Positions 1 through 64,000 of a stretch of 64,000 bases of DNA are shown here, piece by piece (the first letter of the stretch is position 1; each line of letters begins with the position of its first letter). Under the pieces are notes generated by a model, which had not been told where the DNA came from, did not search any database, and was given only the letters and a program-made list of their open reading frames with translations. Position numbers and translations under genes: made by a program. Location: positions 243,165 to 307,164 of the forward strand of contig MU006113.1 of assembly GCA_010093705.1 (NCBI GenBank), in the 5' to 3' direction. This DNA comes from Patellaria atrata CBS 101060 (taxonomy: Eukaryota).

Positions 1-2045
1 CCTCAGATCGCTCCTTGGATGGAGCATCGTCAATATCCATAACACTAGTAGTTGACTCATCATCACTGGCTTGAATGAGCATCTCCTCGTCGAGGTTTTC
101 GTACCGTTTATCCTGACCAAAACGTCGTTTGAACATCGCAGAGGTACCAGCATGACTGCTTTCACCGTGATCCGATGATAAAGGACGTTTTCTATTCGCA
201 TTTTCCACGACCTGTGGAGTAACCTCATTTGTGGTGCTTGAGTTTGCTTGTGAGACAAGCGGCGGCACGATTGCGGCTTTGAAACTGTCACTACCCAACG
301 ATATTGATGGCTGTACGTTTTCCGAAGAGGATGCCAGAAAGAGACCAGGTATCCTTGTAAAAGTTGGCGTGACTGTAGGAAATATCGCCTGCGAAGGTCT
401 CTGTGTTTTGGAAGGTGTACCTGGTGCAGCGGGTGACGTGGTTGCGCCAGAAATTGTGAGACCGACTGTTTGTGGTACTTGCGGGGTGGTTGTAGTTGCC
501 CTTCTAGCCGCCGCCAAAGCTTCTATTTTCTGGCGAGCCAATTCGGTCTGCGCTCTCTTCTTCTCTGCAGCTTTGCGCGCCGCGTCATCCACCAGCTGCT
601 CGGGCGTACGGATCGATGTACTGCTGGGTTCCTGGGTTACGGTTTTAGAAGCTTTTGGAGCTTCGACGTTCCCTGCGGCGACAGTTGAAGGAGACGCCTG
701 TTTTGCGGAGCTATTAGATTTACTCTTTAATTCCATCAGCTTGGCGAGGTACTCTGCCCGGTTGGGGCCATCCTTGACTCCGGTAACTGAGGGTAACTTC
801 TTTTGACCATCGCCCTGGTAAGATCGATCATTTCCGGCAGCAATTGGCACCTTCTCAAGGCTTCTTGTTGGGACAGAGTCCTCCTTTGTGATAACCGGCG
901 GCGGGGGCCGGTACACTCCAGAACCGGAAAAATCTATTGCAGAAAACGGGAGGAGAGTTGGACGTGTGTCATGAATTTCGGGAATATTAGTGGGTTTTTG
1001 CGCTTGAGCGTTGTCACCTTGCTCAGATTGCGATTTTTTCATCGTGTCTTGTTTCGTGATAGGCGGGTTTTTATCTGTTACAATTGGAATATTGAGTTCG
1101 CGATAGAGCTCGGCAAGCCACGAAGGGTTATGGCCTTCCTCGACAAAATCTTCGTAAGTGTAACCGTTTTCGTGCATTAGCGATAAGAATCGCTTCGCGC
1201 GCTCGCGTTTCGCTGAAAGATCTGGTGATTTTATACGGGGGTGGGCGAGTGTGGAAGATGGTGGGCTATCTGTTTTGAACGTAAGAAGTCGGCACGCGAA
1301 GGTACGCGTTTGCAAACAAACTCATGGACTTACTTCGGTGTAAGAGGTCACGAGGCCTATCGGATTCACCTCGAGTGCTCTGAGAACCAAACTCAGGCCT
1401 TGGATTACGTTGCGACTCCTGTGAGTGTGGAGGTTTAAACCCAGCTGTACAATGTTAGACAAAGAATCTGCGAATTGTAGTTTCGACATCTAAAGACGGA
1501 CCTGTTTCGTTCAAGTCCCTGTTACGGGCTTGATCCATTGAGAAGTGGCGATGCATTGACGGATTTTGAGCAACGTCCGTTTGGGTAGTTGACCTCATGG
1601 GAGGTTCTAGAAATCTTGTTGCAGTCGCGGGTGAGCTGTCACTAAGCTCACCCTCCTCCCGATCTGTATCTAACACTTCCTGAACCCGAGTATGAGCTGG
1701 TATATTGGACAGATAAGGCGTTGGTTGAGATTGGGTCCCCGGGTTGGGGTGGAAACCAGTTGGAAGGAATGTCGGCGGAGGAGCCATTGGAAAGATATGA
1801 GTAGCATGCACAGGAGGTGGCGGAGCAGGGAATAATGGCGGCACCTGAGCTGGTGCCCAAGGTGATGTTAAGGGTGTCGTGACTTGACCTTCGACCATTG
1901 GAAGGCCTGCGTTATACTGATGTGCGTTTGGTACAGCAATACCGTACTGCTGATAGTGGATGGATCCAGGCTGCGGAGAGGGGTAATACGGATGCTGGTT
2001 CGTTTGGGGTCTGTACAGAAATGCATTGTTCGGGTCCGCCATCAT
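1..2045 (-). CDS. Partial (5' part) large low-complexity protein, probably Red1/ZFC3H1-like zf-C3H1 family; runs off the window start
   Basis: Exon 1 is the Pro-rich ORF 1455..2045 with DREEGELSD. Intron 1501..1445 (GTCCGT...CTAAC...ACAG). Exon 2 is open down to base 1 (..RERAKRFLSLMHENGYTYEDFVEEGHNPSWLAELYRELNI..RAEYLAKLMELK..TELARQKIEAL..). The family call is from remembered motifs; the zinc finger would lie outside the window. Confidence 0.55.
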
Positions 2046-2625
2046 TGCGATACGGTGTACAGAGAGCGAAATGGTGAATGAAGGTCATTGACTACATGAG
2101 GTTCACATTTGAAAGTTAGTACCGTGGATTACCCGCGGGCTTGGCACGGCCAACTCATCTCACCTCAGTATACTCGATAATGATATGGACCTTCTAGTTA
2201 GGTTGTTTCTATTATTGCAAAGTTAGGACTTTCACACTATGATTTCTGCAGTCTCAATTAACTTCATCGCTTATACTGTACGTCCAAGTCCTACGCGTGG
2301 TTGGGCGCCTCTCTTACATGGAGAGTATACTATAAGGCTCGGGAGCCACAAAGATATTGAGTATTGTAGACGAGGACGGAGGCTAGAGACGGGTACTATT
2401 TGTATCAAACAGACTGATAGGCCCTTGAAATATTCAAAACTACTCTCTACCAATATTAGATTGAAGCTACTGTATGTGCATCAATGAGAGCACTTATGTA
2501 CTGGACTGTGCAGTATGTTGAGACGGGAGGTGAGGTTTCGGTGAACTTTGGTGCACGTGCCTAGGCCAATGAGTCGCGCTTACGAGCAGGGCCCCACGCA
2601 ACTGGGAGCCGCGACGGGACTGTTT

Positions 2626-2632
2626 GTAAACA
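2626..2632 (+). promoter_or_regulatory. Candidate forkhead (Fkh2/Sep1-type) site upstream of myosin II
   Basis: GTAAACA about 220 bp upstream of the myosin ATG in the divergent promoter. It is a short motif and could be chance. Confidence 0.25.
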
Positions 2633-2848
2633 GACCAGCGAGCCACCTCAGCACCCAACCCAACCGATTTTCACAACTATCACGACGTTAATAACTCTTT
2701 CGTTCTTTTGCACTAACTTGTTGTACTTATCTAGACTCTTCCTGTCTAGTATTATCATTTTCCGATCGCATCAGAGCAGGGGACAATGACTCTCAGGTAA
2801 TTCTCAGGATAAACACCAAGCTCACGCATCGAATATCTAAGCTAGAAA

Positions 2849-5800
2849 ATGAGCGTCCCTGCGCATAACGGCCCAAGATGGCGAAACAGTCCTTTTGGAA
2901 GAGCGTCGCCGTCTCCTTCCCCAGGGCCACAATCGAATAGCCCTCGTCCAAAATCGCAGAGTATCTCCGCGTCTCTGTCGTCCCCTCAACCTACAGTACA
3001 CACGCGCCACCAATCTCTGTCCGCTACTTCGAATTCCGTCGCCACATTATCGCACATGCCTAGTACACGGAAACGTTCTGGCTCGTACAAGAGTGGTACG
3101 CTTGCTGGCGGGACGTTCGCACCGAAGTTTATCGAGACCGAAGACCTTGACAGCAATGTTGAGAAAGTACGGGGAATTGAAGGAGAAAATGACTTTTCAG
3201 GGAAGAGATATGTTTGGATTCGTGATCCAAATACTGCTTTCGTTCGAGGATGGGTCGTAGATGAGCTCGAACGCAACAAATTGCTTTTACAATGCGATGA
3301 CGGTAGTGTGAGTGACGATTCTCGCGGCCATATCACATACTTAGATCACTGACTTCGAGTTGTAGCAACGAGAGGTAGACGGGGACAGTGTGGATAAGGT
3401 CAATCCTGCGAAATTTGACAAGGCGGATGATATGGCTGAACTTACTCATCTGAATGAAGCGTCTGTGGTACACAATTTGCATATGCGATACCAGGCGGAT
3501 CTGATTTACGTATGACTGCATAATCTTTGAGAGCTGATTGTTGCTAAACCATTCCTAGACATACTCCGGATTGTTCTTGGTGACAGTAAATCCATACTGC
3601 CCGTTGCCGATCTACTCAAGAGACTATATCAATATGTATCGTGGTAGAAGCCGAGAGGATACAAAACCACATATTTTTGCTATGGCCGATGAGGCATTCC
3701 GAAACCTAGTGGAAGAAGGCGCCAACCAGAGCATTCTAGTCACGTAAGATTGTGTTCATTTTACGTTTAGTATTTTCAACGCTGATTTGTATCTAATAGT
3801 GGCGAATCTGGTGCCGGAAAAACTGAAAATACGAAGAAGGTGATTCAGTATCTTGCTGCCGTAGCTACATCGGATACACCGAAAGCGAAGTCCGGTGGGA
3901 GGCAGTTATCAAATCTTTCGGAACAGATTCTTAGAGCAAATCCCATACTAGAAGCATTTGGTAATGCGCAGACCGTACGGAACAACAATTCCTCCCGTTT
4001 TGGAAAATTTATTCGCATCGAATTTACCAGGCACGGCCAAATCGCGGGTGCCTTCATAGATTGGTATCTACTAGAGAAATCCAGAGTCGTGAAGCTCAAC
4101 TCCAGTGAACGTAACTATCATGTGTTTTATCAGTTATTGAAGGGTGCGGATCACAGGACTAAAGAGGCTTTCTTACTATCGAACGCCGATATCGAGGATT
4201 TCGAGTATACCAAGCACGGCAATGATATGATTTCTGGGGTCTCTGATAATGAGGAGTGGAATTCACTGGTAGAAGCTTTCCATGTTATGGGGTTTTCGGA
4301 ATACGATCAGAATGCGATTCTACGGACCGTTGCGAGTGTATTGCACCTGGGAAACATCAAAGTGGGACGAGAGAGCCTCCGAGGAGATCAAGCAGCTTTG
4401 GATCCAGGTGCTATAGATCAGGCCAGAAGTGTTTGTCATTTACTCGGTATTCCTGCAGAACCTTTTGTTAAGGCGTTACTGCATCCCAGAGTCAAGGCCG
4501 GCCGCGAATGGGTGGAAAAAGTACAGACTCCAGAGCAAGTTAGACTGGGTATCGACGCACTTGCAAAAGGTATATATGAGCGCGGTTTTGGAAACCTTGT
4601 TGATCGCATCAATCAACAGTTGGATCGAACTGGATCAGGATCAGATGACTCTCATTTCATTGGTGTACTCGACATCGCGGGTTTTGAAATCTTCGAGGAA
4701 AATAGCTTCGAGCAACTTTGCATCAACTACACCAATGAAAAGCTGCAGCAATTCTTCAATCACCATATGTTCGTGCTCGAGCAGGAAGAGTACGCGCGGG
4801 AGCAGATTGAATGGAAGTTCATTGACTTTGGACGGGACCTTCAGCCGACAATCGACCTTATAGAGTTGCCTAATCCTATAGGTATCTTCTCCTGCTTGGA
4901 TGAAGACAGTGTAATGCCTAAGGCGACAGACAAGTCATTTACAGAAAAGTTGCATGCGCTCTGGGATCGAAAGACTCCCAAGTACCGAAGATCTCTCCTC
5001 AACCAAGGCTTTATGTTGACACATTACGCCGCTGAAGTTGAATACTCAACTGAAGGTTGGTTAGAGAAGAATAAGGATCCGCTCAATGATAATGTAACAA
5101 GGTTACTTGCTACATCTAAGGACAAACACATTGCAAACCTATTTTCGGACTGTGCTGACTTGGACGACGACTCTACGAACCCAAGAACTCGGGTTAAGAA
5201 GGGTTTGTTCCGTACAGTTGCCCAACGCCACAAGGAACAATTGAGCTCTCTGATGAATCAACTTCACTCTACGCATCCCCATTTTGTACGTTGCATCTTG
5301 CCGAATCACAAAAAGAGACCGAAACAGTTCAGTGCTCCATTGGTTTTAGATCAGCTTCGATGTAATGGTGTCCTTGAGGGAATTCGTATTGCAAGAACCG
5401 GGTTTCCAAACAGGCTTCCTTTCATCGAATTTCGACAGCGATATGAGGTTCTTTGCAACGACATGCCAAAAGGATACCTTGATGGCCAGACGGTTGCAAA
5501 GATCATTCTTGAAAAGCTCAACATGGATCGCTCTTTCTATAGGGTTGGTCTGACTAAAGTCTTCTTCCGAGCTGGAGTTCTTGCAGAACTTGAAGAACAG
5601 CGGGACGCCCTCATCCGCGAAATCATGTCTCGCTTCCAATCTGTCGCTCGCGGTTTCACCCAGAGGCGTATTGCACACAAGAGGTTATATCGTACTGAGG
5701 CAACACGCATCATTCAGCATAACTTTCAGGTATACCTTGACCTTCAAGCCAGCCCGTGGTGGCGCTTGTTTGTTAGGATGAAGCCTCTGTTAGGTGCTAC

Positions 5801-8800
5801 GCGACAGGCCGCGGAGGTTAGAAGAAGAGATGAAGCAATCCAAAAGCTCGAGGAAAAAATGGAACTTGAAGCTGCTAGCCGCCAAAAGTTAGAGGAGGAA
5901 CGCAGACGAGCTGAGACAGAGGTCCAACGCATCCAGAAAACGCTCGAAAGCGAACGTGCTTTAGCACTTGACAAAGAGGAGATCTTCAAACGTCTACAGG
6001 ATCGAGAAACTGAGCTAAGTGAAAAGTTGGCCGAAGCTATTGATGATCAGGAAAAGCTCGAAGACCAAATTGACGAACTCCTTTTTGCGAAGAAGAAAGC
6101 AGAGGAACAAGCTGAAGTCTGGCGCAATGAACTTGAGCAAGCTGGTGAAATTATCAGTCGTCTTGAGGCCGACAAACAACAACTCGCTGATCAGATCTCG
6201 GACCTTGATACCCAATTACAAGAGCTGGAAAATGCTCGATCTGAACGAAGTGAAGAGGAAGAGACCCTCAATCAAGAAATCAAGATGCTCAAGAGCCACC
6301 TTTCTTTGAAAGAGCGTAAAATGCAGGATCTAGAAGCAAAACTTCTCAAATCTGATCAGGATCTTGATATTAATCTTGCGGCCTCAACGAAAGAGCTTCA
6401 ATCAACCAAGCGACAAGTGAAGGAACTTTTAGACGAGAATCGACAGATTAGACAGCAAATGAGTGATCTGTCATCTACCTCCACCAGTTATGAAGACTTA
6501 GTTAGACGGAAAGAAAGCGAGTTAGCCATTCTCAAGACTGAACTGAGAGCTTTCCAATCGGATAGGAAATCATTTGACGACGAGAAACGTAACCTGGCCA
6601 CGAAGCACGACAATATCCAATCTCAGTTACATAAAGTCAAAGCCGAAATGGACGCTATGAAGTCTCAACGAACACAACTGGAGCGTGAAGCTGCAGATGC
6701 TAAAAGGCTTCTCGAGGAGAAGATCTCTGCAGATGAGAAATCAGGCCAAGGGCGAAAGATGCTCGAGAACCAGATTAATGATCTCAAAAACCAACTCTTC
6801 GAAGTCCAAGCAGAACTTAGCAAAGAAAGGCAATCTCGAGATGATGTGCAGATGCTGGGAGAACACAAATATACAAATCTCAAACGTGATTATGACTCTT
6901 TGAACGAATCAAAGATTACAATCGAAAAGGAGATGTATGTCCAGCAAGACGTGCTCCGTCGTGCCACTGAAGCGAAAACTGCGACTGAAAAAGAACGTAA
7001 GGAGTATCAGAACGAGCTACGTAGTCTTCGTGAGAAGTTCCTCCAACTCCAGGAGGAGAAATTGCAAGCAGAGTCAATTGCTGAGCGGAATGCATCTCGT
7101 GCTGCGAACGAACGTCAAGCCGCAATGCGCAACGAGTTGGACGCAAAGAATCGACAATTAACTCAATTGGACACTGAACGTAATGAACTCCTCGGAAAGG
7201 TTCAGAGTCTTACTGACATGTTGGCGGATTCCGAAAACTTCAAGCTTCGAAATGATCAGGCCAAAGAACGACTGGAGCGCGAACTCGCTACCGCAAAGGG
7301 CCGCCTGACAGCCTCCGAAAACGATAACCGTGCGTTATTAAACAAGGTCCAGCAAAAGAATCTGGACATTGCAAGATCGAACTCGCGAGCTGGAGAGAAC
7401 CAACGTGTGCGCATAACTCAATTAACAGCGGAGAAGAGCAAGATAGAGGAGGAGAACAAGAAACTTCTCCGTCAATTTGGAGACGCTCAGCTTACTATCA
7501 ATTCGCTCGAGAAACAAAAGGAGAAATTGTCGTTGAACATTGAGGATCTGAACCATGAGGTTGCTCGTGAACACAAGGCAAGCCGTGATGCTGAGAAGTC
7601 TTCCTCCACTGTCAACCTGCAACTTGCTGAAGCAAACCGGAAATTGGAGACCGAACGACAGCTAAGGGCGCAGGCTCAAACGAACACACGTACTGTCCAG
7701 ACAACCCTTGATAATGCGAACAAGGAACTTTCCGAGTGCCACGCCCAGCTTATGTTGTTGCAAAAGGTGTTCAATACTGAAAGCCAGAACGAGCCTGTCT
7801 CTTATGAAGCCGCCAAACCCGCTATTTTGAAAGCTATCGATGTTGCCCAAAAGTTCGAGGCCTACGAACAGTCACTACGCGTTGCTGCAGAGCGGTACTC
7901 TCGCGCTGAAGCTCAATTGGAAGAACTGAGAAATAGACATGAAGGCGAGATCGCTGAGATTGATGCTCGACATAGCAATTCCAAGCGTAGTCTACTTGAG
8001 GAGATGAACTCCAACCAAATCAACCAAGCTAATGCTAGAGGGTCGCCGATGCATTTCCGTCGCGAGTCTGAAAACAGGAAGCCCTTCTCGCCAGTCCATA
8101 CCCCCACGAACCAGCGCCATATTAGCAACGCAACGAATGACTCTGCTCGATCGGATCGTACAAACGACACGCTGGCCTACAATAGTCGTATGGATCTAGC
8201 CGCGGAACTGGAGCTCGTTCAGAACCAATTGCAGATGTCCGAGATGAGGAACCGTCATTTGCAAAATCAGATCGACCGATCACCGTCGAAACCTGCATGG
8301 CAGGATGATAGTCCTTCTGTGCGACGCATGCAGAAGCTCGAGCGAGAAAACTTCCGTCTCCATGATATGCTGGATGACTCGGCAAAGAAGGTTACCTCTT
8401 TAGAGAACAGTATCCGTACTGGCCAACTTAGCCTGAAAGAAGTACAAACGAAATCCCATGAGGAACTTTATGATCTTATTAACTCCCAGGAGCAGTCCAG
8501 GAAATCTCTTCTCCAATCCCACAACAATGCTTTGGCCGAATTAACGGAAGCTAAAGTGGCTTTCGATGAGCTCAAGCAGACCAGAGCAAGCCTCGAAGTG
8601 GAACTGCGTGACGTCAAATCTGAGCTTGACGACCTCCAATACGAGCGTGAACAAGAAGACGGCGGTCACAACCAGTTGCTCCAAGAATTTGCGGACCTCC
8701 AAATTCGCCTTGACACCGAGACTTCCAAGCTACTTGACGTGCAATCCAGCCTCCATCTCTACAAGAATCGCGCAGATGAGTACTTTAGTAAGCTTGAGCA

Positions 8801-10427
8801 GGCCGAAATCGCCGTCCTCAAAGCCTCCCGAGCGGAGCAGTTTGCAAAAACCCAAGCAAGAGAAGCGGAGGAGACGTGTGCAACCATTATGGCTGAGCGC
8901 AAGCAGATGGATGCCACAATCGAGGACCTGCAGAGACAGACCCAGCGCTACGAAGAACGCATCGAGGATCTTGCTGCCGATTTAGACGGGGCGTTACAAG
9001 CCAAGAAACGGCTACAGAACGAGCTCGAAGACTACCGCTCTCAGCGCGCCATGGACATCGAGGACAAGGAGACCTCGATGGAACAGACTCGCAAAAAGTA
9101 TCAGTCTGAGCTCTCATCCCTCACGAACGAACTCGACATCGAGCGCGAGAACGTCCTCTTCGTACGCGAAGAGAACGGGCGCTTGAGAGAAGAGATCGAG
9201 GAACTCCGCGCTAAATGGGACGACGAGGTCATCAATTCGTCCACTTGGGCTAAGGAGAAGCAGAGACTGGAGATGACGCTCCAGGATATTTCTAACTCGA
9301 GAGATGAGGCAGCAAATGCGCATAATGAGGCGCAGAGCAAGATTGTTAATCTGCTGAGCCAAGTGAGGAGCTTGAGGGGTGCGGTTGACGATGCCACTGC
9401 TGAGCGGGATAATTTGCTCAAAGAGAGGAAATCCCTGGAATCTAGACTTATTGAAGCTAGTGACCGTCTCGAACAATTATCAACCGGTGATGGGCCTATG
9501 CGTAATGCTGCCGCTATGGATCGCGAACTGCTAGATCTTAAGGCTGGTTTGGCCCAGCAAGAGGATATTGCTGCCGCTGCGGTGGGCAAGATGAGACGCG
9601 CAGAAGCACTAGCCCAAGAGACCCAACGTGAAGTTGTCGCCGAGAGGGAGGCGAACGTCCAACTTCACAAAGAGAAAGCCGCAGTAGAGAAGAGTGTTAA
9701 GGACCTACAGCTCAGGCTAGTCGATCTCGAGACAAAGGGATATGCCTCCGGCCAAGGGAAGGACGTTCGCTTCCTACACGGGCGCATACAGGAGGTGAGT
9801 CCCCCAATCTACACCTCACATAAATCTCGACTTCACCAATACTGACCATCTCAACAGCTCGAAAAATCCCTCGAATCCCTAGAATCTCTCCGCACGCAAG
9901 AATCCCGCGCCGTCCGCACCGTCGACCGCACAGTCAAGGATCTGCAATCCCAGCTCGACCGCCGCGCAAAGGCAGCCCAGGACCTCGAATCGGACCTCCA
10001 GAAATCCCGCGACAAGATCTCCACCCTGTTGACCGCCATCGACGAACTGCAGTCCGAACACTCGGCCGCCGCCCTGGCCGCCAAGCGTGCAGAGCGAGAG
10101 CTGAGGGAGGAGCGCGAGACGAGGCTCAGAGTCGAGCGCGAACTCGAGGGCTGGAAGGGTCTCAGAGTCGAACGCGAATCGGCACGCATGGATCGGGAAT
10201 CCCTCGCTGGTGGTCTGCCGGGGGTAGGAGGCACGGGCAGTCTCCGCATGCGCGCTTTGAGTCCCGCGCCGGGTAATCTTGCTGTTCCTGCCCCGGGCAG
10301 CGATGCCGGCGATGCGAGGAGCAGGCGTGGAAGCTCCATCGGGGCTTCTCCACTCGGTGAGGGCGCCGGTGCAACGGGGAGTTTGAGGGGCTTGAGACGC
10401 GTTAGTGGCACGAAGGGTTTTTTGTGA
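2849..10427 (+). CDS. MYO1: Myosin type II heavy chain (cytokinetic ring myosin)
   Basis: Exons 2849-3307, 3366-3509, 3559-3743, 3800-9794, 9858-10427 with canonical introns. Motifs: GESGAGKT P-loop, [42 protein letters not shown] region and a very long coiled-coil tail. The symbol follows S. cerevisiae naming (myo2/myoB in other fungi). Confidence 0.97.
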
Positions 10428-11144
10428 GTGGCGTCGCTCTTGCTGGGGTCGGGTTGAAGGAGAGGAGAGATAGCAGGTTAGAAGGTGGTGGAGGGAGCGA
10501 CGGGGTGGAGAGTACCCGGAGGAAGGTGCGTTTCAGTGTCGATGAAGACGGGAGAGGCGTACGGGATGACCAAAACGAGATCCGAGAAGGAGTTCTCCGG
10601 GGTAATGGGGCGAAGAGGGCTGTTGTCATCCGGTCGGAGGCGTTTGTGTGATAGTTTTGTCTGTCTATTGGTTATGATGGATATTCAGTGATCTATGTCA
10701 GTCACCTACATGCATCGGGGGGTGTATCACGTGATGTCGGTTAGGATTAGGAGTCTTAATGCTAGATAATGTTAACAAGTTCAACTTCACGTTGTTCATG
10801 TTGGTAATGAGCTTGATCTGGGAGAACGCCAATGAGATTCCTATCATAAAGACTATAACCATTCACTTTATGAATCGATTAACACGAGCTACCACCTACC
10901 AAGACCCATCATGAAAGAAATTTGTATCTCTCCGGCCGTCTCTCTCCTCCTGCCTCCTCCCTCTCCCGCTGCTTATAATACATTTTCCGACCGTGAAAGA
11001 AAACAACCATCATATGCCCACTACCCCTTCGTCACCGATGGGCACTAATACCTCCGCTAATTAACCACCTCTGGGACTCAAGCTGTTATGCAAGTTCATA
11101 ACGTTTAACTTTGGGGATAGCTTAGTAACTACTTGGTTCATTGC

Positions 11145-12549
11145 TTACAACTCATCGCGTCCGGCGCTGGAGGCTGACTTCGCCGCCTTTGAGAGCTTGC
11201 TCGAGGCAGAGCTCGCGCTCGAAGCAGCGGCATCGGTGCTCTGCTTACCGGCTTTGCTTGCAGACTTGGAGACGCTAGAGGCGGACTTGGATGCCTGGAC
11301 AGAAGCGCTGGATGCAGACTTTGCAGCAAGGGACGAAGCACTGGATGCGGAATTGGAAGCACGTACAGACGCACTAGAGAGAGAAGCCGAAGCGCTCTGT
11401 GAGCCGAGACCGACCTGAGCTTTGATCCAATCGTAGTAGCCCCAAAAACCACTGGCAGCAGTCGCGGTAGCTTGAGCGTATTGGTTGCCGACATTGGAGG
11501 TAGCAGCACCATAGTAGCTAGAGGCGGAAGAGGCAGCGGTGTCACCGGTGAGCTGAGCGCGGTGCTTACGAGCTAGGGCGATGAGCTCATTACGCTTAGA
11601 ACCTTGAGGGACCTTGATGCCGTTCTTGTCGGCCCAGGCCTTGATTTGAGTGTCGCTCCAAGCATCGAGAAGGGCGTCGGTGAGGCTCTCTTGAGCAGAG
11701 GCGGCAGATGAAGTCGCAGAATCAAGGCTACCTTTCATTTGGAGATGAGCGAGACGCGCATTACGGCGGACAGAAGCAATAAGGCTATCACGAGTGCTTG
11801 GTTGGGGTGCAGGATAGCCACGTTCGTCGAGCCATGCCTTGAGGTCAGAATCAGACCAGCTCTCGTACAACCAATTACCAGGATAGGCTGCAGTTTCGCC
11901 GACCTTGTTCGCGGCGGATTGGTAATTTGAACGGACGGTTTGAAGAAGGCTATCGCGAGTACGGGGTTGGGGAACTGGAATGCCGTGACGATCACAGAAA
12001 GCCTTCAATTGAGAATCGGTCCAACTGGGTACGTTGGGTCAGCACATGCAATATATTGTAGAAGTTTGGGGATTACCTATCGAATATCCAATCCTGCACG
12101 CTGTGATAAGCTTCCGCGGCCTTGTCCTCCGTCTCATACCAGTACTGTTTCATTGTGTCAATAAGAGATTGGGTATTATCCTCTGCGCCAGCCTTTGCTT
12201 GATAGCCTTTCGCTGAAAGGTAACTCTGGAGGCGAGGGGTATCCCATTCTTGATAGGGCGTAGCAACTTTCGAATTCCAGTTGCTCTTGACTAGATTCTC
12301 AAGATCTTTCCTATCGGCGGGTTGGGGATAGGGAACGTTATGATCATCAAGCCATCGCTCAAGCTCGGTTTGATGCCACTTGTTGTATGCTTGGGGGATT
12401 GTTAATAAACGTTATATCGGGATGTGGAGTTGTTGAAGGAAAATAAATTGAGTTCGTAATTACTTACCAGCTTTACCAAACCAGGTGCTTGCAACAGCAG
12501 AGTCGGCAGCTAACGCCACGACAAGGGTGGAGAGGAAAGAGAACCTCAT
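11145..12549 (-). CDS. ish1: Ish1/Msc1 family stress-responsive nuclear-envelope protein
   Basis: Signal-peptide-like start MRFSFLSTLVVALAADSAVASTWFGK at 12549 followed by a GTAAGT donor. Repeated Ish1 motifs (WTDSQLKAFCDRHGIPVPQP, WSDSDLKAWLDERG, WSDTQIKAWADKNGIKVPQ). C-terminal RDEL ER-retention-like end. Confidence 0.88.
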
Positions 12550-13936
12550 GTTTACAATAACTTGAATCTATCAGTTAGGAAGAGGATGGATTCGAAATTC
12601 TCAAAGTTATCTGTAATGTTAGGATTTGAGTTGTAGAAAAAGAGGTTGTTGTGTGTTGAAAAAGAGGAGAGGGAGGAAGGTTTTGTGGGACTTGTGGGAT
12701 ACAAAAGTTTGAGCACGGTTGCCTGTGTTTTGTACATGACGTATTTGCTGTACAGCTCTTACCCCAGAAACGCGCTAGATCATCGATCGCTTGGCTGACC
12801 GCCAAATACCCGCCAAATCAGTTTACAACATTACGCCTAATGACAGTTTCTTAACCGTATTTTCACCCGTCAGTTAAGAAAAATACGTTACAAGTTTCCA
12901 GGTTCCTTTCATCCAAACTTTTGGAGCTTTCATGTACATGTAAGGCCATGTTTACAAAGGACTGATACTGAGGTGCATAGATCGAGGTGAACATGCGCTC
13001 TGTAGTCTATCCCACAGTCATCATTCGAGTTGAACTGGTCAATACTGTGAGATAGTTCTAATTCGGATGAAAAGCCTTAGAAAACACAAATGGGAAGCGT
13101 ACCTTACTAATCATGCTCTCGACAGCCTAACTCAATGGAAACCCCCGTCTTTTTTCATCGTAACTTGGGAAAATAACCTTGTGGCGCTGGACCCGTTTGC
13201 GGACAGTGACGGCATTCCTGGATCATGAACAGCCAAACAGCTAGAACGGGCTTCTGCAGCTCGCCAGCTCCTCTGTGTCCTCCTGCCATGAAAATATTTC
13301 AATTTGCATCATCTTGAAATCACGAGAGATGGCGTACCCAAGATCCTCTGTACTGAAAAAACAAAGCTATTCCATGACTTACCTTGCGCAAATCCGTGTA
13401 GAACTACCTGATATCGTGAGCTAGGAGACTCGAATTTAAGTGGAGGTAAGTTGTTGTTTCCATTGCATTTGCTGCTGTGGCTGGTGAGGTCATTATTGGA
13501 CGCCTCTGTCCGATTCATCACGGACGGGACGGGACACTCCTGAGATAGACTGAGCGTCTCCTCCTCACGGGACGGGAGTAACTCTGTGATTATACGGCGT
13601 TATCATTTCTTCTGTCGTGGCATTCCTGGACGAGACTGGACTTGGACAAGACGTCGGATCCAGTCTCCCTTAAGGTACCTTGGTCCTGTGACCACGTATC
13701 CCGATACTGATGCTGCATTTCCAACATTGGCTTATTTGCTGGTTACCCCGTGTTTGATGTCCTTGTCGCATCGGGCGCGGAAGATATCTCCATGCTCTGA
13801 TTGGTTGCATGGTGAGTAGTCATCCCGGGGCTCGGCCGACCGAACAGTTATGTTCGGATAGCCCGGCCGACAAATACTTCGGTTTACTTCCTCAAGTTAA
13901 GGTAATCTATTAACGCAGGAGTTAGTATTAAAGATC

Positions 13937-15135
13937 TTGAAAACACGGTATACTACGATATTCCAAAGTTCAGCCCACCAACAACACTGTCAGATATCGA
14001 GACTATCCTCAGAGCTATCAAACGCGATGCAGGAGCTGACAAGGCACGTATTGGATGTATTCCCTTCTTACATCATCAAGCTGACATGGGATTGTAGTGC
14101 CGCTGTATTGCGTCCTTTCGTATTTCTTGAGTTGCCGGGCGAGATCCGCAACATGATATACAGAGAGATTCTTGTCGATCTGAACCATAACATCATCATC
14201 TTCATAATGAATTACGCGGTTACTGGGAATGCTGATCAAACACTACATACCAATATTATGAAAACCTACCATCAAATTCACGAGAAGCTGAAAGTATCCT
14301 GTCGTCGGAAAACGTAATCGAATTTAGAGTGGTCCACAAATATATTCACGTTAAAGATGCGGTACCAATGGATCTCGGCTGCTCATGATGTATGGACAAC
14401 ATGGTCATTAACAACCCGGGATAGATGGCTAACGCATGCAGGAGACGTAAATAGAGTAGAAGAGTAGATTCTACAAAAGATAACTAGATGTATGGCATAG
14501 AACTGGAAACCAAGAACCGATGGCAATGAGAAAGAATAGATGCTTCTACAATTTCCTTTATATGGATTTTAGAGGTCTTAGCTTTCCTTTGTAAATAATA
14601 TCAGTGGACTAAGCCACTAGAGACTTCACCAAGCATATGAAGGCCCTGAAAAGGGATTTATGTATATAGGAGGTTGCGCCATAGCTTAAAGGCTGCATGC
14701 GCAGTATTGTAGGTAATGCAATACAATGGAAATAAAAATAAAAAAAAAAACCCGGGATTGATGGAGGGTTTGGCACATATCGAAAATGTTAAAATGGATT
14801 GGTGTTTTCCTTACGGAACGTGTCCTTACGATTGGAGTGACATCGCTGCTTGGTTCGATATCCTTCCTTCTTTGAGCATGATTGAGTTCTCTTTCTACTC
14901 TCGCGCGGCTCATGCAGCTGCGTTGAAGTTCTCGTGCACCTTTGAGGGTATGATCTCTCATACAACCCAACAGGTACGACGGCGCGTTAAGATTTCCTAG
15001 GCCCCCTCCAAGCAAAGTCTCGTGGGAGATGAAATTTGGTTTACTCACGTAGATGACAAAGCCATCGAGCGCATTGAAAAGAAGTGTGAATCGCTACGGG
15101 GAATGTACTATGATGACGAATACTTAGGGATATGA
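13937..15135 (+). pseudogene. Degenerate F-box-like ('FLxLPxEIRxxIY') fungal orphan-family gene
   Basis: PFVFLELPGEIRNMIYREIL. The expected TxxQIHREAxxILxxEN motif is split by a 1-nt frameshift near 14280 (QIH | REAESILSSENVIEF). Further broken frames follow to ~15135. Boundaries are approximate. Confidence 0.5.
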
Positions 15136-15394
15136 GTAGTCTGCTACCCCAACGTTTCGTCGTAGATCTGCCGCACTTGGTTCGTTCCATTTGATCTAGA
15201 CCCCTGTTCATGGCTCAGGCCCTACACTCCTTCGAAATACCCCCTTTTCAACCTCCAAAAGTTCTTAGTCAAACAAGTCTGAAGTTTTCTGAAGGTCAAG
15301 TTCTACAATTTCATTCTGGAGTTTGCCTTTTCGTTTCTCAACTGCTTCTTCTGAACTAGCAGAGAGAGGGAGAGCATAAGCACCGGCTCTATTA

Positions 15395-17960
15395 GGGCTC
15401 TAAACTAGTTTGAAACAGGTGTTCGGAATGAGTGAATGTCAGATATTTGAGGAAGAATGTCTTATACCGCTAATCGAAGTAGCGCGTCTTATCCAGATCT
15501 CTATTGGGATATCTTTGTGTATTTCGTTGAACGTCTAAGCACATATCGATCGATTACAGAGGGCTGATTCGAGAAAGCCAGATATAAATGCCTTCAACTG
15601 TATCCAACGACGAGCAAATCGATCTTAAATTAGTTTGAAAATAGTTCGAGGAGCACGATAGGAAGAGGAGTCTATCGGCCTTATTAGGTACAGTGGGTGA
15701 AAGTCCCGAATAGGAAATTCAGGCAATGTCCATCAAACGTCTGAGGAATGTAATCGGTTTAAAACTAGTTGTGAACTATGGCATAGTTCTAAAGGGAGGT
15801 GAGAATGGGAAGAGATCTCAGTGAACAAAGTAGCACCTTGGATGCAGTATCCCAATTAGGAAATTTTCACAGCTTTCGTCGAACGTCCATACAAGACGAA
15901 CCAGTTTCGAACCGAAACTGGTTAGAGGGACATGATGGGTATGGTTTTATAAGAAGAGAGGGAGTATACCCTTTACACCTACTCTAGAGGATCAAGTACA
16001 CACCACCCGGTAAGGACTATTATCATCGTTAAGTCAAACGGAATCCAGTTACAGACCGGTCTGAAACCTAGATAAGGAGCGAAGTGCGAACAGCCCTCTA
16101 TTAAAACCGAGTAAGAGAAGCTAACAGGGAGTCATATGCAATATCCCGGTCAGGAGATATCTACAATTTTCGTCGAACGTCTAGAGATATAACCATTTAG
16201 AATTATATCGGGAGAGGAATGATTAAAGAAAGTTATCTTCTCAAACAGTTAAACTCGAGTATGAGAACAGGGCCGATTTTCGTGGTATAATCTTACGGAA
16301 TATATAATCGAAAAGAGCTATCGTCGAACGTCTCTGAGAAGAAAGGCAGTGGTAGACTAGGAGACATGACAGTAGGAAAGAATACTCCGGTAATAGGAGT
16401 TAAGACGCAATAGTCTAATCAGGAGATACCAGTAACTCTTCGTCGAACGTCTATCGCGTCTAACGTGTTTAGACCTGATTGGGATCCGACTTGATGGTGC
16501 AGGAAATAGATCAAGTTACGTTACGGCCAAGTCATTATACTAACTACCCAATTAGCCAATATCTCTAATTTTCGTCGAACGTTAGATAACGTTTGCGAAG
16601 TCGGACGCAGTCACAGACCAGTCTGTAACCTGCTCAGAATGGTTAAGGGAAAGGGGAAGGAAGAATGTGACCCTATGGTTTATAGGTCATATTATCTCTC
16701 CTTTCCTGATCTGGCAATCTCTCTATTCCTGTTGAACGTCTACAAGCTCCAGACCAGTCTGTAACTGTTCCAGCAGTTATGGGTTTGAGGGAAAGAGAAG
16801 AGAAGGGAGACTCTGACCCTACCTTATAATTACACCATATCTCTATTTCCTAATTAGACATTCTCTCTACTTCTGTTGAACGCATACGAATTACAGACCG
16901 GTCTGTAAACTGTTCGAAACTAAGGTAAGGAGAAGATTGTGATTCTACCTTTCGGTTCACATATTTCAATCTTTCCCGATTAGGCAATCCCTCGGATTTC
17001 CGTCGAACGTCTACGAGAATTACAGACTAGTCTGAAGCTGTTAGAAACTGCATCATTCGGTTATAGAGGTAAGGAGGTGGGAAGACTACGGTATATTTAT
17101 ATCTCTATGTCCTGATTAGGCGATCTATCGGGATTTCCGTCAAACGTCTACGAACTACAGACCGGTCTGTAACTATTCAAACTGCGCTATGAGTTTAAAG
17201 GAGAGGGGAAGACCATGTTTTACACACATCCCTATTTCCTAATTAGGCAGTATCTCCGCTTTCGTCGAACGTCTACGAATTTCAGACCAGTGTGTAACGT
17301 TGTTCGAAACTGAGTAGAGTGGCTAAAGGATAGGGGAACACTATCGAACGTCTACGAACTACAGACCGGTCTGTAACGGTTCAAACTGCATTATGAGGCG
17401 AAGGGAGACTAGGGGAGGCCGAGAGGAGAAGACTGTGACCCTACGGTTTACACATATCTCTATCTCCTAATTAGTCAATCTCTCTACTTCCGTCGAACGT
17501 CTACGAATTTTAGACCGGTCTGAAACTGTTCAAACTGCGTTATATGGTTAATGAAAGGGGAAGACTAGCTTTCATATTTATCTCTATTTCCTGCTTAAGT
17601 AATCCCTCTACTTCTGTCGAAAGTCCACGAACTACAGACCAATCTGTAGACTGTTCGAAACTGAGTAGAGATTGAACCGCATCTCTAAACCAGTTTCAAA
17701 CCGATTAGAGTCCATAGACGTTCTACGAAAAAGCACAGATATTCCTAATCGGGCTATCGACAGTACAACATACCCTGTCCCCGACTTGTGTCTCCCTTTC
17801 AACGCGCCGGTTTTCGGACTGGTTCGAAACTGGATTCCGTTTCGGAAGACGTTCGATGAAACTTATCCGGTATTGCAAAATCGGGAAATAGAAATATTGG
17901 TAAACTGTAGGGTCATGGTCTCCCCTTCTACTCTCCTTACCCGGGTTAGAACTGTTATTT
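15395..17960. repeat. Degenerate tandem array of ~120-160 bp palindrome-containing units with terminal inversion
   Basis: The GAACGT-type core box recurs near 15529, 15735, 15881, 16036, 16175, 16326, 16445, 16577, 16734, 16878, 17005, 17142, 17267, 17346, 17495 and 17619 on the + strand. Reverse-complement copies lie near 17715-17731 and 17845-17861. Perfect palindrome TTACAGACCGGTCTGTAA at 16891-16908. Confidence 0.92.
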
Positions 17961-18141
17961 GAAAGCGAGTGGATCTCGCATAATATTTCTATCTGCCATA
18001 AGTACAACCCACGATCCCCACCCACTCCTCAATCGAAGAAGCAAATGTGCTCCCACCCATCCGCATGCATAAAGCCCCTCGCACCCATGCTCCCCATCAA
18101 TCCGTAAAATAATCATAAAATGGTATAATATTCGCCCTCCC

Positions 18142-20032
18142 TTAGAACAACCAAGAAACAAACGTCCTGTAAAACCAACCACCAGGTTTCTGCTTCTTCT
18201 GTGCCTTTCTTGCCAAGAACTCCTCTTCTTCCCTATCGATCTCCGCCTTGCCGGAATAGAAGTCCGCATTATGCGGCTTGACGCCTGGTTCTCTCGTCCA
18301 GAGCTTATAGCCGGCGAGCATGATGAGATAGACGGGAATACCGATGTAGCCGGTGATGAAGTTCTTGTAGTCAAAGTCGCCGTACGTCTTCGGGTTGTGC
18401 ACGAAGACATCGTAGTTCTTGGTGAGTGAGATGAGGATACAGAAGAAGAGAGCACCGTAAGAGCCTGCGATACCGAAGGGCGCGACGAACGGCATGGCGC
18501 TGTTCGGGATGTTTTGGGCGCGGCGGGCGCGGACGAAGTAGATGTGCGTGACAAGGATAGATATCCAAGTCAAACTGAATCGGAATTAGTATTTATGCTT
18601 ATCGACTAATTTTTGAGACGAAACTTACAGTCCAAAGATGGTGACCAGATTGACGAAATAGAGGAAGACAGTACGTGCGTCATCAGCAACGTTCATATAT
18701 GCGAGTAAGCAGAAGAGCGTGCTAAAAGCGAGAGCGTAAATGGGCACACCACGACGATCGGTGCGAGCGAAGATTCGGGGAGCCTTGTGTTCGATAGCAA
18801 GACCGTATAGTGTTCTGGTGGCGATGTAAAGATCACTGTTGGACGCACTGAAAACGAAGAGCAGGATACAGCCATTGATAAAGCCAGGAAGGCCGTCAAT
18901 ACCCGCAAGGGTGATGGCAACGACGAAAGGAGACGCGGAAGCTCCACTCTTAGCCTTGGTGGCGAAGGCCAGGTCCTCGGAATTATAGGGAACAATCATG
19001 CCGAGGAGGAAGACGGAAAGAACGTAGAAGAACAGAATTCGATAAAATGTCAGCTTGATCGCACGGGGGATGGTCTTGCGAGGGTTTTGAGCTTCTCCGA
19101 CAGTGACACCGACCAATTCGGTTCCAAGGTAAGCAAAGACGGCAGTTACCATGGAACTCCACAATCCCAAGAACTTTCCAGTGTCTCCTTGCTTGATATA
19201 TGGCTTGAACGCTCCTGGATTTTTCCAGTATCGGAAACCTTTCCTGTCTCCATCAGGGCCGCCACCAAGAGCAAGCACAAGAGAAAGGATGATAAGCCCA
19301 ATAATGGTAAGAACTTTCAAACTGGATAGCCAGAACTCGAGTTCTCCGAAGAAGCGGATACCAAAGTAATTGATGCAGACAATAACAATCAAGAAGACAG
19401 TAATGAATACTCCGGGATTGACATCGTCTGGGTGAACCCAATACTGAATGACCAAGGCTGCAGCTGTCAATTGATTCGGGGTCACAATGATGTACTTGAA
19501 CCAATACGACTAGAGCCATGTTAGTGAAAGTTTTAGGAGATATGAATAGGGGTAAGGACTAACATAACCAAGGGCGAAACCGAGAGCTGGATCACAGAAT
19601 CTGACAGCATAACCGGAGAAACCGGATCCAAGGGGTAACCAAGCAGCCATTTCACCAAGAGCGGACATGACCAAGTAGACGATGAAGCCGACGATACCGT
19701 ACGAGATAAGAATAGATGCGGGTCTATCAGTTTGTCAGTTAAGTGTTTAGAAGACCATTATATGCGGAAAGTGCTCACCCAGCTTTAGCTAGAGCAGCAC
19801 CAGTCCCAATAATGAGACCAGTTCCAATAGCACCTCCGATTGCAATCATAGTAATGTGACGCGATTTCAGTCCGCGATGAAGGTTGGTATTAGGCTCAAG
19901 GTGGTGCTCCCCGGGCATTTCATGGTTAACATATTCTGGATCTGGTTGATATTGACCCTTCTCATCTACTACACGTTCGGGACTATTGTCGCCCAGCGAG
20001 GAGCTTTCCCTCTTTCTACTCCAAATTGCCAT
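18142..20032 (-). CDS. DIP5: Yeast amino acid transporter (APC/YAT) family permease, Dip5-like
   Basis: [77 protein letters not shown]. Four exons joined by canonical introns. Confidence 0.9.
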
Positions 20033-22166
20033 GTTGGCGGAATTTGCTTTGGTCTATCAGAGGAAGGTATGCGAAGGTAAGACAAGCTTTCGGTAGATGT
20101 TGATAAAGAAGGCGGGGAAGAAATCCAGAAACACGCAACCGGTCGATGCGTATCGTGATCTTAGCACTCTTGAGTCTCCAATAGTAAGATACCTTAACGA
20201 AGTTCGGGAGCTATCGAGTCAATGGTGATCAAGCTGGAGATGGGCTTGATCAAGCACTCTCCAAGCGGGACCTGAGCCTTGTGGTTTGCGCCTCAGCTGA
20301 CGGTATTCCAATCGTATTGAAGAACCTTCCACCAAGTGACAGACTCAAGCTCACAAGGCAAGAAAGTCAAGGCTCAGTAACAGAAGGAAAGGAAAAGGTT
20401 CAGCTCTTTGAGGGGACAGCCAGGATTTTAAGTATTGGGATCGGGGAAGGCGATGACCACGGGCATACAGTAGTACAGTACCGATCTCCCTTCCACCACC
20501 AGCACTACCGACTAAGGTAGAACCAGAACTACCCAGGGTCAAAGCTCCATCGCACAGGTAAAATCGGCATTGCGCCCCCTGGATTCCCCTCCAGCGACGC
20601 CTTGGGCTTAGCCGCAAAGTGAGCCGAGCAAGCTGTACTGTACGAGATAAACAAATTCCTTCAAATCTGTGATTTTGCACCCCAAAATTCCCCAATCTTT
20701 TCCCTTGACAGTGCCAAGTGCGCTCACACGACATAGCCCTCACACCTACCGCATCAGGCTTAGATTATTTCATAACAATCGTAAAACCAAACGGCGGGGC
20801 GGAGGCTTATTACTCTCAATAAATGTGCTAACTTGTTATGGAACGCCTCACCGTATGCCCAGACCGGACCAAGGCAGCCGAGAGTGGCCGGCATCTTGAG
20901 GAATGATAAGAGTCGAAAGAACTCAACGAGGAGCATTCTCCAACTTTGGTGTCCATCGAGTGTACTGATATTGAACAGCTTCGAGGTTTGATCCTTCATA
21001 TCTTTCTTGTCTCTGATGACCTGAGACGAGTTTGACTCGAGAGCCCTCGGCGCGGTCAAAAAAAGTTCTTATCACGTTAGAACTGCACAGAATTTGCTTG
21101 CTGCTTATCTTGACCGGTGAAAAAAGATCCTCCCTTTTGTCTTATACAAATCATCGCCGCTGGGACTTGTCTTATTATGTCAAAAACGCAAGAAAATAGG
21201 AACAGGCCACGGCTATGGCCATGACCCAGGCCACCAGTCCCCAGAGAATATGCTGTAAGCTGAGGAGAACTTCGAGAAGCCTGGACCCCAGGGTTTGCAT
21301 CCTCCCCCAGCTGTCTGCATTCCTGCAAGATATCCCAGCTGCTCGATCAAGAAAATATGCCGTACCTTACTACACGACAAGCCCCGATATTTGAACCGAT
21401 GTACGACTTATCGAGGGAATCGCCAAGTGGATATCAAACGGCTCTACCTCAGAGGAATCGAGCACTTGACCACACATCTCAGCACGGTGAAAAGAAGAAT
21501 TTAACACTTGAAACTAAGGCAAGATATGCACCGACAGTACCTTACGCTTCACAAACTACTGTACAGTATGATCATACGTTCTCTTAAGGTAAAAACTAAC
21601 CTCAGCCTCCCCGCACCCGCTAAAAGTTAGCACACACTCGCTTCAGGAAACCTTCTTTGCAGTACGTACTGCACTTTCAACGGACGCTCGAAAAAGCCGT
21701 CCCGGAGCAATCGCGAAAACCTACATTATTGAGGCAATGGAACCCAAAATGGAATCATCAAATGCAGACTACAAGTGCTAATGACAATCTGGCCCCATGT
21801 CTTCCCCACTATCAGAATCAACATAACGTCGAAATCCCGCTCACCTGGTCCGTCAGCAGTTGGCCTTATCCGGCCCGCGGATAACCGCATTTATCACCTC
21901 GGAACAGAGATCGAGCACGTGGCCAAGGTAGGTACTCCTGATATTCGGACCAAATTAACTTGGAAGATATAGTACAGTAGCTTACCATTATTCTGTTTGA
22001 TACCTCAGCACGTCATGTTAATATCAACATCATTCACGCCATAACTTGCTCAATTGAAAGGCAGAAGTAGGTATTAAGCTTTTTCCTGTCCTGCAATTGT
22101 GCCTTTGTTAAGTAGTGGGAGCGTAAAATATCTAAGGTAAACTCGATGATGATTCTTATTTTTCTA

Positions 22167-22247
22167 CCCCTTCTTTTCTTTTCCTTTCTTTTCTTTCTTT
22201 TCTTTCTTTTCTTTCTTTTCTTTCTTTTCTTTCTTTTCTTTCTCTTT
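22167..22247 (+). repeat. Polypyrimidine microsatellite (TTTTCTTTC)n
   Basis: About 6-7 direct copies of TTTTCTTTC read directly from the sequence. Confidence 0.9.
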
Positions 22248-22329
22248 GATTGATTTTTATTTTTCAAGTAAATTTTTAGTAGCCAGAAGAATATTTACGG
22301 CTGCTGATTTTGCAATCTGGCTCCAGCAA

Positions 22330-23400
22330 CGATCCCGTCACCGTTCAATTGATATCCAGCACAGTCACTATACAATAGAAACACTCTCTATATAACGATT
22401 TCGTATTGCTAGGGCCACGATTGATAAGAAGATTTCTAGAGTGCGCACAGGAAAACACCACGAAGGCTGTTCTAATATCTCCGAGTCTTTATACTAGTTT
22501 CGTCCATTTACGCCGCCGAAGTCAAAACAGAGTGGTGTGGGTGGATCAGTTTTGTATAAGCCAGAGTGACAAGAATGAAGTCTCACGATCAGGTTTGTAT
22601 AAGGAAAGAAGTGTACGTAAGATCAAAGGGCTGTGTTTGTCTTGAGAGGAGGCGCCGAAGGGACTCGACTTGCAGTGCAGCTCTCAAAGGATTTTTCCTC
22701 CCTGCAATGGTTCTGGAGTTTGGATGTTTCAAGAGACCTGGTTATTCCGCTCCACGGATCAATTTTCAATATGAGAATAATACTATGCAGCGCGATTGCT
22801 TTTTCAACGCCAATGAATGGATGCATGAATGTCTACTACATGTTGTCCTACCGTATCCATGGACCAATCTCGAAGCGATACAGAAATCTGCTACTTCCAG
22901 ACGCCAGACGCCAAAACCAATTCGAGTAGACTTATTTAATCTCGTTTTGCAAGACTTGGATCTAAAAACTATAGACCCAAGAAATAAAATCCTCGGTCTA
23001 TTTAGTCTTCCCAAAGAAACGCAACCGTACCAGTTCTCGAGTGTAAGGTGATTCAATAAAGGGGACATGTACGGCATAGCGCTTAATTTCGTAACCACTA
23101 AAGAATTGAAAGAGAAGTATTATTCTTATTCAATATTACTAAGCAGATCGGTGAGACACAATTGTCTATTACATTAGTATATTCCCTTTTATCTAACTAA
23201 CTCGACTAAATGTCGCAGTTCGCATAACCGATGGACATTTGATATTCCAGGTCAGCCAAATTTCAAGCCGCTTGATTAATAGCTTCCTCCAACTCTGGGG
23301 CTGATTCTCGCCAAGGTTCTGGTATTTAATCGTTCGATAGTGAAAGTACGCATTCGGTTTGATTGACTGTAGCAGCTCCACGCCATTCAGGAAAGTGGCC
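22330..23400 (+). pseudogene. Heterokaryon-incompatibility (HET) domain pseudogene
   Basis: ISPSLYTSFVHLRRRSQNRVVWVDQFCISQSDKNE matches HET 'L..LR.....LWIDAICINQ.D..E'. In another frame, LKTIDPRNKILGLFSL matches 'TDPRDKIY.L.GL'. Frames are broken by stops and frameshifts; boundaries are approximate. Confidence 0.7.
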
Positions 23401-23487
23401 GGTAATTACCAGTCAAATATGGTTTTGTAGATGCATTTAGAGGTACGCTTTTGGAATGCCCTTCAAATATAAGTTGACCTCCTCTGT

Positions 23488-24186
23488 TTTGGTTTTTTTT
23501 TTTTTAAATCCATTGTATTGCGTTATCTACAATACTGCGCATGCAGCCTCTTGGGCTATGGCGCTACTCTTCTATCTACATAAATCCCTATTCTAGGGCA
23601 ATAATATGTCTAGTGAGAGTGTCTGGGGATTGAAGCTCCCCAGTTGGTCAAACTTTGCAGTTTAATCCAAGCATTAGAAAAACTGAACCAACTCCACTAT
23701 ATCCTTTGCTCTTCAATTCCCTGCATTATATAGCGATCTAGTTTTTCCCCTATGTTCTATTTATTTTAATTTGGTTCTTGTTCTTCTTCATTGATTTCTC
23801 TTTTATGTAGCAGCCAGTTAGCTGTTGAGATTTGTGTACTGTGTAAGTATTGGAAAAGTACTTCTTTGCCCTTCTCTGTACAAAAGAGTTTTATTAATGT
23901 TATTCTTGACTTTAGCTGCTTCTCCATGATTTTTCGTTCCTTGGAGTAATGTTTGCAGTGAAGAATCAGATGTCTTGGGGTTTGGATAAACCTGCAGTCT
24001 CCAAAACATTTCCCTTCAGTATCCTTTCCAATTCTCTTAAGGTATGACTTGAAGAAGCCTGCTCCATTCTTCAGCTGAAAGAATGCTGCTTGAGTCCTCT
24101 TTGGATATTTTGGGATTGATGATTTGGTTGAAATGAGATTGCTGCTCTATACACTTGGGTGTAATGCTTCCCTTGTCTTCTAGGGT
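23488..24186 (-). mobile_element. 5'-truncated non-LTR retrotransposon (Tad1-like LINE), 3' end of ORF2 plus 3' UTR and poly(A)
   Basis: The minus frame reads TQAAFFQLKNGAGFFKSYLKRIGKDTEGKCFGDCRFIQTPRHLILHCKHYSKERKIM...FQYLHSTQIST, the LINE C-terminal CCHC knuckle. T13 run at 23493-23505 is the poly(A) tail. Flanking direct repeats TTGACCTCCTCTGT (23474-23487) and TTGACATCCTCTGT (24187-24200). Confidence 0.88.
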
Positions 24187-24789
24187 TTGACATCCTCTGT
24201 GCCGCAGCATAAAGTTGATTTAAAAATGTTGGTGGTCAAAGCTCAAACTAATCTGATTGATTGATCCTCAAGATAGGTGGATTGAGCCCACTGCAGAGGC
24301 TATTTTCAGTTACCCGAAGAACATGCATACTGTATTACGACGTCAGTTGTAAGAGATCAGATAGTCCATGAGTGTGAAACATGCCCGCTCTACGCATGCG
24401 TGTAGAACCCGAGCCCCTCCTGAATGGTCAGTTCCTCTAGTATTTCTAGAGTATCGCCAAGTCTCAGTTCGGTAGATATTGTTCTACCAGGAATATATAT
24501 TATGCTTTCCCCAGAGTTGGAAACACAGCATCTGCATACTTGTGTAGCTCGATTGTAACACCCGAGTTAATACACATCCTTTCAATAAATTAGTAAGATC
24601 ACAATCAGAGTTTGATAAACTCTCTCAGTCTACCGCCGCCCTCTAGTTCTATATTTATGTCCAGCGGGTTCCAGGCAATTAGAATTCCTCTCTCCGTCGG
24701 TTCTATCACTGCACGTCGTCTAGAAACAGTCTCTTTCTCTGAATACTTGTCTCTCTATAAAGCACTCTTGAGTTTTCAAGCCCAACCAG

Positions 24790-26015
24790 ATGGGATCCCA
24801 ATTTCAACATGAATATCCAGCTCTGCATAACTCCCCGAGCGCAGCAAAGCAGATAACCATACTTCTTGTATTTGAGATATTTGCTATAATCGCTATTATC
24901 TTGAGGCTCTGGGCTCGAAGGATAAAGAAGATCTCTTTGGTATTCAACGATTACGTCTTATTGTGTGCTCTATTCTTCTTAACTGTAGCACTGGCGGTAG
25001 TCGGCTTCGTGTGTAAGCTCTTCCTAATAGCTAGCTGGCACTCCTTATTATCTAGATACTAATACCTCGAGAAAACCACAGCCGTCTTTTGGGCTGGTTC
25101 GGGCCAGCATATTAGAGATGTTGAACCGGGCCTCCGGAACCGCGTTCACATTACCTTTAGGGCAGGCCAAGTTCTTTGGGCTGCCGCAAATACCAGCGTC
25201 AGGTTGTCGATCCTCCACCTCTATCTCACTATCTTTCCCAGTCGCGTTTTCCGCAATGCATGTTACACTGTTATGATTGTTTGCATTTCCTTCTTCATCT
25301 CCGTCTTCTTGATAACGTTTCTGATGTGCCGTCCCGTTCAATTCAACTGGGATAGAACAATTCCTGGAGGTACTTGCGGAAACAGAATGGCAGGGTACAA
25401 TGCCACCTCTGCTACGAACCTTGTCATCGACTTTTTGGTCGTGACGATGCCGACGCCGCTGTTATGCGGTTTACACTTGCCAATTACAAAGAAAATACCG
25501 ATTATAATAATGTTTAGCTTGGGATATGTGTAAGTATTCTGCTTCTCTGGTGTCCTAAGGTATAGCCCCGTAATCTTATAATTTACTTGAGTATCATCTT
25601 TGCATTAATGGACTTGGTATTGTACTTTCGAGTCGATCTTATCTCAGACTACTGACATCAATCATATTTAAAACCCCACAGTATCTGCATAATCTCCCTA
25701 CTTCGCACCGTATACATCGCCAATATCGACCTCGCAGATTTCACCTACGCATCCGCTGACCTCGCAATCTGGTCTTTCCTCGAGCCGGCCCTCGGCGTCG
25801 TAAACGCCTCGCTTCCCGTGCTTCGTCCCGTGCTCGTTCGTATATCTGCTTCGCCAACGTTTACTTGGGCGCGGACTGCGATTTTTTCTTCTCGCCGCAC
25901 TAGTGTCGAGGATAGCGGGGGGACTAAATGGGGTAGTGGAAGTAGAGGGGAGGGCAGGGAGTTCAAGATATTGGTGGATTCTGTTGAACGGCCGTGCACC
26001 TTTGACAGTGTGTGA
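24790..26015 (+). CDS. PTH11-like / fungal rhodopsin-family integral membrane protein (no CFEM domain seen)
   Basis: Three exons splice in frame. Motifs: LRLWARRIKK...FNDY, SVRLSILHLYLTIF, CRPVQFNWDRTIPGGTC, NLVIDFLVVTMP, IWSFLEPALGVVNASLPVLRP. Confidence 0.85.
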
Positions 26016-26754
26016 GAGGTTGGGGAAGTGGGTATGGTAGAGAGGGAATATGATGAGAGCGCGAGAGATCAGAATGGGAGCAGGAATGGCGATGGAAATA
26101 GGGAGAGTGATATCCAGAATACAAACCTTGGCAGTGGACGCGGAGGAGAGGAGAGTGAGACGAGAATGATCTGCTCTATAGATATAATGTTAATCTATGC
26201 GGGGTTTCTAGGGGTAATGGAATACATGTTTAGCATTCGATGATAACGTATCTCGACTAGGCGGTTCTCAGATCAAGGTGTCACGTTCACTTAAGACGTT
26301 TTGCTGTCGAGGATTAGAGTTTGTACATAATTCCTTTATTGTAGAAATACTGGTTTTATAGTATTCTAGACGTCTTTGAGACTGTGCATCTTCTTAACTT
26401 ACGATCTTGTTCCGCAACTTCAGTCTAAATTTAGAGAGAAGTGGATCCCGTAACAACACCAATAGGGGTTTTAACTTCCCACTCTGGTGGAAAGATTAGA
26501 GTCAAAGGTATACCGGCTGTTAGAAACTTACAGCGGAGTAGACGGGGGCTTGTATGAATGAACTTCCCATGGCTTACCGCAATCATGGCCAAGATGAACA
26601 GGGTTTCCTAAATAAAGTTAGCTCGTTACAATGCTGATAGAACTTGACCCATGTCCGTCTAATATCTTAGCAGAAGCAAATTAAGGTAGTCAACGGAGCT
26701 ACTCTCCGCACCTTCTCCCTGACAGCGAAGGTTCCCGTCTTACAAGTCAATAAG

Positions 26755-27881
26755 ATGCCACTGATCTCAAAGGTAAATCTGAACCAGAAGGTACTGGCAA
26801 ACTTCAAGCGTGACAGTGAAAGGTTCATGACTCTAGCGCCGGAAGGTAACCTTCAAGGACTGCTCCAAAAATATTCTCGTATTTATGCTGCGGCCATAGA
26901 GAGACGTAAGGAACGGAATCCTGAGGATGGTGAAAGTGGGTGACCTACATTTAAGTGTAGTAGAATCCACTGATATGTCTTTAGGGAATGTAGAACGTCC
27001 AACTCCTCCAATCAAGAGTGAAACGTGCTTAGGAATCATCCGTCGGCCATTTGCCCAGGAAGTTCACGAAGCGCTTGGGTTTGAAGGCCACGAGACTCTG
27101 GACATAGCAGGACCGCAGTCTGTCCTTGACAAAGGAAAAAAGTTACATAATTATGGAACCACCGTCACGTTGATAGACCGTAACGTTGTTGTCAAAGCTG
27201 GCTGCGACCTCGATCTGGCGGAGGCTTTGATGATGGATCATATCAGCCAAAACACCCACGACATTCCCTTGCTAAAGCATTTGGGCTCTGTCACCAGCCA
27301 ACGGATGACTTATATCTTCATGAGCTCCATTCCAGGGAAATCCCTACGGGAACCATGGCCTACGCTTGAGAAAGAACAAAAGCTGGCCCTTCGCGATCAA
27401 CTTAGCCAAATTTTCCGACTTTAAGGCAATTACCATTATTGCTCTACGGGATTGGAGGGGGAAGTTCCTCAATTTGTAAAGACACAAGACGGAACATGCG
27501 GTACAGTTCTGATTCTGTGGAAACACAACACGAGTTCAACAAGTTTCTCCTCTCGACGGTGAAGCCACGATACTCCAGAACGTACGTCGAATTTGTAAGA
27601 GAGAAATGCTTGGAAACACACCAACGCATAGTTCTAACTCATGGAGACCTTGCACCAAGGAACATTTTGGTGAGGAATGAAGAAGATCGCATTCGCATCA
27701 CTGGGTTCGTAGACTGGGAACTGTCTGGTAATTATCTGGAGTATTGGGAGTTCGTTAAGTTACTAAATACTGTGTCTTCCATTGAAAATGATGATTGGTG
27801 TTTATTTCTGCCCGAGGACGGATTGGAAGTCACCCACGCCACTGGGCGGTCGGTGCTATTATAGACATGATGATATCATGA
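26755..27881 (+). pseudogene. APH/choline-kinase-like phosphotransferase, frameshifted
   Basis: VVVKAG, EALMMDHI, YIFMSSIPGKSL, LTHGDLAPRNILV and FVDWELSG are spread over ORFs 26755-26943, 26927-27424 and 27439-27864. Frame changes occur near 26940, 27420 and 27820 without intron signals. Confidence 0.75.
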
Positions 27882-29105
27882 GAGCTATTCGAGCCCAGTT
27901 GCTCGAAGACAGTCACTTATCCACGGGGACGTGTGCATCCCCCAATACAGTTTAGAACCCTGGAGTCAAGTGAATCGTCCTGATGCAATCACTCTTGGAT
28001 TAGACCCTACATTTGGCGCAGCTTCAATAACTAGAATAGAGGGATTTCCATCTTCAATAAACGGTTTGCAAGCACAAGGCAAGCAGTTCCTCCACCAGCT
28101 CATATAACAATGATGACATCATGATAGTAATTATTCATCCTAAATGATCGTTTTGAATACATGACGAGGTCGCTGCTTCAGCACGAACCATGCACTGAAA
28201 TAATCCAAAAACTGGCCAAAGGAAGCGTGATATGAGAAGATACATCAGCGATCGATGAACGCGCAACGCACAGCGATATAGGATCAATACCGTCTGCAAC
28301 ACACCGAGACAGAAATTGAAAGGTACTGTGTAAGTATGGTTACTGGCATCCATTGGAATAGCATTTCTACGCTTTTACTAAGCTAAAAAGTATCCGCGCA
28401 CCTCAGGATCTTGGTTGAGTCTTGTAGAAGGACGGTAAGGTTCATGCTGACAGCAGGACATATCGGGTAAGCGAATCAGATAGAAGATCGTAGGGTTGGT
28501 AGTAAGGAGATATGTTGTGTGAGGAGTGCCGAAAGAGACACGATTGTTCTATATACAACCTTGCCTTATACAGTACGGGAAACGCTAAGGTAAGATACGA
28601 ATAGGCAAGAATAAGGTATCAATACCATAGCGAAAAAAGTACGGGTATTGGGTTACTTTAATACTTCCCACCTTACGGGACGTATAGAACTCCTATCATA
28701 GAGCAATCAATAATCTCCGATCATTAGCATACCCGTCCGATCAACGTCTTCATATGAGAATTGACCCAATCCAGTTCCAACTCAAGAATGGTGACCTCCT
28801 AAATGAAAAACTGGCTGTATTCTTACCCTGAACCATGCCTATAGAATGCGATACTATCGACTACTCGGATGCTCCATGTACTGTTACTACTGTACTGAAC
28901 ATTAAGCGACCGCGAAAAGCAACCGAATCAGTACCTAAACCAAAACAACACTGGTTTCCCCGGCAACGAACACGAACAACACCGTATCGCACCCGGGACT
29001 TATATTCCATGCCTTCGATTCTCATATCGTGGTTGTGCAACCTCTGATTGTGATCCCAGAGCCAGAGTGTGATTGCTTCGGTGATGTTGTCCTGGTATGC
29101 CTGCA

Positions 29106-29406
29106 TTATTCAATAGTCCTCAGGCGTTGCATAACAGTGGGGGACTTTGGGCGAGGGAGTTCCTCCACCGAAGATGCGTCGTGGGCCTCGCCACGTAACC
29201 TTGTTGCTGGAGGAATAACGGCTCTCTTCTGCGCTTTCTCCCATGCCTCTCCTCGTAGCTCGGATTCCTCGGATTCTGCTAACACGGCTGCCCTATGCTC
29301 TCCTTGGCGCACTCGGTTTTGCAACGCTTGCCTCTTTACCTCGTCAAGGCCGATGTCGTCGAGAGGGGTGGTCTCGTTTCGACGGGTGGCTTCTTCCACA
29401 CCGGCA
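29106..29406 (-). CDS. Possible terminal exon of a small hypothetical gene
   Basis: 97-codon GC-rich, charged ORF preceded by an acceptor-like ...CTCACCAATCATATCTGCAG. The upstream exon could not be resolved. Confidence 0.25.
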
Positions 29407-30147
29407 CTGCAGATATGATTGGTGAGATAGCAATATACCTCCTTACCTACCTAGCTACTCAGCCAAGTTCAATGGGGAAATTAGTTCGGGTCTTGATGTT
29501 CGTGTATGATTTTCACAAACGTCTAGTACGTGGGTTCCGCGTTTGGTAGGCCTGGCTCTCCGTGCCGTTGGGATTTGATTATCGTGGGGTATGGACAGAG
29601 TAACAGGACAACCGACTCCACGGCATACCAATACAGAAGTTGTTTTGTTGAGCAAGCGTACAAAGACCAGAGGGGGGTTGTTAATAGTGCACGGAGACGA
29701 AGACCGGAGCTTAGAGTCACCCAGAAAGGCAATGGTACAAAAAGGAATAATCCCACGAGAAGACGAAAATTTCAATCTTTAACACGTCGTCTCCCTCTCA
29801 ATTATCGAGTATTAAGTGCCCGTGTCTGTACAGCACCTGTACTGTACACACATACTCCGATATAAAACACATGAACATGAAGTGAAATCCCGTCGCAACT
29901 CATGCTATCCAAATGTGTGACGCCCTAAAGGCACGAAACGATGTAACAGGTGGTAAAAGATGGAAAAGAATACCGATACACCACCTTTTTTTTTTTTCCA
30001 AACGTAAAAGAATATCCCGTTAGAACATGTATAGGTATCATATCCGCATGAGTCCATCTATCATCACCTTACCCCTGTCTCCACATGGTCTCCTTAATTT
30101 CCAACTCCGCCACGCATTCAAAGCTCGTTATTTCCTCATTCCCCCAT

Positions 30148-33100
30148 CTACTCCTTCTGATTCTCATTAAGCAACAACTCGACCACGATCTGTAACTTCT
30201 CGATCTCCGGGTGTTGCAGAGCCAACTTAATCGTCCTATTCCCCGCCGTACCTCCACTCAACGCATCATCTAAACACCTCACATCCCTGCCCGCAATAAC
30301 CTGTCTCAATCTTCCATTTTGGGCATTCCTAATCTCCACGAAATCCGGATCGAACAGGAGGACAAAAGGCCCATAGAGCGCCGCGCCCTTTGCCTTGCCC
30401 ACGAACTCCATGACCACCGACCGGCTAATCTCGCCGTGTTTGTTGACGTAAACGGCGCACTCTTCGTAGCAGAGCAGGAATTCTTGCTCCGAAAGGCGGA
30501 ACATGCCAAGAGGGTTGAGGTTGTTGAGGCGGGTCGCTATGCTCGCGACGGCGGGCGCTTTTAGGTCCGGGACGGACCACGGCTGCTTTTTGTCGAGAGT
30601 GAGGACTTCAAAGCCTTTGGAGGTGCTGACGGCGAGCGAGGAGTTGTACAGGTTGATGCCGAAGCATTCGGCGGGGATGTAGAATTCGTCGTAGTCGCGG
30701 AAGAACTCGGTGCGGCCGGAGCGGAGGAAGGAGCGGGATTTCTTTTCCGTGGATTTCTGGTAGACGGGTTCGAGGACCTTGAAGGTTGAGGAAAGACCTT
30801 CCCGTTTCTTGTAAAAGACTAGGGTACGGTCTTTCATCCTCCCTGTTGCAAAGAAGCCGATATCCCGGTTGCCAGATAGTTTCTGGGGTGCTTTTCGAGC
30901 TGAATCGTTACCTGGGGGTACGCCACCAACGGGGCACACGACATCTAAGTGATACGCTATTAATGATTTGTCGGAAATTAGTAAGAACAGTTGAAAATCT
31001 TCTAAAACGGCGACTTGTGTGACGCGTGGTATGGGAATAGCCTTGGTTAAAAGTTAGCTTGTGGTGTGTGATTATGTTGTATGCACTTACCCTTGACCAT
31101 CCTCTCGGGTTCTCCGTCTCAGAGATGTAGACACCAAAATCCGTACCAACAGCAACCATCTGCTTACCATACGGTTGATTGAAAGCGGTAGCGCAATTGA
31201 CCTTTGCCCTGCAGATCGGACCGGGCCTGCCGGAGTTGACAAACAGCCGCTCGACCTCGTCAACAGCACGATCGAGGGGTGTTCCCTTGATAGTCGGTAT
31301 CTTCTGCCCCGTTACACTGCTCTCATACGCAAAGGCTGAATCAGCCATAACTCTCAACCGGAACGGTTCTGCATTCTGTGAAAATAGGGATGCGGCATGT
31401 TTCGTTTTGGCTTCCCTAATCTTGTCACACCAATCCTGACGATTAGAGGCAGATTGCGAAAATAACGTGTAAGTCTCTTTCCCGAGATGTTTCACCCTGA
31501 AGGGATACAGGATCTTGTCATCATCCTTACTGTTGGACGTAGTCAAGGTTTTCCCCGAGTTTTGAGTGTTGGTTGAACCTAGTGATGACGAAGTGTTTGT
31601 GTGCTGAAGATTGCCTGGAACCGGACTCGGATTGCCTGGTCTCCCTAATCGTGGGTCACCGCCGGTTGCGTTGGCGCTGACGAATCCCTTGACAGCAGAC
31701 TTGACTACCGGAGGATCGTTTTCGCTCTCAAGTACTAGCAATTCCATCGGGATAGGTAACCTTGAGACATCGTACCTCTCAGATTTCAAGCCTGCGTCAA
31801 CGTCTCGATGCTGGACCATCTTTGCCAATACCAGGTAGTGGTCGAACAATAGCGCGTGTGTTTCAAGCCAGGTGAATCTATTGCCTCCCATCCGTTGAAG
31901 GTCCCCTCTGAAGATAAGTTCGCGGCCTAGATGATCAAGATTTAACTCGACTTGATGCATTCCCGGACGCAGGATGAGTTTCGATTGGAGATCTCTCAAA
32001 TCAACCTTTCTCCCCATTTCCGCAACACGGGCATCACACTCCATAGTCACGGCTTTGATCTCTTCGATGGCTATCTGAAGGTTTTTCTTTTCCTCGCTTT
32101 CATGTATAGTTTTATGCAACACGGCATTTAGAAGAAGTCCGTAACGTTGCAGTCGGGTAATAGGTGATTTGAGATAATTATCCCAACCAAGTTTGTTCGA
32201 CATTTTGTTCCCGCGAGTTTGATCCAGGAAGCTGCGGAACAACATATTTCGGTCTGCTTCTTGCCGGATCTGGAAGTCTGCCGAGGGGTAGGCTGCAGCG
32301 TATTCGATGTATGCGTGTTTCGCTTTGCGAATCCATTCCCTAAATATATCGCTATATCCAACAAGCCAAGGTCCCTGCTCTTGCTGTCGATATTTCATCT
32401 GCGGAAGTAAATGGTCCTCATTCGCTTTTCGCACAGCGTCAACCTTACCAAACACATCTTTGATGAAACCGTCAAGTTTCCTAGGAGGTATCACGGGAGG
32501 TTGTGCCCTCAGGAGGGAATCACGGTACAATACCTGAAGTACGTTGAGGGAATCCATGAAGCTGTCCTCACCTTGCACGATCTCATGCAAGATATTCTGT
32601 CGCTCTATCTCCTTCTTGTCTGCATTTTCGACGTCCTCCTTTTTAAGTTTATAGAATGTGGCCCAATCGTCAAGCCTCTTCAAATGCGGCTGCGCTTGAA
32701 GGTCAATTTTCTTCAAAGTCCTTTGACAATGATAAGAATAACATCTACCGGCTGTGCTGTAGTTGTGCAATCTTGATGAATAGCAACCGGACCCCGTGAG
32801 CTGGAATACCACGCCGGTCATGGTCATTGCAGTAAACTTCAACCATTCCTCCTCGTGAACCAACGTTCCCGCATCGTACATGTCCTTGACGATTCGCGCA
32901 CTGAGGGTCTCGGCATCAGCAATATTCATTGTAGGGACCTTGTAAGTAAACAGAGCCACTAAGCCCTCCAGAAGAGCAGATTCCTTGAGATATTCCTCAC
33001 CCTCGGCCAAGCTCCTCAACCACGAGATGATCGCGCTCAACGCCCAAGGCTCCATGCACTTCTTGAAATCGCTTGGTGTGAGTTTGGCCGGATTGAACCG

Positions 33101-35332
33101 TTTCCCAGGAGCGATTAGAGGCAAGTCTAAAGCTACTGCGCTCACACTAGATGGTGTGACTGTTTCGGCACCACTATCATTATTCTGGTACTGAGACTGT
33201 CTGATCTGCTGTTGCCTTAGTCGACGTTCTTGTCTTTCTTCCGCGTCCGTTTTTGATCGGATCGGAGTCATCGCCGGAGGAACAGTGCTATGACTGAGTA
33301 AGGATGTAGACCTTGGGACTATGGTATTTGCTGGACCAGTAATGTATTGGTTGTACTGATTTGGTGCAGCAGGATAGGGAGCAACGGATCCTTGGCTGTA
33401 ATAGCCACCTTGGGATGCGTATGGATGGGGCGCTTCCCCTGCTGGAGGAGGTGGTAACGGTCGATTTTGCGACATACCAGGATGATAAAACATATCTGGC
33501 AAATCGCCTGTTCCTGAAGCGCTGTGGTCATCCAGAAAATCTTTCTCATCGCCTTCATCATAGCTCAACCGCCGACCATGAGCGCTGGGTTCAGAAAGTC
33601 CACCAGTTCCAAAGGTATCAACCCGCGCAGGTGCATTGTTGAAAGGAGGAAATGGGTGGATCGAGCCCATGCCATAGTCATTAGGTTCCTCTCTATCCGA
33701 CCTTCGCTGCGATCCAGATGAGGATATCGTACGAGTAGCCTCATTTACATTGCTGTGTGTGCTAGCAAGCTGCGCAGGCTGCCCACCGTACGACAGGTGC
33801 CCTCCATACCCACCTCCTAATGCGCTGAGGTCACCCAGTACTTGGTAGTCACTATCGCTTCCGGAAACTGGATTTTCTTGTGGTGTTGACTGAGGTTGAG
33901 CAACATAGGAACTAAAGAGCGTGGTCCCTCCACTCTGTCTTCGGGCTTCATCCGCCGCTTCTTGTTCCTCCGCAGCTTGCATAGCAGCCAGACCCGCAGC
34001 TGCTTCAATATCACTTTCGTCACTGTAGTTGTAGGTATCATACTGTGTCAGGTTCGGCGAAAGATGTCCGTTTGTAAGTCTCCCATTCCCCCCTTCCGAT
34101 CCGCGATGCCCAGAGGATGTGTACGACTGCTGAGAGTAGTTGCGGTTATCCACATAAGTCTGGTTGAGCTCAATCCTAGGGCTGGGTTCCGTGGCGGTTC
34201 CTGCATGCAGTACGGCGTTTTCCACTTGGTTGAAGAGGTCATCCTGCGATATAGACTCATCTTCACGACTGTTCGTGTATCTCGCACCGTTCGGATGGCC
34301 GAAATAGTCACTTTCACTATCTGATTCTCGGGGCGGAGGGGGAAGAGGTCGCCTTGTAGTCGCTGATCGCTGAGGGGATTGGGAATGTTGAGGGGGTGGA
34401 GGGCCAGGGGTTGGGGGTAGCGGGTTTGCCGAACTATACGGTTGAGCTGATGAACTATAGTTACTCTGGCTGGATGATCCATGCCGAGAGTCTCGCCCTT
34501 GATGTGTAGGTGGTGACGGTAACGCATTGGAGACCGTAGCATCGGCATCAGGATATGGATATAATGTCTGGGGTTGAGATGGATGTCTTGCAGGAGATGG
34601 TCCAGTACTTCCAGGAGGCGCAACAGGAGGGGAGTATGTGGTCCTATACGGCAGTTGAGACAGACCACTTTGAGGTTGGCCGTATATAGACGTCTGAGAA
34701 TGTTGCCGAGGGCCATATTGTGATTGTGTTCTACCACCTCCGAACTGTTGCTGTGCTAGCGGTGGGGTCGAATATTGTTGCTGCGGTGGGGATGGAAAAC
34801 CAGTTGAGGGGGAATATGCGTTTGGGGAGAACCCATAAGGATGACTTGCTGTTGTATTTGACCTATGCACATTGGCGTCAGTATAAGCAGCAGGGTTGTA
34901 TGGCTGAGGATTGATTGTTTGTGTCCTAACGACGCCTCCGAACGTTTGGGGGTTGGGTTGAGGAATTGGTTGCGCATAGAGTGCTGGATTATAGGCCGCT
35001 TGTGATGTCTGAGGGGATTGGTTACGATATTGCTGTCCGTATCCGGGGCCGACAGAAGTTTGTATTTGGGAAACACCACCACCACCACCACCACCTAGGA
35101 AGAGTTCGTCCGTAGCCCGTGCAGTTACCGATCCACTCCTTTCAGCACTAGAATAGCCGTAGCCAGTTTGTGAACCACCATTAGCTCCAGCCGACATGTC
35201 ATCACCTTGATCGAAGCTTGAGGTCCTACGCATGTACTGTGCTTGATTCTGATACTGTTGAGGTTGAGGCGCCTGTGAAGGAGCGGTTCCATTATTGTAA
35301 TATGGGTACTGGCCGTTCTGATAATACGACAT
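30148..35332 (-). CDS. RGF3: Rho1 guanine nucleotide exchange factor, Rgf3/Tus1 type (DH-PH-CNH)
   Basis: Long low-complexity N-terminus, DH domain (ERQNILHEIVQGE...YLKSPITRLQRYGLLL), PH (RELIFRGDLQR...LFDHYLVLAK) and C-terminal CNH domain. Single intron 31090..31042 (GTAAGT...GCTAAC...AAG). The Rgf3 versus Rom2 subtype is from memory of the pre-DH region. Confidence 0.9.
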
Positions 35333-36536
35333 TGTGAATGGGAAGGATATGCGCCAGGCCTAAAGAATGTCGGTCGAAATCTAGGTGTCCGCCCGCGGGT
35401 TAATAAATAGTTATGAAAGTATGTGATGGCAGCGCCTTGAGGGCGAGACCTTAATCAGGTTGCGGATTTGGCTGCATCTGCTTTGCCTAGAGGCGTAAAA
35501 GGAGGGTGCGAATTGAGAGCGAATATGCATTCAAAGGCTGCGGCGATAAGTGATGATCGATATAGTAGGCTAGGTGACGGTTCGCGATATCGAGGGTACT
35601 ATGCGGCTTCAAGGAGCAGGTATATCCGTATTGGAGGGCGATAAATGCAGGTGGTCAGTATGTGTGACTGCGATTATTATCGGTAGTAAATATGGCGATA
35701 GGTCTTCGAGCTGGTGGAAGAGGGAACGTTAGGGTCGAAGTGTTTGCTGTGTCGTCTCACTTATTCAGGGCTTGGTGGGCTTCACAGAACAGTTCGAGAC
35801 TCAGCCCAAGTCGCTTTCTAGCCGATGAGAACCCGAGCACCCCATCACCTTCATCAGAATTCACATCTATCATTGCGTCGTGTGAATAAGTATCATTGGC
35901 TATAACCGACGCTGTGGTAGATATAATTTTGTTACTATATGGATTCCTACTAACGCAAGGGACATTCCTCCTCGTGGTTGGGCTACGACAGAATTATGTT
36001 ACCCCTCGTGGCCTTGTTTCTAAATACAGAAACACCCACCACTCCATCATATAGGTATGCATATGTATCGGTCGCGATTATGAACTGGGAAATCTACAAG
36101 GCTTGAGCACGGGAATGGCTTTACACTCAAGATGCAACATGTTGATAGCATTCACAACAATGTAATCAAAGGTAAGGTAGATTTGACATTGGGATGGACG
36201 AGAAGCTAATAATACAAGATCACAAAGCAGTGGGAGAACCACAAGATATCTATACTTGGAGTCTCCAAATTGATTCAGAAACACCGGCTCCACCAGCTCC
36301 ATATTGCCCCTATCGTACAGTGCAACTCAACTACAAATACAAATCTTGACATCCATTATCATCAATACGTTTCCAGGTTTTCAATGCTATATTGTACAAA
36401 AGAGGTAAATAACAAAAGAAGACAATTATCTGAAAGTATTGGTTACAGCACCATAAAGCAATCCCCATAGTATTATAGATCGCTCAGGGGTATTCGTTGA
36501 TTTTGCAAACATCACAATTAGAAAGATGTATGCTTA

Positions 36537-37059
36537 TTAGATATGGTCATGGCCTATCCATCCAGTTAGCCACCATATAAAACTCTACAGGATACGACTT
36601 CTACTTACGACCGAGCGGCTTAGCCCTCTTGGAGATAGATTTAGCCTGGCTCTGTTTGATCTTTGCAAGACGTGCCCTTTACGAAAGTTAATATACCATA
36701 CGTCCTTTTGTTGAAGACGGGTAAATTGCTTACTCTTCGGCGGCCTCGCGCTCGAGACGCTTCACTTCTTCTCTAGCACCCCTCACAGCACCTCTTGCTT
36801 GAATAAGTGCTCTGTCTGCATCTCGTTCAGCGGCCTCTGCCCTTAACACTCGCTCACGGGCTCCAACAATAGAAGGATCCTCCTGTCGATTGAAGAGGCC
36901 GCGGCGAGGGCTGGTGTGATTATCCCGGTCAGAGACGGAAGATGATGAACGGCGACGGCCGAATAGAGTACTGCTGCGCTTGGGAGTCGTATCGGTCCTG
37001 GTTGCACGGCTATTAGCCGTGGTGTGGTCGGCAGAATGGCGATTTCCGAAGAGAGGCAT
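36537..37059 (-). CDS. Small basic hypothetical fungal protein (3 exons)
   Basis: MPLFGNRH...DPSIVGARERVLRAEAAERDADRAL...EAAEE|ARLAKIKQSQAKSISKRAKPLG|RHDHI*. Two canonical introns with GTAAG donors give an uninterrupted frame. Confidence 0.8.
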
Positions 37060-37702
37060 GGTTGAGGCTCAAGTTATATACGAAATTTCCCGAATAGAGT
37101 TGTAGAACTTTGAAGATAGAGGTTACGGAAGTCTGCTGATTTTTAAAAAGACGATATATAGAAGTCTGATAAGTAACAAAGTAAAGCGATCACTGTCGGA
37201 GTTTTATACTGTTGATCGTCAGTTCTCCAAATCCTGAATTTGAGCTGGTGTGAGGGCTAATCCGATGACGTCGCTGAAGGTGTGCATCACCTCCACCAAC
37301 TTTTGGCCGTTCCCATGATTTGCGCCACATCAATCTGAAACAAATGATGCAGCGAGGCACTATCTGGAAATTCCTTTGATGCCATTTCAAGATTTGAGGC
37401 TGTTGAGTACACTTAGGAGACCTCTATTAATTCTGAAGCGCTTTGATCGCTTTGGAAGCTTATGAGATGAGGTTTCTACAGCTCAACATCTGGCTTCGTA
37501 AAGATAAGAATAACCACAAGGTATGCATACTCTCTACTGAAGAGATGGCCGTGACATAGCCAAATTACCTTCTCAATTGCATTTGGGCAGGATGCGCGAA
37601 GGGAATAAGCCCAATCCTTTGAACGCTTGATCGAGGTTTCCATTGTTCAAGTCACTCCGCAATGTAAGGAATAGTTGACGATTCTTAGCACTGTTTGAGA
37701 TG

Positions 37703-39213
37703 CTAAAGCTTGAAGTCCACGCTCTCCCGCTCCCACCCCGTTTCAGTTGGCTCTTTATCGGCCAATCTAGCCGCCAATTCCATTTTCGAAACGTGTGGTT
37801 TCTCTGAGCATAGTTCATACACTGTAGCAAGGTTGAATGTTAGGGAGTGGAACGATGGACCAGTATTGGCTATGGAGCTTAGCAAGTCGCGTGCCTAGAG
37901 TGGTCAACAACCATAATATACCACATGGAAGAGGATGTACTTACCTCCCCCACGTATCCGGTATACAGTTTACATATTGCCAAATTCTGCAAGATCATCG
38001 CATCGTCGGGATCGGCGTTATGTAGATCAGCCCATGCGTCCGCTGCAGCCCTATAGTTTCCTCCAACTGTCAAGATCAATGCTTTTACTATTCCGTTGGC
38101 TTCAGCCTCATCTGAAGATGATAATGAGAGACATCTCTTGGCGGCATCCACGTCCCCTACCTTAAGCCACACCATTGCCTCCAGCTCATGTACCTTCCGC
38201 AAGGACTTCATATCGCCTTCAGTATCGGCTCGTAAGGTACGCAGATGTCGGGCAGCCCCTTCTAGGTCTCCCATCTCAATCAACGCGCTTGCCACTCGAA
38301 CACCTAATTCCTCCAACCTAGCTGTCCACAGGTCTTTTTCTACAGCGTCAACGGCTTTGAGGATTGCTGTTCGTGCATCACGTGCAAGTTCGTAGTAGCC
38401 CATGATGCCTCTCCTTCCTTCCCCGAAGCCATGTGCTTGGAGACGCACCGCTAGAACTCGTAATTCCCATGGGACAAGATGCTCATTCGTAAGCGGGTGT
38501 CGATACAGTGATCTACTCAGGTCGCCTAATACCTTTGCTTCCTGTGCTGCCAGCGCATGTTGACCGAGAACCGTCAAGCATGATAAACGTGTGTAAAGCA
38601 AAGCGAAGATTTGCTGGTAATCTGTGGGATCTGTGCTATCGGAGAGAGCGTGGACTGCAGCAATTGCTGCGTGTCGGAAGTGACCATTGCGGAGGAGAGC
38701 TGATATGGGGGTAGATGGGTCAGGTTGGTGGGCGGATTGGATGAAAGGAGGGGGAATGGTCGTTGGCGGAAGATTATGGTAATTAAGAGGTTGTAAGATG
38801 TACGAGAAGTCGCGTGGAGGGACATCGCCTAGTGTCTGACTTGCAAGAAGATTTGAAGAGGTGGATCTTGGTGAGGTTAATGATATGGATGGTGATATTG
38901 GTCGTCGAGCATTTTGAGGAGGCGGTGAAAGCACGGAATCGGCAGCTGAGGGAGGTTCAGATGTAACACCTAGAGGACTGTGAGTTTAGCTGATGCATAA
39001 TCCATACTGAGTGCTTTCTTACTCTTCTACTGGTGCATCTAGTGGACCTTTGGTAGATCGGCGTGGTGTAGCAACTGGTAATCGTATTAATTTTCAGGCT
39101 TATTGCATGCATCGGAGCTTGTGCGGTATGACTCTGTGGCTTAACTTACCTCGTCTCCTTTCATCGGCAGAAGACAACCTGGTATGGGTCTTTGAGCGCG
39201 AAGGAGAGTCCAT
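37703..39213 (-). CDS. TPR-containing protein, TRAPP complex subunit 12 (TRAPPC12)-like
   Basis: Four exons starting at ATG 39213. Motifs: RSTKGPLD, IFALLYTRLSCL, HLVPWELRVLAVRL, QNLAICKLYTG, LTFNLATVYELC. The family call is from remembered motifs. Confidence 0.7.
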
Positions 39214-39635
39214 GTTCAGTTATTCACTCGTATTCCCAATTTATCCTAAAGGGGAGTTTGTTGTTGTAGATCGCTAGATCGATTCAACTTACTCTTAGGG
39301 GGTCCGATTGCAGGAAGCTTCACGTGCTTTATTAGGCAAGTGAGAATGAACAGATGAGCAAATAGTAGAACTAGTAGTTGAGGGAGATGAATAGATGAGA
39401 TGTCAGCACGCGCGAGTTCATGGCAGTTTTTGGCAGTTTGATGCATTAATTGGCAATTCAATCAGCGATATCGGATTGTTGGATGATATGAGATGCATTT
39501 GACACGACATCATTGGGCCAAGCACGCCAACCTGTTCCCAAAGCGCCTCCGCAAACCAAAAGTTGACAAGGGTACCCCCCTCCGCACCGGTCTTGCATCC
39601 CCATCAGCAAAAAACCTGTGCGTTGCTCTATTTCG

Positions 39636-39642
39636 TGACTCA
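39636..39642 (+). promoter_or_regulatory. Candidate Gcn4/CpcA site upstream of ILV2
   Basis: Exact TGACTCA just upstream of the CT-rich putative transcription start region of an amino-acid biosynthesis gene. Confidence 0.4.
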
Positions 39643-39747
39643 AAGGGAATCTATCAAAACACCACCACTCCCCCTCTCCCCACCTCTGATTGTTTGTCCT
39701 TCCTTTTCCTCATTCAATTGATGGTCTAGTACTGTATTCCTCATAAT

Positions 39748-40011
39748 GTAAGTCAATATCTCAATCCTCAATTCAGTAAAGCCCTTGAGCGCATTGTTGG
39801 TCACTCCACTACCATATATCCTCAATTTCCTTACATTGTGCTCTTGACTGTGACCTTCAGAAGTGTTCTCCTGTCATCCTCCTCATAAAGAGAGAATTAC
39901 ATCTGCTTCCACTGCTTTTTTTCTGATGTATGACCTGCTTCGCAAATTCTTCTTTTCGCCATCTTTGTCACCTCCGTTCGTCCTCGGCATAATACTAATC
40001 CACGTCTTCAG
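39748..40011 (+). other. Probable 5'-UTR intron of ILV2
   Basis: GTAAGT at 39748, branch-like TACTAAT at ~39993 and CAG ending at 40011, 60 nt before the ILV2 ATG. Confidence 0.5.
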
Positions 40012-40071
40012 ATAGTTTCCTTTACCAAAGGGCCCGTCAAGATTCAGACACGTTCTCTCTTCAAATCAAAA

Positions 40072-42262
40072 ATGTTGTCCCAATCGCGGCAATGCCGCGC
40101 CACTATGCAGTGCCTGAATGCTGCGAGGCAACTCTCTACTACATCCGTACGATCAGCAAAGTCCCCATACGGGAAGATAATGAAAGCTGCAACAACAACC
40201 ACACGGGAGACGACGAAACGACCACAGAGCACAGCAGCCGTAGCAGCTACCTATGAACGACCTCTTCCCAGTCCGGCTTTCAATAGGGAGGACATGCGAT
40301 ATAATGATATCCAACCTCTAAGACCGTTTCGACAACCGGAGATGGATCATTCATTTGTGGGAATGAAAGGAGGAGAAATATTTCATGAAATGATGTTACG
40401 GCATGGTGTGAAACATATCTGTACGTATCGACTACTAATCATCCTCAATGTGCAGTATCACTAACCCATCGCTAGTTGGATATCCAGGAGGAGCCATTCT
40501 TCCAGTTTTCGACGCCATTTATAATTCGAAACATTTCAACTTCGTTCTACCTAGACATGAACAAGGTGCTGGTCATATGGCTGAGGGTTATGCTCGCGCA
40601 TCAGGCAAACCTGGCGTTGTTTTGGTAACCTCCGGTCCGGGAGCTACCAACGTAGTGACCCCAATGCAAGATGCTCTTATGGATGGTACCCCTATGGTCG
40701 TCTTCTGCGGTCAAGTTGTTACTACAGCTATTGGTTCGGATGCGTTCCAAGAAGCCGACATGGTCGGTATCTCTAGAGCTTGCACGAAATGGAACGTAAT
40801 GGTCAAGAATATTGCTGAACTTCCCAGACGGATAAATGAGGCCTTTGAGATTGCCACTACGGGAAGACCCGGTCCAGTTCTTGTGGATCTTCCTAAGGAT
40901 GTAACTGGAGCTATTCTCTCGAGGCCAATTCCAATCTCGAGCACGCTACCCACACATCCAAGTGCTGCAACAATTGCCGCCAGAGAACTCAGCAGACAAC
41001 AGCTTGAAGGGTCCATTAAACGTACTGCTGATCTCATCAATATGGCCAAGAAGCCGGTTGTTTACGCCGGTCAAGGTATCGTCCAGTCACCTAATGGTCC
41101 CGAGCTGTTGAGAGAACTGTCCGAAAAGGCTTGTATTCCTGTAACGACAACTCTCCAAGGTCTCGGAGGCTTCGACGAGCTGGACGAAAAGTCTCTTCAT
41201 ATGCTAGGTATGCACGGTTCTGCATTTGCGAACCTAGCTATGCAAGAAGCCGACCTTATTCTAGCTCTGGGTGCTCGATTTGATGATCGTATTACCGGAG
41301 CGGTTGGTCGATTCGCTCCTGCTGCAAAGGCTGCTGCAGCTGAGGGTCGCGGCGGTATCGTGCATTTCGAAATCATGCCAAAGAACATTAATAAGGTTGT
41401 GCAAGCTACTGAGGCCGTGGAAGGAGATGTTGGAACAAACCTTTCCATGCTTCTTCCACACGTTAACAAAGTTTCAGAACGTTCCGAATGGTTTACACAG
41501 ATCAAGGACTGGAAGGAACGTTTCCCTTGGGCTTATGAGAAGGAGACCCCCGGCGGGCTTATCAAGCCTCAAACCGTCATTTCCAAAGTTAGCGATCTGA
41601 CTAAGGACATCAAGGAGAACACTATCATCGCGACAGGAGTTGGTCAACATCAAATGTGGGCAGCACAACATTTCCGATGGCGACATCCTCGCTCGATGAT
41701 CACGTCCGGTGGTCTCGGGACGATGGGCTTTGGTCTCCCAGGAGCAATTGGCGCTAAAGTTGCCAAACCTGAAGCTTTAGTGATCGACATCGACGGCGAT
41801 GCCTCTTTCAGCATGACACTTACTGAGCTATCTACCGCTGCAGAGTTCAACATCGGGGTTAAGATCATCGTCCTTAACAACGAGGAGCAGGGTATGGTCA
41901 CTCAGTGGCAAACTCTGTTCTACGAAGACCGATTCTCACATACGCATCAACGTAATGCCGACTTCGTAAAACTTGGGGATGCGATGGGTGTTCAAGCTGA
42001 TAGATGTATCAAGCTGGAAGATCTCGAGGACAAGTTAAAATGGCTGCTGTTTGAAACCGACGGTCCCGCGCTCCTAGAAATCGTAACAGACCAGAAAGTA
42101 CCTGTACTTCCTATGGTGCCTGGAGGAAATGCGCTACATGAGTTTATCGCGTACGACGAGGGTAAGCATCATCACATTCGTATTATATACCCAACCGCTA
42201 ATTAGATCACAGAGAAAGCAAAGGAAAGGAGAGCGCAAACAAAGGCTCGCTCTGGTAGATGA
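40072..42262 (+). CDS. ILV2: Acetolactate synthase catalytic subunit, mitochondrial
   Basis: Mitochondrial-type presequence, GYPGGAILP, RHEQGAGHMAEGYAR, TSGPGATN, GQHQMW, TSGGLGTMGFGLP and TPP motif GDASF...LNN. Introns ~40421-40475 and 42162-42212. Confidence 0.97.
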
Positions 42263-42782
42263 TTAAACCATGATTTCTTACATACTTGCATATTGATGGC
42301 ATTTGGGTGGCAAAGGGGGTTTTGGGCGTCTGTGTTATGAAAAAGGGGCAAAGGTTTTGGCTATTATTTTTGCTTCCATATTTGCTTCCTGCAAGGTTAA
42401 GCATTTCTGCTGTTCTTCAAGCATAGTTCAAGTTCAGTCACGGAAAGTGAATGTATCCATTTCATGTATAAATTAAAGAGAGTGAAGTTGAAGGGACAAT
42501 AAAGTTTCCATTATATGAGGCGAATATATATCACGTATCTTATTTTCCCGTGCGGTGTTCGATGACGTTGGAGGCGATGCTGCGCCTGCGGACAAGGATG
42601 AGCGTAGTTCTGTGTGTGTGTTTAACAAACTTGACGTCCCATCCAATCCAAGCACCCCCTCAACTAGAAACTCCCCTCCCTCATATCATATACTTCCAGT
42701 TTTCACCCTAACCCGAATAAAAATCAATATTTCTCTTGTACTCTCTATATCCTCAGTCTTCTATAAAACTTGCATTTTCAAT

Positions 42783-44209
42783 ATGAGTTCTTCCCAGCAA
42801 GAAGGTGCTGCAGTACCTGCGTCGGCTAAGGGATCATGGTCTTCATTTCTAAAGGTGTGTTCTATGGCAACCATAAGCAATTGGAAATAGTAACTAATAG
42901 TATGTCTCGTTCAGTCCATAGCTTCCTTCAATGGAGATCTTTCAACCATGACCGCACCCCCTTTTATCCTCTCTTCCACTTCCCTAGTCGAATACTCCTC
43001 TTACTGGGCAGAGCACCCCTCTCTTTTCGTCGCCCCCACTAGTGAGCAGGATCCTGCGAAACGGGCGATGCTAGTGCTCAAATGGTTTCTTAGCACTTTG
43101 AAGCAGCAATATAGCAGTCGTAATGAGAAGTTGGGCAGCGAGAAGAAGCCTCTAAATCCATTTTTGGGGGAGTTGTTCTTGGGGAGGTGGAATGACGAAG
43201 CCGGGGAGACGCAACTAGTGAGCGAACAAGTGAGGTATGTGTATATCTTGATATCTGCTTTGCGTAGCACATGCGAATCATCGGTCCTAAACCGAAGATG
43301 TTTTTCAAGAGTTCAGGACGCGCATGCTAACCGTTCTGGATCTTCATAGCCATCATCCCCCCGTCACAGCCTATAGCATCTGGAACGACAAACACGGCAT
43401 CAGACTCCAAGGCTATAATGCACAAAAAGCGTCGGTCTCAAGTACTATCAATGTCAAAGTAAGTCTCAACACACTTTCCTTCCAGTGAATCATGCTCTAA
43501 TCCAAAACCCCAGCAAATCGGTCACGCAATCCTCCACATCGACGCCTTTGACGAAGACTACCTCATAACTCTCCCCTCGCTCCACATAGAAGGCCTTATC
43601 ACCGGCTCCCCCTTCGTCGAGCTAAACCGGACATCCTACATCCAATCCTCCTCCGGCTACACCGCCAAAATCGACTACAAAGGCCGAGGCTGGCTCTCCG
43701 GCAAGAAAAACACCTTCAGCGCGACCCTCTTCCCCAGCGGCAAGGAAAAAGAAGTTCTCTACACCGTTGAGGGCCAATGGAACGATAGCTTCACCATAAA
43801 AGGCTCGATGAAGAACGTAGTCGAGAAGTTCGACGCCAAGGCCGCAAAGATCTCGCCCCTTCTCATCGCCGACCTGGAAGAGCAAGACAGCATGGAGTCC
43901 CGCCGGGCCTGGGCTAAAGTGGCGGCCGCTATCAGCAAGGGCGACATGGATGCCACGTCCCGCGAGAAGAGCCTCATCGAGAACGCGCAACGCGAGATGC
44001 GCAAGAAGGAGAAGGAGGAAAATAGGGAATGGGAGCGCAGGTTCTTCACAAGGAAGGAGACGAGTCCGGTCTTCGAGGCGCTGGTGAAGAAGGGTGGGTT
44101 GCAGGAGGAGCTGGATCTGGATAAGACGAGTGGGGTCTGGGCTTTCGATTCGGAGAAAGCGAGCAGTGTGAAGCCACCGTTTAGGAAGGAGATCCCGACA
44201 GAGGTGTAG
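42783..44209 (+). CDS. KES1: Oxysterol-binding protein (Kes1/Osh4-like)
   Basis: [40 protein letters not shown], signature [28 protein letters not shown]. Three introns. Confidence 0.93.
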
Positions 44210-44944
44210 AAAGGAGGTGAGGTGGATTTAATTGGATGGTATGGATGAGCAAGCTGATTTGTAACCTCCTCTTTGTAATAATGTGTAGTCTCTTCACCCG
44301 TTCTGCTTTTCAGGGGTAAAGGTTCCAGTATCTTAGGTATAGGCGAATTAGCTCAGGAAATCGAGACACTCATCCCCTCGAATTCAAACCTGAACCAGCG
44401 GTAATGGTTCAAATAACCCTAGAATAAACATGTGAGAATACAATCGCTATCACTCAACCCGACTTTCTCGCTTTGCTGCTTTGCTGCTTTCGCCCCGAGA
44501 CCTCCTTCTTCGGGTGGTAGGGTTGCTGTTGCGTGGGTGACGGTGGTAGAATAGGTACAGGAGAGGGGCGTCTTTAGGCGCTATACTCTCTTGTCATCTC
44601 TGAATTTATAGACATGTTATCTTGAATAACCGGGGAAGGGGGGATTCTGTAGGATTATATAGCATAGTGGGTTCAAGGCTTAGGCGATTGCTATCAGCGA
44701 AACGGAAAAGTATGAAGCACTTCAAGAGCATTCGAGATGGAAGAGCTATCTCTTTCTAACAAAATCTAGATCTTCTTTTGCGATTATGGTACTGTACAGT
44801 TTACTATCTACTTCCAATCGATCATGTACACCATCTAATCATATGTACAGTACAGTACACCGTCCTCGACATCGTCCGTATGTACTACCAACCATAACAG
44901 CGTGCAACTACGATCATCTTTCCATCCCTCATTAACCCAAGTAC

Positions 44945-46930
44945 TCACCCCTCCGTCTTCTTCTTCCCCCTTTTCTTCTTATCCCCAAAATCCCTCCCAG
45001 CCTGCTCCTTATTGACGACTCCCCCGACCGGTTTCCCGGTCATAACCTTGATCCCGTTAAGCTCAACCTTAGCGTCGCTCGCTACACTCTTTACTGATTC
45101 GAAACTGGGCTTCCTCGAGGAACTCCTCGCCCTAACATCCGACAGTGGCTGCTTCTCGACAAACGGATCTTCAGACGCGGGGAAAGAACTCATATCCGTC
45201 CTCGTTTCCGTTTCGGCATCAAGTTCATCGGCGTCACTGCTCCACCAGCCCTCAGGCATACGCATGCTCTTTATCCCGCTTGCGTTGCTCGTCCCAGACG
45301 TCGCGGTATCACCCTTGACCACGCTCGCAAAGTCCGGTTTACCGTTTTCCACGTCCTCAGGGTCCATCGGCGCGGTGGCGTTCGAATGCAATATATTTTC
45401 GCTGACCTTTTTAGATGACACGTCGGGGCTATCAGCCTCTACGTCCGTGTTGCTGATCGAGTATTTACGGTCTAGAGTCGGCGAGAAGGGGCGAAAACCT
45501 GGGTATGCGCCTTCGTTGTTTTGTGCATCAGCGTATTGGTCGAGTGCGGAGAAAACATGGGGGAATACGAGGTCTGCAACGTCGTGGGCCCAGAGGAAGT
45601 CGAGATGCTCGTAGTGCGGGATCTCACGGGCGATGGTATGTTTGGGTAATTCTTTGAGCATGACCTTGATGTCGACAAGAGAATCCGAGCCACCGTAGAC
45701 AAGCATAATGGGGGTTTTGATATTGCGGGTTGGGAACTTGGCCACTTTATAGTACTGGGCGCCGTTGCTGAGGGAGAAAGGTGCATGGGTCTCGTCGTCG
45801 TACATCTGGAATTTCCCGTTCTTTATGATCTGAAACCAGTGTACCACACTCTTGACTGACGTGAAAGAGTAAAGATGTGGGTATGCGGCGAGCTTTTGGT
45901 GGGGGGATATGTTCTTCGCTGTCCAACCAAAAAGGAAAGCGAGAGACATGTCAATGAACCGGATAAAGATTGGGGGATAAAGTATAGCTTGCCACATTGT
46001 GGTTGATGGAAGTATGGCCCGGCGACCGAAGGCGAGAAAAAGAGCGTCGGGAGAAGCCTTTACCATAGAATCAACGATCCCAGTGGTCAATCCGTGAGGT
46101 GACATTGCTGGAGCTAAGGCAATGAAAGCGTTAACTTTATCGTTAAGTGTAGGATGGATCGATAATGTAGCAAAAGCCTGAGCAGTCCCTTGGGAAAAGC
46201 CGATATAGCTTAGTGTAGGCTGGTTAGTGGTGGAAAGGATGTAATCGATGCTGTTAGGAATATCATGAAAAGCAAATTGATCCATGGAAAAATTCCAAAA
46301 CTTGTTCGACGTAGGAGCATGCTTTACATTCTTTTTGGAGTACTTGTTACCTCGATTGTTACCGAACTGTAGATAGTTAGTATGACACCCCGCGTTAGCT
46401 TGAGTTGGCAGATATGTACTAACCCAAACATCGTATCCCCTCTCTACGAGCTCGAATGGTAGGCATCTCTCCTTATCTGTCAAACAAACCCAAACCTCAC
46501 TGTTCATCATCAATCCATGATGCATATACACCACCTTCTTCCTCAACCCGTCTCTACCGCTATTGACTCGTCGATCTTCCTCTCCTCTCTTCCAACCCAG
46601 TCTATGCAATCCTAGTAGATACCCATCTTTAGTCTGTACAATATGCTCCTCTGCGTAGTAACCAAATAAAGCGCAAAGCTCGACGAAGTCTGATGCTTGG
46701 GCGATAGAAGTGACGAGGGCTTTCTTCCGATTCCGTGAACGACGCCCTTGGGGGGAAGAGAGATAGTTGAATGCTTTACGAGAGCTCTGATAGCAAAAAC
46801 GTATTATGGGACCTGGAAGAGCGAGCGTGATGATATAGATGAGAGACTCGAGACCGATAAGGATAAAAGATCCAAGGAGAGCGATGTATTCCCGAAGATG
46901 GAGACGACCGATGAAAGGAATCCGTGGCAT
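44945..46930 (-). CDS. TGL1: AB-hydrolase lipase / steryl ester hydrolase (Tgl1-like)
   Basis: Start MPRIPFIG (ATG 46930). Motifs: EEHIVQTKDGYLLGLHR, HHGLMMNSEVWV, GYDVW|FGNNRGNKYS, nucleophile GFSQG, YEHLDFLW. In-frame intron 46423..46367. Confidence 0.9.
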   Translation of the reverse strand: MPRIPFIGRLHLREYIALLGSFILIGLESLIYIITLALPGPIIRFCYQSSRKAFNYLSSPQGRRSRNRKKALVTSIAQASDFVELCALFGYYAEEHIVQTKDGYLLGLHRLGWKRGEEDRRVNSGRDGLRKKVVYMHHGLMMNSEVWVCLTDKERCLPFELVERGYDVWVSTYLPTQANAGCHTNYLQFGNNRGNKYSKKNVKHAPTSNKFWNFSMDQFAFHDIPNSIDYILSTTNQPTLSYIGFSQGTAQAFATLSIHPTLNDKVNAFIALAPAMSPHGLTTGIVDSMVKASPDALFLAFGRRAILPSTTMWQAILYPPIFIRFIDMSLAFLFGWTAKNISPHQKLAAYPHLYSFTSVKSVVHWFQIIKNGKFQMYDDETHAPFSLSNGAQYYKVAKFPTRNIKTPIMLVYGGSDSLVDIKVMLKELPKHTIAREIPHYEHLDFLWAHDVADLVFPHVFSALDQYADAQNNEGAYPGFRPFSPTLDRKYSISNTDVEADSPDVSSKKVSENILHSNATAPMDPEDVENGKPDFASVVKGDTATSGTSNASGIKSMRMPEGWWSSDADELDAETETRTDMSSFPASEDPFVEKQPLSDVRARSSSRKPSFESVKSVASDAKVELNGIKVMTGKPVGGVVNKEQAGRDFGDKKKRGKKKTEG

Positions 46931-47611
46931 GATCAGAACACTCTGTTTCAAAGGGATTGTAGAACTAGTTGTTGAGCGTACCTAGTCTCTGTGTTGCGGA
47001 GTAACAGCAGATGAGATGGTAATTATATGGGATGATAATACTTCCAAAGCAAGCAGGAGACAACAGCTTTATAAATGACCGTTCATGGAAAGTAGCTTCG
47101 ACATGTGAACACATACGTACTGTACATGATCCAGTTCTGACATAAATCGAGCTCAATAACCCGTGGATGAAGAAGCTCCAAAAGGTTCAGAGAAGAGCGA
47201 GTCGTCGTCGTCCATTCGCCCAACAACATATTAGTACTAGTGGCTGACGTCGTTCAGGGACGAAAACCGAACCCTTAAGCCTGAGCATGTGATAGCGCCT
47301 AAGGGTCCGTGCGCGCGGCCAGGAACAAAGCGGAAAGTGCCGAGGAATCTGCGGAGTTTTCTTGAAGAATTCCATTTGCCGAGTACCGTCATCTGCCGAT
47401 TCCTCACAGCCGAAACGGGACGAGACGGGAGCTTGAACGCGCCGACACTGGCGGCCCGTGCATACGGATCCAAAGCCGCCATACCTACCTTAAGGTAGCT
47501 CGCATTGTGAGACCATGAGCTTCTTCCAACCTTCACTGTTAATGTCTCTTCTCTAATGTGCCGATAATATATCTTCCTATCGCTCAATCGAATATAGGCA
47601 GCTCCTGGAAG

Positions 47612-48149
47612 ATGCCGCAGAGCTGCAAAGACCTTCGTGAGTCTACACCGATCCTAGTGTATCGCGCCAGTTCAAATAAATTTTGTGCTCATCCACTTGC
47701 ACTCATGACTTATTCTTCCGTTATTCCGCCCTGTACACTTAACTAACTATAGATTTTTAGGCGCCGCACTGGCCGAATGTCTCCAGAACTCTGATTGTAT
47801 CATGGTCTACCGTAACAGTCCCTCCGACTGCCTACGACCGCCACTCAAAGACACGCTCCCCACCAAGTGTCAGCAACTGCAGAAGGGTTACGCTCAGTGT
47901 AAACGCGGTCTAGTCGATATGAGGAAGCGCTTCAGGGGTAACAAACCCATTAGTACCTCCCTAGAACGCGAGAATGAGGATGGTTATCAGCTGTACGCTG
48001 GCAAGAGCGCGTACAAGCCTGTAGTATCGAGACCAGACGAGACCGTTACAGAAGAAGTGGACAGGTCGGGAAGGAAATTGAGAGAATATGTGACTGTGGG
48101 TGGGATTGAAAGCGAATACGATAATAGAGTGAATGAGAAAAAAAATTAA
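47612..48149 (+). CDS. PET191: Cytochrome c oxidase assembly factor Pet191/COA5
   Basis: MPQSCKDL|RAALAECLQNSDC...DCL...KCQQLQKGYAQCKRGLVDMRKRFRGN, a twin-Cx9C pattern. Intron ~47637-47760. Confidence 0.9.
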
Positions 48150-49069
48150 GCTAGGTTAAAAGCAAAGGGTGAGGTTGTTCGGACATCTGTTAACGGTGGA
48201 ATATAACGTTATGTACTTACACTAGAAAAGATGTCGCTTAGAAGGGCATGGAATGGCGTCGGAGGCTGTGGAAACATGACTTTCTTACTCCCCACCTTTG
48301 GATTGGGATTCAAGCGATATTTCTAGCTATGTACGTAGTACGCCTCTTTTATCTGGTACGTTCGGTTCTCACTGGGAGCAAGCTCACCCAAAAGAACGTC
48401 AACACAAAGCGAGAACACTTCTGAACGATTTAAAAGCAGAGTTTTTCATTGTCGTGCTAAGGATATCTTAAAGAGTACAACCACCCGGATGCCCAACCTG
48501 TAGTCTACCAAGAAAACTCCTTTCCATGCGCCATCCAAACGACTGTGATCAAGTCCAACCCATCTAAATCCACTTTCTCGCCCTGAATCTAATGGCGACA
48601 TCGTTTGAATGGGGATGAAATCTGAAGAGTCCCCTGTCCTGACCATACATCTATGTAAGAAAGCAAAACTTTTGATCAAGAAAAGAATGCGCCTCCACCT
48701 CGAATCCATGCAGCCTCTAAAAATTCCTAAGAGATACAAAATGCACGCTAACGCGAAAACAGATAATCGGGTTGAGGGGGATTTGGGCGTTTGAATAGCA
48801 AAAGAGAACCAGAGGTGACTGTAGAAATAAACAGCAAAGAATAGAAAAGCAACAAATCAAAATGCAAAAGGAATGAATGAAGCGATGTAATGTCTAAGGC
48901 AAATCACGGACACTCATTCCTTAGCTCTGTGCTTTCCGCATTGATATGAGTAGACACGAAGCCCGTCAAAGTCAGTGAGCAAAATCAACAACGTTGAAAA
49001 GCCCAACCTCAAAATTGTCTCTCACCAATCAGATCAACTCCAATCCTGTAGTGCCAAACTTTCTAGCAA

Positions 49070-51265
49070 TTAGTTTTCGATCATTTTTGTAGTCGAGTCG
49101 CTACCAATTTCGCCAGCTGAACTGGCTCCACTGGCTCCAGCTCCACCAGCATCCCCATCTTCACCTCCGTCTTTCTTTTGCCTGTCCCCCTTCCTCGGCA
49201 TCCAACTTTTTCCAGGACCTCCCGGAATGGGGCCCCGGATCCCCAATTTATCCTCTTGTGCCTTCCTTCTAGCTTCTTTAGCTTCTTGTTCTGGCATCCT
49301 ACGCCTTGCATTGATGAACCAATTGCTGACTTGGTTCATATTAAGGCCTGTGTCCCGACACATCTGTTGCTTCTGCTCCTCATCTGGATAGGGGCAGTCA
49401 ACATGAAGCGAAAACCACTCTTTCATTGCATTCGTCGCCTGTTTCGGAAGATTTCCGCGTCGCTTCTTTTGATAGGGTTCCACACTTTGCTGTTGTGACA
49501 TAGTATATGCGAGTTCATACTGACGTGGCACACCCTGGGGTGGAATCGCAACTGTACCAGCAGGACCGACGTGCGCGACGGTGCCATACCCATAGCCAGG
49601 GGGTGCGGGGAAATGCCCATAGATGGGCCGCATTGGAGGAGGGGGCCTAGAGCAAATTTGCATTTGGTGAGACTGGTGGCTGTAATGGTGAGGTGGATGT
49701 TGAGAATATGCATCAGTAGGTCGAGCTACTGTAAGGACATTTGAGTAAGAAGGGTTCTGCATAGCACTTGGTATGTTGTGAGGATATGCGATTGACGTCT
49801 GGGGAGCGAAGTCAAAGGATGCTCGTTCCGGTGGCGGGGGATATGCTTGTTGGTACGTAGTCCGTGAAGGGCTTGATGTCGATGCATATGGACTTGGAAC
49901 CGCATAGCTTGGGGTGCGCTCCTGTGGGATTGATTCGTACGGTGATGGTCCAGATGAGGATGGATAACTTGTTCGATGCTCCTGTAGTCCTTGACTGAAA
50001 TACCCAGAGCCTGTATGGCCTGTAGGTCTCGAGTGATTTCCCTCAGAAAATGATGAAGGTCCGCTCGAAGATATATTCCGAGTCTCCTTAGGGCTGTACT
50101 CTGCGAGAGCCGTCGAGGGTCTGCTGGTCTCGTACCCTGGCGACTCTGGAAGGTCGTGATGATAGGAATGATGCTCACTGAGAGTCTTCTCGTCATCATT
50201 AGATCTAAGATGATGAGGAGGCTCCTGGAAGGGGTCCAGGTTCGTGAAGGACCTGATCGGAGGTATCATGTCGGATTGGTGCCGATCATATGGTGAGGTC
50301 TCTTGTCTTGTTCTATGGGCGCTTTGGGGTAATTTACTCTCCGCTTGATCACTCTGCAGTTGTGAAGATCTGCGCACTGTTGGTGATGTTGAATCGGAAG
50401 GGTTACTCCAGGAAGGTGCGTGTGGGTATGTCGGCAGCTCAGCATTGTTGATGACCGATTCAAGAAGCTATAAAGTCTCAGTTAGAAAAAGAAGTTCCCA
50501 AATCTGATTCGGACACCACATACCTTGGAAAACGGCGGGAGAGGTTGTACTGAATCTATGCGATTTCCAGAACTATGCGGGTAAGACAACTGTGAGGGAT
50601 AAGACTGTTCTCTAGGGTTATTATCATGTTCTCTTATTACTTGATGCAGTTGTGCTGTCGCTCTAATGATTGGGCGTGAGGGTTCTACAGCTCCTGAAGA
50701 CCTATGCTGGAACGGCATCTGTCCAGATCTGAAGTCATCCAAAGTTCGCTTTTCCCCACGCATTCTCAAGGGAAGAGAATATGTCGCTGAGTTCATGCCG
50801 TTTGAATGCCCTTCTATAGAAGGCCGGACGTGAACTTCGGCTAACCGATCCTCGAGAGAAGGTGATACAGAGCGAGGACCGGGCAGCGTAGGCATCTGGT
50901 TATCAGACATATTGTGTAAAGCTTCCAAGCGTGTGTGAAACGAGAGTAGTAGATGTAGGTTCTTGAGATGAATGTTGCTTAAGAAGATATCCTGACAAGC
51001 CGCCGTTGGTGTTATCTGCGTCTCAATCTCAGATGGCAGGTGTGATGGCAGGTCGGACGGCGTGTGGACTTATATATTCCAACGTGGAGCGAGAATGTGC
51101 AAGGAAGCAAGAGGAACCATGGATTGATGAGGTGAGTGAACTGTGGAGATAGCTTACACTTTTGACCATGCTGGTCGAACCATTCTGTAAATCTAGGAGA
51201 TCCGTAGATGCTTCGCGTTTCGAAATATTGAGTCTAGGGAAGTCGTGTAGCGTCAGACATTCCAT
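49070..51265 (-). CDS. TALE-class homeobox transcription factor (Cup9/Tos8/TGIF-like)
   Basis: KKRRGNLPK...WFSLHVDCPYPDEEQK...QVSNWFINARRR. Intron 50523..50468 joins ORFs 50482-50928 and 49070-50377 in frame. An upstream exon from ATG 51265 splices in frame to an acceptor at ~50992; the alternative start is ATG 50909. Confidence 0.88.
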
Positions 51266-54200
51266 AATTCTTCGGTGATGATGAAGAGAGATGAAGTTCA
51301 ATATGTAGCTAATCTGTATGGTCCTGCAGTTAGCATCCGCCAACAGCAAAGCAGAACTTGTCGAGATGAGTAAGTGAAATTTGAAACGTGCTCTCGAAGA
51401 TACGGTAGTGTTATAAAATAGTGGATTCTTTGTTTCCACGCATGGCATCACTTTTCAACCCCACATCGCGTTCCTGACTGGACCAAGATAAAGAAGGAAT
51501 GGTTGGGAAACTGCGAACGTACCACGGATTGACCTCTACCTTAGACTCCACCTTGACGTTCTGGTAACTATCAAGTACACCTCAACAATAAGACAAACCA
51601 AAAAGATAAAAACTGGTCCGATGGATCTGGGAGAATACCACTTTTGAACTGAGGAGGTAATGAGTGGGACTGAATATATATATATATCTATTCTGGAGGA
51701 TTATTGTACGGCTCGGCGATGAATCCACCCCGGTATGCAGCCACGATGGGTCTATATCACAACGTAGTAATGATATTCTTGCCCACCTACAGGTACTGTG
51801 TGTAGCCTTGTGGTTTTCGAGTACCAGCGGGTGCAAGCAACTCTCACCTCCCCCCCTGAGCGGGAAGAGAAGTAGATATGTACCAAGATGGAGTAGAAAC
51901 TGGGAGATACACACGGCGACCTCGAACTCGTGAGGCCGCTTCACTCTCGGAAGACTGCAACGGCCCGCAGGTAGGCGGGCAATGATCGAAGTTTGGGGCT
52001 GAGAGGGTTGCTATGTGGCATCCGCTAGGAGCGTAAAAGATCCTGTCTGCTCGTTTGACAGGTGGCCATGCTGGATTTAGTAGTATAATTTCTCCGATTA
52101 ACAGAAGCTTACGCACGAGCTGCCGTATAGTGTACGGAATTCAAAAGCCTCTGGCTGACCACAGAGAGGAAAGAGACCGGCATTGCTGCAGTCAAGTGCG
52201 GTTTCGAAACATTACTCAACGCACCTCAGTCACTGGGGGTGTCGATCACGGCATTTCCAACTCTGACTCGTCGAGAGATTTGATGAGAACATCACGAGTC
52301 CAGGATTTGCAAATCGGTTCGTCCTTCCTCCATTACGTTTTCTGTTGGCTATTGTCCAATAGAGTGTCCATACGTACCGGCCACCGCGGATATGTAAACC
52401 AGGAATCTTACCTTCCTTTTTCATACACGATAACGCTCCTCATCCGGCGGCGCGTGTCTGCGATCGAGGGGTCGGAGGACGAACAGGAGATGCCAGGTTC
52501 GCGCGCTCTAAATTGTTGTGGCGGTCAGCCGGCTTCACACCAACATTGAGCCTGTGGCCCTGCAGAACATGTACAGACCATATTGTACAGACTGTACAGT
52601 ACTCTACATAGTATTGCCCTTGGACTGGCTCGAAACCTATATTGACGCTACACGTCCCGGAATTCGGGGACAATTATAAGATCACCCACGGTGTCGTCAC
52701 CGTCATTCCCGACAGCACGAGTGCACGACAGACAGGAAACCTTGTTTCAGGAGTGATCTAAGGTCTGGAGCATAGGGAAAACTGGTTGCACGACGTCTCC
52801 ATTTCGCAAACTGCTTCTAATAGAGAGCTTCATACTGGAGGGTGGTTCACCAATTGCAAGGTTTACACGGACAAGGTCTATGATAGACTTACATACCTAA
52901 GTTGCTCAAATTACTCCTTACTGCTGCTAATCACCACTCACCAGCCCGTGAGAGCATAAGGTAGTCAAAGTACTGCTATGCCAGCCTCCCGGCTAAAAAG
53001 AATAACATGGAGAATACTGATTGATATCCTGTATTTCTAGGCGTGAAAACTGGATGCCGATGGTCGATAGGATCTAAATTTGACGTCCGCTAAACACGAG
53101 GCTGATAGTGACGGGATCGCCTTGTAAGCTTCGCAGGGCACTTTCCACCACAACCAGGCGTACGGCATCGGCAGAAAAGGTTGTTGTCGGTTAGGATCAG
53201 ATACGGATGTGGGATGAGGTCGTACGGAAGAAGATAGGGTCAAAGCGCATTAGCTCCTCTCCATACGGATGATCGACATATAATGAGATTTATTAATTGG
53301 ACGGGATGTGTTCAACAAGATCAAATCGTGCGGGAAAAAAAGCCTTCTGTGCTGCAGAGAACTATAATTTGCCTCGACCATGATTCGTAGAGTTACTGGG
53401 TCATAGTGAATAATGACAGCTGGAGGCGTAAACACTGGACGGTAAGATAGATTGCCGTGTCGTCCGAGAGCTTGGCAGTCTGAGCTTTCAGGTTCTATTT
53501 TCTGAACATGTCGGGTTGCAGAACGCAACAATAACAATGTGGGAATCGATCTCCACAGTAAATAGTGTGATACAGAGCCCGTTGTCAGCTTCGTTGGTAC
53601 AGCACAGTACACCTTTTCTCCTATTCACAGAAGCGCCGAGAAACGGCACAACATACATTCATATGACTACGGTATGGCTACGAACGAGAAGGTACTGTAC
53701 TGGTTATGTGGAAGCAGGGGGGGGGGTTTTCATGCGCTGGGGATGGATTTGCAAACGACTTGCAGAATGTGGGTTTGGAGTAATTGAGTAAACCTCCACG
53801 ACATCGTTGGTGTGCTCAGCGATTGGCGCAAGGATGGGGCCTGACAGCAGAATTTGTAAGGGTTATCCCCACCCATTTGATCGGAGATCTGCAACTTGGC
53901 ACCTCCTGTGAAATCGTGGAGGCTTTTTTTTCGAATCTCTAAAGTCCTAAATTCCGGACATCTGTCAAAAGCAATAACACAATTAGCACCGTAGTAGCTC
54001 AGCTACAGACATCTTTTTTGTTTGTCTACTTATCCATCTAGTAGAGTAGAATATCCGTACGGACCTTGGCTTCCCCCTTTCTCCTGGACAAGTAGCCGAC
54101 GTCCATATAAGAAAGATCAGGAAAGTAAGTGCCGCAGTTAGGCCCCGTCCCCTAACCTACCCCCTGATGAAGGAACTTAAAGGAAGCAACCTTTCGGTAG

Positions 54201-57200
54201 AGATTCCGAACACGTCAAGCTGCTGACTGGAGTGAGGGTAGAGCGTGTACCGGTTGGTGCACGGGTACTGTATGGCGCTGCAGATGGGTAGTTAAGGTAC
54301 TATGTGCGGGACCAATCATCACTAGGGCGAGCCTCTCCGGACGACCAGTCCTTGTTGCTACCAGGAACCTCGCATATGTTTCCGCGTACTTGCAGCTTTC
54401 TTTTCTTTTCTTTGTCGCTTCTTTAGACGAAAATGCCAATATCAGATCAGGCAACATCCATCCTGCACAGATTAGCGACAAATCGACAAACACGTCATGT
54501 CAAGTTGAGTTGTCAGTTAGGTTGTGTCCAAAAGGGATATCTTGCTCTTATTGTTTAGTCGAGAGTAGTAGGCCCAGCCTTGAAAGAGGTTAAGATAAGC
54601 TAAATTGGGCGTTGGTCCCTGAGGTTAGTGTCGGAATCCGTTGGACCATCAAGTCATACTACCCTATCATACTAAAATTCGACATCTTCGTCTGGTCGAT
54701 GGTCATTTCACTTCCCTCGATCGAGTCAGTACGCGTGACTGTTCAGGTCCTTTTCAGGTCCAAAGTGCTCAACAATAATAATGTACAGGACCAACCCATG
54801 GTCATGTTCACAAGGATGCCCTGTATGCAACTGTAGCCAAGTAGGATGCATTTCTTCAACCATTTGGTTCGAGCAGCACGGCTCCAATCCAATTACCTGG
54901 ACAAGTATAGTAGCAGGAATGTTGTGGACCATCACGAGAGTAGACATCATGTAACTTCTGTATGCAACAAGCTGAATCCAGCAACGGAGTGCATACTGGG
55001 AAAAAGTAAGGCGATCGAATTGCACAATCGTGTAGTATCTTCGAGAGTATATCCACTGAGGCACACCGCAACAAAGTTCGAGCTCGAGCGTAAACCCGGG
55101 AACAATGGCAATCGTTGCGCAAGAGTACCGGTAAGAGATGCTGGTCGTGCCACACTGACTTGAAGAAACGCGAGTACAGCATGACAACAGTAAAATGACG
55201 GCCTCGTCAGAGACATATCGTTACATTTGCTTATATTTTGACGAAGCAATGGCATTTCCGCCAATCGCTGCTACGCTCAGAAGTTGGCATCTTCGAGATA
55301 CAAGGCATTACCAGCGTCCAGGATTTCGGTGAGGGAGTACATCAGTACACTCGGAAGAGATTCAGAGCCACAGCAGTGTAGACACCCGGACACCAGGAGA
55401 TCCGTTAAGGTGAAGACTTCAGTGAAATGATGCGGCATGCCGCACGTCGCTCCGGTGGTGAGGTAGTACTTTTTACGCCACACTGGCCTAGAAGAGATAA
55501 CGGGAGACGAATTACTCCAAGGTTGAAGGTTCATCCTTTAGTTACCTAGTTACAGTAGTAGAATATGCTGTGAAGATTGTAAAGTTGATGATGAGGGATT
55601 CGCAGTTGAAGATTTTAGTTCTAGTTCAAAATCTCAAAATTCAAAGTAGTGCGGAACAAAATGAAGGATCGACATGATCGACATGGATTCAGCTAGACTA
55701 GAAATTAGATCTGGACAGTTCCGCCCGCTCGAACAAGCCTCGACTTCATCACACATCCAACTTAACTTCTGCAAGCAGATGCAAGCAAGGCTACATCAGA
55801 GCACATGGTCCGCACCATTTGAAATGATCATAACGGTTTTTGCCCGCTTGGCAATCCATACCTGCTGGATTTATCCAATTGACCTGAAGGAACAGCGTCC
55901 GACTGGCCTGTTCCTGAGATAGGAATCTAACCTTAGACCATACAATCACTCAACTGGTTGCCTGCAAATGCAGTATAGCACACATCTTTCCTACTTTTAG
56001 CGCATTTCCACGAAGGGTGTCCTGAAAATCACCGAGTCTAGGTAGCAGGGCGCAGCAAAGTTGGCAAACTCTATGCTATTTACTGAAGCTGATGCCGCGC
56101 CTGTATGGAGGATTTTCTGCCTACTTAATCCCATCTTCGGATTCAAATGCGGAAAAGCATCGAGCATTGAAATTCTCACCAGGATCTTATCAGTAGGAAC
56201 AAAACGCTTAGAGCAATTTAAGGTCTAGTATATTGATAACCGAATACCTTTAGGCTCCTCTAATTCAACTTTGCTTATCAACGAGCTCCCTTGTCTACAC
56301 CAGCGTCAACTTCTTACAGCACGGATAGTCGACAGACCCATGGTCTCCTCGATCCCCGGTTCTAGACACTTACTATCTTACTAAAAAGACGCATGGAATG
56401 TACAAGGGAGCGTATTGGTTGATCGACACTCATTGAATATCACGTCGTTGGGATATTTGAAGCATACTTTCCCTCTAGTACGTACTCATCAAATTCCTCA
56501 CTCTTTTAGGAATCTCAAAGGATCAGTATGTAAACGGAAATACGTTCCTACTAATTTCACCATTCGGAGAAAGCTAGTTCTAGTGGAAACCAGAGACGGA
56601 AAACATGGTACTCTTGGGTCTAGGACCACAAGACGTAGTCCAAAACTATTATTCTCAGTCGATCAATGCCGCGGAAAAGTCATTTCTGCATATTTTGGGA
56701 GATGTCTATAAGACATCCACGATTAGTATGTCACTTGATGTTTGGGGTTCTCCCGTTTGGTACCCTTGATAGCTCCGGCTGGACCCTTATGTACGTCCGA
56801 GCTGCGCATGGTTGATGTCAACTTCAAAGTCTAAGTCACGGGAAATCACAGCTCCGCCGTTGTTATACTACACTTTTTACACATACCCAGCCCCTGACTT
56901 TCCGCTGGCGTCATCATAGTCACATTTCACTAAGGTACCGTGGTAATGCTAGGCCCAAGCACCTACCTCATGTATGTTCTCCACACACACAACTCTCATG
57001 AGCTCGTGGTTCGACCCGACCCGAGCCTCTAAACAGTCTCAAGTCTCAACGGTCATGCTTATGATCGTGTGATGACGCATAAGACTGTCTAGGCGGATTA
57101 GTCGAAAACACTCCTGTTCCGCGACTCTGGACTGGCTACAGATTCATATACGTTACTACTCGTACTGTCATATCTGAGCTTATTTTGTCATCTCCTTAGA

Positions 57201-57725
57201 TCCTACCAGATGGCGGAGTATATGGGTCCTACGTAAAGGAATTATGCCGTTTGAAAAGATCAGTAGTCGTCATGAAGACCCCTGTGTAGTGCTTTCACTG
57301 GATAGGAGAACAGGAAATATGTCCTAGAATCTCCTGATATTGTCTGTCACCACTGTTCGACATCCATATAGGCCTACTTTCCCCGCCCACTTCAGGATAC
57401 ATGAAAAATACCGTCATTGTGTGTTTCTCATGACGACTCAAAATTCCGGTTCGGATATATATACCTCAACAATTTTCAGCACTCTACCATGGTTTGTAAA
57501 CCTCAAAATCTTGTAATTAAGGCCTAACTCCAGGTGGGAAATCAGGTATTGAGCACCGTAACTGAAACATCAAGAGAACAGCGATGGAAAAGGTATCTTG
57601 CGCCACGCGCCATAACGTCATTACAATGCTCATCCTGCCATCACGGTTGCGTACGCCGATATACTCCTCATCAAAGACGCGCCGGCCACATAGCCCCACC
57701 CAGGTGTTTATACACGCGATGGCGA

Positions 57726-60700
57726 CTAATCCGTCCTGGTCCCCGAAAATACGCTCGAAAGCCTCTCTAAATCCGGACTGTCCGCGCTAACAAAACTATC
57801 GTCCCTTTGGATGCTAGCACCCGTCCGAGAGCGCCGCAAAAATTGGTTACTGCTTTGCGATTCGACAAATTCTTCAACAAGATTACAAAAGTCTCGACGG
57901 GTTCGAGAGTCATGAAATGTAAGTGAAAAGTCTAACGTCTCACCTTTGTCGCCGTGAGATGGGCGCGAGGCGTGACGGGCCTCCCGGGCCTCCTTACTTG
58001 TCGGTACAGGTTCAGTTGCGGACATACGGGTAATGTCCAAGAGGTTTCCGCGAGCTATGTGCACAAGTTTGATGACTGCATCGGCACTACCAGTAGTCGA
58101 GATTGAATTTTCCTTCGGAACTGTTCACAGATTTAGTACACCTTGAAGGGAAAATACATGGTATATCATGGAAGGGATATCTAGAGGAAAGGGGACTCAC
58201 AAGCCCCCGTCAGCCACCTTTTGGATTTCGGACCCTCATCTTTTAACCGTAAGGTGATTTGACCTAAACGTCTCCCTTCCACTAATTTCTCCCAGAACAA
58301 TACTTCAGCTGCACCGAGTTTCGTGTCTCTCGACAACTTCCTGGGAATCTTGGCACTTTTGGCACCAGAATAGAAAAGAAGCTTCCATCCAGTCAAGCCA
58401 TGAAGTAATTCGACGAGCTCTAAAGCATCATTAGAAATGTCCGTATAAAAATGTAGGACTGTTTAAAGCAAACCCTTGGGCGGCTCAGTAACTGTATTGC
58501 TCCAGAACTGCACCGGGAAATTGACTACAGCAGTGCTCTCAATAAGGACGATATCCTCACAGATTGCCCTCATTTCTTCTTCGAGAACGGCACGATCCCG
58601 CGCATCCGATATGTAATTAGGTGATTTCAAATTCCCTATTCTCAGCTGAAGATGATAATTCGAGCCCCTATTTTGCTGATTGAAGCCGAAATCATCCACA
58701 TCGCGGAACTCGAAATCTAGGTCGCGCCAGGCGAGATATAACTTCGAGCAATACTCACTATCAGCTAGGGTTTCTCTCAAGGTTAAGGCTCGATGAATAA
58801 GTATTATGTGATTATTTTTGGTTTTCTGACAAATTTTGTACGTCTGTGCTTGCTGCTTGTTCGAGATTTGAACAAATTCTCCTCGTTTGGTGGTATAAGT
58901 ATCGGCGGTCAGATCCCTAAGCCGCTCTAAGAAGATTGTTGCGTCTGAGACATTGACGAACTGCAAAGTAACTTGATTGTTATGGTTTCGAGGGTCATAT
59001 ATACGATCGTATCGCATCCCGTAGTCGCCAGAGCGTCTAATTATTGTCAGTATCCCTCTCCCCATCGCGATTTGGCATCCATCATCTACTGCACGCTTGA
59101 TTTAAACGTGGACTAGGACTCTGATATACAAAATTTCGAATATGCATTGATTTCCTCAACCGTACGTATAAGCTGATCGTAAGAAACATCGAGGCCGTTG
59201 ATTACTGCGGGAACAACAGTACACCAGTGACTGTTAAACAAGCGTAGAGAGTCTGAGTAATGCTAGTCGCGACGGGGGAGGCGGTATGATCCAAACAGAG
59301 CGCAAAAGGTGACTTACCTTGACCGGAGATGATTACAATCGGACCAGCTAACGGTGACACTCGAGTCGTCTACACGTAGTTGCACATCTGCAAGCGGTAG
59401 CCACATGGATATATGGTCGGAATTTGATGATTTTTTATCAGATTGCCCAAGTACAAGTCTTCTCGTGGCCTTCCACACTTCTGGTTGAGATGTCTCAAAG
59501 ATTTGTATATTTGGTCTGCATGGCTCGGCAATAGCGCTGCGGCCGGCGGTATGACAATTCTTATCGATGCTAAACGATGATAATGGTGCAGTGAAAATAC
59601 AATCCTCACCACGTCTAGGGTCATTAGAGGACCTCGAGGAGAGGAGTGTACTTTCATCCTCAATGTACGACGATAATGGCCTTGCACTACGAGGTCCAAC
59701 TGAACTACTTGAGTTTCGGCTTTCAGTATGGTTAGTTGTAATATCTAACGACGGTTTATGAAAATGGGACTGAATGCTATCGTCGACACTACTATCTGAG
59801 CGAATGCTCGGACGACCACGGTGATCAGAGCTCCGTCTTGATGAGGGCTGTAAAGAGTAAGATTGTGCACATTTCTACATCAACCGATTTCACTTACAGC
59901 CCGAGGTACTTCGAGTGCCTTGGTAGTTTTTGAAAGAAACTGAGCCGCGAAAGGTGGGATCGGAGAAGATATAACACTATCCATGCAGCAGGATGCAATG
60001 AACCCTTCCCCGGTCTGCACTTCTTTACGGTGATTTTCAATCATTTCCACTATATCTTTGGCACGTTTTCTATTCTGAGGATTCTCCTGGACCTAGATTC
60101 TGTCAACAGAGCTTCAGGAAGCTGATATTTAGCGAGTCACCCCATACCATTACTTCTATCCAGTCTAAAGGAACATCATCAGGAGTATCATTGCGTATTT
60201 CCCTCATATAACGTTTTATTCCATCTGGATTCGACCAAAATTCTTTGTTATACGTTCCAGTGGAAGCAAGAAACCGATCCATTTCATCGAGGGTCTTTTT
60301 TTTCAGCACGCTGATCATCTCAAGGAAAACGCATCCAAGGCTCCATATATCTGACAACTCGTTACGGCGCTCCTCGTTGATCACTTCTGGCGAGACATAT
60401 CTTTTAGTATAACGGCCCACAGGTCCAGAGGTCGTAGAATGATCCTCCTCAGACCAATCTCTAGCTAGCCCGAAGTCACACAAATACACAGTGCCTTCTC
60501 TAACTAAGATATTCCCGGGTTTTATGTCCTTGTGACGAATTTGATTCGCATGAAGGTAGGCTATAGCTGTGGCGAGACAGCCAAAAGCATTTCTCAAGCA
60601 TACAACCTCCTCCGGAGAGAGAGGATCGGGCTTCCGCAATAGGTACTTCATCTCGTAGTCAGCGACAGGCGACATGAGGAGTGCAAAACAACTCTTATCA

Positions 60701-61344
60701 GTGTAACTTCCTATACACGTGATCAAGTGTCTGTGCCGTATTCGCTTTAAAGCTTGTAACTCTTGTTGGAACTCAACTAGCCTTGTTCTTTGTTCACTAA
60801 TATTGTGGCCCCTCCATATTATTTTTCTCGCGAATATCTCACCTGACAGTCGATGTTGTACTCTGGCAACCCGGGCAGAGCCTCCTTCTCCAAGTTTTTC
60901 CAAATCCTCGAAATACACATCGCCATCACGTATGTGTCTATGCCATACTTTTGAGTTTTGAGAGAAGTTCGATGCCTTCATATATTGTGGGTCGGAGAGC
61001 ACGAACTGCTGAAGCTCCAGAAATCGTCGAGAAAGGTCTTCATCATTTCGAAGAGTAGAGGGTAGATAATGGTTCGTATAGGGGATTGTGACGTCTTCGA
61101 GTTTCTCATCTATAAACTCGGCGGCTACATCGTCGTCGATACCGCAGCCTAACATACGGAGAACTGCATACGTTCGTGGCCGTGTACTCCATGCTCGCGT
61201 CACTGGATGTTTGCTTAACTCGTAGCTGATCTCTAGAAAATTAGTGTCATCGATAATTCCAGCTGGTTGAGACGATGACGGTATGAAGGTTGATATGGTG
61301 AATTCGACTTCAGCCCGTGTCGTTGCGGGGGCTTCGGGCATCAT
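57726..61344 (-). CDS. Multi-exon Ser/Thr protein kinase (non-RD) with long uncharacterised C-terminal region
   Basis: Kinase motifs LGEGGSARV, FARK, HKDIKPGNILV, CDFG, YVSPE, DIWSLG. Donor after IEVM (~60147), then five further exons splice in frame through to the stop at 57726. Confidence 0.8.
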
Positions 61345-62545
61345 ATCTACAGCTTCTACGGACTCTAATTCGAGACCCGAGCACGAGATCGACCAACATG
61401 AGTGTATGTGTACCAGAAAATAAGCCCTTGGAAATCTTTGGAGTATATCGACAAACGCCCGTTAAAGAGTCTAAAGGACGTTGTCTAGCCTCGTCGCAAC
61501 GATAGAATTACAGACGTGTTGTAACATACAGTACGGGTAGAACTAACACATCAAAACAGGCTGTGAGGCTTGCATCACGCCTCGGGATTTCATTACGTCT
61601 GACACTACTAGCAAGTGAGGTGAGCAACGCCTCCTGTACGGTCACCGACAGTACAGTATTACCCCATCGCTTGGATGGCTAATAAGACGCCCGCGATGAT
61701 CGATTCTATCCCCGTAACTGCCGATCCGTAATGCCTATCAAGAAGATCTGTACCCGTTATTCAGTTGCCTAGATGTCACTGATGGCTCATCCAACCCGCC
61801 TATCCTCAAACTTTCGGTCACGGAAATGTGTAAGATATGGTGCGCAAACATGTCCACCAGGGATGAGCCTAGAGCTCTACATGATATCAGATACGAATCC
61901 ACGAAAACATATAATAAGATGTAGGACCTGACTGAATTCATGTTTGGGACTAAAGAGCATTACAGGTAGATATTTATCTACTTCGTATAAGAGAGACTAT
62001 AGCAGAGTTATATTTACTTTGTGGGGGGCGAAGCGGTTCGTTAGGGTCCCTTTTTGTGGTCCCAGGTTGGTGGCATAATTCTAGTGGGGTGCACCACAAA
62101 CTGTTCAATCATCGCAAAGAAATGGAAATGCTAACGCGCGTGTTCTGTAGAATACTGTTACGGAAAGGCTTGACTTCGTACTGCACTATCTATGTTTAAC
62201 CATCCTCTACGGTATGTTCAAGATTCAACGCGAACTCACCCTCATGAGGCTGTGTGCGAATCTAGGGCGGCCCGCCAGATGGTAGTTCCGTATCGCTATG
62301 AAGGGAGTGTTGCCGTATTAGCCTTCACGACTTCTCAAACTCGTGGCTGTGTTTGTCTCGCAAGGTTCCTTTTGGCCCCAAAGCGACTAGATGGCGATTC
62401 ATGTAGATCTACTCCGCTCTTCTTCTACGTATAACCTCTGTAGCGGCCTAATTATTCTTTTGCGATTTCCATCTCAACATCCTTCCAGGAAGACATTAGC
62501 TATCCCAATGTACTGGTAGACCCACCCTATACTGGATTGCGCAAT

Positions 62546-64000
62546 ATGGACGAGCTTCAACCGACAGAAGCACTTAGGGGCCGATCCGAGCCGGAGGCCG
62601 AGCCCGAGCCACAGTCTGTCAATCGGTTCATATCCGTACCGTTCGCTGATTGGGATTCCAACACCATGTCAACTGAGATAGAGATTTTCATTGAAGAGTC
62701 GGGTTTGAGTGATTATTCTGACTATATACGCCGTGGAGCATACCTTGCTCAGGACAAGAACGCGTTTCCTAGGAATCGACCTCGCCCTGACGGTCTGAAA
62801 CTTAGAGAGGACAAAGATGAACGCAAATACTTAGATTTAGAGTATAGTTCCAGGCCAATTGACAGGTTCAACCAACCATGGCGGCTCTATGCTCTTGTGG
62901 TATGTTGCTCGTTAGGTGCAGCTGTTCAAGGATGGTCAGTTTTAATTCTTCTGTTGCATGTTGTATCTGAACTTCACTTTCTCCCCTATTGCTTTACATA
63001 GCTCTGAATTATATTAAATTCTTGACTTGTCTGTTTTACACCAAATGCTGATCAAGTAATCTACAGGGATGAGACTGCCATCAACGGCGCTCAAATCTTC
63101 TACCAAAAGGCGTTAGGGATCGAGGGCAGGGTTGGACTAATTGGTTTGGTCAACAGCGCACCCTACCTCTGCTGTGCTATCTCTTGTTGGTACGAGATTC
63201 TTTTAGACAATAAAGAGTATTTACTTGACGGACTAATGCATGCTAAAGGCTAAATTACCCTCTAAACAAAGTACTTGGTCGACGCGGTGTCATCTTCCTC
63301 ACTTGCATTATCTCATCCGTTACTTGTCTTGGTCAAGCATTCCCTCGAACATGGTATCAACTCTTTATAGCAAGGCTTCTTTTAGGACTGGGTATTGGAC
63401 CCAAGAGGTACGTTGACTGCCCAATATCTCCAATTAAAGAAACGCTAATCATTGTAGTGCAACGATTCCGATCTATGCAGTAATGTTCTCCCTTATAACG
63501 TTTATGCATTAGACCTAACTGGTGAAGGCGGAATGTGCCCCAGCAAATATACGTGGAGCCCTCGTTATGATGTGGCAGATGTGGACAGCTTTCGGTTCGA
63601 TTGGTTCTGATCCTGATTATCGCTCCTCTCTAAGATTAACTCGTTGTAGGTCTAATGTGTGGATATATTTCCGGAGTAGTTCTTCGCAACGTCAACAGCG
63701 GGAATGAAGGGACCTGTGATCAAGATCGGAGCAGCCCTGATCATTTACTCAGCTCCTATTGTGTAAGTTTGCAATGAAACACCATGTCCTCAGGGGCTCG
63801 GCCCGTACTGTACTTGTATCGATGGCCTGCTCAAGCACTACTATATCGGGCTATATCACTGACTTATAATACTAGAGCTTGAATTGGCGGCTCATGCTCG
63901 CTTCGCCAGTAAGTAACCATTCACGGATTACTCTACTTCCGGCTGACAAAAGTCTCCAGATGGTCTTGCCCCTTTTCGTGGTAGCATATATATATACAAT
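62546..64000 (+). CDS. MFS sugar porter (sugar/myo-inositol transporter-like), 5' part; runs off the window end
   Basis: CSLGAAVQGW|DETAINGAQ, GLVNSAPYLCC, LGRRGVIF, ARLLLGLGIGPKS|ATIPIYA|AECAPANIRGALVMMWQMWTAFG, LNWRLMLASP. Many short introns. Confidence 0.88.

Follow-up and report, generated by a model that had tools for sequence, protein, structure and literature searches.

A 2.6-kb non-coding array of 18 diverged units, each ~125-150 bp long, lies within the 64-kb stretch of a Patellaria atrata chromosome analysed here (termed the window). Within its units an asymmetric 13-nt box, TCGTCGAACGTCT, and the symmetry of a palindromic site behind it (the dyad) have been kept while the rest of the unit drifts, which suggests the docking of a putative factor. 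A preliminary description of this DNA had counted, by eye, ~16-18 palindrome-bearing repeat units, one of them truncated, in a fungal chromosome and within an interval devoid of any credible gene. That the array is real is confirmed by a profile of the units (nhmmer), which yields 18 matches with E <= 2.2e-5, all within 15440-17949, and none outside the array in the window even at E < 10. The truncated unit proves to be 79 bp long, no credible open reading frame was found in the array, and an exon of the adjacent permease gene is 100% identical to a Patellaria atrata protein named Dip5 at NCBI, which bears out the fungal origin. The array and its units were thus correctly recognized; what was missed is that the final pair of units (17675-17960) runs the other way, so that the array consists of 16 direct units (15395-17667) and 2 inverted units that meet tail to tail at ~17677. 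The features are as follows:

13901..15137, plus strand: left neighbour, a probable gene (an inferred gene model) with a weak 2EXR-family match (Pfam E 0.013, below the cut-off)
15355..15420, plus strand: box-less remnant unit, read from the sequence, with a purine tract, CTCTATTAGGG and the palindrome AAACTAGTTT (palindrome core 15402-15411)
15395..16625, plus strand: eight decayed direct units, u01-u08 (nhmmer 20-57 bits), with box 12-mers starting at 15524, 15730, 15876, 16034, 16170, 16321, 16440 and 16572; the boxes at 15730 and 16034 are degenerate
16626..17667, plus strand: eight better-kept direct units, u09-u16 (nhmmer 67-96 bits; u14, 33 bits), with box 12-mers starting at 16729, 16873, 17000, 17137, 17262, 17341, 17490 and 17614
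16888..16911, no strand: example of a dyad, the perfect 18-bp palindrome TTACAGACCGGTCTGTAA, centred ~27 nt after the box start
17316-17394, plus strand: truncated unit u14 (79 bp, 33 bits)
17644..17710, no strand: hinge, an imperfect inverted repeat at the tail-to-tail junction (centre ~17677; arms of 20 nt, 75% complementary)
17675-17805, minus strand: inverted unit i2, box at 17717-17728
17806-17960, minus strand: inverted unit i1, box at 17848-17859
18142..20053, minus strand: right neighbour, a Dip5-like amino-acid permease (Pfam AA_permease, E 4.5e-82 and 1.8e-14)

All five repeat families found in the whole window fall inside the array, and a repeat search of the region returns 22 direct-repeat families, the 19-nt box region occurring in 15 copies. 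With up to two mismatches allowed, the 12-mer TCGTCGAACGTC occurs 19 times in the window versus 4.87 +/- 2.17 times in shuffled sequences (none of 100 shuffles reaching 19), and 12 of these 19 occurrences fall between 15524 and 17859. Tandem Repeats Finder is blind to the array, whose copies have diverged too far for it: it gives three rows for the region, none of them in the array. The units are old. Those that had been called 'good' are better kept than the decayed ones, yet the best nine are only 52-88% identical to one another in pairwise comparisons (61-88% within u09-u16). The polarity noted earlier is borne out by the profile scores, which are 67-96 bits for full-length units at 16638-17666 (33 for the truncated unit) versus 20-57 bits at 15440-16639; the two inverted units give minus-strand matches of 49 and 81 bits. 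Boxes within the array are spaced 79-206 bp apart, and the box-less remnant, as read from the sequence, pushes the left edge to ~15355. The hinge folds as DNA with -16.7 kcal/mol (z -2.71), which 2 of 200 shuffles equal. A three-unit higher-order period is hinted at by tail types and by the spacings 389, 390 and 351, and is weakly backed by the identity matrix.

Comparison of the box with the rest of the unit supports strongly non-uniform conservation. The box window CGTCGAACGTCT, with at most one mismatch, is kept in six of nine decayed units, whereas 12-mer windows that do not overlap it are kept in 0.10 units on average and in 2 at most. Simulations of uniform decay (2000 per identity level) peaked at 2, 4 and 6 of 9 at 50, 60 and 70% identity, respectively, and 7 of 9 was never reached; thus the test speaks against uniform divergence and for the earlier view that short boxes were kept amid drift. 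As in a satellite with a protein-binding box (i.e., of the CENP-B-box type), the box is conserved above the monomer background. A weaker motif, TTTCCYRATTAGG, lies upstream of it. Immunity to RIP as the cause of box retention was rejected on the basis of windows that lack CpA and TpG: there are 47 such windows among 125, and of these 47 just 8 match anywhere in the old units, with 7 of them overlapping the box. As to RIP decay of the units themselves, the ratio of transitions to transversions is 69:72 in old and 131:102 in young units; the RIP dinucleotide indices (0.61-0.76 in the array versus 1.16-1.18 in the flanks) look RIP-like but are confounded by the repeated motifs.

The palindrome after the box varies in sequence between units and beats shuffles (<= 0.05) in 9 of 18 of them; its symmetry, which had been described as retained, is maintained although both arms have changed. 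The array contains 13 homologous dyads. Among these 13--related copies that were chosen by their recognizable cores--84.6% of cells are paired versus 77.9 +/- 1.9 in shuffles (1 of 500 being as high), and cells with two-sided changes number 12 versus 6.0 +/- 1.7 (1 of 500); slid controls of the test give 21-41% pairing. Five of nine dyad pairs have changed on both sides. Four dyads read ACTAGT (ATTAGT in one), and most read ACCGGT or ACCAGT. One two-sided change, CG to TA at the centre, can come from deamination on both strands without selection.

The array begins ~220 bp past the stop codon of the left gene and ends ~180 bp short of the permease stop codon. The two flanking genes are probably convergent, with the array filling the gap between their 3' ends; this is probable rather than certain because the left gene model is weak, given its marginal Pfam match, an in-frame stop at 14998-15000 and an interruption by a SINE-like insertion. 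The plus-strand units adjoin the plus-strand gene and the minus-strand units the minus-strand gene, an arrangement that the preliminary description had overlooked. Since each set of units points like the convergent gene next to it, any action of the array may depend on orientation.

A metagenome scan shows the 13-mer to be the conserved core of short arrays at four distinct loci of a Lecanoromycete-like (i.e., lichen-type) fungus, arrays that came to light because the box itself was the query; these loci contain 12 exact 12-mers in 42.9 kb. Here too, as read from the sequence, a dyad, GGAGTGCTCC, follows the box, with its centre ~25 nt after the box start; a palindrome that beats shuffles is present in only 1 of 14 units of this fungus. 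Beyond the 13-mer, no similarity between these arrays and that of the window was shown: a box-less profile of the 40 upstream bases of the lichen-fungus units found no match among the window's units, and two shared 8-mers, GTTTACAC and GGGAAGAC, upstream of one lichen-fungus box were dropped because ~2 such matches would be expected by chance, on a rough estimate. In the same scan, 28 of 36 loci hold unrelated repeats, high-GC, otherwise tandem or coding, in which the 12-mer occurs by chance (e.g., L004, L017, L019, L029 and L011); locus L011 is a coding coincidence, in which GTCGAACGTCTC reads VERL. Viral contigs scanned for the box gave 0 matches, and a scan of prokaryote genomes for 13-mer pairs gave six chance matches, all in high-GC bacteria or archaea. 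Unit orientation is that of the gene with the abutting 3' end in both window blocks and in the lichen-fungus locus L003, and probably in L008, which adjoins an ORF without a Pfam match; in L030b two of three units agree with the abutting gene, and in L022 and L030a the units are opposite. The window and lichen-fungus blocks together thus show a weak tendency to agreement, in roughly 4-5 of 7.

We tentatively favor, as a possible reading, that this is a selected array of putative docking sites for a sequence-specific factor, and that it possibly serves as a polar barrier or terminator. The array would then consist of old, slowly turning-over tandem non-coding units, each a candidate docking module with three parts: the 13-nt box, a two-fold symmetric site ~27 nt after the box start, and the weaker upstream motif. 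Unequal exchange near the hinge would probably generate new units, which would decay in the direction of the left end, while purifying selection would hold the box and the dyad symmetry and let the rest drift. We infer that the constraint acts through a DNA-binding protein, in which case the array might separate two transcription units as a barrier or terminator, or act as a replication-fork barrier. A broader proposal, which we regard as a long way from likely, is that box and dyad constitute an ancient cis-element of filamentous ascomycetes, that one conserved putative factor would recognize in two or more classes (the Dothideomycetes and the Lecanoromycetes), and placed in orientation-dependent arrays behind genes, where it would stop transcription or forks from entering the neighbouring gene; if true, it would do in Pol II regions what terminator and fork-barrier arrays do in rDNA. 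Promoters, centromeres and transposons apart, few non-coding DNA elements have, to our knowledge, been described in filamentous fungi. Here a nucleosome-sized repeat has kept a 13-base box and the symmetry of a palindrome while time erased the rest of the unit, and the box may serve in a distant fungal class too. Should a factor bind the box, it would provide a handle on a new DNA-binding system and direct tests of convergent-gene insulation in compact fungal genomes; should the box instead be a mobile-element relic, an unusual conversion of transposon into satellite would have been documented.

The constraint might act on RNA rather than on DNA: the units would be transcribed (e.g., by read-through), with box and hairpin serving processing, 3'-end formation or the production of small-RNA precursors. 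On either side, the units indeed run in the direction of the gene upstream of them and begin where 3' UTRs should end; the dyad tolerates T-G combinations (six U-G cells), which pair on the sense strand only; and folding predicts the dyad hairpin in the majority of the units folded. Whole units, however, fold no better than shuffles, all 200 of which are beaten by only 1 of 9 sense and 0 of 9 antisense units (sense z-scores -2.72, 0.04, -0.40, 0.57, -0.31, -0.19, -0.55, 0.12 and -1.33); a search of the region against Rfam 15 (including ribozymes, snoRNAs and miRNAs) gave a sole match, to mir-2985, far below threshold (24 bits versus 68 required), and a tRNA search found none; and perfect palindromes without a loop are no less suited to a dimeric DNA site than to an RNA hairpin. 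We consider constraint on RNA unlikely, and the multi-hairpin ncRNA precursor offered as a candidate in the preliminary description gains no support from folding, in contrast to three other parts of its interpretation, namely non-uniform conservation, a retained palindrome and the lack of a described family. On the last point, no match was found in Rfam at the four lichen-fungus loci, a literature search for the box string gave incidental occurrences only and no described family, and among the papers listed for Patellaria atrata together with repeat terms none mentions the species.

Two further explanations were considered. In one, the array is the relic of a mobile element (e.g., one of the foldback type, or a satellite that descends from one), its long and short inverted arms being made of subrepeats, and the boxes are former transposase-binding sites without a host function now. 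Consistent with such an origin are the 16 direct units facing 2 inverted ones with almost no spacer, the greater degeneracy of the outer units, the dispersal of the lichen-fungus counterpart over at least four loci, one of which (L030) has plus and minus units tail to tail (5852+, 6001-, 6135-), and a 46-nt hairpin module that is present in one and absent from the other of two near-identical contigs. Transposable elements are, moreover, a known source of tandem repeats, according to the available portion of a review (PMC6947457). Against it, k-mer depth in two runs (X1 and X2) of one sample, both of which look like DNA and are possibly the source of the assembly, indicates a single copy (510 in the array versus 436-438 in the flanks and 10,000-28,000 in a true dispersed repeat 1 kb away); no further copy of the array was found in the 64 kb, no transposase or Rep gene beside any of the five loci examined, and, by eye, no target-site duplication at the array ends; and in a neutral relic the box would be expected to go at the same pace as the remainder of the unit, whereas it is retained. 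We give this explanation a minor share of the probability. (A run from another organism, X3, gives no cover on the array and covers fragments of the permease only.) In the other, which we consider the more doubtful, the array is a lineage-specific minisatellite, its box kept for some local reason or by an unusual mutational bias, and the lichen-fungus match is a 13-mer coincidence. The box-less control, which revealed no sequence common to both sets of arrays, and the chance matches in the metagenome and prokaryote scans fit this account. Yet in each of the two fungi the units have diverged around the 13-mer, which is their best-conserved block, the arrays are intergenic with a similar period, and a dyad follows the box at a similar distance; the odds of such a coincidence are put at ~1 in 1000, a rough estimate and not a computed value.

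Alpha-satellite monomers are nucleosome-sized tandem units that diverge freely save for the protein-binding CENP-B box present in many of them. The array likewise combines nucleosome-sized tandem units and free divergence apart from one short box; it differs in being non-centromeric and confined to one 2.6-kb block among closely spaced genes, in the sequence of its box, for which we know of no CENP-B-like protein, and in the second, dyad-symmetric site that accompanies the box. Polar terminator or fork-barrier arrays, made of repeated protein-binding boxes that act according to their orientation, include the Sal-box/TTF-I sites behind mouse rDNA and, in fission yeast, the Reb1 Ter sites and RTS1, which pairs repeats with a purine-rich region. 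Repeated boxes downstream of a transcription unit are a shared feature, as is the purine-rich region of RTS1, which the array units also have; by contrast, the array lies outside rDNA or a mating-type region, its units are much longer, its sequence is different, and its binding and polarity are putative. Foldback-type transposons resemble it in their inverted arms of tandem subrepeats with a more degenerate outer end. Such terminal arms are present here, very unequal in length (16 versus 2 units); multiple copies with target-site duplications are absent from the 64 kb, the depth is that of a single copy, and the box is retained to a greater extent than neutral decay would predict.

CRISPR arrays and plasmid iterons share with the array a short conserved element recurring at regular spacing, and differ in that spacing (~60-70 bp or ~22 bp versus 119-206 bp); the array, moreover, has a eukaryotic host and no cas or rep genes. 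A CRISPR array, which calls for near-identical repeats of 24-48 nt and for unique spacers of about that length between them, was rejected inasmuch as only ~13 nt are conserved and the stretches between boxes align among units; being homologous to one another, they are not unique spacers. An iteron or partition-site array (17-22 bp repeats at helical spacing beside rep/par) is at odds with the spacing and with the neighbours, a permease and a 2EXR-like ORF. A MADS (Mcm1/SRF) array, whose site motif is CC(A/T)6GG, was likewise rejected: two such sites lie in the array, and the window has 5 versus 3.85 expected. Arrays of TFIIIC B-box-type sites act as boundaries in yeasts. A B-box cluster or tRNA-derived element was dismissed, GGTTCGANNCC occurring with one mismatch in 2 of 18 units (14 in the window versus 12.63 expected). 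The array is reminiscent of both the B-box and the Pichia pastoris GC-ACS (core TYGAAC) in that its box contains TCGAAC and some unit tails read GGTTCGAAAC; the fragments tested for the GC-ACS presumably correspond to tRNA T-arm sequence. In the portion of the source available (PMC3945215), arrays of GC-ACS-type sites act as origins in yeasts and the tested fragments of this origin motif read GGAATYGAACCC. As far as that portion goes, those fragments are not the array box and only TCGAAC is common to both, so the GC-ACS was rejected. By eye, tandem Helitron ends, in which a hairpin lies 10-12 nt ahead of a 3' CTRR and TC opens the next element, fit poorly: CTRR follows the dyad in three of the eight better-kept direct units (u10, u13 and u16), never then followed by TC, and the remaining ones read CTGC or differ at this position. 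Nor did inspection by eye give a consistent fit to a hammerhead core (CUGAUGA with GAAA), a box C/D snoRNA layout or intron branch and splice sites. The MATE elements and AMA1 replicator of Aspergillus nidulans are long and non-coding, with an inverted structure and clustered ACTAGT-type 'Spe motifs'. By description, the array is similar in being long, non-coding and inverted, with clustered palindromes that are of the ACTAGT type in four dyads, and different in that most of its dyads read ACCGGT or ACCAGT.

Related units follow one another from 15395 to 17960 of the window, as read from the sequence, and an nhmmer profile built from the alignment of array units made in this analysis yielded 18 matches (E ≤ 2.2e-5), all within 15440-17949, and none in the rest of the 64-kb window, even at E < 10. 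The array was not detected by Tandem Repeats Finder; a repeat search returned 22 direct-repeat families there, including a 19-nt region in 15 copies that contains the box (an asymmetric 13-nt motif kept in the units), and all repeat families detected in the 64-kb window fall in this region. With up to two mismatches allowed, the window contains 19 occurrences of the 12-mer TCGTCGAACGTC (4.87 ± 2.17 in shuffles), 12 of them in the array. The array of palindrome-bearing units reported in the preliminary description stands, as does its truncated unit; what had been overlooked is the inversion of the last two units, at a hinge whose DNA fold reaches -16.7 kcal/mol (z = -2.71).

Features of the array and its surroundings (window coordinates)
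farther left of the left neighbour: Ish1 gene
end at about 15137, + strand: left neighbour, a probable gene (open reading frame; weak 2EXR match, E 0.013)
to about 15355: remnant unit without the box, leftmost extension of the array (read from the sequence)
+ strand: 16 direct units (profile and repeat searches)
79 bp: truncated unit, u14
centre near 17677: hinge, an imperfect inverted repeat where the + and - groups meet tail to tail (DNA fold)
17675-17960, - strand: last two units, inverted (profile and repeat searches)
gene end at 18142, - strand: right neighbour, an amino-acid permease (open reading frame and Pfam)

Logan contigs from two runs of one sample span the array without differences, interrupted only at 17144-17172 and 17348-17376, stretches common to two units; the assembly may derive from these runs, so they are not independent proof. 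In k-mer depth the array (510) differs little from its flanks (436-438) and hence lacks near-identical copies in the rest of that genome; the depth of a true dispersed repeat at 14384-14825 is 10,000-28,000. The left neighbour gene contains a SINE-like insertion some 320 bp long (14427-14750), with a poly(A) run at its end and the 14-bp duplication CCCGGGAT(A/T)GATGG on either side; at 25-60 times the k-mer depth of the flanks, this insertion is a high-copy dispersed repeat.

Among the nine best units pairwise identity is just 52-88%; the array as a whole is therefore old, not a homogenised satellite. When the decayed units were scored against the consensus of the better ones, they could be aligned around the box and its preceding motif but nowhere else. 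In an alignment-independent count, CGTCGAACGTCT (at most one mismatch) is kept in six of the nine decayed units, whereas 12-mer windows not overlapping it are kept in a mean of 0.10 (maximum 2); simulations of uniform decay (2000 per level) gave maxima of 2, 4 and 6 at 50, 60 and 70% identity. This bears out the earlier proposal of a short box kept amid drift, and the uniform divergence that would mark a neutral minisatellite is not seen. Repeat-induced point mutation (RIP) usually acts on CpA/TpG. Survival of the box through absence of these dinucleotides is ruled out: 47 of 125 windows lack them, and those kept overlap the box, with one exception (a single match in the decayed units). The substitution spectrum has no clear transition excess (transitions:transversions 69:72 in the old units), and the dinucleotide indices of the array, RIP-like in appearance, are confounded by its repeated motifs.

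The dyad after the box (perfect form TTACAGACCGGTCTGTAA) is likewise under constraint. It beats shuffles at 0.05 in half of the units (9/18), and its sequence differs in several, such as u03 with its 11-bp stem. Among 13 dyads aligned without gaps--related copies, chosen by recognisable cores--84.6% of cells are paired (77.9 ± 1.9 in shuffles; 21-41% in slid controls). In these same chosen, related dyads both sides have changed in five of nine pairs and in 12 cells (6.0 ± 1.7 in shuffles), with the caveat that the central CG-to-TA change among them can come from deamination on both strands.

A function at the RNA level is unlikely. Folded whole, the nine units examined are no more stable than shuffles: on the sense strand one of them has z = -2.72 and the others -1.33 to 0.57, and none of the nine antisense folds beats all shuffles. 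Folding thus lends no support to the multi-hairpin ncRNA precursor suggested earlier. An Rfam scan of the array region gave one match, far below threshold, in agreement with the initial impression that no described family is involved, and a tRNA search of the region found none.

A search of a metagenome collection for pairs of exact boxes spaced by 107-137 nt gave 36 loci, 28 of which were rejected as unrelated repeats or coding sequence with the 12-mer present by chance. The box pattern can arise by chance in genes: at locus L011 (737-874) the same 15-mer occurs twice in apparent coding sequence (LVERLT, IVERLS). The remaining eight, on contigs with a common accession prefix, reduce to four distinct loci. 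Their contigs are fungal (genes for Vac14, an ABC transporter, GST, APC10, isocitrate dehydrogenase and SDA1), and the nearest named protein to the SDA1 reading frame is from the lichen fungus Pleopsidium flavum (89%). These contigs carry short intergenic arrays of 2-4 units in which the box is better preserved than any other block; it is present as 12 exact 12-mers over 42.9 kb and is extended to TCGTCGAACGTCTCAG. In most cases GGAGTGCTCC comes next, with its centre ~25 nt past the box start (~27 nt in the window), and one locus likewise has + and - units tail to tail. Judged from these sequences, the window array is probably related to the lichen-fungus arrays. Against a relationship count the failure of a profile made from the 40 bases before the lichen-fungus boxes to match any window unit, the strong palindrome in only one of 14 lichen-fungus units, and the retrieval of this family with the box itself. 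A lineage-specific minisatellite whose match elsewhere is coincidental seems to us the least probable reading. A 13-mer pair scan gave six chance matches in prokaryote genomes, and no box pair was found in the viral contigs scanned.

Two lichen-fungus contigs, 98-99% identical, differ by a 46-nt block (L034 5828-5873; L022 ~5870). The block corresponds precisely to a single CATCATC...GATGATG hairpin module where the box array ends, which suggests that such modules are gained or lost whole. At L030 (~2400-2790) an AT-rich, MITE-like insertion with long terminal inverted repeats adjoins a two-unit box array upstream of the APC10 gene.

If the left gene model holds, the window array occupies the gap between two convergent 3' ends, starting ~220 bp past the left stop codon and ending ~180 bp short of the permease stop codon. 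The left model carries an in-frame stop and the SINE-like insertion; one permease exon is 100% identical to the NCBI-named Dip5 protein of Patellaria atrata (Dothideomycete). The + units face the + gene and the - units the - gene. In both window blocks and at lichen-fungus locus L003, units run in the direction of the gene that adjoins them by its 3' end; they probably do so at L008, and two of three units do at L030b. At L022 and L030a they run opposite. Such agreement across loci is a weak trend. Elsewhere, the Ish1 gene contains a 33-bp tandem repeat (11281-11375, 2.9 copies), and a TTCTT microsatellite (16 copies) lies at 22171-22247.

Because the array is old, keeps a constrained box and dyad, is inverted at a hairpin hinge and lies between two probably convergent genes, we tentatively read it as a putative array of docking sites at which a sequence-specific factor would act on the DNA, possibly in a polar manner. 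The nearest analogues are satellites that carry a protein-binding box and the polar terminator arrays downstream of rDNA; both resemble the array in possible mode of action, not in membership. A neutral transposon relic would be expected to lose the box at the pace of the rest of the unit, and is doubtful.

Among known motifs, a MADS site occurs at chance, a tRNA B-box fits only 2 of 18 units and is no commoner than chance across the window, and the Pichia GC-rich origin motif has only TCGAAC in common with the box. The word tRNA is absent from the main text of the Pichia pastoris origin paper (PMC3945215); by eye, the tested 125-bp GC-rich origin fragments of its Table S4 (n = 12) resemble tRNA genes, and GGAATYGAACCC within them resembles a T-arm or B-box.
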